Below are positions 1 through 64,000 of a stretch of DNA of 64,000 bases, piece by piece (the stretch's first letter is position 1; the number at the start of each line of letters is the position of its first letter). The stretch spans positions 352,001-416,000 of the forward strand of contig CAVSQW010000006.1 of assembly GCA_963730185.1 (NCBI GenBank), given 5' to 3'. Source of the DNA: an uncultured Gemmatimonadales bacterium. Its GTDB lineage: Bacteria; Gemmatimonadota; Gemmatimonadetes; Gemmatimonadales; GWC2-71-9. Below the pieces are notes generated by a model, which was not told the origin of the DNA, did no database searches, and was given only the letters and a program-made list of their open reading frames with translations. The position numbers and the translations under genes are program-made.

Positions 1-211
1 GCGGAAAGCTTCCGCATGCCGGACTGCAGTGCATTGATCTCCGGCAGCACCGGCAGGGCGTCGAACGACCGGATCAGCTCCGCCAGGTTGCCGGGAACGA
101 AGGTGTAGACCACCGGCTCGCCGGTCTCGGCGCCCGCTCCAGCCGCTCGAAATGCTCCGCGATCATCTCCTTCTGGAGCACCATCGAGCGGTCCTTCAGG
201 GCCTCCGCCAT
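1..211 (-). CDS. bcrB: benzoyl-CoA reductase (class I) subunit B, 5' part; runs off the window; 1-nt frameshift near 133
   Basis: MAEALKDRSMVLQKEMIAEHFERLER, then in the shifted frame ETGEPVVYTFVPGNLAELIRSFDALPVLPEINALQSGMRK, matching the Thauera-type BcrB/BadE N-terminus; TAATG overlap with the bcrC stop. Confidence 0.88.
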
Positions 212-1377
212 TATGCACCTCCCCACAGCTTGATCGAGTCGGAGAACGTGCCTGCCTGCTCCCGGTACTGTTGGAACTGCCCCGTGTTCTCCGAATACTT
301 GAAGGCGATGCACGGGATGCCCGCCGCCTCGGCGCCGGTCCGCAACATCGGCTGATCGAGAAGGGCGGGGTCACAGAAGCTCGGGGCGGCGAAGATGATC
401 CCGTCGGCCCGCGCGGCCGCGACCCGCTCCCGCATCAGGCGCCGCTTGCCGGCGGGGTCCGGCTCGTACAGCACCGAGGTGTGGAGGTTGTTGCCCACCA
501 GCGCCTCGGCGAGCGCTCGCACCGGATCACCGTCCAACGAGACGTCGCCCTGGAGGAACCGATTGCCGAGCACAAAGTCGTCGTCGACGATGTAGCAGCC
601 GGCCCGCTCGATCGACTTGATCAGGCCCAGAGGCGGCTGCTCGCAGAACGCACCCGTCACCACGACCCGGCTGTTGTCCCGGAGCCGGCCCGGCTCCTCC
701 GCCACCGCTTCGAGGTAGCGGCTCGCCTGGCTCAGGAACTCCGATGCCGGCGCCACCTCACCCGCCCGCATCAGCAGATAGAGCTCTTCGCTGGGGACGT
801 CCGCCGGTCGCTCCCGCCGGGCGTCGTAGAGCGAGCGCACCATGCGACGGACCTCGTTGTACAACGCGAGCGAGCCGCGGAGCTCGGACTCGGTGGGCGG
901 CCGCCCCGACCGCTCCCCGAGATCGGCGATGACGTGCCGCAGCTCGGCTTCCCAGAAATCGGTCGCCAGGGCGCGATCGGGCGCCTGAGGAACGTCCATG
1001 TACCGGACATAGAGGTCCGGATAGAGCAGCTTCCAGATCCCGGAGAGGTTCCGGATGACGTCGCAGGTCGACGGGAAGAGAATCGCCGACAGGAAATCGA
1101 GCCGCCCGGACTGGGCCAGCTCGATCACCGACCGCGGGAGGTGACAGATATAGGACTGATAGAAGGCGTCGCCTCGGATGATCTCGAGACGGTCGCCGCC
1201 GCCGTGGATCCCTACGGGATGGTAGCCACAGGCGTGCAGCAGCTCGCGGGGAGCATAGACCGGCAGGTAGCCACCGGCCAGGCGGCCGGGCTCCTCGGCC
1301 AACCAGCTCCGGACCGAGGTGAAGTCGAGGTCTTCGTACAGGCCCCGAGCCCAATCAACCACAGTGGCTCGCGACAC
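211..1377 (-). CDS. bcrC: benzoyl-CoA reductase (class I) subunit C
   Basis: LYEDLDF, GDAFYQSYICHLPRS, FPSTCDVIRNLSG, FCEQPPLGLIKSIE, AAPSFCDPALL and REQAGTFSDSIKLW are BcrC/BadD motifs; GTG at 1377 with GGAGG upstream. Confidence 0.93.
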   Translation of the reverse strand: MSRATVVDWARGLYEDLDFTSVRSWLAEEPGRLAGGYLPVYAPRELLHACGYHPVGIHGGGDRLEIIRGDAFYQSYICHLPRSVIELAQSGRLDFLSAILFPSTCDVIRNLSGIWKLLYPDLYVRYMDVPQAPDRALATDFWEAELRHVIADLGERSGRPPTESELRGSLALYNEVRRMVRSLYDARRERPADVPSEELYLLMRAGEVAPASEFLSQASRYLEAVAEEPGRLRDNSRVVVTGAFCEQPPLGLIKSIERAGCYIVDDDFVLGNRFLQGDVSLDGDPVRALAEALVGNNLHTSVLYEPDPAGKRRLMRERVAAARADGIIFAAPSFCDPALLDQPMLRTGAEAAGIPCIAFKYSENTGQFQQYREQAGTFSDSIKLWGGA

Positions 1378-1466
1378 AGCCCGTGCCTCCGATCTTGCAA
1401 CGGGCCGTCCGGAGCACCCCACCCCACCCCCCCGACTCGCCAACCCCTGCCGGCCCGGACGGGCCC

Positions 1467-1495
1467 TAGAAAACAGAACGAACGTTCGATATAAT
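1467..1495 (+). promoter_or_regulatory. divergent sigma70 promoter for the HCDH/ECH gene
   Basis: TAGAAA (1467-72), 17 bp, TATAAT (1490-95); GAAC-N4-GTTC lies in the spacer. Confidence 0.55.
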
Positions 1496-1520
1496 ACGAA
1501 ACCGCCCAACGGCGGTCAAG
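1476..1520 (-). promoter_or_regulatory. sigma70 promoter for bcrCB with palindromic operator
   Basis: minus strand TTGACC (1519-1514), 17 bp, TATTAT (1496-1491), then TCGAAC-GTTC-GTTC. Confidence 0.7.
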
Positions 1521-1587
1521 GGGTCCCCTCCCCTCCGAAGCATGCCGTTCGTTCCTTTGCGCCCGGGTGCCCCGGGGGGAGTCACGT

Positions 1588-3609
1588 GTGACCTATCGCT
1601 CGCCCGCCATCGTTCTGTCGAAGATCGGGATCGTCGGATCGGGGCAGATCGGTCCCGACATCGCCCTCTATTTCGCCAAGGCCCTTCAGTCCCATGGGGT
1701 GACCGTCGAGGTCGTCGATATCGCGCCTGATGCGCTCGAGCGGGGCCGGGCCAAGCTGGCTCAGAAGGTGGAGAAGGGCCGTGAAACCGGCGCCTTCAAG
1801 CCGGCCGAGGCGGAGGCCATCGTTCGGGCCGTGACGTTCTCGAGCGACTACGGCCGGCTCGCCGGCTCCGACCTGGTGATCGAGGCGGCGACCGAGAACG
1901 TCACGACCAAGCGCCGGATCTTCGCCCAGCTGGAGCAGCTCTGCGCGCCCGACGCGCTGCTGGCATCGAACTCCTCCCACCTTCCCCCGGAAGACATCTT
2001 CGCCGAGCTCGCGCATCCCGAGAGGGCGCTGGTGATCCACTACTTCTTTCCGGCGGAGCGGAATCCCCTGGTGGAGATCGTCCCCGGCCGTCGCACCCAG
2101 CCCGCCGTGGCCGACCGGCTGATGGCATTCTACGAAGCCCTCGGGAAGGTGCCGATCCTGGTCCGGAGCCGGTACGGCTATGCCGTCGACCCGGTGTTCG
2201 AAGGCCTGTTCCTCGCCGCCGCGTTCGCCGTGGAGGCCGGTCTGGGCACCACCCGCGAGGTCGACGCGGCCGCCCGGCGGGCGCTGGGATTGGGGGTCGG
2301 GCCGTTCACCGCCATCAACCTGACCGGCGGCAACCCGATCACCGACCACGGCCTCGACGAGATGCAGCGGCGCTTCGGCGGGTGGTTCCGGTCACCGCGC
2401 CTCATGAAGGAGGCGATTGCCTCCGGCCGCCCCTGGGAGGTTCCCGGTCGCGGAGAAAAGGTCACGCTCAGCGCCGACGCCGAGCGGCGGATCGCCGAGT
2501 GGATGCAGGGCGCCTACTTCGGATTGGTGGGCCAGGTGCTCGATACCGGCATCGTCGCGCTCGAGGATCTGGAGATGGCGATCGAGCTCGGCCTGGCAAT
2601 GCGCCCGCCGTTCGGCTTCATGAACGAGGTCGGGCCGGCCCGCGCCCTGAAGCTCGTCGAAGCGTTCGCGGCGACCAACCCGGACTTCAGCGTGCCGACC
2701 TGCCTGACCCGCCAGGCCCGCTCGGGGCGGCCCTTCCCGATCCCGCAGGTCCTCCGTCGCGATGAGGGCGATGTGGCGGTGCTGACGATCCGGCGGCCCC
2801 GGGTCTTGAACGCGCTCGACGAGGAAGTCTACCGACAGCTGACGGATCATTTCACGACCATTCGCGACGATCCCGCCGTCGCGGCCGTCGTTCTCACCGG
2901 CTTCGGCACCAAGGCGTTCGTCTCGGGCGCCGACGTCAACTTTCTCGCCCGGATCCAAACGGTGGAGGAAGGCATCGCCACCTCCGAGCGGTCCAAGGTG
3001 CCTGGGGGCCTGATCGAACAGCTCGGCAAACCGGTCATCTGCGCGCTCAACGGCTCCGCGATCGGTGGCGGCAACGAGCTGGCCATGTGCTGCACCGCCA
3101 GAATCGCGCGGCGGGGGCTCAAGGTCGCCGCGTCCCAGCCGGAGGCGAACCTTGGCATCGTACCGGGCGCTGGGGCGACCCAGCGATTGCCCCGCTTGGT
3201 GGGGGTCGAACGGGCGGCCGAGATGCTCCGGACCGGGCGGCCGCTCTCCGGAGCCGAGGCCGTCGAGTGGGGCCTGATCCGGGCCGAGGTCGACGGCGAC
3301 GTGGTCATCGCGGCGATCCGGCTGGCGCGGGCGGCGGCCACGGGGGAAGTCACGCTCCGTCCGATCGACCCGGCGCCGATGACGACTCCCGATACCTTGC
3401 CAGCTGTCGACCTCGGGCACCTGAGTCAGGCTACGGACGCCCTGATCTGTCAGGCGGTAATCGAGGGATGTCGCCTCCCGTTGCCGCTGGGACTGCGGTT
3501 CGAGTCCGAGATGTTCGGGGCGTGCTGTGCCACGGACGACATGCGGATCGGGGTCGACAACTTCATCGAGCGGGGCCCGCGGTCACAGGCCGTGTTCGCG
3601 CACCACTGA
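1588..3609 (+). CDS. fused 3-hydroxyacyl-CoA dehydrogenase / enoyl-CoA hydratase
   Basis: GIVGSGQIG Rossmann motif, VIEAATE, ASNSS, HYFFPA; C-terminal crotonase domain (AFVSGAD, GGGNELA, PEANLGIVPGAGATQRL). Confidence 0.9.
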   Translation: MTYRSPAIVLSKIGIVGSGQIGPDIALYFAKALQSHGVTVEVVDIAPDALERGRAKLAQKVEKGRETGAFKPAEAEAIVRAVTFSSDYGRLAGSDLVIEAATENVTTKRRIFAQLEQLCAPDALLASNSSHLPPEDIFAELAHPERALVIHYFFPAERNPLVEIVPGRRTQPAVADRLMAFYEALGKVPILVRSRYGYAVDPVFEGLFLAAAFAVEAGLGTTREVDAAARRALGLGVGPFTAINLTGGNPITDHGLDEMQRRFGGWFRSPRLMKEAIASGRPWEVPGRGEKVTLSADAERRIAEWMQGAYFGLVGQVLDTGIVALEDLEMAIELGLAMRPPFGFMNEVGPARALKLVEAFAATNPDFSVPTCLTRQARSGRPFPIPQVLRRDEGDVAVLTIRRPRVLNALDEEVYRQLTDHFTTIRDDPAVAAVVLTGFGTKAFVSGADVNFLARIQTVEEGIATSERSKVPGGLIEQLGKPVICALNGSAIGGGNELAMCCTARIARRGLKVAASQPEANLGIVPGAGATQRLPRLVGVERAAEMLRTGRPLSGAEAVEWGLIRAEVDGDVVIAAIRLARAAATGEVTLRPIDPAPMTTPDTLPAVDLGHLSQATDALICQAVIEGCRLPLPLGLRFESEMFGACCATDDMRIGVDNFIERGPRSQAVFAHH

Positions 3610-3833
3610 CCCTCTGGTGGGGGAGGAAGCTCAGGACTCGTCGACCCGGTCCCGAACGACCTCCCCGCGCCAATCATCCAGAAGACGGCGGGTAGCTTCG
3701 GGCACGGCGAGCGAACCCCTCTTCGGCGTTCTGGAACTCGGCCCGCCGGCGGCGAGCCCGCGCTCGACGTCAGAGGACGGTCCCCGCCAGATTCCAGACA
3801 GCCACGACCCACGACCCCAGGCCTCGAGGACGA

Positions 3834-4322
3834 ATGGTTTACCACGAGCTGACGCCCGGCCGTATCATCCACGGAGGGTCCCGCGAGGTCACCGAACGCG
3901 AGATCGTCGAGTTCGCCGAACGGTACGATCCCCAGCCCTTTCACACCGATCCCAAGGCGGCCGCCGCCAGCCGTTGGAACGGGCTCATCGCGAGCGGATG
4001 GATGACCTGCGCGATCGCCATGGAGTTGGTGGCCCGGGAGATTCTCCCGGGCTCCGAATCGACCGGGTCACCCGGAGTCGAGGCAATCGAATGGCCAGCG
4101 CCGGTCCGACCTGGTGACCGTCTCGAGCTCACCGTGACCGTCCTCGCGTCCCGGATCTCGAGCTCCGGGAAGATCGGGATCGTTCGCTGGCGCTGGGAGC
4201 TGCACAACCAGCACCGGATGCTGGTCTTGCGCTTGGTCGGCACGAGCTTCTTCGACGTCACCGCTCCAGCGGTGACCTCGCCTTCGGGCGGACCAACCGA
4301 ACCGGGCTCGACGCCCGGCTGA
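3834..4322 (+). CDS. MaoC family (hotdog) dehydratase
   Basis: FAERYDPQPFHTD...GLIASGW...WPAPVRPGD. Confidence 0.88.
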   Translation: MVYHELTPGRIIHGGSREVTEREIVEFAERYDPQPFHTDPKAAAASRWNGLIASGWMTCAIAMELVAREILPGSESTGSPGVEAIEWPAPVRPGDRLELTVTVLASRISSSGKIGIVRWRWELHNQHRMLVLRLVGTSFFDVTAPAVTSPSGGPTEPGSTPG

Positions 4323-4348
4323 CCCGGACCGTCGCCCCACGCCAGCCG

Positions 4349-4399
4349 CTTGACCGCCGTTCCCGGCCACGATAGAATCGTTCTCGAACACTCGTTCGA
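4349..4399 (+). promoter_or_regulatory. sigma70 promoter and operator of the box operon
   Basis: TTGACC (4350-55), 17 bp, TAGAAT (4373-78); perfect TCGAAC-ACTC-GTTCGA at 4384-4399. Confidence 0.75.
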
Positions 4400-4501
4400 A
4401 TTTCATCGAGGAGCGCCCGCTGCAATGACCGACCCGCCGACCCTGAATCGAGCCAGCGGCTCGACCGCCTGTTCGCCTGCCGCGAGCGGCGTCGGCACGA
4501 G

Positions 4502-5326
4502 ATGAGGACCGATCGAATCACCGTCGACGGGGTGACCCTGGAGAGCCGCTGGATCGGGCCGGGGCCGGCCGACGCGCCTACGATCGTGATGCTCCATGAG
4601 GGACTCGGCTCGGCCGGGCTCTGGGGCCGCTTTCCCGACGAGCTTGCCCGGGTGAGCGGATGTGGAGTCTTCGTCTATTCGCGCGCGGGCTATGGCCGAT
4701 CCGATCCGATTGCTTTGCCTCGTCCCCTGAGCTACATGCACGACGAGGCGCTCGGCGTGTTGCCGAGCGTGCTGTCGTTGATCGGCTTCGAGCGGGGCCT
4801 GCTCCTGGGACACAGCGACGGTGCCTCGATCGCCACCCTCTATGCCGGCGGCATCGAGGACCACCGGGTGCGCGGCCTGATTCTCCTCGCCCCCCATTTC
4901 TTCGTCGAGGAGCTGGGGATCCGGAGCATCGAGCAGGCCCGATCGGCGTACCAGGAGGGCGATCTTCGTGAGCGCCTCGCCCGCCACCATGGGGACAACG
5001 TGGACACCGCGTTTTGGGGCTGGAGCCGCGCCTGGCTCGATCCCGAGTTTCGCGGGTGGGACATTCGCGAGTCCCTGGGTTACATCCGGGTCCCGATCCT
5101 CATCGTTCAGGGCACGGCGGATCAGTACGGCACCACGGCCCAGATCGAGGCCGCGCAGGAGGAGACCTACTGCCCCGTGGACGTGGCGCTGATCGACGGT
5201 GCGGGTCACGCCCCTCACCTGGAGCGGCCGGTCGAGACGGTGACCGCGGTCGCCACCTTTCTCGAAACGCTGCTCGTGACGATGGGCGAAGGTGCTCGGT
5301 CGGCGGCGGGAGGCTCGACCCCATGA
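4502..5326 (+). CDS. alpha/beta hydrolase, box-cluster associated (putative lactonase/thioesterase)
   Basis: LHEGLGS, GHSDG nucleophile motif, GHAPH; ATGA-coupled to boxC. Confidence 0.88.
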   Translation: MRTDRITVDGVTLESRWIGPGPADAPTIVMLHEGLGSAGLWGRFPDELARVSGCGVFVYSRAGYGRSDPIALPRPLSYMHDEALGVLPSVLSLIGFERGLLLGHSDGASIATLYAGGIEDHRVRGLILLAPHFFVEELGIRSIEQARSAYQEGDLRERLARHHGDNVDTAFWGWSRAWLDPEFRGWDIRESLGYIRVPILIVQGTADQYGTTAQIEAAQEETYCPVDVALIDGAGHAPHLERPVETVTAVATFLETLLVTMGEGARSAAGGSTP

Positions 5327-7006
5327 CGACGGCCACCGCCCGCGGCTCGGAGCCAAGGATCGACTTCCAGACCCGGCCGGACGACTACCGGCACTGGAGG
5401 CTCGAGATCGACGGGCCGATCGCCTTTCTCACCATGGCCGTGTCGGAGGCCGGCGGCCTGTTTCCCGGCTACGAGCTCAAGATGAACTCGTACGACCTGG
5501 GCGTCGACATCGAGCTCCACGACGCGGTGCAGCGGCTCCGCTTCGAACACCCGGCGGTCAAGGTGGTGGTGCTCCGGTCCGCGCTGGAGCGGGTCTTCTG
5601 CGCCGGCGCGAATATCCGGATGCTCTCGCAGGCGAGCCACCCTCACAAGGTCAACTTCTGCAAGTTCACCAACGAGACCCGGAACGCGATCGAGGACGGC
5701 GGGCGCCGAGAGCGGTCAGCGCTACCTGGCGGCGGTGAGCGGCAGCGCGGCGGGCGGCGGCTACGAGCTCGCCTTGGCGGCCGACCACATCATGCTGGTG
5801 GACGATCGGAGCTCATCGGTCTCGTTTCCCGAGACGCCGCTGCTCGCGGTGCTACCGGGGACCGGCGGCCTCACCCGTCTGGTCGACAAGCGCAAGGTCC
5901 GCCGCGACCGGGCCGACGTGTTCTCGACCCTCGAGGAAGGCATTCGGGGCCAGCGGGCGGTGGCGTGGCGGCTCGTCGACGAGGCGGTCCCCAAGTCGGC
6001 CTGGGACTCCGCCGTCCGCGCTCGCGCCCTCGAGCTGGCGGACCGGTCGGATCGTCCGGACGGCGCCAGCGGCGTGGTGCTCCATCCGCTCCAGCGGACC
6101 TTCGGCGCCGACCGGGTGAGCTACCGCTACGTCGAGGTCGAGATCGACCGCGCCGGACGCCTCGCCCATCTTCGAGTACGGGGTCCCGCCGAATCGGCGC
6201 CGGCATCCCCGGAGCAGATCGCGGTCGAGGGCGATCGGTTCTGGCCGCTCGCCCTGGCTCGGGAGCTGGACGACGCCATCCTCCACCTCCGGCTGAACGA
6301 GCCGGAGATCGGTCAGCTCCTGCTGCACACGAGCGGCGACCCCGTGGCGGTGCAGTCGTACGATGCCCTGCTCGAGGCGGGCGTGGGGGACTGGCTGGTG
6401 CGCGAGATTCGCCTTCTCTGGAAGCGGGTGCTGAAGCGGCTCGACCTGACCTCCCGTACTCTGATCGCGTTGATCGAGCCGGGCAGCTGCTTCGCGGGAA
6501 CGCTGGCCGAGCTGGCGTTCGCGGCCGATCGGTCGGTGATGGTGGATGGCACCCTGAGCGGCGACCCCTACCCCGCCCCGGTCCTGGTGCTGGGCTCGAC
6601 CAACTTCGGGACCTACCCCATGAGCAACGGACTCTCCCGACTCGCGACCCGATTCCTGGGCGAGCCCGAGAGCGTCGGGCGCGCCCGGGAACGGCTTGGT
6701 GAGCCGCTCGACGCCGAGTCCGCCGACACGCTCGGGCTCGTGACCTTCATCTTCGACGACACCGACTGGGCCGACGAGATCCGGATCATGCTGGAGGAGC
6801 GCGCCAGCTTCTCGCCCGACGCGCTCACCGGCATGGAGGCCAATCTCCGCTTCGCCGGACCCGAAACGATGGAAACCAAGATCTTCGGACGCTTGACCGC
6901 CTGGCAGAACTGGATCTTCCAGCGACCCAACGCGGCCGGCGACGAGGGCGCGCTCAAGCGCTACGGCACGGGCGTGCAGCCGACCTACGACCGGAAGCGG
7001 GTGTGA
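5323..7006 (+). CDS. boxC: 2,3-epoxybenzoyl-CoA dihydrolase; one extra base near 5698 splits the ORF
   Basis: YELKMNSYDLGVDIELHDAVQRLRFEHP, HKVNFCKFTNETRN, ERASFSPDALTGMEANLRF, IFGRLTAWQNWIFQRPNA are BoxC motifs; removing one G restores ESGQRYLAAVSGSAAGGGYEL. Confidence 0.92.
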
Positions 7007-7009
7007 TCG

Positions 7010-8458
<1,449 letters not shown>

Positions 8459-8509
8459 GCGAAGATCGGACGCGGCCGGGCCGCGCCGGTTCACGCCGCC
8501 GAGCCGTCC

Positions 8510-9151
8510 ATGTTTCCCGTCAGGGAGGTACCCGGTCGCCGCCAGGGCTGGTATTACCGACTCCAGGCCTGGGCGCTGGCCCGCGGGAGCCACTACTACG
8601 AGGGCCGGGTCGACCCGTACAAGCGGCGGCTGTTCGGCCCGCTCCGCGGGCGGGTGATCGAGATCGGACCCGGGGCCGGCGCCAGCTTTGCCTACCTCGA
8701 CCCGAGCGTCCGCTGGCTCGGGATCGAGCCGAACCTCCACAACCATCCGCACCTCGTCCGCCGCGCGGCCGAGCGAGGGCTCACGATCGAGTTGCAGGCG
8801 GGGTTGGCCGATCGGCTGCCGGCCGCCGACGGCGCGGTCGATCACGTCATCTCGAGTCTGGTGCTCTGCACCGTCCCCGATCCCCCGGCCGTACTCGCGG
8901 AAATCCGCCGGGTGCTCCGGCCCGGCGGCACCCTGGTCTTCCTCGAGCACGTCGTGGCCCACGACGCGGGGCGGGCCGGCCGACAGCGATGGATCAAGCC
9001 CCTCTGGCGACGGCTGATGGACGGCTGCGAGCCGGATCGCGACACCGAGGCCGTCATCCGCGGCGCCGGGTTTCGGGCGGTGGAGGTCGAACGATTCGAC
9101 GTCCGGGTCCCCATTGCCGGGCCGCACATCGCGGGTCGGGCGATCGCCTGA
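8510..9151 (+). CDS. class I SAM-dependent methyltransferase
   Basis: VIEIGPGAG, LVLCTVPD, RRVLRPGG, FLEHV. Confidence 0.88.
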   Translation: MFPVREVPGRRQGWYYRLQAWALARGSHYYEGRVDPYKRRLFGPLRGRVIEIGPGAGASFAYLDPSVRWLGIEPNLHNHPHLVRRAAERGLTIELQAGLADRLPAADGAVDHVISSLVLCTVPDPPAVLAEIRRVLRPGGTLVFLEHVVAHDAGRAGRQRWIKPLWRRLMDGCEPDRDTEAVIRGAGFRAVEVERFDVRVPIAGPHIAGRAIA

Positions 9152-9193
9152 GGCGGGGGTTAGTATTCGGCCGAACCCGAACCCTTTCGTCGC

Positions 9194-10528
9194 ATGCGGA
9201 CCTCGATCTCAGCCCTGCTCCTCACGGGCCTCGCGCTCCTCGCCACCGCCCGGAACGCCGCCGGCCAATCGCTCACCGACCGGGAAGCGCGGATCCGTGG
9301 GGCCGTGAGCCACGGCTACGAGCCGGCCATCGGCCTGCTCGAGCGCTCGGTGAACATCGGAAGCGGCACCCTCAACCTCGAGGGCGTCCGCGCCGTGGGC
9401 CGGCTCTTCCAAGCGCAGCTCGACTCGCTGGGCTTCACCACCCGCTGGCTCGACCTCCCACCCGAGCTCAAGCGGGCGGGCCACCTGCTCGCGGAGCGTC
9501 ACGGCGCCAAGGCCGATCCGGCCGGCAAGCGGCTGCTCCTGATCGGCCACCTCGATACCGTTTTCGAAGGACCGGGACAGCGATTCGCCCGCCGGGACAC
9601 GGTGGCCCGCGGTGCCGGAACCTCCGACATGAAGGGCGGCGACGTCGCCATCGTCCTCGCCCTCCGCGCCTTGGCAACCGTCGGTGCCTTGGACGAGATG
9701 GACGTCACCGTGGTGATGACCGGCGACGAGGAGAGCCCCGGCCGCCCGGTCGAGGCCACCCGCCGGCCCCTGGTCGAGGCCGCCCGCCAGGCCGACGTGG
9801 CCCTGGCGTTCGAGGGGGGCGACGCCCGGACCGCCACCATCTCCCGGCGGGGCTCGAGCAGCTGGATCCTCACGGTCACGGGCCGGCAATCGCACTCGTC
9901 CGGGATCTTCCGGCCGGGTGCGGGTTACGGCGCGATCTTCGAAGCCGCCCGGATCCTCGACGGGTTCCGCGACCACCTGGCCGGCCAGCCCTACCTGACC
10001 TTCAACCCGGGCGCGATCGTCGGCGGGACCGAGGTGAGCTTCGACAGCACGGCGGTGAGCGGCCAGACCGCCGGCAAGACCAACATCATCGCCCGTTCCG
10101 CCGTGGTCGAGGGCGACCTCCGCTTCCTGACCGAATCGCAGAAGGACTCGGCCCGGGCCGTGATGCGCGCCGTCGTGTCCGACAACCTCCCCGGGACCAG
10201 TGCTCGGATCACCTTCGAAGACAGCTATCCCGGTATGCCCCCGACCGACGGCGCCCGGGCCCTATTGCGGGTGTTCGACGGCGTCAGCCAGGCGCTGGGC
10301 TACCCCGCGATCGAGCCGCTCCCGCCCGACCGGCGCGGGGCGGGCGACGTCGCCTTCGTCGGGACGATCATCCCCGGCCTCGACGGCCTGGGCGTCACCG
10401 GCTTCGGCGCCCACAGTCCGGAGGAAGGCGTCTACCTGCCCTCGCTCCGGATGGCGGCCGAGCGGGCCGCCGTGCTGATGGCGCGGCTGGCCCGGATCAA
10501 GGGAGCCGGCGGGGCAGCCCAGCCCTGA
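9194..10528 (+). CDS. exported M20 metallopeptidase (carboxypeptidase G2-like)
   Basis: signal peptide; GHLDTV, DMKGG, DEE, GAHSPEE. Confidence 0.9.
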   Translation: MRTSISALLLTGLALLATARNAAGQSLTDREARIRGAVSHGYEPAIGLLERSVNIGSGTLNLEGVRAVGRLFQAQLDSLGFTTRWLDLPPELKRAGHLLAERHGAKADPAGKRLLLIGHLDTVFEGPGQRFARRDTVARGAGTSDMKGGDVAIVLALRALATVGALDEMDVTVVMTGDEESPGRPVEATRRPLVEAARQADVALAFEGGDARTATISRRGSSSWILTVTGRQSHSSGIFRPGAGYGAIFEAARILDGFRDHLAGQPYLTFNPGAIVGGTEVSFDSTAVSGQTAGKTNIIARSAVVEGDLRFLTESQKDSARAVMRAVVSDNLPGTSARITFEDSYPGMPPTDGARALLRVFDGVSQALGYPAIEPLPPDRRGAGDVAFVGTIIPGLDGLGVTGFGAHSPEEGVYLPSLRMAAERAAVLMARLARIKGAGGAAQP

Positions 10529-10532
10529 CGCC

Positions 10533-11696
10533 TCAGTATCTCGGGATCGACGGGTCGACCTCGGCGCTCCACGCCGTGATCCCGCCAGCCAGGTTCCAAA
10601 CCCGGGTGAATCCTTCCAGCGCCAGCAGCGCCACCGCCTGGGCGCTCCGCGCGCCCCCCTTGCAGTAGATCACGATGTCCTGATCGCGGGGCAGCGAGGG
10701 GATCGTCTCGGGAAAGTCCGCCAACGGGACCAGCCGGGCCGGCCCGAGGTGCCCGATCGCCCACTCGAAGGGCTCCCGGACGTCGATCAGGAGCGGATCG
10801 TCGCCCCGCTCGATCCGCCGGGCCAGCTCGCGGACCGAGAGCTCCTGGAGGGTCGGCCCGGTCGCGGGGGTGTCGCAGGCCACCTCGACCTCGCACAGCT
10901 CCAGGATTTCCCGGGTGCCGCAGGCCGGGCAGGCCGGATCCTTCCGGATCTTCACCTTCCGGAACTCGGCTCCTAACGCGTCGACCAGCAGCAGCTCGCC
11001 GATCAGCGGCCGGCCGATCCCGAGCAGGAGCTTGAGCGCCTCGGTCGCCTGGATCGTCCCCACCAGCCCCGGCAACACACCCAGCACCCCGCCCTCGGCG
11101 CAGTTCGGCACCGCGCCCGCCGGCGGCGGGTTCCGGAAGAGGCAGCGGTAGCACGGCCCCTCCTCCGTCGCGAACACCGACGCCTGGCCCTCGAAGCGGA
11201 AGATGCTCCCGTACGCGTTCGGCACGCCCAGGATCACGCAGGCGTCGTTGACCAAATAGCGGGTCCCGAAGTTGTCGGTCCCGTCGACCACGACGTCGTA
11301 TCCATGGATGATCTCCAGCGCGTTCTCCGCCGAGAGCCGGGTGTCGTATCGCTCCACCTTCACGTGCGGGTTCAGATCCTTGAGCCGGGCTTCGGCCGAA
11401 TCCAGCTTCGAGGTCCCCACCGTGCTGGTGCCGTGGAGGATCTGCCGCTGGAGATTGGTCTCGTCCACCCGGTCGAAGTCCACGAGGCCGAGATGGCCCA
11501 CCCCGGCGGCGGCCAGGTAGAGCGCCACCGGCGAGCCCAACCCGCCGGCGCCGACGATCAGCACCCGGCTCTGCTTGAGCCGGCGCTGACCGTCGATCCC
11601 GACGTCGGGGAGGATCAGGTGCCGGCTGTAGCGAAGCAGCTCGGCGTTGGAGAGCGACGGCGCGGCGTCGATGATCGCGGTGCCCATGGCGCTCAC
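10533..11696 (-). CDS. moeB: sulfur-carrier adenylyltransferase/sulfurtransferase MoeB/MoeZ (ThiF + rhodanese)
   Basis: RYSRHL, GAGGLG, NLQRQ, PCYRC, CAEGGVLG, CPAC; rhodanese CKGGARS. Confidence 0.93.
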   Translation of the reverse strand: MSAMGTAIIDAAPSLSNAELLRYSRHLILPDVGIDGQRRLKQSRVLIVGAGGLGSPVALYLAAAGVGHLGLVDFDRVDETNLQRQILHGTSTVGTSKLDSAEARLKDLNPHVKVERYDTRLSAENALEIIHGYDVVVDGTDNFGTRYLVNDACVILGVPNAYGSIFRFEGQASVFATEEGPCYRCLFRNPPPAGAVPNCAEGGVLGVLPGLVGTIQATEALKLLLGIGRPLIGELLLVDALGAEFRKVKIRKDPACPACGTREILELCEVEVACDTPATGPTLQELSVRELARRIERGDDPLLIDVREPFEWAIGHLGPARLVPLADFPETIPSLPRDQDIVIYCKGGARSAQAVALLALEGFTRVWNLAGGITAWSAEVDPSIPRY

Positions 11697-11968
11697 CCTC
11701 CGGCGATGGCGGGCACGAGGCTCAGCTCGTCGCCATCGGTCACGGGCGCGCCGGTCCCACCCAGGAACCGGACGTCCTCGTCGTTCAGGTAAATGGTGAC
11801 GAACGGGTTGCGATCGTCGGTGGCTTCGGTCAGACGCTGGCCCAGCTCGGGATGCCTGGCGCCGAGCTCGGCCAGCACGTCGCCGACGGTGCCGCCGGCG
11901 AGCGAGAGGGCTCGGACGCCGCCGGCATAGCGACTCAGGATGCTCGGGAGACGAACGGTCACGGCCAT
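11693..11968 (-). CDS. ubiquitin-like sulfur carrier protein (MoaD/ThiS/CysO family)
   Basis: 91 aa, IYLNDEDVRF (CysO-like), C-terminal PAIAGG. Confidence 0.92.
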   Translation of the reverse strand: MAVTVRLPSILSRYAGGVRALSLAGGTVGDVLAELGARHPELGQRLTEATDDRNPFVTIYLNDEDVRFLGGTGAPVTDGDELSLVPAIAGG

Positions 11969-11992
11969 GATGCGATTCCTTTCAAAGACAGG

Positions 11993-13240
11993 TCAGGCGG
12001 CGTCGACCAACGAGACGACCTCGCGGAGCCGCGGGTTGACGATGGGAAGGTCGGCGGCGGCGCCGGCGACCAGGTCCGGGGTCTTGAGACCATGAGCGGT
12101 GATGCAGAGCACCACCTCGTCGGCCGGGCCCAGCCGCTTCCGCTCGGCCAGGGCCAGGGCGGCGGCGGTGGTCACCCCGCCGGCCGACTCCGTGAAGATG
12201 CCGGTCGTCTCGGCCAGCACCCGGACACCGGCGACGATTTGGGGATCGGTCACGGCCGCGCCGCCACCCAACGAATCGCGGATGGCACGCACCGCCCGGG
12301 GGCCGTCGGCGGGGTTGCCGATCGCGAGCGACCGGGCCACGGTGTTCGGCGTGACCGGCACGATCCGGCCATCCTCTCGACCGAGGGCGTCGATGATCGG
12401 TGAGCATCCCGACGCCTGCGCCCCGAAGAGCCGCGGCGGCGGATCGTTCACCAGACCGTCGTGGATGAATTCCCGGAAGCCCTTGGCCAGCTTGGTCAGA
12501 AGCGACCCGCCCGCCATCGGCGCCACCACGGCCGTGGGCAGGCGCCAACCGAGCTGCTCGGCGATCTCGAACGCCACCGTCTTCGAGCCCTCGGCGTAGT
12601 AGGCCCGGAGATTCACGTTGGCGATCCCCCACGAGAACCGATCGGCCAGCTGCACGCAGAGCCGGTTTACGTCGTCGTAGGTACCGCGGACCCGGATCAC
12701 CCGAGCGCCGTGGATCGCGCTCGCCAGGATCTTGCCGGGCTCGAGATCTTCGGGAATCAGGATCCAGGCAGGCAGCCCGGCTCGGGCCGCCTGGGCGGCG
12801 ACCGCGTTGGCCAGGTTGCCGGTGGAAGCGCAGGCCAGGGTCTCGCAGCCGAGTCCGACGGCCGCGTTGATCGCGCTCGCCACCACCCGGTCCTTGAACG
12901 AAAGCGAGGGATGGGAGACGGTGTCGTTCTTGATCCAACAGCGCGCTACGCCGAGACGCTCGGCCAGCGCTGGCGCCTCGACCAGCGGCGTGAACCCGGT
13001 GTCGAACGAGTGGACCGGCGAGCCCGCGAACGGCAGCCATTCCCGATAGCGCCAGAGCGAGGGCCAGCGGGTGGCGATCTCGGCCCGGTCGGGGCGGGGT
13101 CGGTCACGGGGGTAGATCGGCTCGAGCGGCCCGAAGCACTCGCCGCAGATGGCCTGTGGGAGCGGTGGGTACTCGGTTCCGCAGTGGCCGCAACGGAGCG
13201 GCAGCGGCTCGGTGGTCGCCGGGAGCGACGCGACGGTCAT
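11993..13240 (-). CDS. thrC: threonine-synthase-family PLP enzyme (possibly O-phosphohomoserine sulfhydrylase)
   Basis: N-terminal CxxC...CxxC, PSLSFKDR PLP lysine, ASTGN, EGSKT, SLAIGNP, TAHGLK. Confidence 0.88.
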   Translation of the reverse strand: MTVASLPATTEPLPLRCGHCGTEYPPLPQAICGECFGPLEPIYPRDRPRPDRAEIATRWPSLWRYREWLPFAGSPVHSFDTGFTPLVEAPALAERLGVARCWIKNDTVSHPSLSFKDRVVASAINAAVGLGCETLACASTGNLANAVAAQAARAGLPAWILIPEDLEPGKILASAIHGARVIRVRGTYDDVNRLCVQLADRFSWGIANVNLRAYYAEGSKTVAFEIAEQLGWRLPTAVVAPMAGGSLLTKLAKGFREFIHDGLVNDPPPRLFGAQASGCSPIIDALGREDGRIVPVTPNTVARSLAIGNPADGPRAVRAIRDSLGGGAAVTDPQIVAGVRVLAETTGIFTESAGGVTTAAALALAERKRLGPADEVVLCITAHGLKTPDLVAGAAADLPIVNPRLREVVSLVDAA

Positions 13241-13291
13241 GGGGTCTTCTCTTTCCGCCGCGCGCTCGGATCATCCTGGGGCCCGAACGCG

Positions 13292-13324
13292 AAAAACGTC
13301 CGGTGCCAAGAAGACACGCAGACG
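13292..13324 (-). terminator. intrinsic terminator in the riboswitch expression platform
   Basis: CGUCUG(C)GUGUC-UUCUU-GGCACCGGACG followed by UUUUU; 11-bp stem. Confidence 0.65.
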
Positions 13325-13327
13325 CGT

Positions 13328-13379
13328 GGCTTTTTAGCGGTTGATTTACGTGGCCGCAATACGCCTCAAATCGCCACGA
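13328..13379 (-). ncRNA. SAM-II riboswitch aptamer
   Basis: UCGUGGC-GAUUUGA-GGCGUAUUGCG-GCCACG-UAAAUCAAC-CGCUAAAAAGCC; P1 CGUGGC/GCCACG, conserved GAUUU, UUGC and GCUAAA, pseudoknot GGC/GCC. Confidence 0.88.
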
Positions 13380-13398
13380 GCTTCAGTTGTCGGGACCC

Positions 13399-13427
13399 AA
13401 AGTATGGACCCGACCCGGAACACGCAA
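13399..13427 (-). promoter_or_regulatory. putative sigma70 promoter upstream of the SAM-II leader
   Basis: TTGCGT-17-TACTTT. Confidence 0.45.
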
Positions 13428-13502
13428 GGCCCGGCTCCCGATTGCTTGAGATCCGGCCGTCACCACGGCAGCTTATCGACGACGCCCCGTCCCCGAGTGC
13501 CC

Positions 13503-14384
13503 GTGCCCGAGCTGCCCGACATCGTCACCTACGTGGAAGCCCTCGGCGAGCGGATCGTCGGGGCGCGGCTCGAGGACGTCCGGCTCAAGAGTCCGTTCCT
13601 GCTCCGGAGCTTCGATCCGCCCCTCGCCGGGGCGAAGGGACGGGTGGTCCGGAAGATCGATCGGATCGGCAAGCGGATCGTCATCGGGTTCGAAGACGAG
13701 CTCTGGCTGGTGATTCACCTGATGATCGCCGGCCGCTTTCACTGGAAACGGCCGGCCGCCAAGCTCGGCTCGAAGATCAACCTGGCGGCCTTCGACTTCG
13801 CGGCGGGGACGCTGCTGCTCACCGAGGCCGGCTCCAAGAAGCGAGCCTCGCTCCACGTGGTCGGCGCTCGTGCCGAGCTGGAGCAGTTCCGCCGGGGCGG
13901 CATCGACGTGCGGAGCGCCACCGCGGCCCAGTTCGCCGAGCGGCTCCGGGTCGAGAATCACACGGTGAAACGATCGCTCACCGACCCGCGCTTCTTCGAC
14001 GGGATCGGCAACGCCTACTCCGACGAGATCCTCCACGCGGCGCGGCTCTCGCCGCTCAAGCTCACCAGCAAGCTCACCGACGACGAGATCGCCGCCCTCC
14101 GGACCGCCGCCGTCCGGACCCTCGACGCCTGGATCGTCCGGCTCCGCGAACAGCGATCCGGTGCCTTCCCCGAGAAGGTCACCGCCTTCCGCCCCGAGAT
14201 GGCGGTCCACGGCAGGTTCGGCCAGCCCTGCCCCGACTGCGGCGCCCCGGTGCAGCGGATTCGCTACGCGGACAACGAGACCAACTACTGCGCCCGCTGC
14301 CAGACCGGCGGGCGGCTCCTGGCGGACCGGGCGATGTCCCGCCTGCTCCGCGACGACTGGCCCCGGTCGCTCGATGAGCTCTGA
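13503..14384 (+). CDS. Fpg/Nei family DNA glycosylase
   Basis: N-terminal [26 protein letters not shown] (H2TH), zinc finger CPDC...CARC. Confidence 0.92.
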
Positions 14385-15087
14385 CCCCGCTCGCCGACCC
14401 CGCCACCCGGGCCGGGCCGAGGCGTCGGTGATCGATGCCAAGACGCCGGTCGAACCCGCCACCCTCCGACGGCTCGACCGCCGGAGTCTCGCGGTCGGGG
14501 CCCGCGCGCTCGCGGCTCGCGACCCGGATCTGGGGCGTCTGCTCCGCACCCATGGCACGCCGCCGCTGTGGGGTCGGCGCCCCGGCTTCCCGACCCTGAT
14601 CCGAATCATCATCGAGCAACAGGTCTCGCTGGCGGCGGCCCGGACCATGTACCGGCGGCTGACCGAGCGATTGGGCGGCATGGATCCGGAGCGGGTGGCG
14701 GCGGCCGGCAGCGACCGGCTCCGGTCCTGGGGGCTCACCCGTCAGAAGGCTGCCTATTGCCATGGCCTGGCGGAGCGGGTGCTCGGTGGCCTCGACCTCG
14801 GACGGGTGGCCCGGGCCGGCGACGCCGACGGTCGCGCGCTCCTGCTCGGGGTGCCGGGCCTCGGACCCTGGAGCGTCGATATCTACTTCCTGATGGCGCT
14901 TCGGCGGCCGGACGTCTGGCCGACCGGCGACCTGGCTCTCGCGCAAGCCTTGTTCGAGATCAAGGGGGGGCGACGGTTACCGTCGCGGGAGCGGCAGGCG
15001 GCCCTGGCCCGAGCGTGGGCGCCTTGGCGATCAGTGGCGGCCCGGCTCCTCTGGTGCCACTACCTAGCGACTCGCAGCCGTACCTGA
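14374..15087 (+). CDS. DNA-3-methyladenine glycosylase II (AlkA/HhH-GPD family)
   Basis: [35 protein letters not shown]; start may be the GTG at 14428. Confidence 0.88.
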
Positions 15088-15104
15088 GTGGCAAAATCGA
15101 CGCC

Positions 15105-16217
15105 TCAGGCTGCGCCGGAGAGCGCCTCGTCCTCGATCGTCAGCCCGTCACCCAGCCGCTTGAGCATCCGCCAGTGCGATCGAATCGCGCTCCAGAGGGT
15201 CAGGTGCTCGTGGTACGGCATGCCGTGGGTCTCGGCGATCGAGCGGACGATCTCCGAGATGGCGGGATAGTGGATGCTGCAGACCTTGGGAAAGAGATGA
15301 TGCTCCACCTGGTAGTTCAGGCCGCCGACATACCACGTCAGCAGCCGATTCCGACGGGCGAAGTTCGCCGTGGTCTCCATCTCGTGCACCAGCCAGGCCT
15401 GCTCCATCGTGCCGGCCGGATCGGGCACCGGAAAGGCCGTCTCCTCGACCACGTGCGCCAGTTGGAATACCACCCCGAGAATCACCCCCGCCGTCAGATG
15501 CATCGCCACCCAGCCCAACGTCACCTGCCACCAGGGCAGGTCGAGCACCAGGATCGGGACGACCAGCGACCACGCGTAGTAGAAAACCTTGGTTCCCAGC
15601 ATGAACACGACGTGCTTGAGCGGCGGGCGGCGGCTGCCGGTCGGGCACCCCTTCCGGGAGAAGAAGTAGACGTAGTCCTTGGCCAGCACCCAGGAGAGCG
15701 TGGCCAGGCTGTAGGCGCCAAGCGCGTACCAGGCCTGCCAGCGGTGGATCGGCCGGTAGGGAGACCGGGGCGAGAGCCTGAGGTACGGCGAGACCTCGAG
15801 GTCGCCGTCAACGCCCTGGATGTTGGTGTAGGTATGGTGGAGAACGTTATGCGTCGTCTTCCACATGTACCCGTTGGCGCCGAGCACGTCGAAGGAATAC
15901 CCCAGCAGCCGGTTGATCCAGGGCGACTCCGCGTAGGCTCCATGTAAGGCGTCGTGCGCGACCGCGAAGCCGATGCCCGCGGCGCCGACACCCATCGTCA
16001 TGGCAAGGAGCAACATCACCAGGGGCGAGAATCCTCCCAACAGGATCGCCGCGTACGACCCGAAGCAGAGGACGAACAGCGTCAGGGTCTTGGCCACCAT
16101 CCGCCAGTCGCCTTTGGTGCGGCCGCCGCGGGCCTCGAAATAGGCCGCGACTTCTGCCTTGATCTCGGCAATGAACTGAGCCGGGTTGCGATTGGGAAAG
16201 CGAACCTTCGTCGTCAT
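15105..16217 (-). CDS. fatty acid (acyl-CoA/lipid) desaturase
   Basis: His boxes HDALH, HNVLHH, QVEHH. Confidence 0.92.
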   Translation of the reverse strand: MTTKVRFPNRNPAQFIAEIKAEVAAYFEARGGRTKGDWRMVAKTLTLFVLCFGSYAAILLGGFSPLVMLLLAMTMGVGAAGIGFAVAHDALHGAYAESPWINRLLGYSFDVLGANGYMWKTTHNVLHHTYTNIQGVDGDLEVSPYLRLSPRSPYRPIHRWQAWYALGAYSLATLSWVLAKDYVYFFSRKGCPTGSRRPPLKHVVFMLGTKVFYYAWSLVVPILVLDLPWWQVTLGWVAMHLTAGVILGVVFQLAHVVEETAFPVPDPAGTMEQAWLVHEMETTANFARRNRLLTWYVGGLNYQVEHHLFPKVCSIHYPAISEIVRSIAETHGMPYHEHLTLWSAIRSHWRMLKRLGDGLTIEDEALSGAA

Positions 16218-16429
16218 GCACACGCTCCAGACGAAGAACACCGGCCTCCGAAGAGGCCCAACGCCTGCGTGAAGGGGATCTAGGCATCAGGGAGTTCTGC
16301 GATGCTCAAAGGTAACACCGCGCCCGCCCCGGACCCTGACCGGCTTCCCGAAGCGAGCCCGCATTCATCGTGCCGTCATGGGTGAAGGGGTGTTCAGTCT
16401 GGGCCGGCCGACTTCCGGACCGACCATCC

Positions 16430-16650
16430 GGCGCCGCGGTCAACCGCACGATCGAGACCCGGACCGGACGTCAGGTGTCCCTCGGCGCCATCTACACTGG
16501 CCTGGACCGCCTCGAGACTCGGCGGTTCGTGAAGTCTCGAATCGGCGAGCCAACCCCCGAACGGGGCGGTCGACGGAAGAAGCTTTGCCGAGTCACCCCG
16601 GCCGGAGCCCGGGCACTCCGCCGGTCGGTCGACGTTTTGCGGCCGCTCCC
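16430..16650 (+). pseudogene. PadR-family regulator remnant lacking its N-terminus
   Basis: IETRTGRQVSLGAIYTGLDRLE...GEPTPERGGRRKK...TPAGARAL; no upstream PadR helix 1 and no own stop. Confidence 0.7.
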
Positions 16651-16686
16651 ACCCGGAGGGCGCGTGAGCGGGCTCGTTCGGAACAC

Positions 16687-17505
16687 CTACCGCGGCCCGA
16701 GTCCGATCTCGGCGCCCACGGCGAGGTGCCTCAGCTGGCGGGTGGTGGTGGAGGCGAACGGCTCGGCGGTCGGCCGCCCGGGCGCGTAGTGATAGCGCAC
16801 CGTCGCGAACACCCGCCAGGCTCCACCCGGATCTCCCACCGCGACGCCCACCGCGCCGGCCACGCCCACGTAGTGATCGGTGAGTGTCTCCTCCGAGTAG
16901 GTGCACTCGGGGACGCCGGGCGCGCAGTGTCCCACGATTGCCGGGTGCCGCCAGCCGTACCGGCCGACGCCGAGCTCCAAGAAGGGACGGATCGCGCCCC
17001 GGGCCGGGTCGATCCGGCCCGCCAGCCCCACGCTCGAAACCCGCCAGCCGCCGCCCGACAGCCACTCCGCCGAGGGGCCGACCAGCAACCCGCCCCGCCG
17101 GAGTCCGACCAGCATCCGGCCGCCGTACATGGTCTGGTCCAGCGAGTTCCATTCGCCCCGGGCTGCCGATCCATCCACCAGCGCGGCGAGGTGAAACCGC
17201 CCGTCCGATTCTGAGGCCCGGCTGGTGGGATCGGCCGGGAACAAGGCGCCAAACGCGGCCCCCAACCCTGCCCCCGCGAATCCACCCAGCACCGCGCCGG
17301 TCACCGCGCCGTCGACCCACTCGAGCGAGCAGTCCGCCGCGTCGCAGAGACCCTGGGCGAGGACGGCCCCGACCCCACCCGTGACCGTCGCGCCGATCAC
17401 CCCACCCACCAGGGCCCCCGATCGGGCCCGGGTCTGCGCCGCGGCCGGGACCGCCGTGGCGGTGGCCCACGCCATCAGCGCCAGCACCGTTCGTCGTCGC
17501 CTCAT
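16687..17505 (-). CDS. exported hypothetical protein (glycine-zipper N-terminus, possible OM beta-barrel C-terminus)
   Basis: signal peptide ending AAAQ; GGVIGATVTGGVG repeats; RPFLELGVG strand pattern. Confidence 0.65.
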   Translation of the reverse strand: MRRRRTVLALMAWATATAVPAAAQTRARSGALVGGVIGATVTGGVGAVLAQGLCDAADCSLEWVDGAVTGAVLGGFAGAGLGAAFGALFPADPTSRASESDGRFHLAALVDGSAARGEWNSLDQTMYGGRMLVGLRRGGLLVGPSAEWLSGGGWRVSSVGLAGRIDPARGAIRPFLELGVGRYGWRHPAIVGHCAPGVPECTYSEETLTDHYVGVAGAVGVAVGDPGGAWRVFATVRYHYAPGRPTAEPFASTTTRQLRHLAVGAEIGLGPR

Positions 17506-17609
17506 CGCTCGCCCCTTCAGAAGACGAGCGAAAGATCGACCCGTCCCGTGACCGAGGCGTGACCCGGGACTCGGCCTGAACCAATCCACACGCCGGCTGC
17601 ACCGCGGCT

Positions 17610-18650
17610 TCAGAACGTCCCGGCGTTCACGTCCCGGACGAACTTGATCACCCCGTCGAACCAGGTCTGCTGGTCGTCGTAGAGCGCCAGGTGACTGCCC
17701 TTCGGACAGTAGAGGTAACGTCCCTTGGGGAACTGCCCCGCCATCCACTCCATGTGCTTCGGATCCATGGTGTCGTATCGAGCCCCGATCACCAGCGTGG
17801 GCACCGTGATCTGGGACAGGTCCTTGGTCCGATCCCAATGCACCAGCTTCCCGCTGGCGCCGAGCTCGCTCGGCCCCTGCATCGGGATGTAGACGGCCGG
17901 GTTCATGTGCTTGAACGCCCGATTCACCGGATCGGGCCACTGACTTGCAGGCATCCGGAGCAGGTGGAGCTCGTAGTGATTGGGAATCAGCAGCTCCATG
18001 TAGCGCGGATTGTCGTAGTCCTTCTTGGCCTCGAGCGCCTTGATCTCCGCCAGCACCTTCGGATCCATCGCTGGCATGAGGACCTTCTCGGCGTAATCGA
18101 CGTAGGCCGGGATGCTGGCCATCATGTTCGAGATGATCAGGCCCTTCAGGTGCTGCTGGTACTTGAGGGCGTATTCGATCGCCAGCAGGCCGCCCCACGA
18201 CTGCCCCAGGAGATAGAAGTTGTCGGGCCCGAGGCCGAGCGCGGTGCGGACCTGCTCCACCTCGTCGACGAACCGGTCCAGATTCACCAGTGAGGTGTCG
18301 GTCGGCTGATCGCTGTAGTAGGAGCCCAGCTGATCGTAGTAGTAGTACTCGATCCCCGCGCCCGGAAAGTAGCTGTCGACCGCCTCGAAGTACTCGTGGG
18401 TGAGCCCCGGCCCGCCGTGAAGGAGCAGCACCTTGATCTTCGGATTGTTGCCGATCCGCTTGGTCCAGACCCTGAAGGTGCCCTTGGGGGTGGTGATCGG
18501 GATCATCTTGACGCCGCCCGAGAGGACATCGTCGTGACCGGTGTTGTCGTAGTAGCTGCTCGGCGGGATGGAACTGGCGGCCGGAGTGCCGGGCTGGGCG
18601 CAGGCGAGCGCCGCGAGCGACGCCGCGGCCAAGGCGATGGTGGTCCTCAT
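17610..18650 (-). CDS. proline iminopeptidase-family hydrolase (S33), lipoprotein
   Basis: LHGGPG, YDQLGS, GQSWGG, GSHL; lipobox ALAC. Confidence 0.92.
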   Translation of the reverse strand: MRTTIALAAASLAALACAQPGTPAASSIPPSSYYDNTGHDDVLSGGVKMIPITTPKGTFRVWTKRIGNNPKIKVLLLHGGPGLTHEYFEAVDSYFPGAGIEYYYYDQLGSYYSDQPTDTSLVNLDRFVDEVEQVRTALGLGPDNFYLLGQSWGGLLAIEYALKYQQHLKGLIISNMMASIPAYVDYAEKVLMPAMDPKVLAEIKALEAKKDYDNPRYMELLIPNHYELHLLRMPASQWPDPVNRAFKHMNPAVYIPMQGPSELGASGKLVHWDRTKDLSQITVPTLVIGARYDTMDPKHMEWMAGQFPKGRYLYCPKGSHLALYDDQQTWFDGVIKFVRDVNAGTF

Positions 18651-18841
18651 GAAACGGGCTCCGGAGGGTGAGGAGGTGACTGGACTGGCTCGAGGAATGT
18701 ACCTCGCGCGGTTCCGTTCCGGAGCGCCGGTTGCCGTGCCGGGGGCGGCCGGTAACTTCCCGGCGTCGGGACAGCGTCCCCGGACACGCGACGCCCGCGC
18801 GTCTGGTCGTCGCGCCGTTCCATTCGAGCCGGGAGACCGCC

Positions 18842-19351
18842 GTGGACCGCGATCGTGAGCTCCTCCTCCACTTTCTCGCTGCCATCGCCTACCGGGCCCA
18901 GAAGGCCCTCCGTGGGGCGCCCCCGCACTACCCCGAGTTCGGCACGGGCCTCCAGGCACGGACCCCGGTCGCCATCCTCCGCCACATGACCAGTCTGATG
19001 GGGTTCACCCAGACGCTCTTTCTGGGGGGATCCTATCCGATGCAGCCGGATCCGCTGCCGACCTTCGCCGACGAGATCGATCGCTTCCATCGGACGCTGA
19101 GCGGCGTGGCCGACCTCCTTCGCGCGGGCACCCCGCTCCGCGAGATCTCCACCGAGCAGCTGCTCCAGGGCCCGCTCGCCGACACGATGACCCACGTCGG
19201 CCAGCTGGCGATGCTCCGCCGACTGGCCGGAAGCCCGGTCCCACCGGAGAACTTCATTTACGCCGAGGTGCGCGCCGACCGGTTGGGATCGGATCAAGCC
19301 CAGCCGGCTCGCCCCGACCGCCAATGGCCCGAGCGGCCCGGCGGCGCCTAG
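18842..19351 (+). CDS. DinB-like four-helix hypothetical protein
   Basis: ILRHM...LLQGPLADTMTHVGQLAMLRRLAGSP. Confidence 0.75.
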   Translation: MDRDRELLLHFLAAIAYRAQKALRGAPPHYPEFGTGLQARTPVAILRHMTSLMGFTQTLFLGGSYPMQPDPLPTFADEIDRFHRTLSGVADLLRAGTPLREISTEQLLQGPLADTMTHVGQLAMLRRLAGSPVPPENFIYAEVRADRLGSDQAQPARPDRQWPERPGGA

Positions 19352-19502
19352 GTTTGGCGGCAGCTCGTCGACACCCGGGGCGGTGACCAAGGCGCTCGTG
19401 TCCCCCTGACCGCACCCCCGCCGTCTTGAGGTTCGGGCGCCCCGCGCCCACGACGGGCAATTTTTGGATACAATTAGGCACCTTTTTCGATCGGGTTGCC
19501 CG

Positions 19503-22500
19503 ATGTCCATCCTTCCGAGAGTCGCCGGCCGCACCCTGACCCTGGCCCTCCTTGCCACGGCCACCACCGGCCATCTCGCCGCTCAGCCCAGCACGACCGA
19601 CACCCGGCTGCTCTCCGAGCCCGCCATCAGCGCGGCCCAGATCGCCTTTGCCTATGCCGGTGACCTCTGGACCGCTCGCCAGGATGGGAGCGACGTCCGC
19701 CGGCTCACCAGCGCCCAGGGCGACGAGCAGCATCCGGTCTACTCGCCCGATGGAGCATGGATCGCCTTTGCCGGCAACTACGACGGCAACGTGGACGTCT
19801 ATCTGATTCCCGCGGCCGGCGGCGAGCCCCGGCGGCTCACCTGGCACCCGGGCCCCGACATTCCGCAGTCGTTCACGGCCGACGGCAAGGCGGTGCTCTT
19901 CACCTCCAATCGGAACGACTTCTCGGGCCGGTACACCCAGCTCTGGTCGGTGCCGGTCGGCGGCGGACCCGCGACCGAGCTGCCCATTCCGAACGCCGCC
20001 GAGGCGACCGTGTCGCCCGACGGCCGGCACATCGCCTACAACCCGATCGGCCGGGCGTTCGAGCAGTGGAAGGGCTATCGGGGCGGGCAGGCGTCGGAGC
20101 TCTGGCTGATCGACACCTCGACCTGGGACGTGGAGAAGATTCCGCAACCCGAGGGCCGGTGCAATGACGTCGACGCCGTCTGGCTCGATCCCAATACGGT
20201 CTGGTTCCGGTCCGATCGCGATGGCGAGTTCAACCTCTATCGCTACGATCGCACCACCAAGAAGGTCAGCCGGGTCACCAACCACACCGACTTCCCGATT
20301 CAGAACGTGGCCGGCGGTGGCGGCAAGATCCTCTACGAGCAGGCCGGCTGGCTCCACCTGTTCGATCCGGCCTCGTCGCAGTCGAAGCGCCTGGTGATCG
20401 GCGTCGCGGCGGACCTCACCCAGATTCGGCCCCACTGGGTCAAGGGCGCCCAGTACGTCCGGAACTTCTCGCTCTCACCGTCGGCGGCACGGGTGGCGGT
20501 CGAGACCCGGGGCGAGATCGTGACCGTCCCGGCCGAGAAGGGCGACCCCCGGAACCTCACCAAGACCACCGGCGCCCACGAGCGGGAGCCGGCCTGGTCG
20601 CCGGACGGAACCCAGATCGCGTACCTCTCCGACGAAGGCGGGGAGTACCGCCTCCACCTGGCGCCACAGGACGGGCAAGGCGCCCACCGGGTCATTCCGC
20701 TCGGCGGGGCCGGCTTCTACTTCGGGCTCCAGTGGTCGCCCGACGGGAAGAAGATCGCCTACTGGGACAACTCCCAGACCATCTTCATCCTCGACGTGGC
20801 GTCGGGCCAGCCGACCAAGGTGGCCGCGAACGCGATTTACACGCCGGCCGAGGGCATCACCTACGCCTGGTCGCCGGACTCGAAGTGGCTGGCCTACACC
20901 GTGCTGGACCATCCGCTCAACCGGGTGCTCTACCTCTATGACGTGGCGGCCGCCAAGTCGACGGCCGTGACCGACGGGCTCTCCGAGGTCGCCGACCCGA
21001 CCTTCGACCAGAGCGGCAAGTACCTCTATGTGCTGGCGTCGACCGACGGGGGACCGCAGCTCGACTGGTTCGCGCAGAGCGGCGACGGCCTGACCCGGAG
21101 CCGCGGCATCTACGCGATCGCGCTCGCCAAGAGCGCGCCCAATCCGTTCGCGCCCCAGAGCGACGAGGAGAAGCCAGCGACTCCGCCCGACACCACCAAG
21201 AAAGCGGCCGGGTCCGGCGCCGCGACCACGACGGTGGACTTCGCCGGAATCACCCAGCGGATCGTGGCCTTCCCGATCGGCGAGGCGGACATCACCCAGC
21301 TCGAGGCGGGCGACGCCAATCAGATCTATTACCTCCGTCGCGCCGACGCCAAGGGGGCCATCCACCGCTACGACCTGAGCAAGCGGAAGGACGAGGTCCT
21401 GATCACCCCGGCCGACGGTTTCGGCCTGAGCCGGGACGGCAAGAAGCTCTTCTACAAGCAGGGTCCGGGATATTTCCTGACCTCGACCGCGCAGCCTCAG
21501 CCGGGTCAGGGGAAGGTCAACCTCGACGCCATCGATCTCTACGTCGACCCGCCGGCCGAGTGGGCTCAGGAGCTCGACGAGGCCTGGCGAATCAACCGGG
21601 ACTACTTCTACGCCACCAACTACCACGGCGTGAACTGGCCCGCTCAGCGGACGAAGTACGCAGCCCTGGTGGCGCAGTCGCCGACCCGCGAGGACACCTA
21701 CAAGATCATCAGCTGGCTCCTCTCGGAGCTCCGGGTCGGCCACAGCTTCACCTTCGCCGGCCCAGGCCCCGACCAGCCCAAGACCGTGCCCGGCGGCCTG
21801 CTGGGGGCCGACTACGAGGTGGCCAACGGCCGCTATCGGATCGCCAAGGTGTACGGTGGGCTCAACTGGAACCCCGGTCTTCGGTCGCCCTTGGCCGAGC
21901 CGGGCGTCGACGTCCGGACCGGTGAGTACCTGCTCGCGGTGAACGGGGTCGATCTCCGGCCACCCACCAACGTCTACGCGCCCTTCGAGAACACGGCCGG
22001 GAAGACGGTGGAGCTCACCGTCGGCGCCGACCCGAGCGGCGCCGGGTCGCGGACGGTCACGGTGGTCCCGATCCCCAACGAGTTCGCCCTCCGCCACCGG
22101 GCCTGGATCGAGGGCAATCTCCAGAAGGTCGACTCGGCCACCGGCGGACGGGTGGCCTATGTGTACGTGCCGAACACCGCCGGCTCGGGGTACGAGTCGT
22201 TCCGGCGCTACTTCTATCCCCAGGCCCACAAGGACGCCCTCATCGTCGACGAGCGGTTCAACGGCGGCGGGCAGCTGGCCGACTACTACATCGACATCAT
22301 GAAGCGGCAGACCCTGAGTTACTGGGCCACCCGCTACGGCCACGACTTGAGAACGCCGGCCGGGTCGATCCCGGGACCCAAGGCCCTGCTCATCAACCAG
22401 ACCGCGGGCTCGGGCGGCGACTACTTCCCCTGGATGTTCCACCACGAGAAGATCGGCCCGCTGATCGGCAAGCGGACCTGGGGTGGGCTGGTCGGCATTC

Positions 22501-22754
22501 TCGGCACGCCGGTCCTGATCGATGGCGGCGCCGTCACGGCACCCAACCTCGCCATCTGGACGCCGGAGGGTGGCTACATCGTCGAGAACGTGGGCATCCC
22601 GCCCGACATCGAGGTGGAGCAGACCCCCAAGGACGTGATTGCCGGACACGACCCGCAGCTCGAGCGGGCGATCGCCTGGGTGATGGACGAGCTGCGGAAG
22701 AACCCGCCGCCGACCGTCAAGCGGCCGCCGTACCCAGACAAGGTCCATCCCTAG
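19503..22754 (+). CDS. tricorn protease homolog (S41B), exported
   Basis: signal peptide, PD40 propeller repeats (WSPDG), PDZ (GLLGAD), DERFNGGG, AGSGGD catalytic Ser, GKRTWGG. Confidence 0.95.
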   Translation: MSILPRVAGRTLTLALLATATTGHLAAQPSTTDTRLLSEPAISAAQIAFAYAGDLWTARQDGSDVRRLTSAQGDEQHPVYSPDGAWIAFAGNYDGNVDVYLIPAAGGEPRRLTWHPGPDIPQSFTADGKAVLFTSNRNDFSGRYTQLWSVPVGGGPATELPIPNAAEATVSPDGRHIAYNPIGRAFEQWKGYRGGQASELWLIDTSTWDVEKIPQPEGRCNDVDAVWLDPNTVWFRSDRDGEFNLYRYDRTTKKVSRVTNHTDFPIQNVAGGGGKILYEQAGWLHLFDPASSQSKRLVIGVAADLTQIRPHWVKGAQYVRNFSLSPSAARVAVETRGEIVTVPAEKGDPRNLTKTTGAHEREPAWSPDGTQIAYLSDEGGEYRLHLAPQDGQGAHRVIPLGGAGFYFGLQWSPDGKKIAYWDNSQTIFILDVASGQPTKVAANAIYTPAEGITYAWSPDSKWLAYTVLDHPLNRVLYLYDVAAAKSTAVTDGLSEVADPTFDQSGKYLYVLASTDGGPQLDWFAQSGDGLTRSRGIYAIALAKSAPNPFAPQSDEEKPATPPDTTKKAAGSGAATTTVDFAGITQRIVAFPIGEADITQLEAGDANQIYYLRRADAKGAIHRYDLSKRKDEVLITPADGFGLSRDGKKLFYKQGPGYFLTSTAQPQPGQGKVNLDAIDLYVDPPAEWAQELDEAWRINRDYFYATNYHGVNWPAQRTKYAALVAQSPTREDTYKIISWLLSELRVGHSFTFAGPGPDQPKTVPGGLLGADYEVANGRYRIAKVYGGLNWNPGLRSPLAEPGVDVRTGEYLLAVNGVDLRPPTNVYAPFENTAGKTVELTVGADPSGAGSRTVTVVPIPNEFALRHRAWIEGNLQKVDSATGGRVAYVYVPNTAGSGYESFRRYFYPQAHKDALIVDERFNGGGQLADYYIDIMKRQTLSYWATRYGHDLRTPAGSIPGPKALLINQTAGSGGDYFPWMFHHEKIGPLIGKRTWGGLVGILGTPVLIDGGAVTAPNLAIWTPEGGYIVENVGIPPDIEVEQTPKDVIAGHDPQLERAIAWVMDELRKNPPPTVKRPPYPDKVHP

Positions 22755-22794
22755 ACCGACTGGCGGACGGCGGGTCGAGCGGGTACGCTCCGGC

Positions 22795-23913
22795 ATGAGC
22801 ATTCGCGCCCGGCCGCTCGTCGCCCTGCTTCTGCTCGCCCCGGCCACCCCAGCCGGGGCGCAGCAGAACCGGTTCACCGGGGTTGAGCGGATCGTGGCCG
22901 TGGGAGACGTCCACGGCGATTACGATCAGTTCGTCACCGTGCTCCGGCAGACCGGAATCATCGACGACCGGAACCACTGGACCGGCGGCAAGACCCACCT
23001 GGTCCAGAACGGCGACGTCCTGGACCGGGGCGCGGATTCCCGGAAGGTGATGGACCTCCTGATGGCGCTGGAGAAGGAGGCGCCCAAGGCCGGCGGCATG
23101 GTCCACGCCCTGATCGGGAACCACGAAGCCATGAACATCCTGGGCGACCTGCGCTATACCTCGCCCGGGGAGTTCGAGGCCTTTCGGAACCGGGGCTCGG
23201 AAGCGCTCCGCGACCGCGCCTACCGGGTCCTGTCCGACTCCGCCCGCCGCGACGACGACGCCTACCATCGCCAGTGGAACGACGACCACCCGCTCGGCTG
23301 GGTGGAGCAGCGGCTCGCCTTCGAGGGCAAGGGCAGCTACGGCGATTGGATTCGAGGCCACGACGCGGTGATCGCGATCGACGGCTATCTCTTCCTCCAC
23401 GGCGGGATCAGCTCCAAGTATGTGGGCGCCTCGCTCGAAGCGCTCAACGACAGCGTGCGGGCCAACCTGGCGCCGGGCCGGCCGGCCGAGCCGCGGGGCG
23501 CGGCCGAGCCGCGGGGCGTGGCCGAGGATCCGGACGGGCCCCTCTGGTACCGGGGCCTGGCTCAGGGCGACGAGTCCGAGCTCGCGCCGCTGGTCGACTC
23601 GGTGCTCGCCGCGTTCGGGGTCCAGCACGTGGTGATCGGCCACACCGTGACGCCGGGCACCGTGATCCCGCGGTTCGACGGCAAGGTGATCATGATCGAC
23701 GTCGGCATGTCGGCGGTCTACGGGGGCCCGCCGGCCGCCCTGGTGATCGAACACGGCGTGCCGTACACGAGTCACCGCGGCCAGCGCCTCGCTCTGCCGC
23801 TCGGCGGCGACCTGCTTCCCTATCTCCAGGCCGCCGCGGCCCTCGACCCCGCACCCACCCGGCTCCAGAAGCTGATCGACCAGCTCAAAGCCGCGGCGGT
23901 CCCCTCGCGATGA
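22795..23913 (+). CDS. exported metallophosphoesterase (Shewanella-like phosphatase)
   Basis: GDVHG, GDVLDRG, GNHE, HGG, IGHT, IDVG. Confidence 0.9.
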   Translation: MSIRARPLVALLLLAPATPAGAQQNRFTGVERIVAVGDVHGDYDQFVTVLRQTGIIDDRNHWTGGKTHLVQNGDVLDRGADSRKVMDLLMALEKEAPKAGGMVHALIGNHEAMNILGDLRYTSPGEFEAFRNRGSEALRDRAYRVLSDSARRDDDAYHRQWNDDHPLGWVEQRLAFEGKGSYGDWIRGHDAVIAIDGYLFLHGGISSKYVGASLEALNDSVRANLAPGRPAEPRGAAEPRGVAEDPDGPLWYRGLAQGDESELAPLVDSVLAAFGVQHVVIGHTVTPGTVIPRFDGKVIMIDVGMSAVYGGPPAALVIEHGVPYTSHRGQRLALPLGGDLLPYLQAAAALDPAPTRLQKLIDQLKAAAVPSR

Positions 23914-23943
23914 TCCGCGGCTGGGGGCGTCCTGAACCGGCTA

Positions 23944-23972
23944 TTGACTTCTCCAGCGCCAAGTGGTATTCT
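23944..23972 (+). promoter_or_regulatory. strong sigma70 promoter
   Basis: TTGACT-17-TATTCT with TG extended -10. Confidence 0.65.
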
Positions 23973-23979
23973 GTGCGCC

Positions 23980-24243
23980 CCCGAACACGCGCCTAACGTG
24001 TGATCGGGATCACCAAATCGCGGGTCCGAAGGAGCTTCGAGGCATGACGAGTCGTCTCTCCCCACCAGCCGCCGCCATTCGAGCCGGGTCGTTCCCGCTC
24101 GTAGGGGCGTACGGTACGGTTGCCGGCCGGCTCGACCGGACCGGGACCGGGGCTCGATTCTCTGGGAGGACGCGGATCCGCTGAGGCGGCCTTTCCGCAC
24201 GGCGTTCATCGCCCCACCAGAGCTTCGGCCTGGTGGGGCGATG
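23980..24243 (+). ncRNA. candidate structured leader/sRNA ending in a 14-bp hairpin
   Basis: nested stems 24020-28/24173-81 and 24079-87/24127-35; perfect hairpin 24207-20/24230-43. Confidence 0.4.
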
Positions 24244-24311
24244 TCGTTGTGGGCTTGCCGGGCAAGCGGAAACACGTCGGTCGACGCCGAAGCGTCGAGG
24301 AAGGAGGGGCC

Positions 24312-24584
24312 ATGTTGCGCCCCACGGTTTACATGGCATCGCCTCTCCATCGGCTGTTGGCGACCTGGGTCGCGCGGCCGGAGGCCCCGGCGCGTCCCGA
24401 GACCACTCGGCCGGTACCGGCTCCGGCGCCACGGGCGGCAGCCAAGCCGGACGAAGACGGTCCGACCCCGGTGCCCGTCCGAAGCCCGGCACCGGTCATG
24501 GTGCCGGTGGCGGGGCGGGTCGCGTCGTCCCCGTGGTCACCGACGTCGACGCCCTCATTCCCGGACCTGCCCGTGAGGCGATAG
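24312..24584 (+). CDS. small proline-rich hypothetical protein
   Basis: AAGGAGG directly upstream of the ATG; 90 aa; no recognisable domain. Confidence 0.45.
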   Translation: MLRPTVYMASPLHRLLATWVARPEAPARPETTRPVPAPAPRAAAKPDEDGPTPVPVRSPAPVMVPVAGRVASSPWSPTSTPSFPDLPVRR

Positions 24585-24615
24585 GTTCAACCCATCCACC
24601 GCCTGGGAGCTTCGG

Positions 24616-26715
24616 GTGACTTTCCGAGCCATCGTCATCGGCAGCCTCGCGCTCGCCGCCAGCGGCCACACCACGCCGGCCGCCGCGCAGTCCATCCGCC
24701 GATCCGCGTTCGGCGAATACGAGGGGTACTCGGCGTCGCGCTTCGACAGCTTCGTCCGGGAGTCGCGCTACCTCCCCACCGGCGACAGCACCCGCATCGC
24801 CCTCGACATCTACCGCCCGGCGGTGCGTGGCGCGGCCGCCACCGCGCCGCGGCCGGTGGCGCTCCTCGTCACCCGCTACTGGCGGAGCTCCGAGCTCGAG
24901 GACGGCTCGATCCGCACGATGCCGGGCACCGTCCCGGCCGGGAAGCGCTGGGCGCCGCTCCTCGACCCGGCCGATTACCGCTCGGAACGCGGCTGGGCGG
25001 TGGTCACCGGCGAGCTGATTCGCCACGGCTACATCGTGGTGGTGATGGACAGCCGCGGGACCGGCGCGTCCTTCGGCGTGCAGACCCCGGGCCTCAGCGC
25101 CGAGGTGGCCGACATGCGCACCGTGATCGAGTGGCTGGCGAGCCGGTCGTGGACCACCGACAAGGTCGGCATGTTCGGCGCGTCCTGGCCCGGGATCATC
25201 CAACTGGTGGCGGCGCTCGGAGAGCCGCCGTCACTCGCCGCGATCTTTCCGGCGGTGCCGAACTTCATCGACACCTATCGTATCCTCCGGCCGGGTGGGG
25301 TCTACGGGAAGGGTGCCGCCCTCACCATGCGGAAGACGCTGGTCGGCCTCTCGGAGGTGAAAGACCAGGGGCAGACGGGCTCGACCTACGGCAAGATGGC
25401 CGGCAACCTCCGGGTCGTCGGACCCGCCAAAGTCGACGCCGATCCGGACGGCTCGCTCCGGACCGCCGCCCGCGCGGGCCAAGGCTCCGCGTCGTTCGCG
25501 GGCTACGTCGACGGCATCCTCGCCCACCCGGCCGTGAAGGAGGCCGCCGAGGAGCTCCGGCTCACGAGCATCGACCAGATCATCAATACCCTCTTCTACG
25601 CCGACAGCCTGGATCGGGCGCTCCAGGGTCACGACGCGCTCCGGCGAAAGCTCGCGGCCGCCCAGTGGCCGGAGCCGCCGCAGGCCCTGACGACGACGAT
25701 GCGGTTCCTGGCCCGGCTCGACTCGGCCGCGGTGCCGACGTACTTCTGGGACGGCTGGCAGGATCCCATGCCGTCCGAGCGGCTTCTCTACTATTACAAC
25801 CTGACCGGCCCCACCCGGATCACGATCGGCCCCTGGTCGCACGGCGCCGGCGAGCCGAACGACCTCCGCGAGGACGCCCATCTCACCTTGATGGCCACCG
25901 AGCTGGTCCGCTGGTTCGACCACTGGCTCCTGGGGGTCGACAACGGAGTGGACCGGGAACCCAAGGTCACCTACGCCGTGATGGAGAACCCCGCGCGCTG
26001 GAGCTGGCACACCAGCAGCACCTTTCCGCCTCCGGAGGCCACGGCGACGGACTTCTATTTCGACGGCGACCCCTCCGGCAGCCTCGCGTCACCGAACGAC
26101 CACAGCCTGGTCCGGGAGCCACCGAGCGCCGCGGCGGCCAGGGACGACTACACCGCCGACTACGGCCTCACCACCGGCGAGCACACCCGGCTCCACGACG
26201 CGACCGGCGCCGGCCCGATCGCCTACCCCGATCTGGCCCCCAACGATGCCAGGGCGCTCACCTACACCACGGAGTCGCTCGCCCAGGACGTCGCGTTCGC
26301 GGGGTTCCCAATCGTCACCATGCAGGTCTCCTCGACCTCGCCCGACCCGACCTTCATCGTCTACCTCGAGGACGTCGATCCGGACGGTCACTCGACGCTC
26401 GTCACCCAGGGCTTCCTCCGGGCCTCGCACCGCACCCCCTGGACGCCGCCCTACTCCACCAACGGGACGCCCTGGACCAGCTCGCTGCCCGACGACGTGG
26501 AACACGCGGCGCCGCTCACCGCCGGTCCAGCCGAGCTCCGCTTCGCCCTCCACCCGGCGGCCCAGCGGTTCCCTCGGGGTCATCGGATCCGGCTGACCAT
26601 CGCGCTCGCCGACGAAGGCGTGATCTGGGTGGTTCCCGAGTCACCGCGACCAGTGATCTCGGTGCGGCGGGACGGCGCGCATCCCTCGCGCCTGACCCTG
26701 CCGCTGGTTCCCTAG
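24616..26715 (+). CDS. CocE/NonD family (S15) exported hydrolase
   Basis: DSRGTGASFG, GASWPG, IGPWSHG, PepX C-terminal domain. Confidence 0.9.
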   Translation: MTFRAIVIGSLALAASGHTTPAAAQSIRRSAFGEYEGYSASRFDSFVRESRYLPTGDSTRIALDIYRPAVRGAAATAPRPVALLVTRYWRSSELEDGSIRTMPGTVPAGKRWAPLLDPADYRSERGWAVVTGELIRHGYIVVVMDSRGTGASFGVQTPGLSAEVADMRTVIEWLASRSWTTDKVGMFGASWPGIIQLVAALGEPPSLAAIFPAVPNFIDTYRILRPGGVYGKGAALTMRKTLVGLSEVKDQGQTGSTYGKMAGNLRVVGPAKVDADPDGSLRTAARAGQGSASFAGYVDGILAHPAVKEAAEELRLTSIDQIINTLFYADSLDRALQGHDALRRKLAAAQWPEPPQALTTTMRFLARLDSAAVPTYFWDGWQDPMPSERLLYYYNLTGPTRITIGPWSHGAGEPNDLREDAHLTLMATELVRWFDHWLLGVDNGVDREPKVTYAVMENPARWSWHTSSTFPPPEATATDFYFDGDPSGSLASPNDHSLVREPPSAAAARDDYTADYGLTTGEHTRLHDATGAGPIAYPDLAPNDARALTYTTESLAQDVAFAGFPIVTMQVSSTSPDPTFIVYLEDVDPDGHSTLVTQGFLRASHRTPWTPPYSTNGTPWTSSLPDDVEHAAPLTAGPAELRFALHPAAQRFPRGHRIRLTIALADEGVIWVVPESPRPVISVRRDGAHPSRLTLPLVP

Positions 26716-26856
26716 GTCCGGCCAGTCGGAACCCACCCGACGGCGATCGACCGAGGTAACCGCGGCCGTGGGCAGTGACCGAGCCGCCCCAGCCGGGGTC
26801 TTCGGTGGGCGGAAGGGTGTGATTCGAGAGACCACTATTGCCTGGGTGAGATACCA

Positions 26857-27297
26857 TTGAAACGGCTGGTGCTGTTGGCGGTGCTGGGCCTCGGATGCGG
26901 GGTGGGTGTTACCCAACCCGCGGCCTCACTCCGATTCGATCTGAGCGCCATCGACGGACATCCCCTGCCCCGGACACCGATTGGCTGGCCGGCCGACGCG
27001 ACCGTCGAGGCCGCCTCCCTGGAATTTGATGTGGGCACCGCCCTGGCGGATGGCACCGAGGGCCTCGTGACGTATACGATCCGGATCGCGGGTGAGGATC
27101 GCCCCGAGCCGCTTCGGTACCAGGTGGTGGGCGGCGTCCTCGCCATCAACCTCTGTCCCCTCCGGGCGGCCTGCCCGGTGGTGGTGACCGAGCTGCTGGG
27201 CCCCGTGCCCGCCGACGGTGGGCCGCTGCTCCTGACCTATGCCATCGCCGGCGTCGCGAGCTCCGTGTTTCGCTTCGATCCGCTCGGCTTGGACTGA
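26857..27297 (+). CDS. hypothetical lipoprotein
   Basis: TTG start, MKRLVLLAVLGLGC lipobox. Confidence 0.6.
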   Translation: MKRLVLLAVLGLGCGVGVTQPAASLRFDLSAIDGHPLPRTPIGWPADATVEAASLEFDVGTALADGTEGLVTYTIRIAGEDRPEPLRYQVVGGVLAINLCPLRAACPVVVTELLGPVPADGGPLLLTYAIAGVASSVFRFDPLGLD

Positions 27298-27344
27298 CCG
27301 ACCCGACATCCAGGCCAGCACCTCCATTGCCGGACCCTCACATC

Positions 27345-27360
27345 TCTGACTATTGTCAGA
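27345..27360. promoter_or_regulatory. palindromic operator overlapping the -10 of the MarR-GNAT gene
   Basis: TCTGAC-TATT-GTCAGA, ending 2 nt before the ATG. Confidence 0.65.
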
Positions 27361-27362
27361 CA

Positions 27363-28247
27363 ATGACGTCCGACCAGATCGCCGGGGTCCGGCGCTTCAA
27401 CCGCCTGGTCACCCAGCGCGCCGGCGCGCTCGATGACCACTTCCTGGGTCGCGACCGGCCGCTCGGCGCCTCCCGGGTGCTCTACGACATCGGTCCGGAT
27501 GGCGCCGACCTGCGCGAGGTCCGGGCCCACCTCAGCCTCGACTCCGGCTACCTGAGCCGTTTGGTCCAGTCGCTCGAGACGGCCGGTCTCGTCACTCTTG
27601 GCGCCGATCCGACCGACGAGCGGGTTCGCCGAGCCACGCTCACGGGCGCCGGCCAGGCGGAGGTGAGGGAGATGGACCGGCGGGCGGACGAGGTGGCTCA
27701 GTCCACCCTGGCGCCCCTCTCGGAACGCCAGCGGGAGCGGCTGGCGGCGGCCATGGCCGAGGTGTGCCTGCTCCTCACCGCATCGGGGACCACGATCGAG
27801 CGGGTCGATCCGGCCGGCCGCGAGGCCCGGTGGTGCGTCGCCCGGTATTGCGACGAGCTGGACCGGCGATTCGAGGCGGGATTCGACCCGGGCAAGAGTC
27901 TGCCGGCCGACGAGAGCGACTTCCGCCCGCCCACCGGGTCCTTCCTGGTGGCGATGGCCGACGGTGAGCCGATCGCGGGTGGGGCGGTCAAGGCGATCGG
28001 CCTGGGCGTCGGTACCATCAAGCGGATGTGGGTCGCGGACCGGGCCCGCGGCCTCGGTTTCGGCCGTCGGATGCTGGTGGCGTTGGAGGATGAGGCCCGG
28101 CGGTTGGGAATCGTCACGCTTCACCTGGAGACGAACCAGGCGCTGGAGGAAGCGATCGCGCTCTACCGGCGGTCGGGCTACGTCGATGTCGCGGCCTTCA
28201 ACGACGACCCCTACGCCACCCACTGGTTCGAAAAGCGGCTGGCCTGA
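27363..28247 (+). CDS. bifunctional MarR HTH / GNAT acetyltransferase
   Basis: VRRFNR...LDSGYLSRL; IKRMWV..RARGLGFG; LYRRSGY. Confidence 0.92.
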   Translation: MTSDQIAGVRRFNRLVTQRAGALDDHFLGRDRPLGASRVLYDIGPDGADLREVRAHLSLDSGYLSRLVQSLETAGLVTLGADPTDERVRRATLTGAGQAEVREMDRRADEVAQSTLAPLSERQRERLAAAMAEVCLLLTASGTTIERVDPAGREARWCVARYCDELDRRFEAGFDPGKSLPADESDFRPPTGSFLVAMADGEPIAGGAVKAIGLGVGTIKRMWVADRARGLGFGRRMLVALEDEARRLGIVTLHLETNQALEEAIALYRRSGYVDVAAFNDDPYATHWFEKRLA

Positions 28248-28420
28248 CCCGCCCCGGCCGAGCCTCGCCACGCGCGGCGCCGGGTGGGTGATTTTCCGGA
28301 ACGGCGATTCGTCGCTCGCGGCGGCTCCGAGTCACCCTCGACTGAGGTCGGCCTTCGACTACGACGGCACCAGCATCCCGGCCACCTACGACCGGACCCG
28401 AGCGATCCTAGGGCGGGCGG

Positions 28421-29076
28421 CTATTCCCGAAGGATGGAGACCGGATCGGTTCGAAGGGCACGGAGAGCGGGGACCCACCTGGCGGCCAGCGCCGCGGCAC
28501 CGAGCCCGGCGGCGATGACCGCCAGCGTCGCGGGGTCGGCGGCTCCGACGCCGTAGAGCTGGCTCCGGAGCAGTCGTCCGAGGACGACGCCGGCGACCGC
28601 GCCGACTAGAACACCGGCCACCGCCATCGCGATGCCCTCGCTCACCACCACGACCAGGGGCGTCGCGGGCCCGTCCGCCGCACTCAACGGCCGGCCGTCT
28701 CTGAGGGCGAGCCCCACGGTCTCGAAATAGCCGGGGCTCACTGTGCAGACCATGGCGGTCGGCGCGGTCGTACGATCCGGGCGCGACCACCGCCCAACGC
28801 GACCCGATGGGCAAGCTCACCCTGACGGGCGGCGGTCCGGCTGACCAGCGCGCCGGCCACGCTGCCCGAGGCTGCCAGCAGCATGAACAGCACGGCACCG
28901 AGCACCGGGAGCAGGATCGGACGGGCGTCCGCCGAGTGATAGGCGAGCGCTCTGATCAGCCTCAGGTGCCAGGCCGGATCGGTCGCCGCCGGGACCTGGC
29001 CTCGAACGATGGCATCGAGACGCCGCTCCGCCGCGACCCGGGATTGACTCGGCCTCAGCCGGACCAGCGACGGCAT
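28421..29076 (-). pseudogene. internally deleted ADOP-type ABC permease remnant
   Basis: three non-adjacent permease segments joined (GAVLFMLL..ELAHRVALG; VSPGYFETVG; PALRALRTDPVSILRE) in about 650 bp versus about 2.4 kb for intact copies. Confidence 0.75.
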
Positions 29077-29210
29077 CCAGTTACCCGGCTGAAGCGGGCC
29101 AGCGCGTCACCGGGCTATCTTGGAGACGAGTTCTTGGGCGACCCAGTACCGATGAACACCGAGCTCGATCGCTCGGGTCCTCGAACCCCGAACGGGTCAC
29201 ATACCGAACG

Positions 29211-30380
29211 ATGCGCCGGCCGTTCTGGCAGCACGCTCTGCCCCTCGTCGCTTGCCTCGCCTGCGGTGGAGATGCGCCACCATCCGCTCCACCATCGCCG
29301 TCGGGTTATGGTACGGCCGGTGACGGCCGCCTGGGAGAAGTCCTCGCGAACATCCGGGTCAGCCGAGACCTTCCAGCGCTGGCCGCGATTCTGGTGGCGG
29401 GAAACCAGGTGGTCGAGACCGGGGCTGCCGGGCTCAGGGCGATCGGTCAGACGCCGCAGGTCACGACCACCGATCAGTGGCACATCGGATCGCTCACCAA
29501 GGCGATGACGGCCACGCTCGCCGGGGTATTGGTCGAGCGGGGTCGGATCGACTGGAGCACCCGGGTGCGAGACGCCCTGCCGGAACTGGTCGCTGGTTCG
29601 CAGGCCGAGCTCGTCGACGTGACCCTCCAGGAGCTGCTCAGCCACACTGCCGGCATCACGACCGACGTGACCCAGGCGCCGTCCTGGGCCACGCTCCGAA
29701 GCACCGCCGGACCGCTCCTGGAGCGCCGGAGGGCGTTCGCGGCCGAGTTGCTCGCGCTGCCACCGGCCGGCCCCCGCGGAACCTATGCCTACTCCAATGG
29801 CGGGTACATCGTGGCCGGGGCGATGCTCGAGGCGGCCACCGGCACCGCGTGGGAAGACCTCCTTCAGCAGGAGGTCCTCGGACCACTTGGGATGACGGGA
29901 ACGGGCTTCGGCGCGCCCGGCGAGGCGGCGACGCCGGACCAACCATGGGGTCATGTCCGACAGAGCGGGAGCTGGGTGGCGGTTCCACCGGGTCCCAACG
30001 CCGACAACCCGGACGTCCTCGGCCCGGCGGGCACCGTGCACACGACGCTGATGGATTATGCCCGGTTCATGATGGCGCATCTGGCCGGAGCCCGAGGCGT
30101 CGACGGGTTGGTCTCGGCCGCGACCTTCGCCCGCCTGCATACCCCAGCCCCGGGTACCAACTACGCGCTAGGCTGGGGCGTGATCGAGCGCAGTTGGGCC
30201 GACGGACTGGTGCTGCAGCACGCCGGCAGCAACAGCCTCTGGTACGCGGTCGTCTGGATCGCGCCCGAACGGAACCTCGCCATGTTCGCCGCCACCAACG
30301 CTGGCGGCGACCCGGCCCAGGCCGGAACCAACGACGCGATCACCGCCCTGATTGAACGATTCGACGCCCTCACCCGCTGA
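29211..30380 (+). CDS. serine hydrolase (beta-lactamase class C-like), lipoprotein
   Basis: IGSLTK, HTAG, YSNGGY, HAGS. Confidence 0.9.
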   Translation: MRRPFWQHALPLVACLACGGDAPPSAPPSPSGYGTAGDGRLGEVLANIRVSRDLPALAAILVAGNQVVETGAAGLRAIGQTPQVTTTDQWHIGSLTKAMTATLAGVLVERGRIDWSTRVRDALPELVAGSQAELVDVTLQELLSHTAGITTDVTQAPSWATLRSTAGPLLERRRAFAAELLALPPAGPRGTYAYSNGGYIVAGAMLEAATGTAWEDLLQQEVLGPLGMTGTGFGAPGEAATPDQPWGHVRQSGSWVAVPPGPNADNPDVLGPAGTVHTTLMDYARFMMAHLAGARGVDGLVSAATFARLHTPAPGTNYALGWGVIERSWADGLVLQHAGSNSLWYAVVWIAPERNLAMFAATNAGGDPAQAGTNDAITALIERFDALTR

Positions 30381-30730
30381 TCAGAGTCGAATCCCGGGCC
30401 CGACCACGAACCAAACGAGCGCCACCAGCACAGCGGCGGAGACCATGACGCTTCGCACCCCGGTCTCGCCCGGGGCCGGAGCGACCGAGGGGACGCGCTT
30501 CACGAACCGCGGACCACGTAGCCTCCCGCCGACAGCGTCCGATAGCCTCCGAGCACCTCGGTGGCGGTCCACAGCGTCGGCGTCCCGCCGGCCAACCATC
30601 CGCCCCGCATGTGCGCCCCCTCGTGGGCGGTGATGCCGAGGCAGGCCGCGAGCACCGATGCAGCCGCGTTTACCGCGATTGAGAGGCGGTCGGTGGGGAG
30701 CTCGAAGGGTGGCGTCGGATCGCTGGGCAC
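30381..30730 (-). pseudogene. degraded membrane HExxH (M50-like) protein remnant
   Basis: LGITAHEGAHMRGGWLAGG in one frame, hydrophobic C-terminal tail in another. Confidence 0.4.
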
Positions 30731-30781
30731 AAGGAGAGCACGGGGTCGGACCGGACCGGGTTTCGGGCGCGGCGGGCCGCA

Positions 30782-32091
30782 TCACCGAAGCGCTACCACC
30801 ATCGCCACGACGGCCCCGGCGACGAGGGCGGGGAGCATCCGTCGGATCAGCGCCACCGGCGTCACCCCCACCAGGCCCGCCGAGTAGACCACCACCGCCG
30901 CCACCGGCGACATGGTCCGGCCGAACGCGCCGCCCAGGCAGGCGAGCGCCGCGAGCCGGACCGAGTCGTGACCCGGCTCGACCTGGGTCAGGAACGTCTG
31001 CGCGAAGGCGAGAATCGGCCCCGAGCCCGAGCCGGACAGCGTCGCCAGGGCCCAGGGGAACCCACCAGACAGCAGCCTCAAGGCGTGGCTCTCGCTCGCC
31101 CGGCGGAGCAGCACCTCGGCCAACCCGACCGCGCCGATGCCGGCCCCGAAACACTGCGCGGTGATGGTCAGGGAGATGATCCCCCCGTAGGCCGACCCCA
31201 TGCCGTCGAAGAGACTCTTGGTGAGGGTGGCGATCTCGCGCCAGCCCACGATCCCGGCCAGGGCCGCTCCAATCAGCATGGCACGCACGACCGGCAGCGC
31301 GTTGGCGAGCGGAGCCCACTCTTCGCCGGGCGGGATCCGCACCAACCAACCCAGGCCCGGCACGCCGGCGTAGCCGAGCAGGAGCAGGACGATGGGTACC
31401 AGGGGGATCGCGGCCTTGAGCGGGTCGACCCGGAAATTCGGCCGGTCGTGCGGCACGTCGACCAGCACCCCGGCGTCGTCTTCCCGACCCGGCCTGGCGG
31501 CGCGTCGGTGCTGGAGGGTGAAGACCAGCGCGGCCGCCACCGCGCCCGCGATGCTGGCCGGGATGACCCGGGCGGAGAGCGCCACGGCCGAGAGCTTGGC
31601 AATGCCGGCCACCGCCTGCACGTCCTGCGCGCCGGGATTGAGGAGATCGCCACCGAAGGAGGCGCCGAGAATCAGCGCCGCGCCCGCGACGGCGGCGGGG
31701 AGGCCGCTGGCCAGGAGCAGAGGCACCAGAATCGGGCCGAGCGCGGCGGCAGTGCTGGCCTGGCTGGGCACCGCCATGTTCACCAGGTAGGCGACCAGGA
31801 TCCGCCCGGTACCACCAACCACGGCACTCTGCGGATCGGGCTGAGGAGCACGTGGACCAAATGCTTGTCGGCCCCGGTCGCCGCCATGATGGCCGCGAAG
31901 CCCATGGCCGCGCAGATCGGGGCCGCCATCGCGGTGACCATGGCGCGGGTGAAGGTGTCGGCCAGGGCGAGCGGCTGGCCGGCGAGGAGCATCAGCACCA
32001 GGCCGGCGCCGAGAAGCACGAGGCGGACATCGACCCGGCGGACCATCAAGACGATGGCGCCCACGATGACGAGGGTCGCGAGGATGATCAC
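30782..32091 (-). CDS. DcuC-family C4-dicarboxylate transporter; frameshift near 31802
   Basis: RRVDVRLVL, PICAAMGFA, PSQASTAA, LLNPG, SGSGSGP, GRTMSPVAAVV. Confidence 0.82.
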
Positions 32092-32246
32092 GTCGGTTCT
32101 CGAATGAGGACGGAGGAGGTACCGTCCGGTCCGAGACCTCGCCACGAGCGGCGGCGAGGTCGGCTCTCGACGCTCTTCCGCCCCCCGGTCCGGAGCGTCA
32201 ATATTGTCATCTCGGACCGCCCACCTTCCACCCGCGAGAGTCGAAG

Positions 32247-33503
32247 ATGACAACGATGACCCATCGGATCCGATGGTTCGCCGCCGGCCTGCTCACCGCT
32301 CTTGGCGGAGTCCCCTCCGGGTGGGCCCAGGCGCCGGCCAAGATCGACATCGCCAAGATGCGCCCCGCCGGGCTCCTGGTGGATTCGTACAGCTACATGT
32401 CGCCGCCCTACAACGCCTACTACTTCCACCACATCGACGAGCTGGGCTTTCGGCTCGACTGGGTCAAGCGGTCCGGTCCGATCACCCCGCTGGTGACGGC
32501 CCAGGGCAGGGCCCTGCCGACGACGCTCTCCGGCGCCCACGGTGAGATCGACCTGGAGCGGTACTTCGTCCACAACCAGGTCACCGGCTTCCTGGTACTC
32601 CACCGCGACACCGTGCTCCTGGAGCGGTACTTCCACGGCGCGGACCGCCGATCGCGGTTCGTCTCGCAGTCCGTCGGCAAGTCGGTTCTCTCGATCCTGG
32701 TCGGCGTGGCGGTCGACGAGGGCAAGATCCAGAGCGTCGACGACCCGATCGTGAAGTACCTGCCGGAGCTCGAGTCGAGCGGCTACCGCGACGCGACCAT
32801 CAAGAACGTGCTCCAGATGGCGACCGGGGTGGACTACAGCGAGGACTACACCGACCCGACCTCCGGTGCCGCGATGATCGGTTCGGCCCTGGTGTCCGGC
32901 AAGCCCTCGTTCTCCGCGTTCGTCAAGTCGATGAAGCCGACCTCGGTCCGCCCCGGGACCACGTTCCAGTACCAGAGCGTCAACAGCCAGGCGCTCGGGC
33001 TTCTGGTCGCGCGGGTTACCGGCATGCCGCTCAACCGGTGGGCCGAGCACGCGCTCTGGAGCAAAGTCGGGGCGGAGTCGGACGCGTTCTTCTACCAGGC
33101 CAAGTCGCAGCCGGAGACCTGCACCTTCGCCTGCTACAATGCCACGCTCCGGGACTACGCCAGGATCGGGCTCATGATGCTCAACGGCGGAGAGAGCGAC
33201 GGACGGCGGGTGGTGTCGGCGTCGTGGGTGCGCCAGTCGGTCACGCCGGACGCCGACTACCTTCGGCCAGCCCCCGCCACCGCGTCGACGCCGCCCAAGT
33301 TCGGGTACGGCTACCAGTGGTGGGTCCCGCCCGGCCCAGACGGCGCCTTCATGGCGATCGGAATCTACGGTCAGGCCATCTACGTGAACCCGGCCCGGCA
33401 GATGGTGATCGTCCAGACCTCCGCCTGGCCGGCGCCGATCGGGAGCCAGGGCCTCAACGCGGAGCGGTTCGAGACCTTCGAGGCAATCGCGGCCGCGAGG
33501 TAA
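32247..33503 (+). CDS. exported serine hydrolase (NylB/class C beta-lactamase-like)
   Basis: SQSVGKS, LQMATG, FQYQS, YGYQWW, GIYGQ. Confidence 0.9.
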   Translation: MTTMTHRIRWFAAGLLTALGGVPSGWAQAPAKIDIAKMRPAGLLVDSYSYMSPPYNAYYFHHIDELGFRLDWVKRSGPITPLVTAQGRALPTTLSGAHGEIDLERYFVHNQVTGFLVLHRDTVLLERYFHGADRRSRFVSQSVGKSVLSILVGVAVDEGKIQSVDDPIVKYLPELESSGYRDATIKNVLQMATGVDYSEDYTDPTSGAAMIGSALVSGKPSFSAFVKSMKPTSVRPGTTFQYQSVNSQALGLLVARVTGMPLNRWAEHALWSKVGAESDAFFYQAKSQPETCTFACYNATLRDYARIGLMMLNGGESDGRRVVSASWVRQSVTPDADYLRPAPATASTPPKFGYGYQWWVPPGPDGAFMAIGIYGQAIYVNPARQMVIVQTSAWPAPIGSQGLNAERFETFEAIAAAR

Positions 33504-33519
33504 CCGCCCGCAATGCCGG

Positions 33520-34038
33520 TTACCCGGCTCGAGCCGCGCCGCTCAGATAGGGCGCGGTATAGCACCGGCCGGCCTCGCCCATCAACCGACTCCCCTGCTC
33601 CATGGCCGCCGTCGCGCCGTCGAACGCCTTCATCGCGGCGCTGCTCCGATGGTAGGCGGCGCTGATCGTGGCCCAGTGGGCCGCGTCCGGGAGCCACTTG
33701 AGGATCGTCTGGAGATACACCTTGATGGTTCCGGCCTGCGCATACGTCGGCGGGCTGGACGACCGCGATGGCAGGAAGTTCACCATGGCGGTGGCCCGGT
33801 CGTACGATCGCTGGAGCAGATCGCGGGCGTTGGTCGCGGCCACGGCGTAGGCGCCGGTCGTACCGTTGGCTTGGGCGTCGGCGCGAGCGGCCGTCAGCGC
33901 GGTGGCGATCATCGTCCGATACGCGCTGAGCGCCGGCCAGGCGACCGACGTGCAGGCGTCGGCCGTGGGCCTCGGGATCGGACCGGCGCTCGCGAGGAGC
34001 ATTAGCGGCAGGATGGTGGAAGCCCGGGTCAGGTGCAT
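33520..34038 (-). CDS. secreted alpha-helical hypothetical protein
   Basis: AGGAG RBS, signal-like N-terminus, two Cys near the termini. Confidence 0.6.
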   Translation of the reverse strand: MHLTRASTILPLMLLASAGPIPRPTADACTSVAWPALSAYRTMIATALTAARADAQANGTTGAYAVAATNARDLLQRSYDRATAMVNFLPSRSSSPPTYAQAGTIKVYLQTILKWLPDAAHWATISAAYHRSSAAMKAFDGATAAMEQGSRLMGEAGRCYTAPYLSGAARAG

Positions 34039-34118
34039 GGCGGTCTCCTGGTGCAAGAGGCTTTGGGAAGCGGGTTCAGCCGAGCGGGGCGATGGGCCGG
34101 CTCCAGGCCGGGGCCGGC

Positions 34119-35431
34119 TCAGGGCTCGAGCCGGACCAGCTCTACCCGGCGGTTCTGCTGCTTGCCTTCCGCGGTCGCGTTGTCGCCCACCGGCTGCGTC
34201 TCTCCAAAGCCCGACGCCTCGAGCCGGGCCCCCTCGACCGCGAACCGCTCGACCAGATACGCCTTCACCGCGGCGGCGCGTCGCTCCGAGAGGTCCTGGT
34301 TGAAGGCGTCGTCTCCGTCGCTGTCGGTGTGGCCCTCGATCGCGATTCGGAGGTCCGGATGGTCGGCCAGCATCCGGCCGATCTCCTCCAAGGTGGGCGT
34401 CGACTCCGGGCGGATCCGGGCGCTCGCCGTCGCGAACAAGATGCCCTGCGTCGCCACCCGGCCGTCGCGGGCCAGCCGGTCGTACAGATCCTTTCCGCCG
34501 GCCGCGATCCGGATCGGGCCGACCAGGATCGGGTGGCTCTCCGCCGCCGAGCCGACGGCGAGGAAGAGGGTATCGGTACGGGGAAAGACGGCGTTCGGCA
34601 CGTTGGCCACCCGGCGGTCGCCGAGATACATCTTGAGATGCTCGCCATCGGCCATCAGCCGGACGGCGACGATCGCGTCGCGGGCCGTCTTGGAGTCCAT
34701 GTTGACCATGACCGTCGGCCCCTGGCCGCCGAGCGCCCGGACGCCGGCCCGGGCCATCTCCACCGAGGCCACGGACCCCCGGTAGTCGCGCCGCGGGCCG
34801 AAGTAGGCCCGGTCCGGCATCAGGCGGATGTAGGCGTTGCCGTGCTTGAGGTTGACGCTGTACTCGACGGTGAACTTCTCCGGCAGCGTGCGGGGCAGCG
34901 GAATGGCGATCAGACCGCCGGAGGTCGCCCGGAGATATCGCTCGCCCTCCCAGTCGACCAGCTCGAAGCTGCCTTCCACCAGCTCGAACCGGCGGGGGAA
35001 GTCGCCCACCTCGTCGTGGCGGAAGTCGTCGGCGAAGAGGATCTCGTCTCCGGGCTGGAAGTCGTAGTTGGCCCAGGCGCCTTCGCCCGGCCGCGCCACG
35101 GCTCCCCCTTCCCGGCGATGGCGGCACCGGCCTCCGGATCGGAGACCGGCATCCCCTGGTCGTCAAGCAGGAGCTCCCCATCGTCGTCGGTCAGCACGGC
35201 GCCCTTGCCGGAAGCGTCGGCCCGCTCGATGCAGCCAGCGTCGTCGAAGACGCACCGCACCTTGCCCCGCACCAGCCGGTCGACCTGGCTCAGCGTCTCC
35301 GATTCCGCCGCGTCCTTGATGGTGTTCTTCAGTTTCTTGAGAACCTGGCCGTCGAGCGTCGCCGGGGCGGCCGTCAGGGCCGCCACCGCCACCGCGAGGC
35401 CACCGGCAAGCCGCCACCGGATCGCAATCAT
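34119..35431 (-). CDS. OmpA-family protein; frameshift in the G-run at 35104-35108
   Basis: signal peptide; YDFQPG..F.DDF..D.VGDFP domain; IEGHTD..N..LSERRA..NRRVE. Confidence 0.88.
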
Positions 35432-35666
35432 GCCCCACCTCCCAGATGAGTGGGCCGGCCCTCGGCCGGCCAATCCACTCACCTGAACGCGGTCGGGCCC
35501 GGATTCCCGCCACCCACGCTCGCGCCTGGCCCTCTGGCGGGTTCTGGACCACTCGCCCGTTTGAGCAGACAGGCCGTGCCAGGGCAGTTCATTTGCCAGC
35601 GGCCCGATCGACGCGATACAATCGCCTGTTGGGGAGAAGGGCATGGAACCCGGGCCAGGGAGGCGC

Positions 35667-38227
35667 ATGACCGACAGGGACGACCTGCTCTGGCAGCGAT
35701 GGGACGAGGTCGATACGCTCCTCGACGAGCTGCTCGACCTCCCAGAGTCCGACCGGCAGTTGGAGCTCGACCGGCGGGCTCGGACCGACCCCGCCTTGCA
35801 CGACCTGGTGCGGCGTCTCCTCGGCCGCCTCGGCGATCAGGCCGACCGGGTGTCCGGGCCGTCCGACGCGATGCTTCGGGCGGCGTTCCCCACGCCCGAG
35901 CCGGCGGAGGAAGACCTTCCGTCAGGGATGGAGGTCGGGCGCTACGTGATCAGCGGCCGCCGCGGCCGGGGCGGCATGGCCACGGTCTACGAGGCCGAGC
36001 GGTCGGACGGGGCGTATCGGCAGCGCGTCGCGGTCAAGGTGCTGCGGCGGGGGCTCGACACCGAGGACCTGGTCCGGCGGTTTCTGACCGAGCGCCAGAT
36101 CCTCTCCTCGCTGGCCCATCCCAACATCGCGAGGCTGCTGGACGGCGGCTCACTCCCGGACGGCCGACCGTATCTGGTGATGGAGCTGGTGGAGGGCCAG
36201 CCGATCACCCGGTTCGCCGACGCCCGCCGGCTCGACGTCACCGCCCGGCTCGATCTGTTCCTGGCAGTGGCCGGAGCGGTGCAAGCCGCTCATCGGCAGC
36301 TGGTCGTTCACCGTGACATCAAGCCGTCGAACATCCTGGTGAACGAATCCGGCGCGGTGAAGCTGCTGGACTTCGGCATCGCCAAGCTGCTCGAGGGCGA
36401 CCCCGGCAGCACCAGCACCGGCGTCGCGATGCTGACGCCGGACTACGCCAGCCCGGAGCAGATCGGCGGCGGACCGATTACCACCGGCACCGACGTCTAC
36501 CAGCTCGGGCTCCTGCTCCGGGAGCTCCTCACCGGGCTGGCGCCCGCTGGCGGGCGACACCCGGCGGGGCGAGCCGCCGGTCCATCCGAGCCGGGCGGCC
36601 CGGATGGCGCTCCCCGATCTTCCCGGTCCGGAGGTCCGGGCTCAGGCCCGCGGCACGACCGCGGCGGGGTTGGTCCGGCGTCTCGCCGGCGACCTCGACA
36701 TCATCGTGGGCAAGGCCATCCGTCCCGCCCCGGAGGAGCGGTACGCATCGGTCGAGGAGATGGCCGCGGACGTTCGGCGGCACCTCAGAGGCCTCCCGAT
36801 CGTCGCCCATCCCGAGTCGGTGGCCTATCGGGTGCGAAAGTTCTCGGGACGCCACCCGCTCGCCATTCCAACGGTGGTCACTGCGGCGGTCGCCCTGGTG
36901 GGCTTCGTGACCGCCCTGGCGGTTCAGAACCGGCGGATCGCCCGGGAGCGGGACGCCGCCGAGATCGCCTCCCGGCGGGCCCAGGCTACCCAGTCTTTCC
37001 TGGTCGACCTGCTCCGGAGCCCGGATCCGACCGGCGAGTCGGGGACCCGCGACCTGACGGTCGTCGAGGCGCTGCAGCGGGGACGGGCTCGGGTCGACAC
37101 CGAGCTCGGCGGAGCAGCCCGAGGTCCGGGCCGCGCTGCTCATCGCCATGGGAAAGACCTTTGCGGGTCTGGGCCGTCACGAGGTGGCCGACACGCTCCT
37201 CCACCAGGCGCTGGCGGAATACACCCGGCTCTACGGCAGCGGCGACGTTCGGACGGCAGCCGTGCTGGGCGACATCGGGAACAACTTCCGACAGGATCGA
37301 GCCTACCGCGATGCCGACTCACTCCTCCATCAGGAGTGGCGGGTCCGGGCGGCGGCGGGGCCGATTCCGGATTCCGTGCTGGCCGACATGATGGCGGCAC
37401 TGAGCGCGACCCGGCGCGAGGCGGGAGACATCGATTCCTCGTTGGCGTTGGCCGAGCGGGCGGTCGCCATCCGCCGACAGGGAGGCGATACCGGTGCGGC
37501 CTTGACCGGCGCGCTGGGCGCGCTGGCCTTCGCGCTCCGGGGCGCCAACCGACTCGATTCGGCGGAGGTGGTCTATCGCCTGGTGCTCGAGCGGCAGCAG
37601 CGGGTCCCCAATCCGAATGCCGTCAAGCTCGCGACGACCCACAACAACCTGGGTTACCTGTACCGGGTTCGGAACGATTTGCCGGCGGCCGAGCAGTCGT
37701 ACCGGGAGGCGCTCCGGCTGGCGAACGCCGCGCTGGGAGAAGGTCACAACCTGACCCAGACCGTCATGACCAATTTGCTCGCCGCACTCGCGGCCGAGGG
37801 CAAGGACGACGACGTCGAGCGTCTCAGCCGCCAGCGAATCGCGGCCGCTGAGCGGCAATGGCCGGACGGCAGCTGGCGGGTCGGGCAGCTCCACCTGGCT
37901 CTGGGTCGGTTCTTCCTGACCCGCGCCCGCCCCGCCGACGCGGTGGCCCCCCTCCGAGCCGGCCTCGCGAGCTATCGGTCGTTCCTGGGACCCACCCACG
38001 CCTGGACCGCCGTGGCCCAGGCCGACCTCGGGCTGGCGCTGTCGCAAGCCGGTCGGAAAGGCGAGTCCGGCCGACTGCTCGATCAGGCCTACCGGATCAT
38101 CGACGATCTCCCGGGCGACCCCAATCCTGAGATGCAGGGTATCCTCCGCCGGCTGATCACCGCCCTCGAGCGCGGCGGCGACACCTCGCAGGCCGAGCAC
38201 TTCCGCCGGCTCCTCCCGGCGTCCTGA
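35667..38227 (+). CDS. Ser/Thr protein kinase with TM and TPR repeats; frameshifts near 36544 and 37108
   Basis: GRGGMATVY, VAVK, HRDIKPSN, DFGIAK, TPDYASPEQ; GDLDIIV.KA; TPR (THNNLG). Confidence 0.9.
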
Positions 38228-38250
38228 CCGAAAAGGCACCCCGCTCGCGC

Positions 38251-38826
38251 TCAGGGGTCGCGAGGCTGCTCTCCAAGCATCTCCAGCAGATAGACCCGGG
38301 CCCGGGTCCATTCCCGCTCGACCGTCCGCACCGACGCATCGAGCACCTCGGCCACTTCGGGCACGCTCAGCCCGCCGAAGAAGCGAAGCTCGACCACCTG
38401 GGCCATCCGGGGGTGCCGGGTCGCGAGCTGCTCGACCGCCTCGTCCACCCCGAGGACGTCGGCCATCCCGCCGTCGGCCGCGACCTCGGCTTCGTCGAGG
38501 GGGATCAGCACCGCCCCACCCCCCCGCCGCTCCGCCTGCCGGCGCCGGGCGTGGTCCACCAGGATGTGCCGCATCGCCCGGGAGGCGAAGGCGAAGAAGT
38601 GCGCCCGGCTCTCCCAGGTGCCGCCGGTCCGGTCGACCAGCTTGAGGTAGGCCTCGTGCACCAGGGCCGTCGTGGCGATGTCGCCGCCACCCCCCGCCCG
38701 GAGACGCCGGTGGGCAATGGCCCGGAGGTCGTCGTAGGCGACGGTCACCAGCTTGGGGAAGGCTTCGGTATCGCCCTCGCTCCAGCGGGACAGGAGCAGG
38801 GTGATCGTGCCGGGGTCGGCGGACAT
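38251..38826 (-). CDS. ECF-type sigma factor (kinase-associated type)
   Basis: TTALVHEAYLKL, RAHFF, MRHILVDHAR, VELRFFGGL. Confidence 0.93.
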   Translation of the reverse strand: MSADPGTITLLLSRWSEGDTEAFPKLVTVAYDDLRAIAHRRLRAGGGGDIATTALVHEAYLKLVDRTGGTWESRAHFFAFASRAMRHILVDHARRRQAERRGGGAVLIPLDEAEVAADGGMADVLGVDEAVEQLATRHPRMAQVVELRFFGGLSVPEVAEVLDASVRTVEREWTRARVYLLEMLGEQPRDP

Positions 38827-39007
38827 GCGCGGGCCCGAGTTCGGGGAACGGAGGAACCACCTTCCGCGAAGCTACCGCGTTCCGAATGGCCCGCAACCAA
38901 CCCTCCGCTTGGCGGGCCGAACGCCGAGGAGCGGCTCGATCAGGTATCGCCCCAGAGCAGCATGAGGTCCACTTGGATTGATCAGCGTGGTGGCAGCAGA
39001 CTGTCCG

Positions 39008-41132
39008 CTACCGCCCTCCCCGAATTTTGCGGATGGCGGCCTCCGCGTTCCAGCGGACCCGCGGCGCCTTGGCCATCTCCACCAGGACCGGCAGCGCCTC
39101 GACGGCCGCCGGACCGATCGCGCCGATGGCGTCGGCCACGGCGCGCTCGACATGGGCGTTCTGCCCGGGGAGCTTCCCCACCCGGATCAGCGCCGGCAGC
39201 ACCCGGATCGCCCTCGGTCCCTGGGCGGCGATCGCCCAGCCGCTCATCATCCGGACGCCGTCGTCGGAGTCGTCGAGCCGGGCGGCGAGCGCGTCGATCG
39301 CCGCGTCCCGAACTCCACCGAGGTCCCGGAGCGCCAGGGCCGCGAGCCCCCGGACGACGTAGTCGCGGTCGCCTAACGCCGTGACCAGAGCGGCCTCCGC
39401 GGGCGCCGCCGCCCGCCGCATCTGCCCCAGCGTGTACGCCGCTGCCGCCCGCACCGCGCTATCGGCCGCGCCCAAAGCGGCGACCACTTCGGGAAGTCGG
39501 CTGGCACCGGCCGGACCAAGAGCGGCGATCCGGCGCAGTCGATCCGCCGGGTTCCGGGCGCTGGCGCTGTCGCTCGAGCCGGGGTGCTCGTTGGCCACCC
39601 GCGCCAGGACCAGCGCGTCGACGCCGAGGAAGTAGTTGGTCGACGCCGGGCTCTTGCCGGTGCAGACGAAGCTCACCGTGTGACGGCCCCGGGTGAGGCG
39701 CGGCCAGCCGATCACCCGGTCCTCGCCCACGTAGACCTCCGGGTAGTAGCCGTCGAACGACGGCCCCGTGCCGGTGTTGGCGCCGGGCTCGTGCTCGAGC
39801 TCGGTCGAGCTGCCGGGGACCTGGCCGTCGATCAGCATCGCGTAGACCCCGTAGTCCGGAGCGCCGGCGGTCTCGACCGACAGCTCGTAGCGGCCGTCCT
39901 CCGGCACGTCGAACGGGATCTCGACCTTGGCGCCGACACCCTGCGCCTCGAAGAAGAGGATGTCCTTGGACCAGAAGACCTCCTTCTGGACCGAGACCTT
40001 GCCGCCGGTGCCGACCGCCTCGTCGGCCCGCTGCTCCACCTCGATCTGGGTGGCATTGCCGTGGGGAAGACGGGCCGCCCCGTAGGGCGGCTCGGGCTGG
40101 TCGGCCGCGATGCCCACTTGGTACCAGAACGCCACCGAGCTGAAGAGATCCTCCCGCTCCTCCGACGCGCTCCGCACCGTCCCGTCCGGGTTGTAGGTCC
40201 AGCCGTTGTGCTCCATCTCGAACCGGATCTCGCGCCGGAACGGAATCGGGTCGGTCACGTGCCATCGATAGGCCGTCATCCGGGACCCGAGGTCGGTGCC
40301 GTCGGCGACGGTCACTCCATAGTACGGGCCGTCGCCGATCCGGAACGACCAGGCGTCGTTGAAATAGTCCTCGGTGCCGGTGCCCTCCAGGTTAGGATGA
40401 GCCTTGCCGTCGACGTAGATGTGGTCGTCGCCCTCGCCGAACCAGCCGGGCTGGTTCTGGATCACGCTCAGCACGGTGCCGACGTAGTGCCCCCGCCCCC
40501 TGGTGCGGAGCACCTCATAGGGCGCGCCGAGCCGGGTGGGCAGGGCCTGGCGGTAGCGGGCGTGGAAGTACGGCGTGTTGAGCGGGAGGCTCGGGTACTT
40601 GGCCCAGTCGACATGGTAGTAGAGGTTGGCGACCCGGCGGCGCCCCTCGTTGGTGATCGTCACCTTGGCCGACTTCCGGAACGGCATCGGCCAGTAGGCG
40701 TTCCGGGACCGTCCCGCCGAGCTGCTCCGCTCGACCGCCGAGTTGATCGGCCGCTCCAGTCCGTGGCCGACGGCGAAGAAGTCGCCGAGCGGGGCATCCA
40801 CGCTCGGAATCGGGCTCCCGTCGTAGTACACGCGGAGCCGGAGCAACCGGGGCCAGCCGTACTCGTTGGCGGCGACGGTCACCCAGAGGTGGGTGATGAC
40901 ACCGGGTCCCTTCGAGGTCGGCGAGCACGATGGTCTCACCGGGGATCGGGCGCTTGCTGTCGTCGTTGCTGGCCCAATCGGGGTTGTTGCTCGACGACCG
41001 GAAGGCCTCGAAGTCGCGGAGCTGGGTGAGGCGAAGGGGGTCGAGCGTCTCTCGGACCTGGGCTCCGACCGGCGGCGACCCAATCAGGAACAGCAACGTG
41101 GCGACGGTGGCGAGCCGGAGCGAGCCGGTCAT
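39008..41132 (-). CDS. exported DUF2961 (GH172-like) protein with C-terminal HEAT repeats; frameshift near 40909
   Basis: GPGVITHLW, APLGDFF, YWPMPF, WFGEGD, GTGTEDYF, YRWH; VRAAAAYTLG-type repeats. Confidence 0.85.
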
Positions 41133-41350
41133 GGGAGTGCCCTCGACAGGTGCGGGTGGCTGGCTGAGAGCCTACCGTCGCCAGGGGTCCGGCGCCAGGA
41201 GTCGAGGATCGGGTCATGACACGAAGCCCACTGTCACGATCGCCGTGAGGCCGCCACTCGACCCGGTTCTTGACCCGGCGTCGGACCGGCGGCATTCTTT
41301 GGGAGGGGGCGACCGATCAATCTGCCAGCCCCAAATAGAGGGGCCCGGCC

Positions 41351-44300
41351 ATGATCCCCTACGCGCTCATTGGCATCACCGTCGTGCTGGCCGTGGCGGT
41401 CATCGCGCTCGTCAACCGCCGGCTGCTCCGGAAATACCACCAGGAGGCGCACGATGCGGTGGTCGAGCTTCGCGCCAGCGAAGCCCGGCTCCGCACCATC
41501 GGCGACAACCTGCCCGGCGCGCTCGTGTACCGGCTGGAGCGCGACCGCCACGGCACCCCGCGGTTCCACTACCTGAGCGCGGGAATCACCCGCCTCACCG
41601 GCCATACGGCGGCGGAGGTCCTGGCCGACCCGAGCCTCTTCTTCGACCGGGCGGTGCCGGAGGACCGTCCCGCCGCGGAAGCCGCCCGGATCGAGGCGGC
41701 GGCGACCGTGTCGCCACTCACGATCCACTTCCGCCTCCGCGACGCCGCCGGGCGGATCCGGTGGATCGAGTCCTCCTCTTCGGCGCCGCGCCCACTGCCC
41801 GACGGCGCGACCCTCTGGGACGGCATCGCGATCGACGTCACCGAGCGGCAGGAACAGGAGGCCTCCCGTCGAGAACAGGAAGCCCTCTTTCGCGCGGCCT
41901 TCGAGAACGCCACCGCGGGGATCGCGCTGGTGGGTACCGACGGCCGGTTCCTCCGGGTCAACGCGGCGCTCTCCGACCTGCTCCAGTACACCGCCAAGGA
42001 GCTTGCGGGCCTCCGCTTTCAGGACGTCACCCATCCCGATGACGTCGCGAGCGGGAACGAGTTCATCGCCCACGCGCTCGCGGGCGGTCCACCGACCGGT
42101 CGATTCGACAAGCGGTATCTCCGGCATGACGGACAGGTCGTCGTCGCCCACGTGTCAACCACCCTGATCGACCTGCCCGGCAACGGCCGCTACTTCCTTA
42201 CCCACATCCAGGACATCACCGAGCGCCAGCGGGCACTCCGGTCGCTCGCGGCGAACGAGGCCCTGCTCCGTCAGTTCGTGCGCCACACACCCGCGGCCGT
42301 CGCCATGTTCGACCGCGAGATGCGCTACATGGAGGTGAGCGACCGGTGGCTGAGCGACTATTCCCTGGGCGACCAGGAGGTGGTCGGTCGCTCGCACTAC
42401 GAGGTGTTCCCCGACATCCCGGAGCGCTGGAAGGCGGTGCATCAGCGGGCCCTGGCCGGCGCGGTCGAGCGGTGCGACGACGATCCCTTCCCTCGCGCGG
42501 ACGGCCGGGTCGACTGGCTCCAGTGGGAGGTCCGGCCCTGGCTCGACACCGACGGGGTCATCGGCGGGGTGATCATGTTCACCCAGGTGATGACCGAGCG
42601 GAAGCGCACCGAGCTCCGGGTTCATCACCTGAACCGGGTCTACGCGGTCCTGAGCAGCATCAACGAGATGATCGTCCGCGAGAAGGACCCGGGCCGGGTT
42701 CTGGACGCCGCGTGTCGGATCGCCGTGGAGAAGGGTCGATTCGAGATGGCGTGGGTCGGGAGGCCCAACGCCGCCGGCTCCAGGCTGGAGCCAGTCGCCT
42801 CGGCCGGCGCGACCGAGGGATACCTGGACGACGTCGACATCGACCTGACCAGTCCGGAGCGGTCGAACGGCCCGAGCGGCCGGTGCTTCCGCGAGGGGGT
42901 GCCGGTGATCTGCAACGACCTCGAGACGCGACCCCCAATTCGCCCCGTGGCGAGACGCGGCGACCCGGGCCGGGTTTCGCTCCTCCGGTGCGTTCCCACT
43001 CCGGAACCAGTACGGGATCGAGGGCATGATCGCCTTCTACTCGGCCGAGCCTGACTTCTTCGACGATGAGGAGCAGGCGGTGCTCGGCGAGCTCGCGGCC
43101 GACATCGGCTTCTCCCTCGAGGTGCACCGGCGGGAGGCCGAGCGGGCCACGGCCGAGGCCAGCCTCCACGAAAGCGAGGCGCGGTTCCGGCAGGTGGCCG
43201 ACAATATCCAGGAAGTGTTCTGGATGACCGACGTGACTGACGGCCGGGCGCTGTACGTGAGCCCAGCCTACGAGCGGATCTGGGGACGAAGCCCGGAGAG
43301 TCTCTACCGGTCCTCCACCAGCTGGGTCGACACCATCCACCTCGAGGACCGGGCTCGGGTGGCGGAGGCGGCCGCGACCCAGCAGGCACTCGGCACCTAC
43401 GACGAGGTCTACCGGATCGTCCGCCCGGACGGCCGGATACGCTGGATTCACGACCGGGCCCTGCCGATCCGGGATCCGGCCGGCGGCGCAGTGGTCCGGG
43501 TGGTCGGCACGGCCGAGGACATCACCACTCGCCGGGAGCTGGAGGAGCAGCTCCGCCAGGCCCAGAAGATGGAAGCGATCGGCCAGCTGGCGGGCGGTGT
43601 GGCCCACGACTTCAACAACATCCTGATGGCGATGATGGGCGAGGCCGAGATGGCCGGGTCCAACCCCGAGGCGGCGCCGGAGCTCAAGGCCCATGCGGCC
43701 GCCATCACCGCCCTGGCCGAGCGGGCGGCCGCCCTGACCCGGCAGCTCCTGCTCTTCAGCCGCCGGCAGGTGATGCGGCAGCACGATCTCGACCTGAACG
43801 ACGTCGTCGCCAACCTCTCGAAGATGCTGCAGCGCATCATCGGCGAGGATGTGATCCTCGACCTGGCGCTCCACCCGGCGCCCCTGGTCGTTCACGCCGA
43901 TGCCGGGATGCTCGACCAGGTCCTGATGAACCTGGCAGTGAATGCCCGAGACGCCATGCCGGGAGGCGGCCGGTTGCGGATCGAGACCGGCCTCACCCAG
44001 GTGGACGGCGAAGAGGCCCGCCGCCATCCTGACGTCCGACCCGGACCCCACGTCCGGCTCCGCGTCCGGGACACCGGGACCGGCATCCCCGCCAACGCGC
44101 TGCCGAGAATCTTCGAGCCGTTCTTCACGACCAAGGACGTCGACAAGGGGACCGGGTTGGGCTTGGCGACCGTCTTTGGCATCGTCCGCCAGCACGCCGG
44201 GTGGATCGGGGTCGAGAGCGAGCTGGGTCAGGGTACGGTCTTCGAGATCTTCCTGCCGGCTCGGGACGAGCTGACCGGCACCCTCGCCGCCGAGCCCGTC

Positions 44301-44690
44301 GCGGCCGGCGACCGGCTGGGCGGTAGCGAATCGGTTCTCCTGGTCGAAGACGACCCCAGCGTCCGGGCCGTCACCCGGGCGATCCTCGAACGGGCGGGAT
44401 ACCAAGTCCTGGCCACGGCCACCGGGTCCGAGGCGATCGAGGTTTCGGACCGGGGCGACCCCATCGACCTGCTCCTGACCGACATGGTGCTCCCCGGCGG
44501 GATCAGTGGCAGCGAGCTGGCACGCCGACTCCGGCGCCAGCGGCCGGTGCTCCGGGTCCTGGTGTTCAGCGGCTATAGTGCCGAGATCGCCGGCCGCGAT
44601 CTCGGACTCGAAAGCGGATCGCACTTCCTCCAAAAACCCTGCACGGCGGTCGAGCTCCTGACCAAAGTCCGAGCCTGCCTCGACGAGTGA
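41351..44690 (+). CDS. hybrid sensor histidine kinase (TM, several PAS, GAF, HisKA, HATPase, REC); frameshift near 42926
   Basis: GGVAHDFNN, NLAVNARDAM, DTGTG, PFFTTK, GTGLGL; REC LLTDMVLP, LQKP. Confidence 0.92.
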
Positions 44691-44938
44691 CTCGGCGTCA
44701 AGCGGGCGTTCCGACGGAATCGCCGCACCGGCTTCGGGTTCGCACCCCTCGCGGGATGGGAAGGGATCATGGAAGGGTACCGGACCAATCCGCAGATCCG
44801 CGCCGCAGCTGGCACCTACGCGGACCTCTGGACAGTGAGCAAACGGGAGTTGTTCCTGATCGCGTAGCCCGCTCGGGCTGGTGAGCCTGGTCGGCGATCG
44901 GCGGACCGGGGAGTCGACCTGGACCAGTGGAGTCACGA

Positions 44939-45788
44939 ATGGATCTGAGCCACGTCACGAAGACCGTCGCCCTCGGCGACGAGACGTTCCCGGTGGTCGA
45001 TGTTGGATCCGGCCCCCCGGTCGTCCTCTTACACGGCTTCCCGGACTCGCGGTTCCTCTGGCGGCGTCAGGTCCCCGCGCTCGCCGAACGCCGGATACCG
45101 GGTCGTCGCGCCCGACCTCCGCGGGTTCGGCGACGCTCCCCGCCCCGCCGGGATTCACGCCTACCGCCGCCCCTTCCTGATCGCCGACGTGCTCGGCCTG
45201 CTGGACCGGCTGGAACTCGACCGGGTCCACCTGGTAGGGCACGACTGGGGCGCGTCGCTGAGCTGGCGGATCGCCGGGTCGTACCCCGACCGGATCGATC
45301 GGTTGGTCGTGCTGTCCGTCGGCGCGCCCGAGAGCCCCGGCTGGGGAACGATCGCCCAGCGGGAGAAGTCCTGGTACTTCGACTTCTTCTGCAAGCGGGG
45401 CCTGGCCGAGAAGGTCCTGACCGCCGACGACTGGAGGCTCTTCCGGGAGTGGAGCCGCGGCCAGGGAGACCAGGAGCGCCATCTCCGAGACCTCGCCCGC
45501 CCCGGCGCGCTCACCGCCGGCCTCAACTGGTATCGCGCCGCCTTCTTGCCGCCCGAGCCCGGCGAGCCTCCGGTCCCCGACCTGCCCGCCTGGGACCGGG
45601 TCAGGAGCCCGACGCTCGGGGTCTGGGGCGAGGGCGACCCCTTCCTGCTCGAGCCCCAGATCGCCGAGTCGGCTCCCTGGGTGGCCGGGCCGTGGCGGTA
45701 CGAGCGGCTCACCGGGGCCGGGCACTGGTTGATGCTGGACCGGCCCGACCCAGTCAATCGCTTGCTGCTCGAGTTCCTCGGCGCCTGA
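44939..45788 (+). CDS. epoxide-hydrolase-like alpha/beta hydrolase; frameshift near 45087
   Basis: HGFPD, PDLRGFG, GHDWG, LNWYRA, GHW. Confidence 0.88.
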
Positions 45789-45896
45789 AACGGCAATCCG
45801 AATGCCCAGAGGGTGTTTCTCTGATCTCCGTGTCCTCCCCAGCCTTCGCATATCTATACCTTGCGCCGTATATGCTTGTCACGGTATATTGGCTGG

Positions 45897-46241
45897 ATGG
45901 CATCAGCATTCGACGTCATCGCGGAGCCAAGTCGGAGGGCGATTCTGAGCCTATTGGCCTCGTCGCAACGGTCGGTCGGAGAGATCGAGCGGCAGCTTCG
46001 GATGCCCCAGCCGACGGTATCGAAGCACCTTCGCGTGCTCCGCGAGGCCGGGTTCGTGGAGGCCACGGTGGACGCGCAGCGCCGGCTCTACAGCCTCAGG
46101 CCGGGGCCCCTTCAGGAGGTGGATGCCTGGCTGGCTCCCTTCCGTCGACTCTGGTCCGCGCACGTCGATGCACTCGAGCGCCACCTCGACCGCATGGATC
46201 AGTCACCTCAAACGAAGAAGAAGTCACGGAGAACGCGATGA
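45897..46241 (+). CDS. ArsR/SmtB family regulator (probably leaderless)
   Basis: IAEPSRRAIL, QPTVSKHLRVL; TTGCGC-18-TATATT ending just upstream of the ATG. Confidence 0.9.
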   Translation: MASAFDVIAEPSRRAILSLLASSQRSVGEIERQLRMPQPTVSKHLRVLREAGFVEATVDAQRRLYSLRPGPLQEVDAWLAPFRRLWSAHVDALERHLDRMDQSPQTKKKSRRTR

Positions 46242-46864
46242 GCGCGCGCGAACGGTATGCCCCCGGTCCGGCCAGCGGGGCGCGAGTCGACAAGGCAGGC
46301 GGCACCTGGACGCTCGTCGTAGTCCGAGACCTGCACCACCCGCCGGAGAAGGTCTGGCAGGCACTCACCGACCCGGTTCACCTCCGCGAGTGGGCGCCCT
46401 TCGACGCCGACGGGAGCCTGGGCAGGGTCGGGAACACGGTGAAGCTCACGACCGTGGGAGCGCCCAAGCCGCAGGTGTCCGAAACCAAGGTGACGCGAGC
46501 CGACGCCCCCAAGGTGCTCGAGTACAAATGGGGTGGCTTCGACATGCGGTGGGAGCTCGAAGCCGTCGGCGGCGGCACTCGCCTGACGCTCTGGACCAAC
46601 ATCGATCGCCGCTTCATCGCCATGGGAGCGGCCGGGTGGCACGTTTGCTTCGACGTGCTCGATCACCTGCTCGGCGGCGATCCGATCGGCCGCCTCGTCG
46701 GGCCCGAGGCGCTCAGGTTCGAGGGCTGGCAGCGCCTGCACGTCGAGTACGCCAAGCAGTTCGGCATCGAGACACCCAGCTGGCCGCAATCGCTAGGAGG
46801 AGGACGCGATGGAAACGACCCTGCGAGGCCAGATCGGCTTCCCCCGCGGGAGGTGACCTCATGA
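46238..46864 (+). CDS. SRPBCC/AHSA1 family protein
   Basis: HPPEKVWQALTDP..LREW, AAGWHVC; ATGA-coupled to ArsR. Confidence 0.88.
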   Translation: MSARERYAPGPASGARVDKAGGTWTLVVVRDLHHPPEKVWQALTDPVHLREWAPFDADGSLGRVGNTVKLTTVGAPKPQVSETKVTRADAPKVLEYKWGGFDMRWELEAVGGGTRLTLWTNIDRRFIAMGAAGWHVCFDVLDHLLGGDPIGRLVGPEALRFEGWQRLHVEYAKQFGIETPSWPQSLGGGRDGNDPARPDRLPPREVTS

Positions 46865-47269
46865 AAAAGTCGGCCGCGAGCCAGGACCAGTCGGCACCCA
46901 AGCGCATCTCCGAGCGGGTCGCCGAGCTCGGCGACTGGCGCGGGGAAACCCTCGCTCGGATGCGGAAGCTCATTCGGGAGGCGGACCCGGACGTCGTCGA
47001 GGAGTGGAAGTGGGCCAAGGCCACCAGCCCCGGCGTCCCGGTCTGGTCGCACGACGGGATCATCTGTACCGGCGAGTCTTACAAGAAGGCGGTGAAGCTC
47101 ACCTTCGCGAAGGGCGCCTCGGTCGACGACCCAGCCGGGCTCTTCAACTCGAGCCTCGAAGGAAAGGTGCGCCGGGCAATCGACATCGCCGAAGGCGAGA
47201 CGGATTGATGCGGCGGCCTTCAAGGCGCTGATCCGACGAGCGGTTGCCCTGAACCGGTCGGGCAAGTGA
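46861..47269 (+). CDS. DUF1801 (YdhG-like) protein; extra G near 47203
   Basis: LGDWRGETL..EEWKW..LFNSSLEG..RRAID; shifted frame continues IDAAAFKALIRRAVALN. Confidence 0.85.
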
Positions 47270-47712
47270 CACCGGCGAAGAAGAAGGACAACAAGCCGTC
47301 GACGACCGCGAAGCCGGTACTCCTGTCCGGCGGCAACCCCCAGATCGCGAAGGCGGATGGAAGCGCGCCGGTCAGGGCATACCTCGCGGCGATGCCGGGG
47401 TGGAAGCGTCGGGTCGGACGGCAGCTCGATGCGCTCATCGCGAAGACGGTCCCCGAGGTGCGGAAGGCGGTGAAGTGGAACTCGCCGTTCTACGGCGTCG
47501 AGGGCCGGGGCTGGTTTCTCAACTTCCACTGCTTCGCCCGGTTCGTCCGAGTGGCGTTCTTCCGCGGCACGTCACTCCGACCCGTCCCGCCCGGCCAGTC
47601 CAAGCACCAGGACGTCCGCTACCTCGACGTCCACGAAGACCAGCCGCTCGACGAGACGCTGGTAACGAGCTGGATCCGGCAGGCGTCAGACCTGCCCGGC
47701 TGGCTCCGATAG
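47266..47712 (+). CDS. DUF1801 protein
   Basis: LLSGGNPQIAKADG, KAVKWNSPFYG. Confidence 0.88.
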   Translation: MTPAKKKDNKPSTTAKPVLLSGGNPQIAKADGSAPVRAYLAAMPGWKRRVGRQLDALIAKTVPEVRKAVKWNSPFYGVEGRGWFLNFHCFARFVRVAFFRGTSLRPVPPGQSKHQDVRYLDVHEDQPLDETLVTSWIRQASDLPGWLR

Positions 47713-47785
47713 CACGCGCGCTACAGGCGTTCGTTCGGCCTGGCTAACCCAACCAGCATCACAATCGTGCCACTGTAACCAACAG

Positions 47786-47898
47786 AATCAACCACAGAGC
47801 ACGCATGAGGGCGCCGAGGGATCTCCCTGCGTTCTCGGCCCCCTCTGCGGTTAATCAGTTGTTGTTGTCGTTTGTCGTTGTTGTTGTTGTTGTTTGTT
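47786..47898 (+). repeat. REP-like hairpin with (GTT)n tail, copy 1
   Basis: AATCAACCACAGAG...CTCTGCGGTTAATCAGTTGTTGTTG. Confidence 0.75.
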
Positions 47899-47948
47899 CA
47901 TGGCACTCCGGCCCACGAACCGTACCGCCAGGCGCCGGTGCGAACGGA

Positions 47949-49036
47949 TCACTCGTTTCGCAACGCCACGATCGGATCGACCGACGCCGCCCGGCGGGCG
48001 GGCAGGTACCCAGCCACGAGAGCGATGACGCCCAGCAGGATGGCGGCGGCGCCGAGGACGCGGGGATCGGAGGGGCTGGTGTCGAAGAGGATGGCCTGCA
48101 TGCCCCGTCCGAGGGCCAGCGCCCCGACCAGTCCGATCGCAACGCCGGTCAGCGCCAGCCGCGCCGCCCCGCTCACCACCAGACGAACGACGCCGCCGTG
48201 GGAGGCGCCGAGGGCGGCGCGGAGGCCCAGCTCGCGGGTGCGGCGCGCCACCGCGTATGACATCACGCCGTAGGTCCCGACGGCCGCCAGCACGAGGGCG
48301 ACGATCGCCGAGACGGCCAGCATCTGCGCCGTGGCGGACTGAGGCGACGTGACCGTCGCCACCACCCGGTTCATCGGCGTCACCTCACCGGCCGCCAATC
48401 GTGGGTCGAGCCGGCCTACCGCCGCCTGGGGCGCCGCCGCGAGCGTCATAGGATCGCCGCTGCGGGTCGGGATGACCAGATACGCGGTGCGCGCGGTCCA
48501 TTGCGCCAACGGCGCGTAAACCACGTCGAGGGGTGCGTCGGCCGTGAGCGGATTGCCGCGCACGTCGCCGACGACGCCCACGACCTCCATCGACCGGTTG
48601 CCCCGGACCAGGCGGCGGCCCACCGCGCCCCCAGAGGGGAAGAACCGGCGCGCCGCGCTCTCGCTCAAGACCGCGACCGGCGGGCCGTCCTGGCGGTCGG
48701 CTGGCCGCGAGGAACCGGCCGCTCACGAGCGGCACCGTGAGGCTCTGCAGGTAACCCGGCGACACCCGCCGGAACCCGGCGATGGGAGCGTCCGCGAGTC
48801 GCTCGGGCCGCTCGGTCTCCGGGTAGAAGCTGGCCCGCTGGTCGGCCCACGTCATGGGCAGCACCGTGGTCAGCTCGGCGGCCTCCGCGCCCGGTAACGC
48901 GGCGGTGGCCTCCCGCAGGCGATCCCAGAACCGGAGCACCACGCTGTCGCGGGCGTAGTCCGTCTCGGGCAGGGAGACCGCGGCCGTGAGCACCCGCTCG
49001 GTCCGGAAGCCCGGGTAGGAGACGCTCAGGCGCCGG
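47949..49036 (-). pseudogene. 3' half of an ADOP ABC permease, diverged duplicate of 53872-54956; frameshift near 48705
   Basis: roughly 90% aa identity by eye to the C-terminal half of the intact copy; ends abruptly at the junction with a REC fragment. Confidence 0.88.
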
Positions 49037-49397
49037 ATCGGTTCTCCTGGTCGAAGACGACCCCAGCGTCCGGGCCGTCACCCGGGCGATCCTCGAACGG
49101 GCGGGATACCAGGTCCTGGCCGCGGGCACCGGGGCCGAGGCGATCGAGATCTGGGACCGCGGCGATGGGATCGATCTGCTCCTGACCGACATGGTGCTCC
49201 CCGGCGGGATGAGCGGCGGCGAGCTGGCGCGGCGGCTCCGCCGCGAGCGACCCGAGTTCCGGGTTCTGGTGTTCAGCGGCTACAGCGCCGAGATCGCGGG
49301 GCGCGATCTCGGTCTCGAGAGCGGAACGCACTTCCTCCAAAAGCCCTGCACGGCGGTCCAGCTGCTGGGGAAGGTCCGGGGCTGCCTCGACGAGTGA
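49037..49397 (+). pseudogene. isolated REC domain, diverged duplicate of 44330-44690
   Basis: same 361-nt length; first about 75 nt identical, then scattered substitutions; no start codon or RBS. Confidence 0.88.
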
Positions 49398-49444
49398 TCC
49401 AACGTCGGGACCGTCCGTGAGGATCGGGAGGTGGCCGGGGAACA

Positions 49445-49994
49445 GTGGAACCACCAGCGAAGGAAGCTTGGGCCATATTTGCCGGTCGGATCGACAATGC
49501 CGCCGTCGCTCGCTTCATGTCGAACATGACCGGCGCCACAAGCGAGGGGTTTACTCATCTTCACCTCCTCTTTCAGTCGTTCGGGGGCGTCGTTGGTGAT
49601 GGTGTTTGCCTATACAATTTCTTCCGGGCTCTGCCGTCCGACCTGACGATATACAACTCGGGCAAGGTCGAGTCGATCGCGACTATCGCTTTCCTCGGAG
49701 CCGGCAGACGGGTCGCGAGCAACCGCGCCACGTTCATGGTCCACCGAAACGAGCCTTACACCATCGGTCGCCACCGCGAGACGACTGGCATCCCTCACGA
49801 AAGGCCTGCTGCTCGATGACGAGAGGACCGAGGCGATCCTGAGGGAACATCTTGATCTAACCCCCGAACAGTGGGCGGAACGGAACGGCGACCAGGATGT
49901 CGAGCTCTCGGCGGATGACGCTAAGCGAATCGGCCTCATCCATGAGATCGCGGAATTCGTCCCGCCTCGCGGCACGCGCTTGTACAACATTTAG
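49445..49994 (+). CDS. ClpP-like protease; extra A near 49747
   Basis: FQSFGG.V.DG..LYN, VESIA, FMVH, SADDAKRIGLI. Confidence 0.8.
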
Positions 49995-50201
49995 GGCCTC
50001 GACCGGTCGCGGCCTTAGGGGCTCTGCCGTCGATAGGCCTGCGTGACGTCCCGGGCCCAGCGCTCGGCCTGGCGCAGGTCGTCCAGGGTGAGAGTGCCGA
50101 GATAGGAGGAGGGCTTGGGTATGGGGGAAGGGCAGGGGGTGGAGCTCAACGGATCGCGGGCTGCCAGTTTACGAATACGTGGTAGCACGTAATCGGCAAT
50201 G

Positions 50202-50243
50202 CCGGTGTATGATAATGCCGCACCGGTGTATGATAGTGCAGCA
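50202..50243. repeat. 21-bp tandem direct repeat (x2)
   Basis: CCGGTGTATGATAATGCCGCA / CCGGTGTATGATAGTGCAGCA. Confidence 0.75.
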
Positions 50244-50318
50244 GGAGCGAATGACCCTATTGCTACCTCCACCGGGATGGGCTAGGTTGCGACGTAGGTG
50301 ACCAGTCTAGGGGGCGAC

Positions 50319-50702
50319 ATGCAGCGTTGGCGTTCGGCGGCAAGCGTGTCCGCTCTGGCGACCCTTCTATGTCTGACTGGATGCGGCGGGCACGATCGCG
50401 CCGCGCAGGTCCTCTCGCTCAAGCTCCCGGCGGGTGACAGGCTCCAAAGTCTCGCTGTGGCTTCTCCCGATACCACTGTCCTGATGGTGTACGACCCCAG
50501 CGACTGCCTGGCCTGCGGGGCACCGTATGGTGCCTGGCGCGGATGGGCGCGCGAGAGCCCGCGACGCCACGTGCGGCTCGTTCTCGCTCGCAAGCCCTCC
50601 GAACTCGAGGCGAAGGAGCTGCGCATCGCCCGAGCCGAGCTCAGTGGGATCCTTGACGGACTACTGTCCGCACGGGTGACCAGGCCGGTCACTCGGCCAT
50701 AG
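50319..50702 (+). CDS. lipoprotein with thioredoxin-like CxxC
   Basis: LTGC lipobox; VLMVYDPSDCLAC. Confidence 0.6.
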   Translation: MQRWRSAASVSALATLLCLTGCGGHDRAAQVLSLKLPAGDRLQSLAVASPDTTVLMVYDPSDCLACGAPYGAWRGWARESPRRHVRLVLARKPSELEAKELRIARAELSGILDGLLSARVTRPVTRP

Positions 50703-50787
50703 CCGCCGAGGGGCCGTAACGCCGCGTTGTAGTCGATTTCGGCGGCACCCATCCCTGGCGCGTGCTCCCTCTCCCCTCGGCGACGCA

Positions 50788-51933
50788 ATGAACCAGTTCC
50801 GTCGGGTCGGTCTCGCAGTAGGCCTAATCGTGGCGGCAGGCTGTCGTCCGCGGACGGTTGATGCAAGTGGCGCGGATGTGCGTCTGGTGTCGGTAGACAG
50901 CGTGGTGCTGGCGGAAACGGACACGTCCTTCGTCGGGAAGCCGGCGATGTTCTTTGGGCTGGGCCCCGATGGCTCGTTCCTCATCCCGGACCAGACCAGT
51001 GATCGCTTGATGGTGTACGATCGCGACGGCCGCCTTCGCCAGTTCGTCGGGCGGCGGGGCCAGGGGCCTGGTGAGATGTCAACTGTCGGGATCACGACCT
51101 TTGTCGTCGACTCGTTGCTGATCCATGCGACGATGGGACGGTCGATTCATATGTTCGCCTGGCCAACGGGCCGATGGGTCAGGACCCTCCACGTCCGCGG
51201 CTTCGTGACGTCGGCCGCAGCTCTTGGGGGCCGCCTGTTCTTTGGCGACTACGATCCCTTTGTCCGCCGTGGGGTGGTCGTCCTCGAGCGCGAGGCCTTG
51301 GTCACTGAGGATACGGCCCAGGTTGGTGCATCCCTCGTAGAGTTTCCGAGGGACTACGTGACCTACCCCGACTTCGATATGTTTAACTCCGTGCTGATCG
51401 CCGCGTGGCCCGACACGTTGGCCGTGGGATTCGGTGGCACCGACTTTCTCGTGCTGTACGACCTGCGGGGAGCCCCGACCGACACCCTATGGATCCCACC
51501 GGTGCGGCGGCGTGGCATTCCCGAGGCAGCGAAGCGACTGTTCCGGCCGAACGCCGGGTCCTTCCCGGACCGGCTGGCGGCCGTCTCCGGTCTGTACGGT
51601 CTCTGGCGTCCCGACGAGGGCGGACTACTCGCTTGGTACGGCGATGGGGAAACGCACGGTGTCCCGGGCCAGCCGATGGAGGTGCTGAACCAGGCCTGGC
51701 TCTCATTGATCGACCCCGGTTTGCGGCGCGCCTGCGTCGACATCCGGGTCCCGGCGTTCGACACGAAGATTCCGCGGCTCGCCTTCCGGCACGATACGCT
51801 TTATGCGCTCGATCAGGTGGTGCCGGATCAGGAAGGGAAGTCGCCTCGGACGGTGATTCGCCGGTTTGTCATTGATCGGTCGCGTTGTGACTGGCAGCCG
51901 GTCAAGGTCGCTCACGCTTCGCCCAGGCCTTGA
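50788..51933 (+). CDS. 6-bladed beta-propeller (NHL-like) lipoprotein
   Basis: AAGC lipobox; VYDRDG...VGRRGQGPGE. Confidence 0.75.
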   Translation: MNQFRRVGLAVGLIVAAGCRPRTVDASGADVRLVSVDSVVLAETDTSFVGKPAMFFGLGPDGSFLIPDQTSDRLMVYDRDGRLRQFVGRRGQGPGEMSTVGITTFVVDSLLIHATMGRSIHMFAWPTGRWVRTLHVRGFVTSAAALGGRLFFGDYDPFVRRGVVVLEREALVTEDTAQVGASLVEFPRDYVTYPDFDMFNSVLIAAWPDTLAVGFGGTDFLVLYDLRGAPTDTLWIPPVRRRGIPEAAKRLFRPNAGSFPDRLAAVSGLYGLWRPDEGGLLAWYGDGETHGVPGQPMEVLNQAWLSLIDPGLRRACVDIRVPAFDTKIPRLAFRHDTLYALDQVVPDQEGKSPRTVIRRFVIDRSRCDWQPVKVAHASPRP

Positions 51934-52056
51934 TCTCGAGCGAGGTCTGCCGGACGCCCAACGTCTATCGATGAGGAAGCGACCTGTTTCAGGGACCGGC
52001 CGGGCCGACGCGACAGAGAGCGAAACGCCGACCAGCCTCGGTGATCCAGCGTCTGC

Positions 52057-52203
52057 CTACTTGCTCTTCTTCTTGTCCGGGGCCTGGGTCAGCACCGACG
52101 CCGCCAGCTTCTTCGCCTCGGCGGTCGTGGGCTTCTTGGCACCGGAGAGCACCTTCGAGGCGAGCGACGCGACGCCCTTCGACGTCTTCTCGTTCTTGGC
52201 CAT
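52057..52203 (-). CDS. 48-aa basic small protein
   Basis: AGGAGG RBS; MAKNEKTSKGVASLASKVL...AKKLAASVLTQAPDKKKSK. Confidence 0.75.
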   Translation of the reverse strand: MAKNEKTSKGVASLASKVLSGAKKPTTAEAKKLAASVLTQAPDKKKSK

Positions 52204-52392
52204 CAGGTACAACCTCCTGCATCCGGCAAACCCCTTGCTACCGGCGGAGTTGGCGGCCATGATTGTGGTGCATTCCACGAATCATGGGACTCCGGTCCCG
52301 GCCTCCCGGTGAGCAGCCTACCGCGCCCGGTGGGAGATTCGGCGCCCGTCCTCAGTGACAAGCTGGGAGCGGGCGTTCTTCCGTTCCTTCAA

Positions 52393-53466
52393 TCAAGCGA
52401 GGCGCAGATGGCCTGCTCGTCCGAAGTCGGAGCGAAACTGGTCGACGTTCTGATGAAGCGCCGAGCTGAGCGCTTTCGCCGTGAAGTTCAGCTCCCCAAG
52501 GTGCCTCTCGACGAGCTTGGTCAGGGCTCGCGGTCGCTCTGACGGAAGCTCGACTGGCTCATCGGACCTTCGCAGCTCGATCCAGAACCTTCGAGCGTGA
52601 CGCTCAGATATCATCCCGGACCGCTGGGAGCGCATCAGAATTGCCTGCATGGACAGGCCCCAGTGCTTCTTCAGGCTGGCCATCCGGTGCAAGTTCAGAT
52701 ATCGAAGGTGACCGCTCACTGCCCGGAACGACATCAAGAACTCCGACGCAAATCGGAACGCTTCCTCCTCGGTGTCCTTGCCCTCGGCAGGATTACGGAG
52801 GTGGTGGTGAAGGACGATATGGGCAACGTCGTGTGCCAACGTGGGGCGCCAACGGTCAGTCGACTGGGTCGGGTTCATAATGACCATCGGCGGGAGCGAG
52901 TCGTTGGGTTCATAGATGCTGAGCCCGTCGACTTGTGCCGTCCCGAAGTCGATCGCCACAACCAGGATGCCATGGCTCTCAACGACACTTGTGAGGTCGC
53001 GGACCGGTCCCGGCGCGACGTTCCAATAGACGCGCAGTAGGCCGGCCGCGTCCTCTGGGCTCTTGCCCTCCTTGGCGAGGTCGGTCAAGAGCACCCGGGG
53101 GGTGAGATCGGCGTCCAGGCTTCGCAGCAGGATCTCGATTCGCAGCCGAAAGAGGTTGACCGTGGCCCGGATCGCGGCAACGTCCCGGGCCCCGATCCGG
53201 GTCTTCTTCCGGAAGAACGTTGCTGGCACCTGCGTGAACCGCACGGGATGTCGGAAGAGTGAAACGGGATAGTCCAGGCGCTCCGCGATGCTGTCGAGGA
53301 CTTCGTCCGTCGGCCTGATGATCCCGGCCTCCATCTGAGAGAGAGCGCCCTGGGTGACCCCGACTGCCTTGGCGAGGGCCGTTTGCGAGAGGCGACGGGA
53401 CTCACGCCCGATAACCAGCATGAGGGGCGAGAACTCAGCCACGCGCGTCCTGGTGTTGCGTTCCAT
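52393..53466 (-). CDS. XRE HTH fused to an ImmA/IrrE (M78) domain with a degenerate motif
   Basis: SQTALAKAVGVTQGALSQME; TLAHDVAH, EEEAFRFASEFLM, LKKHWGLS. Confidence 0.85.
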   Translation of the reverse strand: MERNTRTRVAEFSPLMLVIGRESRRLSQTALAKAVGVTQGALSQMEAGIIRPTDEVLDSIAERLDYPVSLFRHPVRFTQVPATFFRKKTRIGARDVAAIRATVNLFRLRIEILLRSLDADLTPRVLLTDLAKEGKSPEDAAGLLRVYWNVAPGPVRDLTSVVESHGILVVAIDFGTAQVDGLSIYEPNDSLPPMVIMNPTQSTDRWRPTLAHDVAHIVLHHHLRNPAEGKDTEEEAFRFASEFLMSFRAVSGHLRYLNLHRMASLKKHWGLSMQAILMRSQRSGMISERHARRFWIELRRSDEPVELPSERPRALTKLVERHLGELNFTAKALSSALHQNVDQFRSDFGRAGHLRLA

Positions 53467-53759
53467 CGGTCTCACTCCTACGCCGCTGCTCTTCCTGGGC
53501 CTCGATGTCCGCCGCGCTGTCGCGCAGGGTCAGGAACTCAAGCGTTCCTGGGTCAACTTGGCGTTCACCGTCTTCACCCGCTCGGCCGCGGCGGCCGCGG
53601 CCCGGTACCAGGCCACGCCGGTCACGCCGGCGCCGAGCACCGCGGCGATCGGGAGCGCCCACCAGCGAAGGCGGGTCATGGCTGGGAATCCCCGCATGGC
53701 TCGAGCACGCCGTTGGTGCAGAACGCGGGGAATCGACCGGCCCGAATCGAGGCCCGCAG

Positions 53760-53839
53760 AATCAACCGCGGACAGCGCAGAGGTCGCGGAGCTCTCTGCG
53801 TGCTCTGCGGCGTCCGCGGTTGAGCAGTTGTTGTTGTTA
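53760..53839 (+). repeat. REP-like hairpin with (GTT)n tail, copy 2
   Basis: TCAACCGCGGAC...GTCCGCGGTTGA perfect outer stem, CGCAGAG/CTCTGCG inner stem, then GCAGTTGTTGTTGTT. Confidence 0.8.
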
Positions 53840-53871
53840 CGATAGGATGTCGGTTGACGGCGGGTGACCGG

Positions 53872-56289
53872 TCACTCGTTGCGCAATGCGACGATGGGGT
53901 CGACCGCCGCGGCCCGCCGCGCTGGCAGGTACCCGGCGACCAGCGCAACCACACCCAACAGCAGAGCGGCGGCCCCGAGCACCCGGGGGTCGGACGGGCT
54001 GGTGTCGAACAGGATGGCCTCCATGCCCCGCCCGAGGGCCAGGGCCCCCACCAGCCCGATAATGACGCCGGTCAGCGCCAGCCGCGCCGCGCCGCCCACC
54101 ACCAGCCGAACGACGCCGCCGCGACTGGCGCCGAGGGCTGCGCGGACGCCCAGCTCCCGGGTGCGGCGCGCCACGGCGTAGGACATCACGCCGTAGATGC
54201 CGACCGCCGCCAGGATCAGGGCGATGATCGCCGACACCGCCAGCATCTGCGCCGTGGCGGACTGGGGCGAGGTAACGGTCGCCACCACCCGATTCATCGG
54301 CGTCACCTCACCGGCGGCCAAGCGCGGGTCGAGCCGCCCGATCGCCGCCTGCAACGGGAGGGTCAGCGAGCCGGGATCGCCGCGGGTGGGAAGGACCAGG
54401 TACGCGGTGCGGGCGGGCCACTGCGGCAGCGGCACGTACACCACGTCCAGGGGCGCGTCGGCCGTGAGCGGGTTGCCGCGGACGTCGCCCACGACGCCGA
54501 CGACCTCCATCGACCGGTTGCCTCGGACCAGGCGCCGACCCACCGCGCCGCCGGCAGGGAAGAACCGGCGCGCCGCGCTCTCGCTCAACACGGAGACCGC
54601 CGGCGCATCCTGCCGATCGCCCGCCGCGAGGAACCGGCCGCTCGCGAGCGGGACCGTGAGGCTCGGCAGGTAACCCGGCGACACCCGCCGGAATCCGGCG
54701 ACCGGGGCATCCTCGACTCGCTCGGGCCGCTCGGTCTCCGAGTAGAACGCGGCCCGCTGGTCGCTCCACGTCATGGGCAGCACCGTGGTCAGCTCGGCGG
54801 CCTCGACGCCCGGGAGCGCGGCGGCGGCTTCCCGGAGGCGGTCCCAGAATCGGGTCACCACGCTGTCCGTGGCGTAGTCGGACGCGGGCAGGGAGACCGC
54901 GGCCGTGAGCACCCGCTCGGTCCGGAAGCCGGGGTAGGCGACGCTGAGGCGCCGGAAGGTGGCCACCATCAGCCCGGCGCCGGCCACCAGCATCAAGGCG
55001 AGCGCGATCTCGCCGACGACGAGCGCCGCCCTGAGCCGGCGCGCGCCCAGGCGGCGTGACCCGCCGGTGCCGGCGTCCTTGAGGGTGGTGACGACGTCGA
55101 CCCGGGAGCCGGCCAGGGCCGGCGCCAACCCGAACAGCACGCCGGACACCATCGACACGATCGCGGCGACCGCGAAGGCGCGGGCATCCAGCCGAATCAA
55201 CCCGAATCCCGGGAGGTACCGCTGCACGTCGGCCGGCACCGTCGCGGCAACCCCTCGAGTTCCCCAATACGCAAGCAGCACCCCGACCGCTCCGCCCGCC
55301 AGGGCGAGCAGCAGGCTCTCCGCGAGGAGCTGGGCGACCAGTCGCCCGCGCGAGGCACCCAAGGCGACGCGAATCCCGGTCTCGCGGCGCCGGCCGGTGG
55401 CCCGAACCAGCAGCAGGTTGGCCACGTTGGCGCAGGCGATCAGGAGCAGAAAGGCCACCGCGCCGAGCAGGACCAGCATGAAGGGGCGCGGCCCGGAGCC
55501 GAAGAACGCCTCGGCCGGCCGGGTGTAGAGCACGCGCCCCTGGTAGGCGCCCGGCCAGGCCGCGGCGAGCCGGGCGCCAAGGGCCTGGACCGCCGCCTCG
55601 GCCTGCTGGGCGGTCACCCCGGGGGCCAGGCGCGCGAGCATGTTCAGGCTCCGCCCGGTCCGGTCGGCGGCCTCGGCCGGCGTCAGCGCGAGCGGCGCCC
55701 AGAGCTCGACCCCGGCCGGAAAGGCGAAGTCGGGCTGCATCACCCCGACGACGCTCCAGGCTTCGCCGTTCAGTCGGATGGCGCGCCCCACCACGGTCGG
55801 GTCGGCTCCGAAGTGGCTCTGCCAGAGGCCGTGGGAGAGCACCACGACCCGGTCGGCCCCGGGCACCATCTCGTCGGCCCTGAAGGTGCGACCCAGTCGG
55901 GGCGAGCGGCCGGTGAGGCGGAAGAAATCGGCGCTCACCCGCATGGCCGTGACCCGCTCGGGCAGCTCCACGCCAGTGAGATTGGCGCCGAAGCCGCTCA
56001 CCGCGGCGGCGGCGCTGAACACCCGGAGCGAGGCGATGTCGGTGAACGTGGCCGGGGCCACGTTGCTCTCCCGCTCGGGCGCCTGCGCCGGGCCGTCGGC
56101 CACGAACAGGAGCCGGTCCGGTTCGACGAGCTGCGGGAGCGGATGAAAAGTGAAGGCGGAGGCAGTGCTGTAGATCGTGGTCACGGCGCCGATGCCGAGC
56201 CCGATGCAGAGGACGGCCAGGAGGGAAACCAGCGGCGCGCCGCGCAGGGCCCGAACGGCCATGCGGGTGGCAAAGCGGATGTCCAGCAC
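53872..56289 (-). CDS. ADOP-family duplicated ABC transporter permease (MacB/FtsX)
   Basis: LGIGAVTTI, LLIACANVANLLL, GIYGVMSYAV..RTRELG, PARRA..VDP; AAGGAGA before the GTG. Confidence 0.93.
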   Translation of the reverse strand: MLDIRFATRMAVRALRGAPLVSLLAVLCIGLGIGAVTTIYSTASAFTFHPLPQLVEPDRLLFVADGPAQAPERESNVAPATFTDIASLRVFSAAAAVSGFGANLTGVELPERVTAMRVSADFFRLTGRSPRLGRTFRADEMVPGADRVVVLSHGLWQSHFGADPTVVGRAIRLNGEAWSVVGVMQPDFAFPAGVELWAPLALTPAEAADRTGRSLNMLARLAPGVTAQQAEAAVQALGARLAAAWPGAYQGRVLYTRPAEAFFGSGPRPFMLVLLGAVAFLLLIACANVANLLLVRATGRRRETGIRVALGASRGRLVAQLLAESLLLALAGGAVGVLLAYWGTRGVAATVPADVQRYLPGFGLIRLDARAFAVAAIVSMVSGVLFGLAPALAGSRVDVVTTLKDAGTGGSRRLGARRLRAALVVGEIALALMLVAGAGLMVATFRRLSVAYPGFRTERVLTAAVSLPASDYATDSVVTRFWDRLREAAAALPGVEAAELTTVLPMTWSDQRAAFYSETERPERVEDAPVAGFRRVSPGYLPSLTVPLASGRFLAAGDRQDAPAVSVLSESAARRFFPAGGAVGRRLVRGNRSMEVVGVVGDVRGNPLTADAPLDVVYVPLPQWPARTAYLVLPTRGDPGSLTLPLQAAIGRLDPRLAAGEVTPMNRVVATVTSPQSATAQMLAVSAIIALILAAVGIYGVMSYAVARRTRELGVRAALGASRGGVVRLVVGGAARLALTGVIIGLVGALALGRGMEAILFDTSPSDPRVLGAAALLLGVVALVAGYLPARRAAAVDPIVALRNE

Positions 56290-56514
56290 GTTATCTCCTT
56301 GGCTTTGGCGGATGACGGGCGGCCCCCGGACACGCTCGGCCGACCAGACCCGGTATTCGATACGTTCGCGGGAGCGGCGGGTTTCAGCTGGAACCTGTGC
56401 CGCACCATTCTCCGTTGGGTGGCGCCGGCCCGTGCTTGGCGCCACCTTTCCCGGTCTCCAACCCGATGCCGTGATGGCCCTTCGAGACCCTCGCCAACCG
56501 CGTGGGAGACGACA

Positions 56515-57234
56515 ATGAGTGACCTGCATGACCCCGACCGTCGATACACGGATCGGGAAGTGGCGCTGGTGTTGCGACGTGCGGCGGCAATCGACGAGCG
56601 GGGCTCGACAGACACGGCACCAGCCCGTGGTCTGACCCTTCGCGAGCTGCACGAGATTGCCCGCGAGGTGGGGCTCAGTCCTGCGGCAATCGACCAGGCG
56701 GTCGGCGGACTGCGGTCGGGCGGGCACGCTGCCGGCGTTTCCCTCATGGGGGCCCCGGTTTCGCACAAGACCGTCCGCGCCGTGCCCGGCCGTCTGCAGG
56801 ACGAGGCACTCCAGGGTCTCATCAGGGTCATCGAGGAGCAGGTCGACGCGACCGGGACCGTGACGGAGGCGTTGGGAACGGTGCGGTGGACGAGTGTGGC
56901 GCGCGGCCACCGATTCTCTCCGACCATGCAGGTCTCACTGACGCCTGCTGACGGGGAGACGCGGGTTCATGTCGTCCAGCGATATCCCGCGCAGCTCCGC
57001 GCCATCCTGCAATTCTTGCCGACGAGCTGGGGCCTGATGATTGGGGGTGTCGTCGCCGCGTCGATTGGGGTGGGAGTCGTGTCCGGCATCGGGCTGGCAG
57101 CCGGCACGGGGATCCTTGGGTTGGGGATCGGCCGTACGGTGTGGCGCGCCATCTCCCGCCGCAACGAGCGTGTCGTGGAGCGGATCATGCAGACCGTCGT
57201 CGGAGCCGCGAACGACCGTCCGTCGACCTCTTGA
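56515..57234 (+). CDS. hypothetical membrane protein
   Basis: RRYTDREVALVLRRAA..LTLRELHEIAREVG; two C-terminal TM segments; GGGAG RBS. Confidence 0.8.
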   Translation: MSDLHDPDRRYTDREVALVLRRAAAIDERGSTDTAPARGLTLRELHEIAREVGLSPAAIDQAVGGLRSGGHAAGVSLMGAPVSHKTVRAVPGRLQDEALQGLIRVIEEQVDATGTVTEALGTVRWTSVARGHRFSPTMQVSLTPADGETRVHVVQRYPAQLRAILQFLPTSWGLMIGGVVAASIGVGVVSGIGLAAGTGILGLGIGRTVWRAISRRNERVVERIMQTVVGAANDRPSTS

Positions 57235-57396
57235 GGGCCACGAAGGACCTGGACCGCGCGGGAAGGGGAGCGACCCGCTGGGATGGGAGTTGAAGGTCAC
57301 CGAATGGGTGTCGGGGAACCGCGAGGACCCGACAGGATTGGCCGCGGCGTTAGATTGGGACGCTCCCGACGACTATTCCCTTCCCCCGGCCCGCCC

Positions 57397-58871
57397 ATGG
57401 TCTTCCGCGCCCGCTGGTTCCCCCTCGCCTTCGCGATTGGCGCGGGCACGCTGGCCGCCCAGTCGGCGGCCCGGCTCGATTCGGTCGCCCGGGCAACTCA
57501 TCACCCGAGAGCAGGTCGCGGGAGCGTCCGTGCTGGTCGCGCGGGGCGGACGGATCCTGCTCCATCAGGGGTACGGCTTCGCCGACGTCGGGCTCGAGGC
57601 TCCGACCCGGCCGGAGACGGTCTATCACGTCGTCGGTCCGATGCTCCCCTTCACCGGGGTCGCGGTGATGCAGCTGGTCGATCAGGGCCGGCTCGGCCTC
57701 GACGACGAGCTCGCCAAGTACGTCCCGGAGTTCCCGCTCCAGGGACACCGGGTCACCATCCGGCAGCTCTTGGCTCACACGTCGGGGATCGTCGACTACC
57801 ACTACCTGGGCGATCCGATCGAGGCCACCAGCCGGATCCCGAAGGGGCTCGACGAGGTGATGGCGCTCTACGCGGGCAAGGCCTGGGTCAACGAGCCCGG
57901 CACCCGGTGGGACTGGTCGATCTCCGGCTTCCAGCTCCTGGTCACCGTGGTCGAGCGGATCACCGGGCAGTCGTTCGCCGACTACGTGGCCGAGCACCTC
58001 CTCCGACCGGCGGGGGTCGGCTCGACCAGCTACTGCGACGATCACTCGCTGGTCCGGGGGCTCTCTCACGCCTACCGCCGGCTCGACGGCGAGTTCATCG
58101 AGGCGCGCGAGAACGACATGGCCTACAACGCCGACCTCAGATTCTGCAGCACCGTCGGCGACCTCTATCAGACTGTGGACCGCGCTCCGGAACGGAAAGC
58201 TGCTCGGTCCAGCGTCGTTCCGCCTGATGGCGACGCCGGAAGGCCCCGGCGCGCGGCAGGATCCTCGCGACTCGCTGGTCCAGTACGGTCTGGCGCTCTC
58301 GCTCAACCACGAGGACCAGCACCGTCGGTTCGGGCAGCACGGGTCGCTCTTCGGGTACAGCGGGAGCCTCTACGAGTTTCCCGCCGACAGCCTGACGATC
58401 GTGGTCCTCTCGAATACGGAGGGGCAGAACGCCTACGCGATAACGCGGGCGCTGGCTCGCGAGGTGCTCGGCCTGGCGCCGCTGCCGGTCGCGGAGCGCC
58501 GCCCGCCCCGCCGGCTCGCCGACCTCCCGGTCGACGCCGCCGAGATGGCCCGGCTCGAGGGAACCTACCGGCTCAAGGTCCGGCGACTCTCACCGGGCCT
58601 CCACGATTCGTACGCCCAGTACGTCCGAACGGTCCGGGTCTTCGATCAGAACGGGCACTTCCTGCTCCAGCGTCTCGGCGAGGGCCCCGAGGCACTCCTC
58701 AAGCAAGAGGACGGGAACTTCGCGATCCGGTCGACCCCGAACACCAGGGTGGTGTTCGCGCTGGTGGGCGGCAAGGCGACCCGGCTCTCGCTCGACCCCC
58801 AGGGCCAGGGGCTCGATCTCGCCGGCGACCGAATCGGCGCTGGCGACCCCGCTACCTTCCACCGGCAGTGA
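57397..58871 (+). CDS. exported beta-lactamase-fold protein lacking catalytic motifs; frameshifts near 57492 and 58170
   Basis: GYGFAD, TIRQLLAHTSG and PGTRW retained; SxxK position reads VGPML and YxN position reads WSI. Confidence 0.8.
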
Positions 58872-58896
58872 GGAAGGACCGGCTTCGCCGGCGGAC

Positions 58897-59058
58897 CCTA
58901 CAGCCCTCAACGCGGCCCTGACCGGACGCTACCGCCTGGAGCGCGAGCTCGGGGCGGGCGCGGTGGGACCTAGGTTCCGCTTCATGCTCAACGTCTATCT
59001 CGGACCAAAGCTCCGGGCCGACCCCAGGCTCCCGGCCGCAATGGGTCTCGGCAACTAA
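58897..59058 (+). pseudogene. Ser/Thr kinase deletion scar (N-terminus fused to C-terminal tail)
   Basis: LNAALTGRYRLERELGAG joined in frame to LRADPRL..MGLGN*. Confidence 0.6.
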
Positions 59059-59210
59059 TTGACCAACAGGGCTGCCATCTCGGACCGTTCACCTAAACCA
59101 GCCGCAGTGCGGCGACGGGCCCCACAACAGATTTTACCGCAGAGTACGGCGAGACTGCAGGGCGGGAGGTACTTTCCACCCGAGGCCTCTTTGCCCTCCG
59201 GGAGAATTCG

Positions 59211-60635
59211 ATGCGCTCCGTGCCCCTTGCCGCCGCCTTGCTCCTCGCCCCTTCCCCCGCCGGCGCGCAATCCACCCTACCACCCCAAGTCCAGGCCTAC
59301 GTCTCCGTCCGCGCCCCGGTCGTCGCTCTGACCCACGCCACCCTGATCGACGGGACCGGCCGGCCGGCCCGGACCGACCAGACGGTGATCGTCTCCGGGG
59401 AGCGGATCTCGGCCGTCGGCCAGAGTAGCACGACCCCCGTGCCCGACGGCGCGACCGTGGTCGACCTGACCGGGCAGACCCTCATGCCCGGGATCATCGG
59501 GCTCCACGACCACATGTACTACAGCTCGCCGGTCGCCGGGTCGATGAGCCCGATGCGGATCAGCTATCCGCGGCTCTTCCTCGGCGCCGGGGTGACGACG
59601 ATCCGGACCACCGGGAGCGTCGACTCCTACCAGGAGCTCAACATCCGGCAGCGGATCCTGGCGGGCCAGCAGGTCGGTCCCGAGATCGTGGTCACCGGCC
59701 CCTACATCCAGGGCGAGGGCGGCGGAATCGGCGCCATGCACGCCCTGAGCGGCCCCGACGGCGCCCGGCGGCTGGTGACCTACTGGGCCGACGAGGGCGT
59801 CACCTGGTTCAAGGCCTACACCACCGTGACCCGGGCCGAGCTCAAGGCGGCCATCGACGCGGCCCACCAGCACGGAGTGAAGGTGACGGCCCACCTCTGC
59901 TCGGTCGGGTTCCGCGAGGCCACGGCCCTGGGGATCGACAACCTCGAGCACGGGCTACTCACCGACACCGAGTTCTACCCGGGCAAGGAGCCCGACGTCT
60001 GCCCCTCCGACTACGCCGCCCTGACCCGCATGTGGGCCGACCTGGACCTGGACCGCCCCGACGTGAAGCAGACCATCCGGGAGATGGTGGCCGGCCACGT
60101 GGCGATGACCTCGACCCTCGCCGTGATGGAGCTGTCGTCGCCGAGCCGGGTGCCGAGGGACCCGCGGGTGCTGGCGGCGCTCCATCCGGAGGCGGCCGCC
60201 GCGGTGGAGAAGTACTACCAGACCGGCGACTCGGCGAAAGACGGCGTGGACCGGCGCGCGCTCGCCAAGGCGATGGCGTTCGAGCGGGCCTTCGTGGCCG
60301 CCGGCGGGCTCCTGGGTGCCGGATCGGACCCCTGCTGCCTCTCGGCCATCGCGGGCTTCGCCGATCAGCGGAACTTCGAGCTGCTGGTCGACGCCGGTTT
60401 CCCAACCGAGACGGCGGTCCGGATCATGACGGCCAACGGGGCCTCGATCCTGGGCTTCCAGGACCGGGTCGGCACGATCGAGCCCGGCAAGACGGCCGAC
60501 CTGCTCGTGCTGGACGGCGACCTGACCCGGGATCCCCGGGTAATCCGCCGGACCCGGACCGTTTTCCGACTGGGTATCGGGTACGACTCGGCCAAGCTGC
60601 TCGACTCGATCAAGGGGCTGGTCGGACTGCGATAG
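59211..60635 (+). CDS. exported amidohydrolase-family protein
   Basis: PGIIGLHDH, GVTTIR, TAH, LEHG, GSD, GTIEPGKTADL. Confidence 0.92.
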   Translation: MRSVPLAAALLLAPSPAGAQSTLPPQVQAYVSVRAPVVALTHATLIDGTGRPARTDQTVIVSGERISAVGQSSTTPVPDGATVVDLTGQTLMPGIIGLHDHMYYSSPVAGSMSPMRISYPRLFLGAGVTTIRTTGSVDSYQELNIRQRILAGQQVGPEIVVTGPYIQGEGGGIGAMHALSGPDGARRLVTYWADEGVTWFKAYTTVTRAELKAAIDAAHQHGVKVTAHLCSVGFREATALGIDNLEHGLLTDTEFYPGKEPDVCPSDYAALTRMWADLDLDRPDVKQTIREMVAGHVAMTSTLAVMELSSPSRVPRDPRVLAALHPEAAAAVEKYYQTGDSAKDGVDRRALAKAMAFERAFVAAGGLLGAGSDPCCLSAIAGFADQRNFELLVDAGFPTETAVRIMTANGASILGFQDRVGTIEPGKTADLLVLDGDLTRDPRVIRRTRTVFRLGIGYDSAKLLDSIKGLVGLR

Positions 60636-60703
60636 CACCCGGGCCGCCCCAAGCCCACCCGGCGCTCGGAAGGGCTCCGTGATCGGGCGCTCCCAAGAAT
60701 CGG

Positions 60704-60795
60704 AATCAACCGCAGAGTGCGCGGAGGTCGCAGAGGGGCAACGATGCCTCTGTGTTCTCTGCGCACTCTGCGGTCAATCAGTCGTAGTTGTTGGT
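60704..60795 (+). repeat. REP-like hairpin with GTT-rich tail, copy 3
   Basis: AATCAACCGCAGAGTGCGCGGAG...CTCTGCGCACTCTGCGGTCAATCAGTCGTAGTTGTTG. Confidence 0.8.
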
Positions 60796-61012
60796 GCCGC
60801 CCGGAGCCGGGCCGAACCCGCTCCGCGAAGGCGCTCACCTCGGCGTTCGGTTGATCGCTTCCCAGCATGAGCGCGCTCTCGACCCTCGGCCACGACGGCA
60901 GTCCACCTCCGGCAAGCCGATCACCAGGCGACCGGCGCCCCTTTCGGACGTTCCCGTTTGAAACCTGAGAATCATCCCCGGCGTAGGGCAGCTACTTCGA
61001 TCGGGATAATCC

Positions 61013-63451
61013 ATGTCGGCCCTGCTGCAAGACCTCCGCTCGGCATTTCGGCTGATCGTCAAGAATCCCACGTTTTCCGCCATCGTCATCGCCACCCTGG
61101 CTCTGGGCATCGGGCTCAATACGGCGGTGTTTTCGGCCCTCGACGGACTCCTCCTCCGCCCCCTCCCCGGGGTCCGGAACGCGGACGAGCTGGTCCAGGT
61201 CTACCGGACCTGGCCCGGGATGCTCTACGGCTCCAATTCGGTGCCCCATTTCCTCGACGTTCGGGACCGGAGCAGGGATGTCTTCAGCGACGCGGCGATC
61301 TGGGGGTTCGTCCCGATGAACCTGTCGGTGAACGGCCATCCGCGTCGGATCATGGGGCAATTGGTCTCGGCCGACTACTTCAAGGTGTTCGGGGTGAACC
61401 CGACCCTGGGTCGGACCTTCGTGCCCGCGGAGGACAGCGGGCGGGGCGCTCATCCGGTGGTGGTTCTGAGCCATCAGGGATGGGTCGAACTGTTCGGAGC
61501 CGACCCGGGGGTGATCGGGAAGACCCTCGTGCTCGACGGCCAGACCTACTCGGTGATCGGGGTGGCGCCCGAAGCGTTCAAGGGGGGAATGGCGATCCTG
61601 ACCCCCCTGGTGTGGGCCCCGGTGACCCAGAGCGACCAGCTGGAACCTGGCTCGAACCGCTGGGAACGCCGGGGCAACAACTCCTTCAACATGGTCGCTC
61701 GGTTCAAGCCCGGGGTGACCGTCGAGCGGGCTCAGAGCAGGATGCAGGCGATTCTGGGCCAGCTGCGGGAGCTCTACCCGGACGACTATCGCCACAGCGG
61801 GATCGGCCTGGTGCTGCAGTCCGACGCCGGGATCCATCCGATGTTCCGGAGCGCCCAGCTCAGTTTGAGTGCGGTGATCATGGGGGTCGTCCTCCTGCTG
61901 CTGCTCATCGCCTGCGTCAACGTCGCCAACCTGATGCTGGCGCGGGCCCGGGACCGGTCCCGGGAGATGGCGGTGCGGCTCAGTATCGGGGCCCGGCGGT
62001 CGGTCCTGATCCGGCAGCTGCTGACGGAGAGCCTGGTGCTGTCGCTGCTGGCCGGGCTGGCTGGGCTGGCGGTGGCCTGGTGGGCGATGAACATCGTCAA
62101 CCGGGCGGTGGCCGGTCTGGCGCTCCAGATTCAGATCACTCCCGATCTCCACATCAGTCCGACGGTGCTGGCCTTCACGCTCGGGGCTTCGCTGCTGACC
62201 GGGGTCCTCTTCGGACTGGCGCCGGCCCTGCAGGCGACCCGCCCCGACCTGGTGCCGGCCCTCAAGGGCGAGGCGCCGGCGGGCGGTTCGAAGTCGCGAA
62301 TGAGCCGGGGGCTGGTGATCGCCCAGATGGCGCTTTCGATCGTGCTGCTCATCTCGGCCGGCCTGTTCCTCCGGAACCTCCAGGCCGCCACCCGGATCGA
62401 CAAGGGTTTCATCAGCGACAATCTCCTCCTCGCCGACGTGGATCCGGGCCTTCAGGGGTATTCCCGGGCCCGGACCGAGGACTTCTACCGGCAGCTCACC
62501 GAGCGGCTCGAGGCGTCGCCGAGCGTCAAATCCGTGAGCTACACCAACACCCAGCAGCTCAGCCTCGCCGGCAGCGACTGGGGAGTCACGATTCCCGGGT
62601 ACACGCCCGCGCCGGACGAGAACATGTCGATCTACGTGGCGACCGTCACGCCGGGTTACTTCGAGACGATGGGCATTCCCATGCTCAAGGGTCGCGGCTT
62701 CACACCTCAAGACGACAGCGCGGCCGCCCGGGTCATCGTGATCAACCAACGATTCGCCGACCGGTTCTGGCCCGGCCAGGACCCGATCGGCCGAACCGTC
62801 CGAGTCGGCGGCGGCGAGCACACCGTGGTCGGGATGACGCCGACCGGTCGGTACCGCAGCTTGGGCGAGACTCCAACCGCCTACATGTGGCTGGCGCAGG
62901 CGCAGCACTGGGAAACCGGCATGAATGTGGTGATCCGAACCGTCGGCGATCCGCAGGCGGTGGTGCCGTTGCTCCGCCGGGAGGTGGCGGCCCTCGATCC
63001 CAATCTCCCCCTCGCGTCGGTCAACTCGATGAATGACCGGCTGGGCATCACCTTCCTCCCGGCCCGGCTGGCCGCGACGGTCCTCGGTGTGTTCGGGATC
63101 CTGGGCCTGGTGCTCGCCTCCCTCGGCGTCTACGGCGTGATGTCGCACGCGGTGGTCCAGCGGACCCGGGAGATCGGGATCCGGCTCGCCATCGGCGCGG
63201 GCGCGCCGGCCGTGGTCCGGACCGTGATGGGCGACGGGATGGCCCTGGTGGGGATCGGGATCGCGGTCGGGCTGGGAGGCGCGCTGGGCGCGGCCCGGCT
63301 GATGAGCGGCGTTCTCTACGGCACCGGCCTCGATCCGGCCACCTTCGCGGTGGTGCCTCTGGTCCTCGGTGGGGTGGCGGCGCTGGCCATCTGGATTCCG
63401 GCCCGCCGGGCGGCGGCCGTCAACCCGGTGGTGGTGCTCCGCCAGGAGTGA
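61013..63451 (+). CDS. ADOP-family duplicated ABC transporter permease
   Basis: QDLR, TLALGIGLNTAVF, LLIACVNVANL, GVYGV, RTREIGIR, PARRA. Confidence 0.94.
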   Translation: MSALLQDLRSAFRLIVKNPTFSAIVIATLALGIGLNTAVFSALDGLLLRPLPGVRNADELVQVYRTWPGMLYGSNSVPHFLDVRDRSRDVFSDAAIWGFVPMNLSVNGHPRRIMGQLVSADYFKVFGVNPTLGRTFVPAEDSGRGAHPVVVLSHQGWVELFGADPGVIGKTLVLDGQTYSVIGVAPEAFKGGMAILTPLVWAPVTQSDQLEPGSNRWERRGNNSFNMVARFKPGVTVERAQSRMQAILGQLRELYPDDYRHSGIGLVLQSDAGIHPMFRSAQLSLSAVIMGVVLLLLLIACVNVANLMLARARDRSREMAVRLSIGARRSVLIRQLLTESLVLSLLAGLAGLAVAWWAMNIVNRAVAGLALQIQITPDLHISPTVLAFTLGASLLTGVLFGLAPALQATRPDLVPALKGEAPAGGSKSRMSRGLVIAQMALSIVLLISAGLFLRNLQAATRIDKGFISDNLLLADVDPGLQGYSRARTEDFYRQLTERLEASPSVKSVSYTNTQQLSLAGSDWGVTIPGYTPAPDENMSIYVATVTPGYFETMGIPMLKGRGFTPQDDSAAARVIVINQRFADRFWPGQDPIGRTVRVGGGEHTVVGMTPTGRYRSLGETPTAYMWLAQAQHWETGMNVVIRTVGDPQAVVPLLRREVAALDPNLPLASVNSMNDRLGITFLPARLAATVLGVFGILGLVLASLGVYGVMSHAVVQRTREIGIRLAIGAGAPAVVRTVMGDGMALVGIGIAVGLGGALGAARLMSGVLYGTGLDPATFAVVPLVLGGVAALAIWIPARRAAAVNPVVVLRQE

Positions 63452-63512
63452 CGGGGCCGCGCCGGCGCCGGAAAGTCTCGGGCGGATCTGGCGCATCGGA
63501 GCGGCTCCGTGA

Positions 63513-63836
<324 letters not shown>

Positions 63837-64000
63837 TAGATGCCAAGTGTTGCCTTCGAGAAGGTTACGCCTCCTGTAGAGGCTGGAGGGCGAAAACCAT
63901 CGACCGCGAAGCACGGGAAGAGCCCGGTGGTGGAGGACTGTCGAGCGGCACGGAGACATATAAGCGCGACTAATGCTTTCCATAGGTGACATTAGCGCCG

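What the first reader, a model, noticed from the sequence alone, without database searches (positions are those of the whole stretch)
10533..13379. SAM-riboswitch-controlled 'threonine synthase'-sulfur carrier-MoeZ operon: probable alternative homocysteine/methionine pathway
Seen: a SAM-II aptamer leads a tightly packed ThrC-like PLP enzyme, a CysO/MoaD-like carrier ending GG, and a MoeB-rhodanese. Known: MoeZ thiocarboxylates such carriers, and mycobacterial CysM/CysO sulfhydrylates O-phosphoserine this way; SAM riboswitches mark Met/SAM supply genes, not threonine or Moco genes. I recall a Streptomyces O-phosphohomoserine route (MetM/MetO) with similar logic, which should be verified. Inference: the enzyme performs gamma-replacement on O-phosphohomoserine with carrier-COSH to give homocysteine, bypassing MetA/X and MetB/Y. 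No JAB/Mec peptidase is in the window; the convergent M20 has a signal peptide and is unlikely to fill that role.
Basis: partly seen in the sequence, partly recalled or inferred. Interest (0 to 1): 0.82.

Follow-up and report, generated by a model that had tools for sequence, protein, structure and literature searches.

The report
SAM-II-controlled MetM/MetO homocysteine operon
A SAM-type RNA switch motif sits in front of a gene labelled 'threonine synthase', a small sulfur-carrier gene and its loading enzyme, and this trio most likely makes the methionine precursor homocysteine by a route published for Streptomyces in 2024, so the database label is probably wrong but the pathway is not new.

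Summary
Observation confirmed. A SAM-II aptamer (Rfam RF00521, 39.8 bits, cut-off 36) leads three minus-strand genes: a ThrC-like PLP enzyme (415 aa), a 91-aa carrier ending GG, and a MoeB-rhodanese. The host is probably a Gemmatimonadales MAG, 82% complete. It has a separate thrB-thrC pair. Its two other SAM-II switches lead methionine synthases. No MetA, true MetX, MetY or Mec was found. The enzyme falls in a well-supported clade whose members sit beside carriers (67 of 80 loci) and behind SAM-I or SAM-II switches in several phyla. An actinobacterial SAM-I copy is 49% identical. Best reading (about 0.85): a MetM/MetO route from O-phosphohomoserine to homocysteine (Hasebe 2024, seen only through citing papers). 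Small differences from the Streptomyces system: SAM-II control, MoeZ in the operon, and no Mec in 20 of 22 carrier-route genomes. Against: no anti-correlation with metY-metX, no homoserine dehydrogenase found in this assembly, and a cyanobacterial homolog reportedly makes threonine. This scan already noted the system on other DNA (87 notes matched my search words), including in Gemmatimonadota. Verdict: new member of a known kind, low interest.

The parts
13401..13427 (-). Putative sigma-70-type promoter (-35 at 13427-13422, -10 at 13406-13401)
   Evidence: Similar element by pattern in 16 of 17 homologous leaders (the 17th is cut by its contig end). The consensus scanner found no promoter. 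Inferred.
13314..13387 (-). SAM-II riboswitch aptamer (H-type pseudoknot: P1 13378-13373 with 13354-13349; 3' tail 13338-13328)
   Evidence: Rfam RF00521 39.8 bits, cut-off 36; pairing test; motif upstream of 19 of 21 homologous genes and further upstream of the other 2
13308..13330 (-). Candidate expression platform: a second copy of the P1 3' strand (13330-13325) overlapping a 5-bp terminator-like hairpin (13328-13315) and a U-rich tail
   Evidence: Terminator scan; stem columns nearly invariant in 17 leaders; folding of the nascent RNA. Predicted only.
11993..13240 (-). MetM-like, ThrC-fold PLP enzyme (P0001, 415 aa); likely O-phosphohomoserine:carrier-thiocarboxylate homocysteine synthase
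   Evidence: 49% to the SAM-I-led actinobacterial copy; tree; clade motif
11693..11968 (-). MetO-like ubiquitin-fold sulfur carrier (P0002, 91 aa), ending in GG as translated
   Evidence: 42% to the actinobacterial carrier; 19 of 19 carriers found in 22 relatives' loci end in GG
10533..11687 (-). MoeZ-type adenylyltransferase-rhodanese (P0003, 384 aa; an in-frame GTG lies at 11696)
   Evidence: Pfam ThiF 20-255 and Rhodanese 285-376; nucleotide-binding loop, two CxxC and rhodanese Cys342 present (motif meanings recalled)

Best explanation
This SAM-II-led three-gene operon most likely makes homocysteine from O-phospho-L-homoserine by the MetM/MetO thiocarboxylate route. Steps: (1) MoeZ would adenylate the carrier's C-terminal glycine and, through its rhodanese cysteine, convert it to a thiocarboxylate (domains shown; chemistry from family knowledge; sulfur donor unknown, probably cysteine-derived). 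(2) The PLP enzyme would eliminate phosphate from O-phosphohomoserine made by the genome's ThrB and take the carrier's sulfur at the gamma carbon instead of water at the beta carbon (inferred from the published MetM). (3) Homocysteine would be released without a JAB protease, since none was found and the carrier needs no trimming (inferred; the releasing step is unexplained). (4) MetH or the YitJ-type methyltransferase, both behind SAM-II switches in this genome (shown), would methylate it. (5) SAM would switch the operon off, probably by letting a short terminator form once the pseudoknot captures the P1 5' strand (predicted, moderately supported).
For: SAM-II leader above threshold with intact pseudoknot. 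The genome's other two SAM-II hits precede metH and a YitJ-type homocysteine methyltransferase, so all 3 form a methionine regulon. A separate ThrC, 32% identical, lies directly after homoserine kinase, with no Rfam riboswitch in that 8-kb locus. MetA, true MetX and MetY were not found. Enzyme-carrier-MoeZ order holds in 17 of 22 loci of relatives. Across phyla a carrier lies beside the enzyme in 67 of 80 loci; of 16 of those 80 scanned, 8 have SAM-I, 4 SAM-II and 4 none, so two unrelated SAM switches lead the same clade. Some Gemmatimonadales operons add homoserine kinase or homoserine dehydrogenase. A Nonomuraea locus has SAM-I, a 49% enzyme and a 42% carrier. Quick tree: 41 rows form a clade with SH-aLRT 100, apart from thrB-linked ThrC. 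The clade has NxNLRxYY before EGxKT, where solved threonine synthases have NSVNPYR. Predicted enzyme-carrier complex: weak support, score 0.44 against best control 0.00; that mark was reached by 116 of 157 solved and 2 of 215 mismatched pairs, but at 0.60 or under by only 18 of the 157 and by both mismatches; runs agree in at least 80% of contacts, partner pLDDT at least 79. Literature.
Against: No activity was measured, and the characterised S. albulus MetM could not be fetched, so orthology rests on a Nonomuraea stand-in that sits on a long branch. The protein passes the thrC model cut-off. A Microcystis ThrC 51.6% identical to MetM was reported to make threonine in vitro and not to act fully as MetM in cells. 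There is no anti-correlation with metY-metX: 5 of 22 genomes with the enzyme and 10 of 39 without it have them, and 29 of 61 have neither. Homoserine dehydrogenase was not found in this assembly, although 18 of 21 same-genus genomes have it. Three cystathionine synthase/lyase-family genes are present and none was assigned a role. All absences come from an 82% complete genome. The antiterminator dominates in only 9 of 17 leaders.
Confidence: 0.85

Rival explanations
1. The enzyme is a second, real threonine synthase, and the carrier and MoeZ serve another sulfur sink such as thiamine, molybdenum cofactor or a CysM-type cysteine synthase.
For: Passes TIGR00260; best solved relatives are threonine synthases; the Microcystis homolog was reported to make threonine; CysK/CysM-like genes exist elsewhere in the genome.
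Against: The thrB-linked ThrC already fills that role. SAM switches of two classes lead the clade. Thiamine has its own ThiS beside thiG. No MoaE was found. In the four genomes with a JAB gene, the three loci that could be read show a separate CysM-Mec-carrier-MoeZ operon.
Confidence: 0.05
2. The enzyme does carrier-dependent gamma-replacement, but the carrier-homocysteine adduct rearranges to an amide and needs an unidentified non-JAB peptidase, or the end product is another sulfur compound.
For: In the analogous CysM/CysO system Mec cleaves the adduct. Mec was not found in 20 of 22 genomes with this enzyme, so release is unexplained.
Against: No extra gene travels with the operon in the genus. 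No M20 hit in 109 loci, though most Gemmatimonadales loci end at moeZ and could not show it. GapMind assigns Mec to carrier maturation rather than release.
Confidence: 0.06
3. The enzyme is bifunctional: it makes homocysteine when loaded carrier is present and threonine (or 2-oxobutyrate) otherwise, and the side activity matters in the cell.
For: Dual activities reported for the cyanobacterial homolog; shared substrate and fold.
Against: All loci examined keep the carrier or SAM link, and this genome keeps a dedicated ThrC; the cyanobacterial data came without loaded carrier as far as the passages show.
Confidence: 0.04

Closest known systems
MetM/MetO (with MoeZ and Mec) of Streptomyces albulus, Hasebe et al. 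2024, Appl Environ Microbiol 90:e01247-24 (not held; known here from passages of GapMind 2026 and PMC12172450)
   Same: ThrC-homologous enzyme next to a sulfur carrier, MoeZ as loader, upstream SAM riboswitch, O-phosphohomoserine as likely substrate.
   Different: SAM-II here (the actinobacterial stand-in has SAM-I); moeZ is in the operon; the carrier ends in GG; no Mec found; phylum Gemmatimonadota. Direct identity to S. albulus MetM was not measured.
CysM/CysO/MoeZ/Mec cysteine route of mycobacteria (passages of PMC3227635)
   Same: PLP enzyme using a protein thiocarboxylate on an O-phospho amino acid; same MoeZ type.
   Different: Cysteine-synthase family and beta-replacement there; ThrC family and inferred gamma-replacement here; Mec releases the product there.
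Threonine synthase ThrC (TIGR00260; PDB 1UIM, 2ZSJ, 6CGQ, 2D1F)
   Same: Fold, PLP lysine motif, probably the substrate.
   Different: Separate clade, different loop motifs, SAM and carrier context, and a thrB-linked ThrC elsewhere in the genome.
Cyanobacterial ThrC of Microcystis aeruginosa (PMC12172450)
   Same: MetM homolog next to a metO-like gene.
   Different: No SAM riboswitch; reported threonine synthase and deaminase activity; not compared by sequence here.
SAM-II riboswitch (RF00521)
   Same: H-type pseudoknot with P1, P2b and P2a; most SAM-II switches are transcriptional (PMC6061858).
   Different: Found in Gemmatimonadales; the candidate antiterminator uses a duplicate of the P1 3' strand.

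Membership tests
MetM/MetO route | ThrC-homologous PLP enzyme in a clade apart from threonine synthases | tested here: met
MetM/MetO route | Orthology to characterised S. albulus MetM | tested here: inconclusive
   S. albulus sequence not obtained; 49% to a SAM-I-led Nonomuraea copy in the same clade. That this copy is a MetM ortholog is inferred from its context.
MetM/MetO route | Adjacent sulfur carrier with GG motif | tested here: met
MetM/MetO route | MoeZ-type activator | tested here: met
   ThiF plus Rhodanese domains; below the PRK07878 and PRK07411 cut-offs, above PRK05690
MetM/MetO route | Upstream SAM riboswitch | tested here: met
   the class is SAM-II
MetM/MetO route | Mec/JAB protease for carrier maturation | tested here: not met
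   Not found in G000 or 21 same-genus genomes. An accessory step of the Streptomyces version; the carrier here already ends in GG.
MetM/MetO route | O-phosphohomoserine supply and downstream methionine synthase | tested here: inconclusive
   ThrB, MetH and YitJ present; homoserine dehydrogenase not found in an 82% complete assembly
MetM/MetO route | Carrier-dependent homocysteine formation | not testable with these tools
   Needs an enzyme assay; complex prediction gave only weak support
Threonine synthase ThrC | TIGR00260 above cut-off | tested here: met
   239 against 167 bits
Threonine synthase ThrC | NSxNPxR and GNxGN loops seen in solved ThrC, and thr-operon context | tested here: not met
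   NVNLRAYY and MAGGS instead; Tyr at the Arg position in 92 of 92 clade members that matched the pattern, 11 of 103 unmatched. The Arg's phosphate-binding role is recalled; one search gave no paper to confirm it.
Cysteate synthase (TIGR03844) | Model score above cut-off | tested here: not met
   49 against 325 bits
SAM-II riboswitch RF00521 | Covariance score and H-type pseudoknot | tested here: met
SAM-II riboswitch RF00521 | SAM binding and SAM-dependent switching | not testable with these tools
   Folding models only

The most novel reading that the evidence does not exclude
The three genes are a complete, Mec-free homocysteine synthase: the MetM enzyme itself frees homocysteine from the carrier, so no JAB protease is needed, and the module was captured by a SAM-II switch that works through a duplicated P1 strand. 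It would be the smallest portable version of the route. In sister genomes lacking homoserine dehydrogenase the same operon may also make its homoserine with a PanB paralog and an aminotransferase.
Probability: 0.55. Interest if true: 0.45.

Novelty: new member of a known kind. Interest (0 to 1): 0.25.

Why it matters
It corrects a 'threonine synthase' label and fills a methionine-pathway gap in Gemmatimonadales that lack MetA, MetX and MetY. The self-contained three-gene, Mec-free layout makes one open mechanistic question easy to test: how homocysteine leaves the carrier. The pathway itself is published and this scan has seen it many times, so a specialist would not be surprised.

Tried and rejected
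Primary paper (Hasebe 2024): not held by DOI or PMC id; its supplements, unseen, may already list Gemmatimonadota or Mec-free cases. S. albulus MetM: no Streptomyces locus came up. Anti-correlation with metY-metX: tested, not found. Translational anti-Shine-Dalgarno switch: rejected; ribosome-site accessibility was 0.84 with and without the aptamer locked in the window copy, and fell by more than 0.1 in none of 14 leaders. Leader peptide: rejected by eye, since the U-run length varies and breaks the frame. MetX-like gene after yitJ: it is a PRK06489 hydrolase (342 against 305 bits) with a leader-like N-terminus, not MetX. Carrier as MoaD: no MoaE found. N-terminal Cys cluster as a clade marker: rejected, the thrB-linked ThrC has one too. 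Searches had the structure string out of register; one search is the valid count. The careful tree did not finish; the quick tree is reported. Rfam called only 6 of 20 relatives' leaders above threshold; the motif search with up to 2 mismatches found 19 of 21. Literature searches: SAM-II with Gemmatimonad and terminator gave 0 papers; O-phosphohomoserine with sulfur carrier protein and homocysteine gave 1; PanB with 4-hydroxy-2-oxobutanoate and homoserine gave 1 engineering preprint, listing only. No fold prediction was run, as a ThrC fold would not separate the readings.

Full report
Observation. The window is G000:C6:352001-416000 of a 5.27-Mb, 17-contig assembly, 82% complete. The named best hits are Gemmatimonadales, so the host is probably of that order. 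Rfam finds one RNA in the window: a SAM-II aptamer at 13314-13387 (-), 39.8 bits against a cut-off of 36. Three genes follow on the same strand: a 415-aa PLP enzyme (11993-13240), a 91-aa ThiS-family protein ending AIAGG (11693-11968) and a 384-aa ThiF-rhodanese protein (10533-11687), with gaps of 24 and 5 nt. The enzyme passes the thrC model (239 against 167 bits) and fails the cysteate synthase model (49 against 325). Its closest solved relatives are threonine synthases.

The leader. On 15 homologous aptamers the 13-pair pseudoknot pairs in 99.5% of 194 cells; no shuffle of 500 reached this, slid registers gave 22-49%, and one P2a pair changes on both sides. Most columns never vary, so covariation is thin. 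In relatives, Rfam of 20 leaders above threshold; a motif search finds 19 of 21, and the other 2 lie at the head of longer operons. A 5-bp hairpin with a U-rich tail abuts the aptamer (13328-13308). Its 5' arm overlaps a second copy of the P1 3' strand. In the free nascent RNA the P1 5' strand pairs with that second copy with probability 0.93 in the window's leader (0.47 once eight more bases are added) and above 0.9 in 9 of 17 leaders; in the other 8 the hairpin already forms without ligand. So a SAM-off terminator is plausible but not uniform. An anti-Shine-Dalgarno model found no support. Most SAM-II switches are transcriptional according to passages of PMC6061858.

The genome. A second ThrC, 32% identical, follows homoserine kinase at C8:387762-389926 and has no Rfam riboswitch in its locus. 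The two other SAM-II hits precede metH and a YitJ-type homocysteine methyltransferase. Not found: MetA, true MetX (the one hit is a PRK06489 hydrolase), MetY, Mec/JAB, MoaE, sulfite reductase and homoserine dehydrogenase. Present: three cystathionine synthase/lyase-family genes, three CysK/CBS-family genes, a ThiS beside thiG and a second, frameshifted moeZ. All absences are from an incomplete assembly.

Relatives. Of 61 genomes, 22 carry the enzyme at 62% identity or more (a fragment in G051 was not counted). In their 22 loci a carrier was seen in 19, all ending GG, and the order enzyme-carrier-MoeZ in 17. metY-metX occurs in 15 of 61 genomes, 5 of them with the enzyme; 29 have neither, and 22 of those also lack homoserine dehydrogenase. 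There is no anti-correlation. JAB proteins occur in 4 of 61 genomes, none of the 21 same-genus ones, and the three readable loci are separate CysM-Mec-carrier-MoeZ operons. Among 80 named loci from many phyla, 67 have a carrier and 12 a MoeB/MoeZ nearby; 26 of the 67 carriers end at GG. Of 16 of these loci scanned, 8 have SAM-I, 4 SAM-II and 4 none. Some Gemmatimonadales operons add homoserine kinase or dehydrogenase. A Nonomuraea gerenzanensis record has SAM-I, an enzyme 49% identical and a carrier 42% identical. A quick tree of 54 of 119 extracted sequences puts the window's enzyme and 40 others, including the Nonomuraea one on a long branch, in a clade with SH-aLRT 100, apart from thrB-linked ThrC. 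The clade's loop motifs differ from solved ThrC. The predicted enzyme-carrier complex got weak support: 0.44 against a best control of 0.00. That mark was reached by 116 of 157 solved and 2 of 215 mismatched pairs, but at 0.60 or under by only 18 of the 157 and both mismatches; runs agreed in at least 80% of contacts and partner pLDDT was at least 79.

Mechanism. Shown: the parts, their conservation, the regulon and the separate ThrC. Inferred: MoeZ loads sulfur on the carrier; the enzyme replaces the phosphate of O-phosphohomoserine with that sulfur; homocysteine leaves without a JAB protease; MetH or YitJ methylates it; SAM shuts the operon off. The sulfur donor and the release step are open. 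Confidence 0.85. Rivals are a second threonine synthase (0.05), a route needing another peptidase or giving another product (0.06) and a bifunctional enzyme (0.04). The main outside caution is the Microcystis homolog, reported to make threonine and not to act fully as MetM in cells.

Comparison with what is known. GapMind 2026 (passages; supplement passages of PMC13759103) describes the S. albulus route with MetO, Mec, MoeZ and MetM and notes that MetM is often misannotated as threonine synthase. PMC12172450 (passages) implies that S. albulus metM has an upstream SAM riboswitch. The primary paper was not held; I read none of it, and my memory that MetM gives homocysteine directly is recall. 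PMC3227635 (passages) gives the CysM/CysO/Mec analogy. PMC10907184 was seen as passages. The operon works like MetM/MetO and meets every sequence-level feature except Mec; direct orthology to the characterised enzyme is untested. Earlier notes of this scan report the same system in other genomes, including Gemmatimonadota; they are not independent evidence.

Verdict. It is a new member of a known kind with minor twists (SAM-II control, operonic MoeZ, no Mec). Interest 0.25.

Noticed in passing
L144:3924-9238 (G055), L145:3739-10518 (G045), L049:2910-7837, L051:2909-7616: In several Gemmatimonadales the SAM-II operon also holds a PanB paralog, in two cases a class I aminotransferase, and often homoserine kinase. 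All 3 of the 61 relatives with the close paralog lack homoserine dehydrogenase and have the MetM-like enzyme. Of 8 more from a 251-genome class search, 7 lack the dehydrogenase and 7 have the full enzyme. Speculation: homoserine from pyruvate and a one-carbon unit. G000 has no close ortholog. An earlier scan note says the same (e1-7605501).
   Followed up: partly
L001:18406-18482 and L001:8849-8918 (G000:C13): The SAM-II leaders of metH and yitJ end in GC-rich hairpins with U tails whose loops are complementary to the aptamer's 3' tail, a second terminator design in the same genome. Equilibrium folding kept the hairpin with or without the aptamer locked, so switching was not shown.
   Followed up: partly
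G000:C15:451917-453043, C13:135737-138890, C17:37469-38132; window 5014-7006: Several genes are split by apparent frameshifts (second moeZ, yitJ, the PRK06489 hydrolase, a cysD-like gene, and a boxC-like gene in the window), which suggests indel errors in the assembly.
   Followed up: no
window 5014-8458 (+): Genes resembling benzoyl-CoA dihydrodiol lyase (boxC) and benzoyl-CoA epoxidase subunit B (boxB), read by eye from the translations; names recalled, not scanned.
   Followed up: no
window 13515-14384 (+): Fpg/Nei-family DNA glycosylase transcribed away from the operon; adjacent in only 3 other loci of 109, so not part of the system.
   Followed up: partly
L132, L133, L135: Separate CysM-Mec-carrier-MoeZ operons in a few Gemmatimonadales, with carrier and MoeZ apparently in one reading frame in L132 and L135.
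   Followed up: no
L053-L128: Many Acidobacteriota carriers have C-terminal extensions after GG, some Cys-rich, while a JAB gene was seen in only 2 of these loci; how they are trimmed was not examined.
   Followed up: no
L031-L038: Two further ThrC-like clades in Gemmatimonadales, without carrier or riboswitch in their loci, one next to an amino-acid permease.
   Followed up: no
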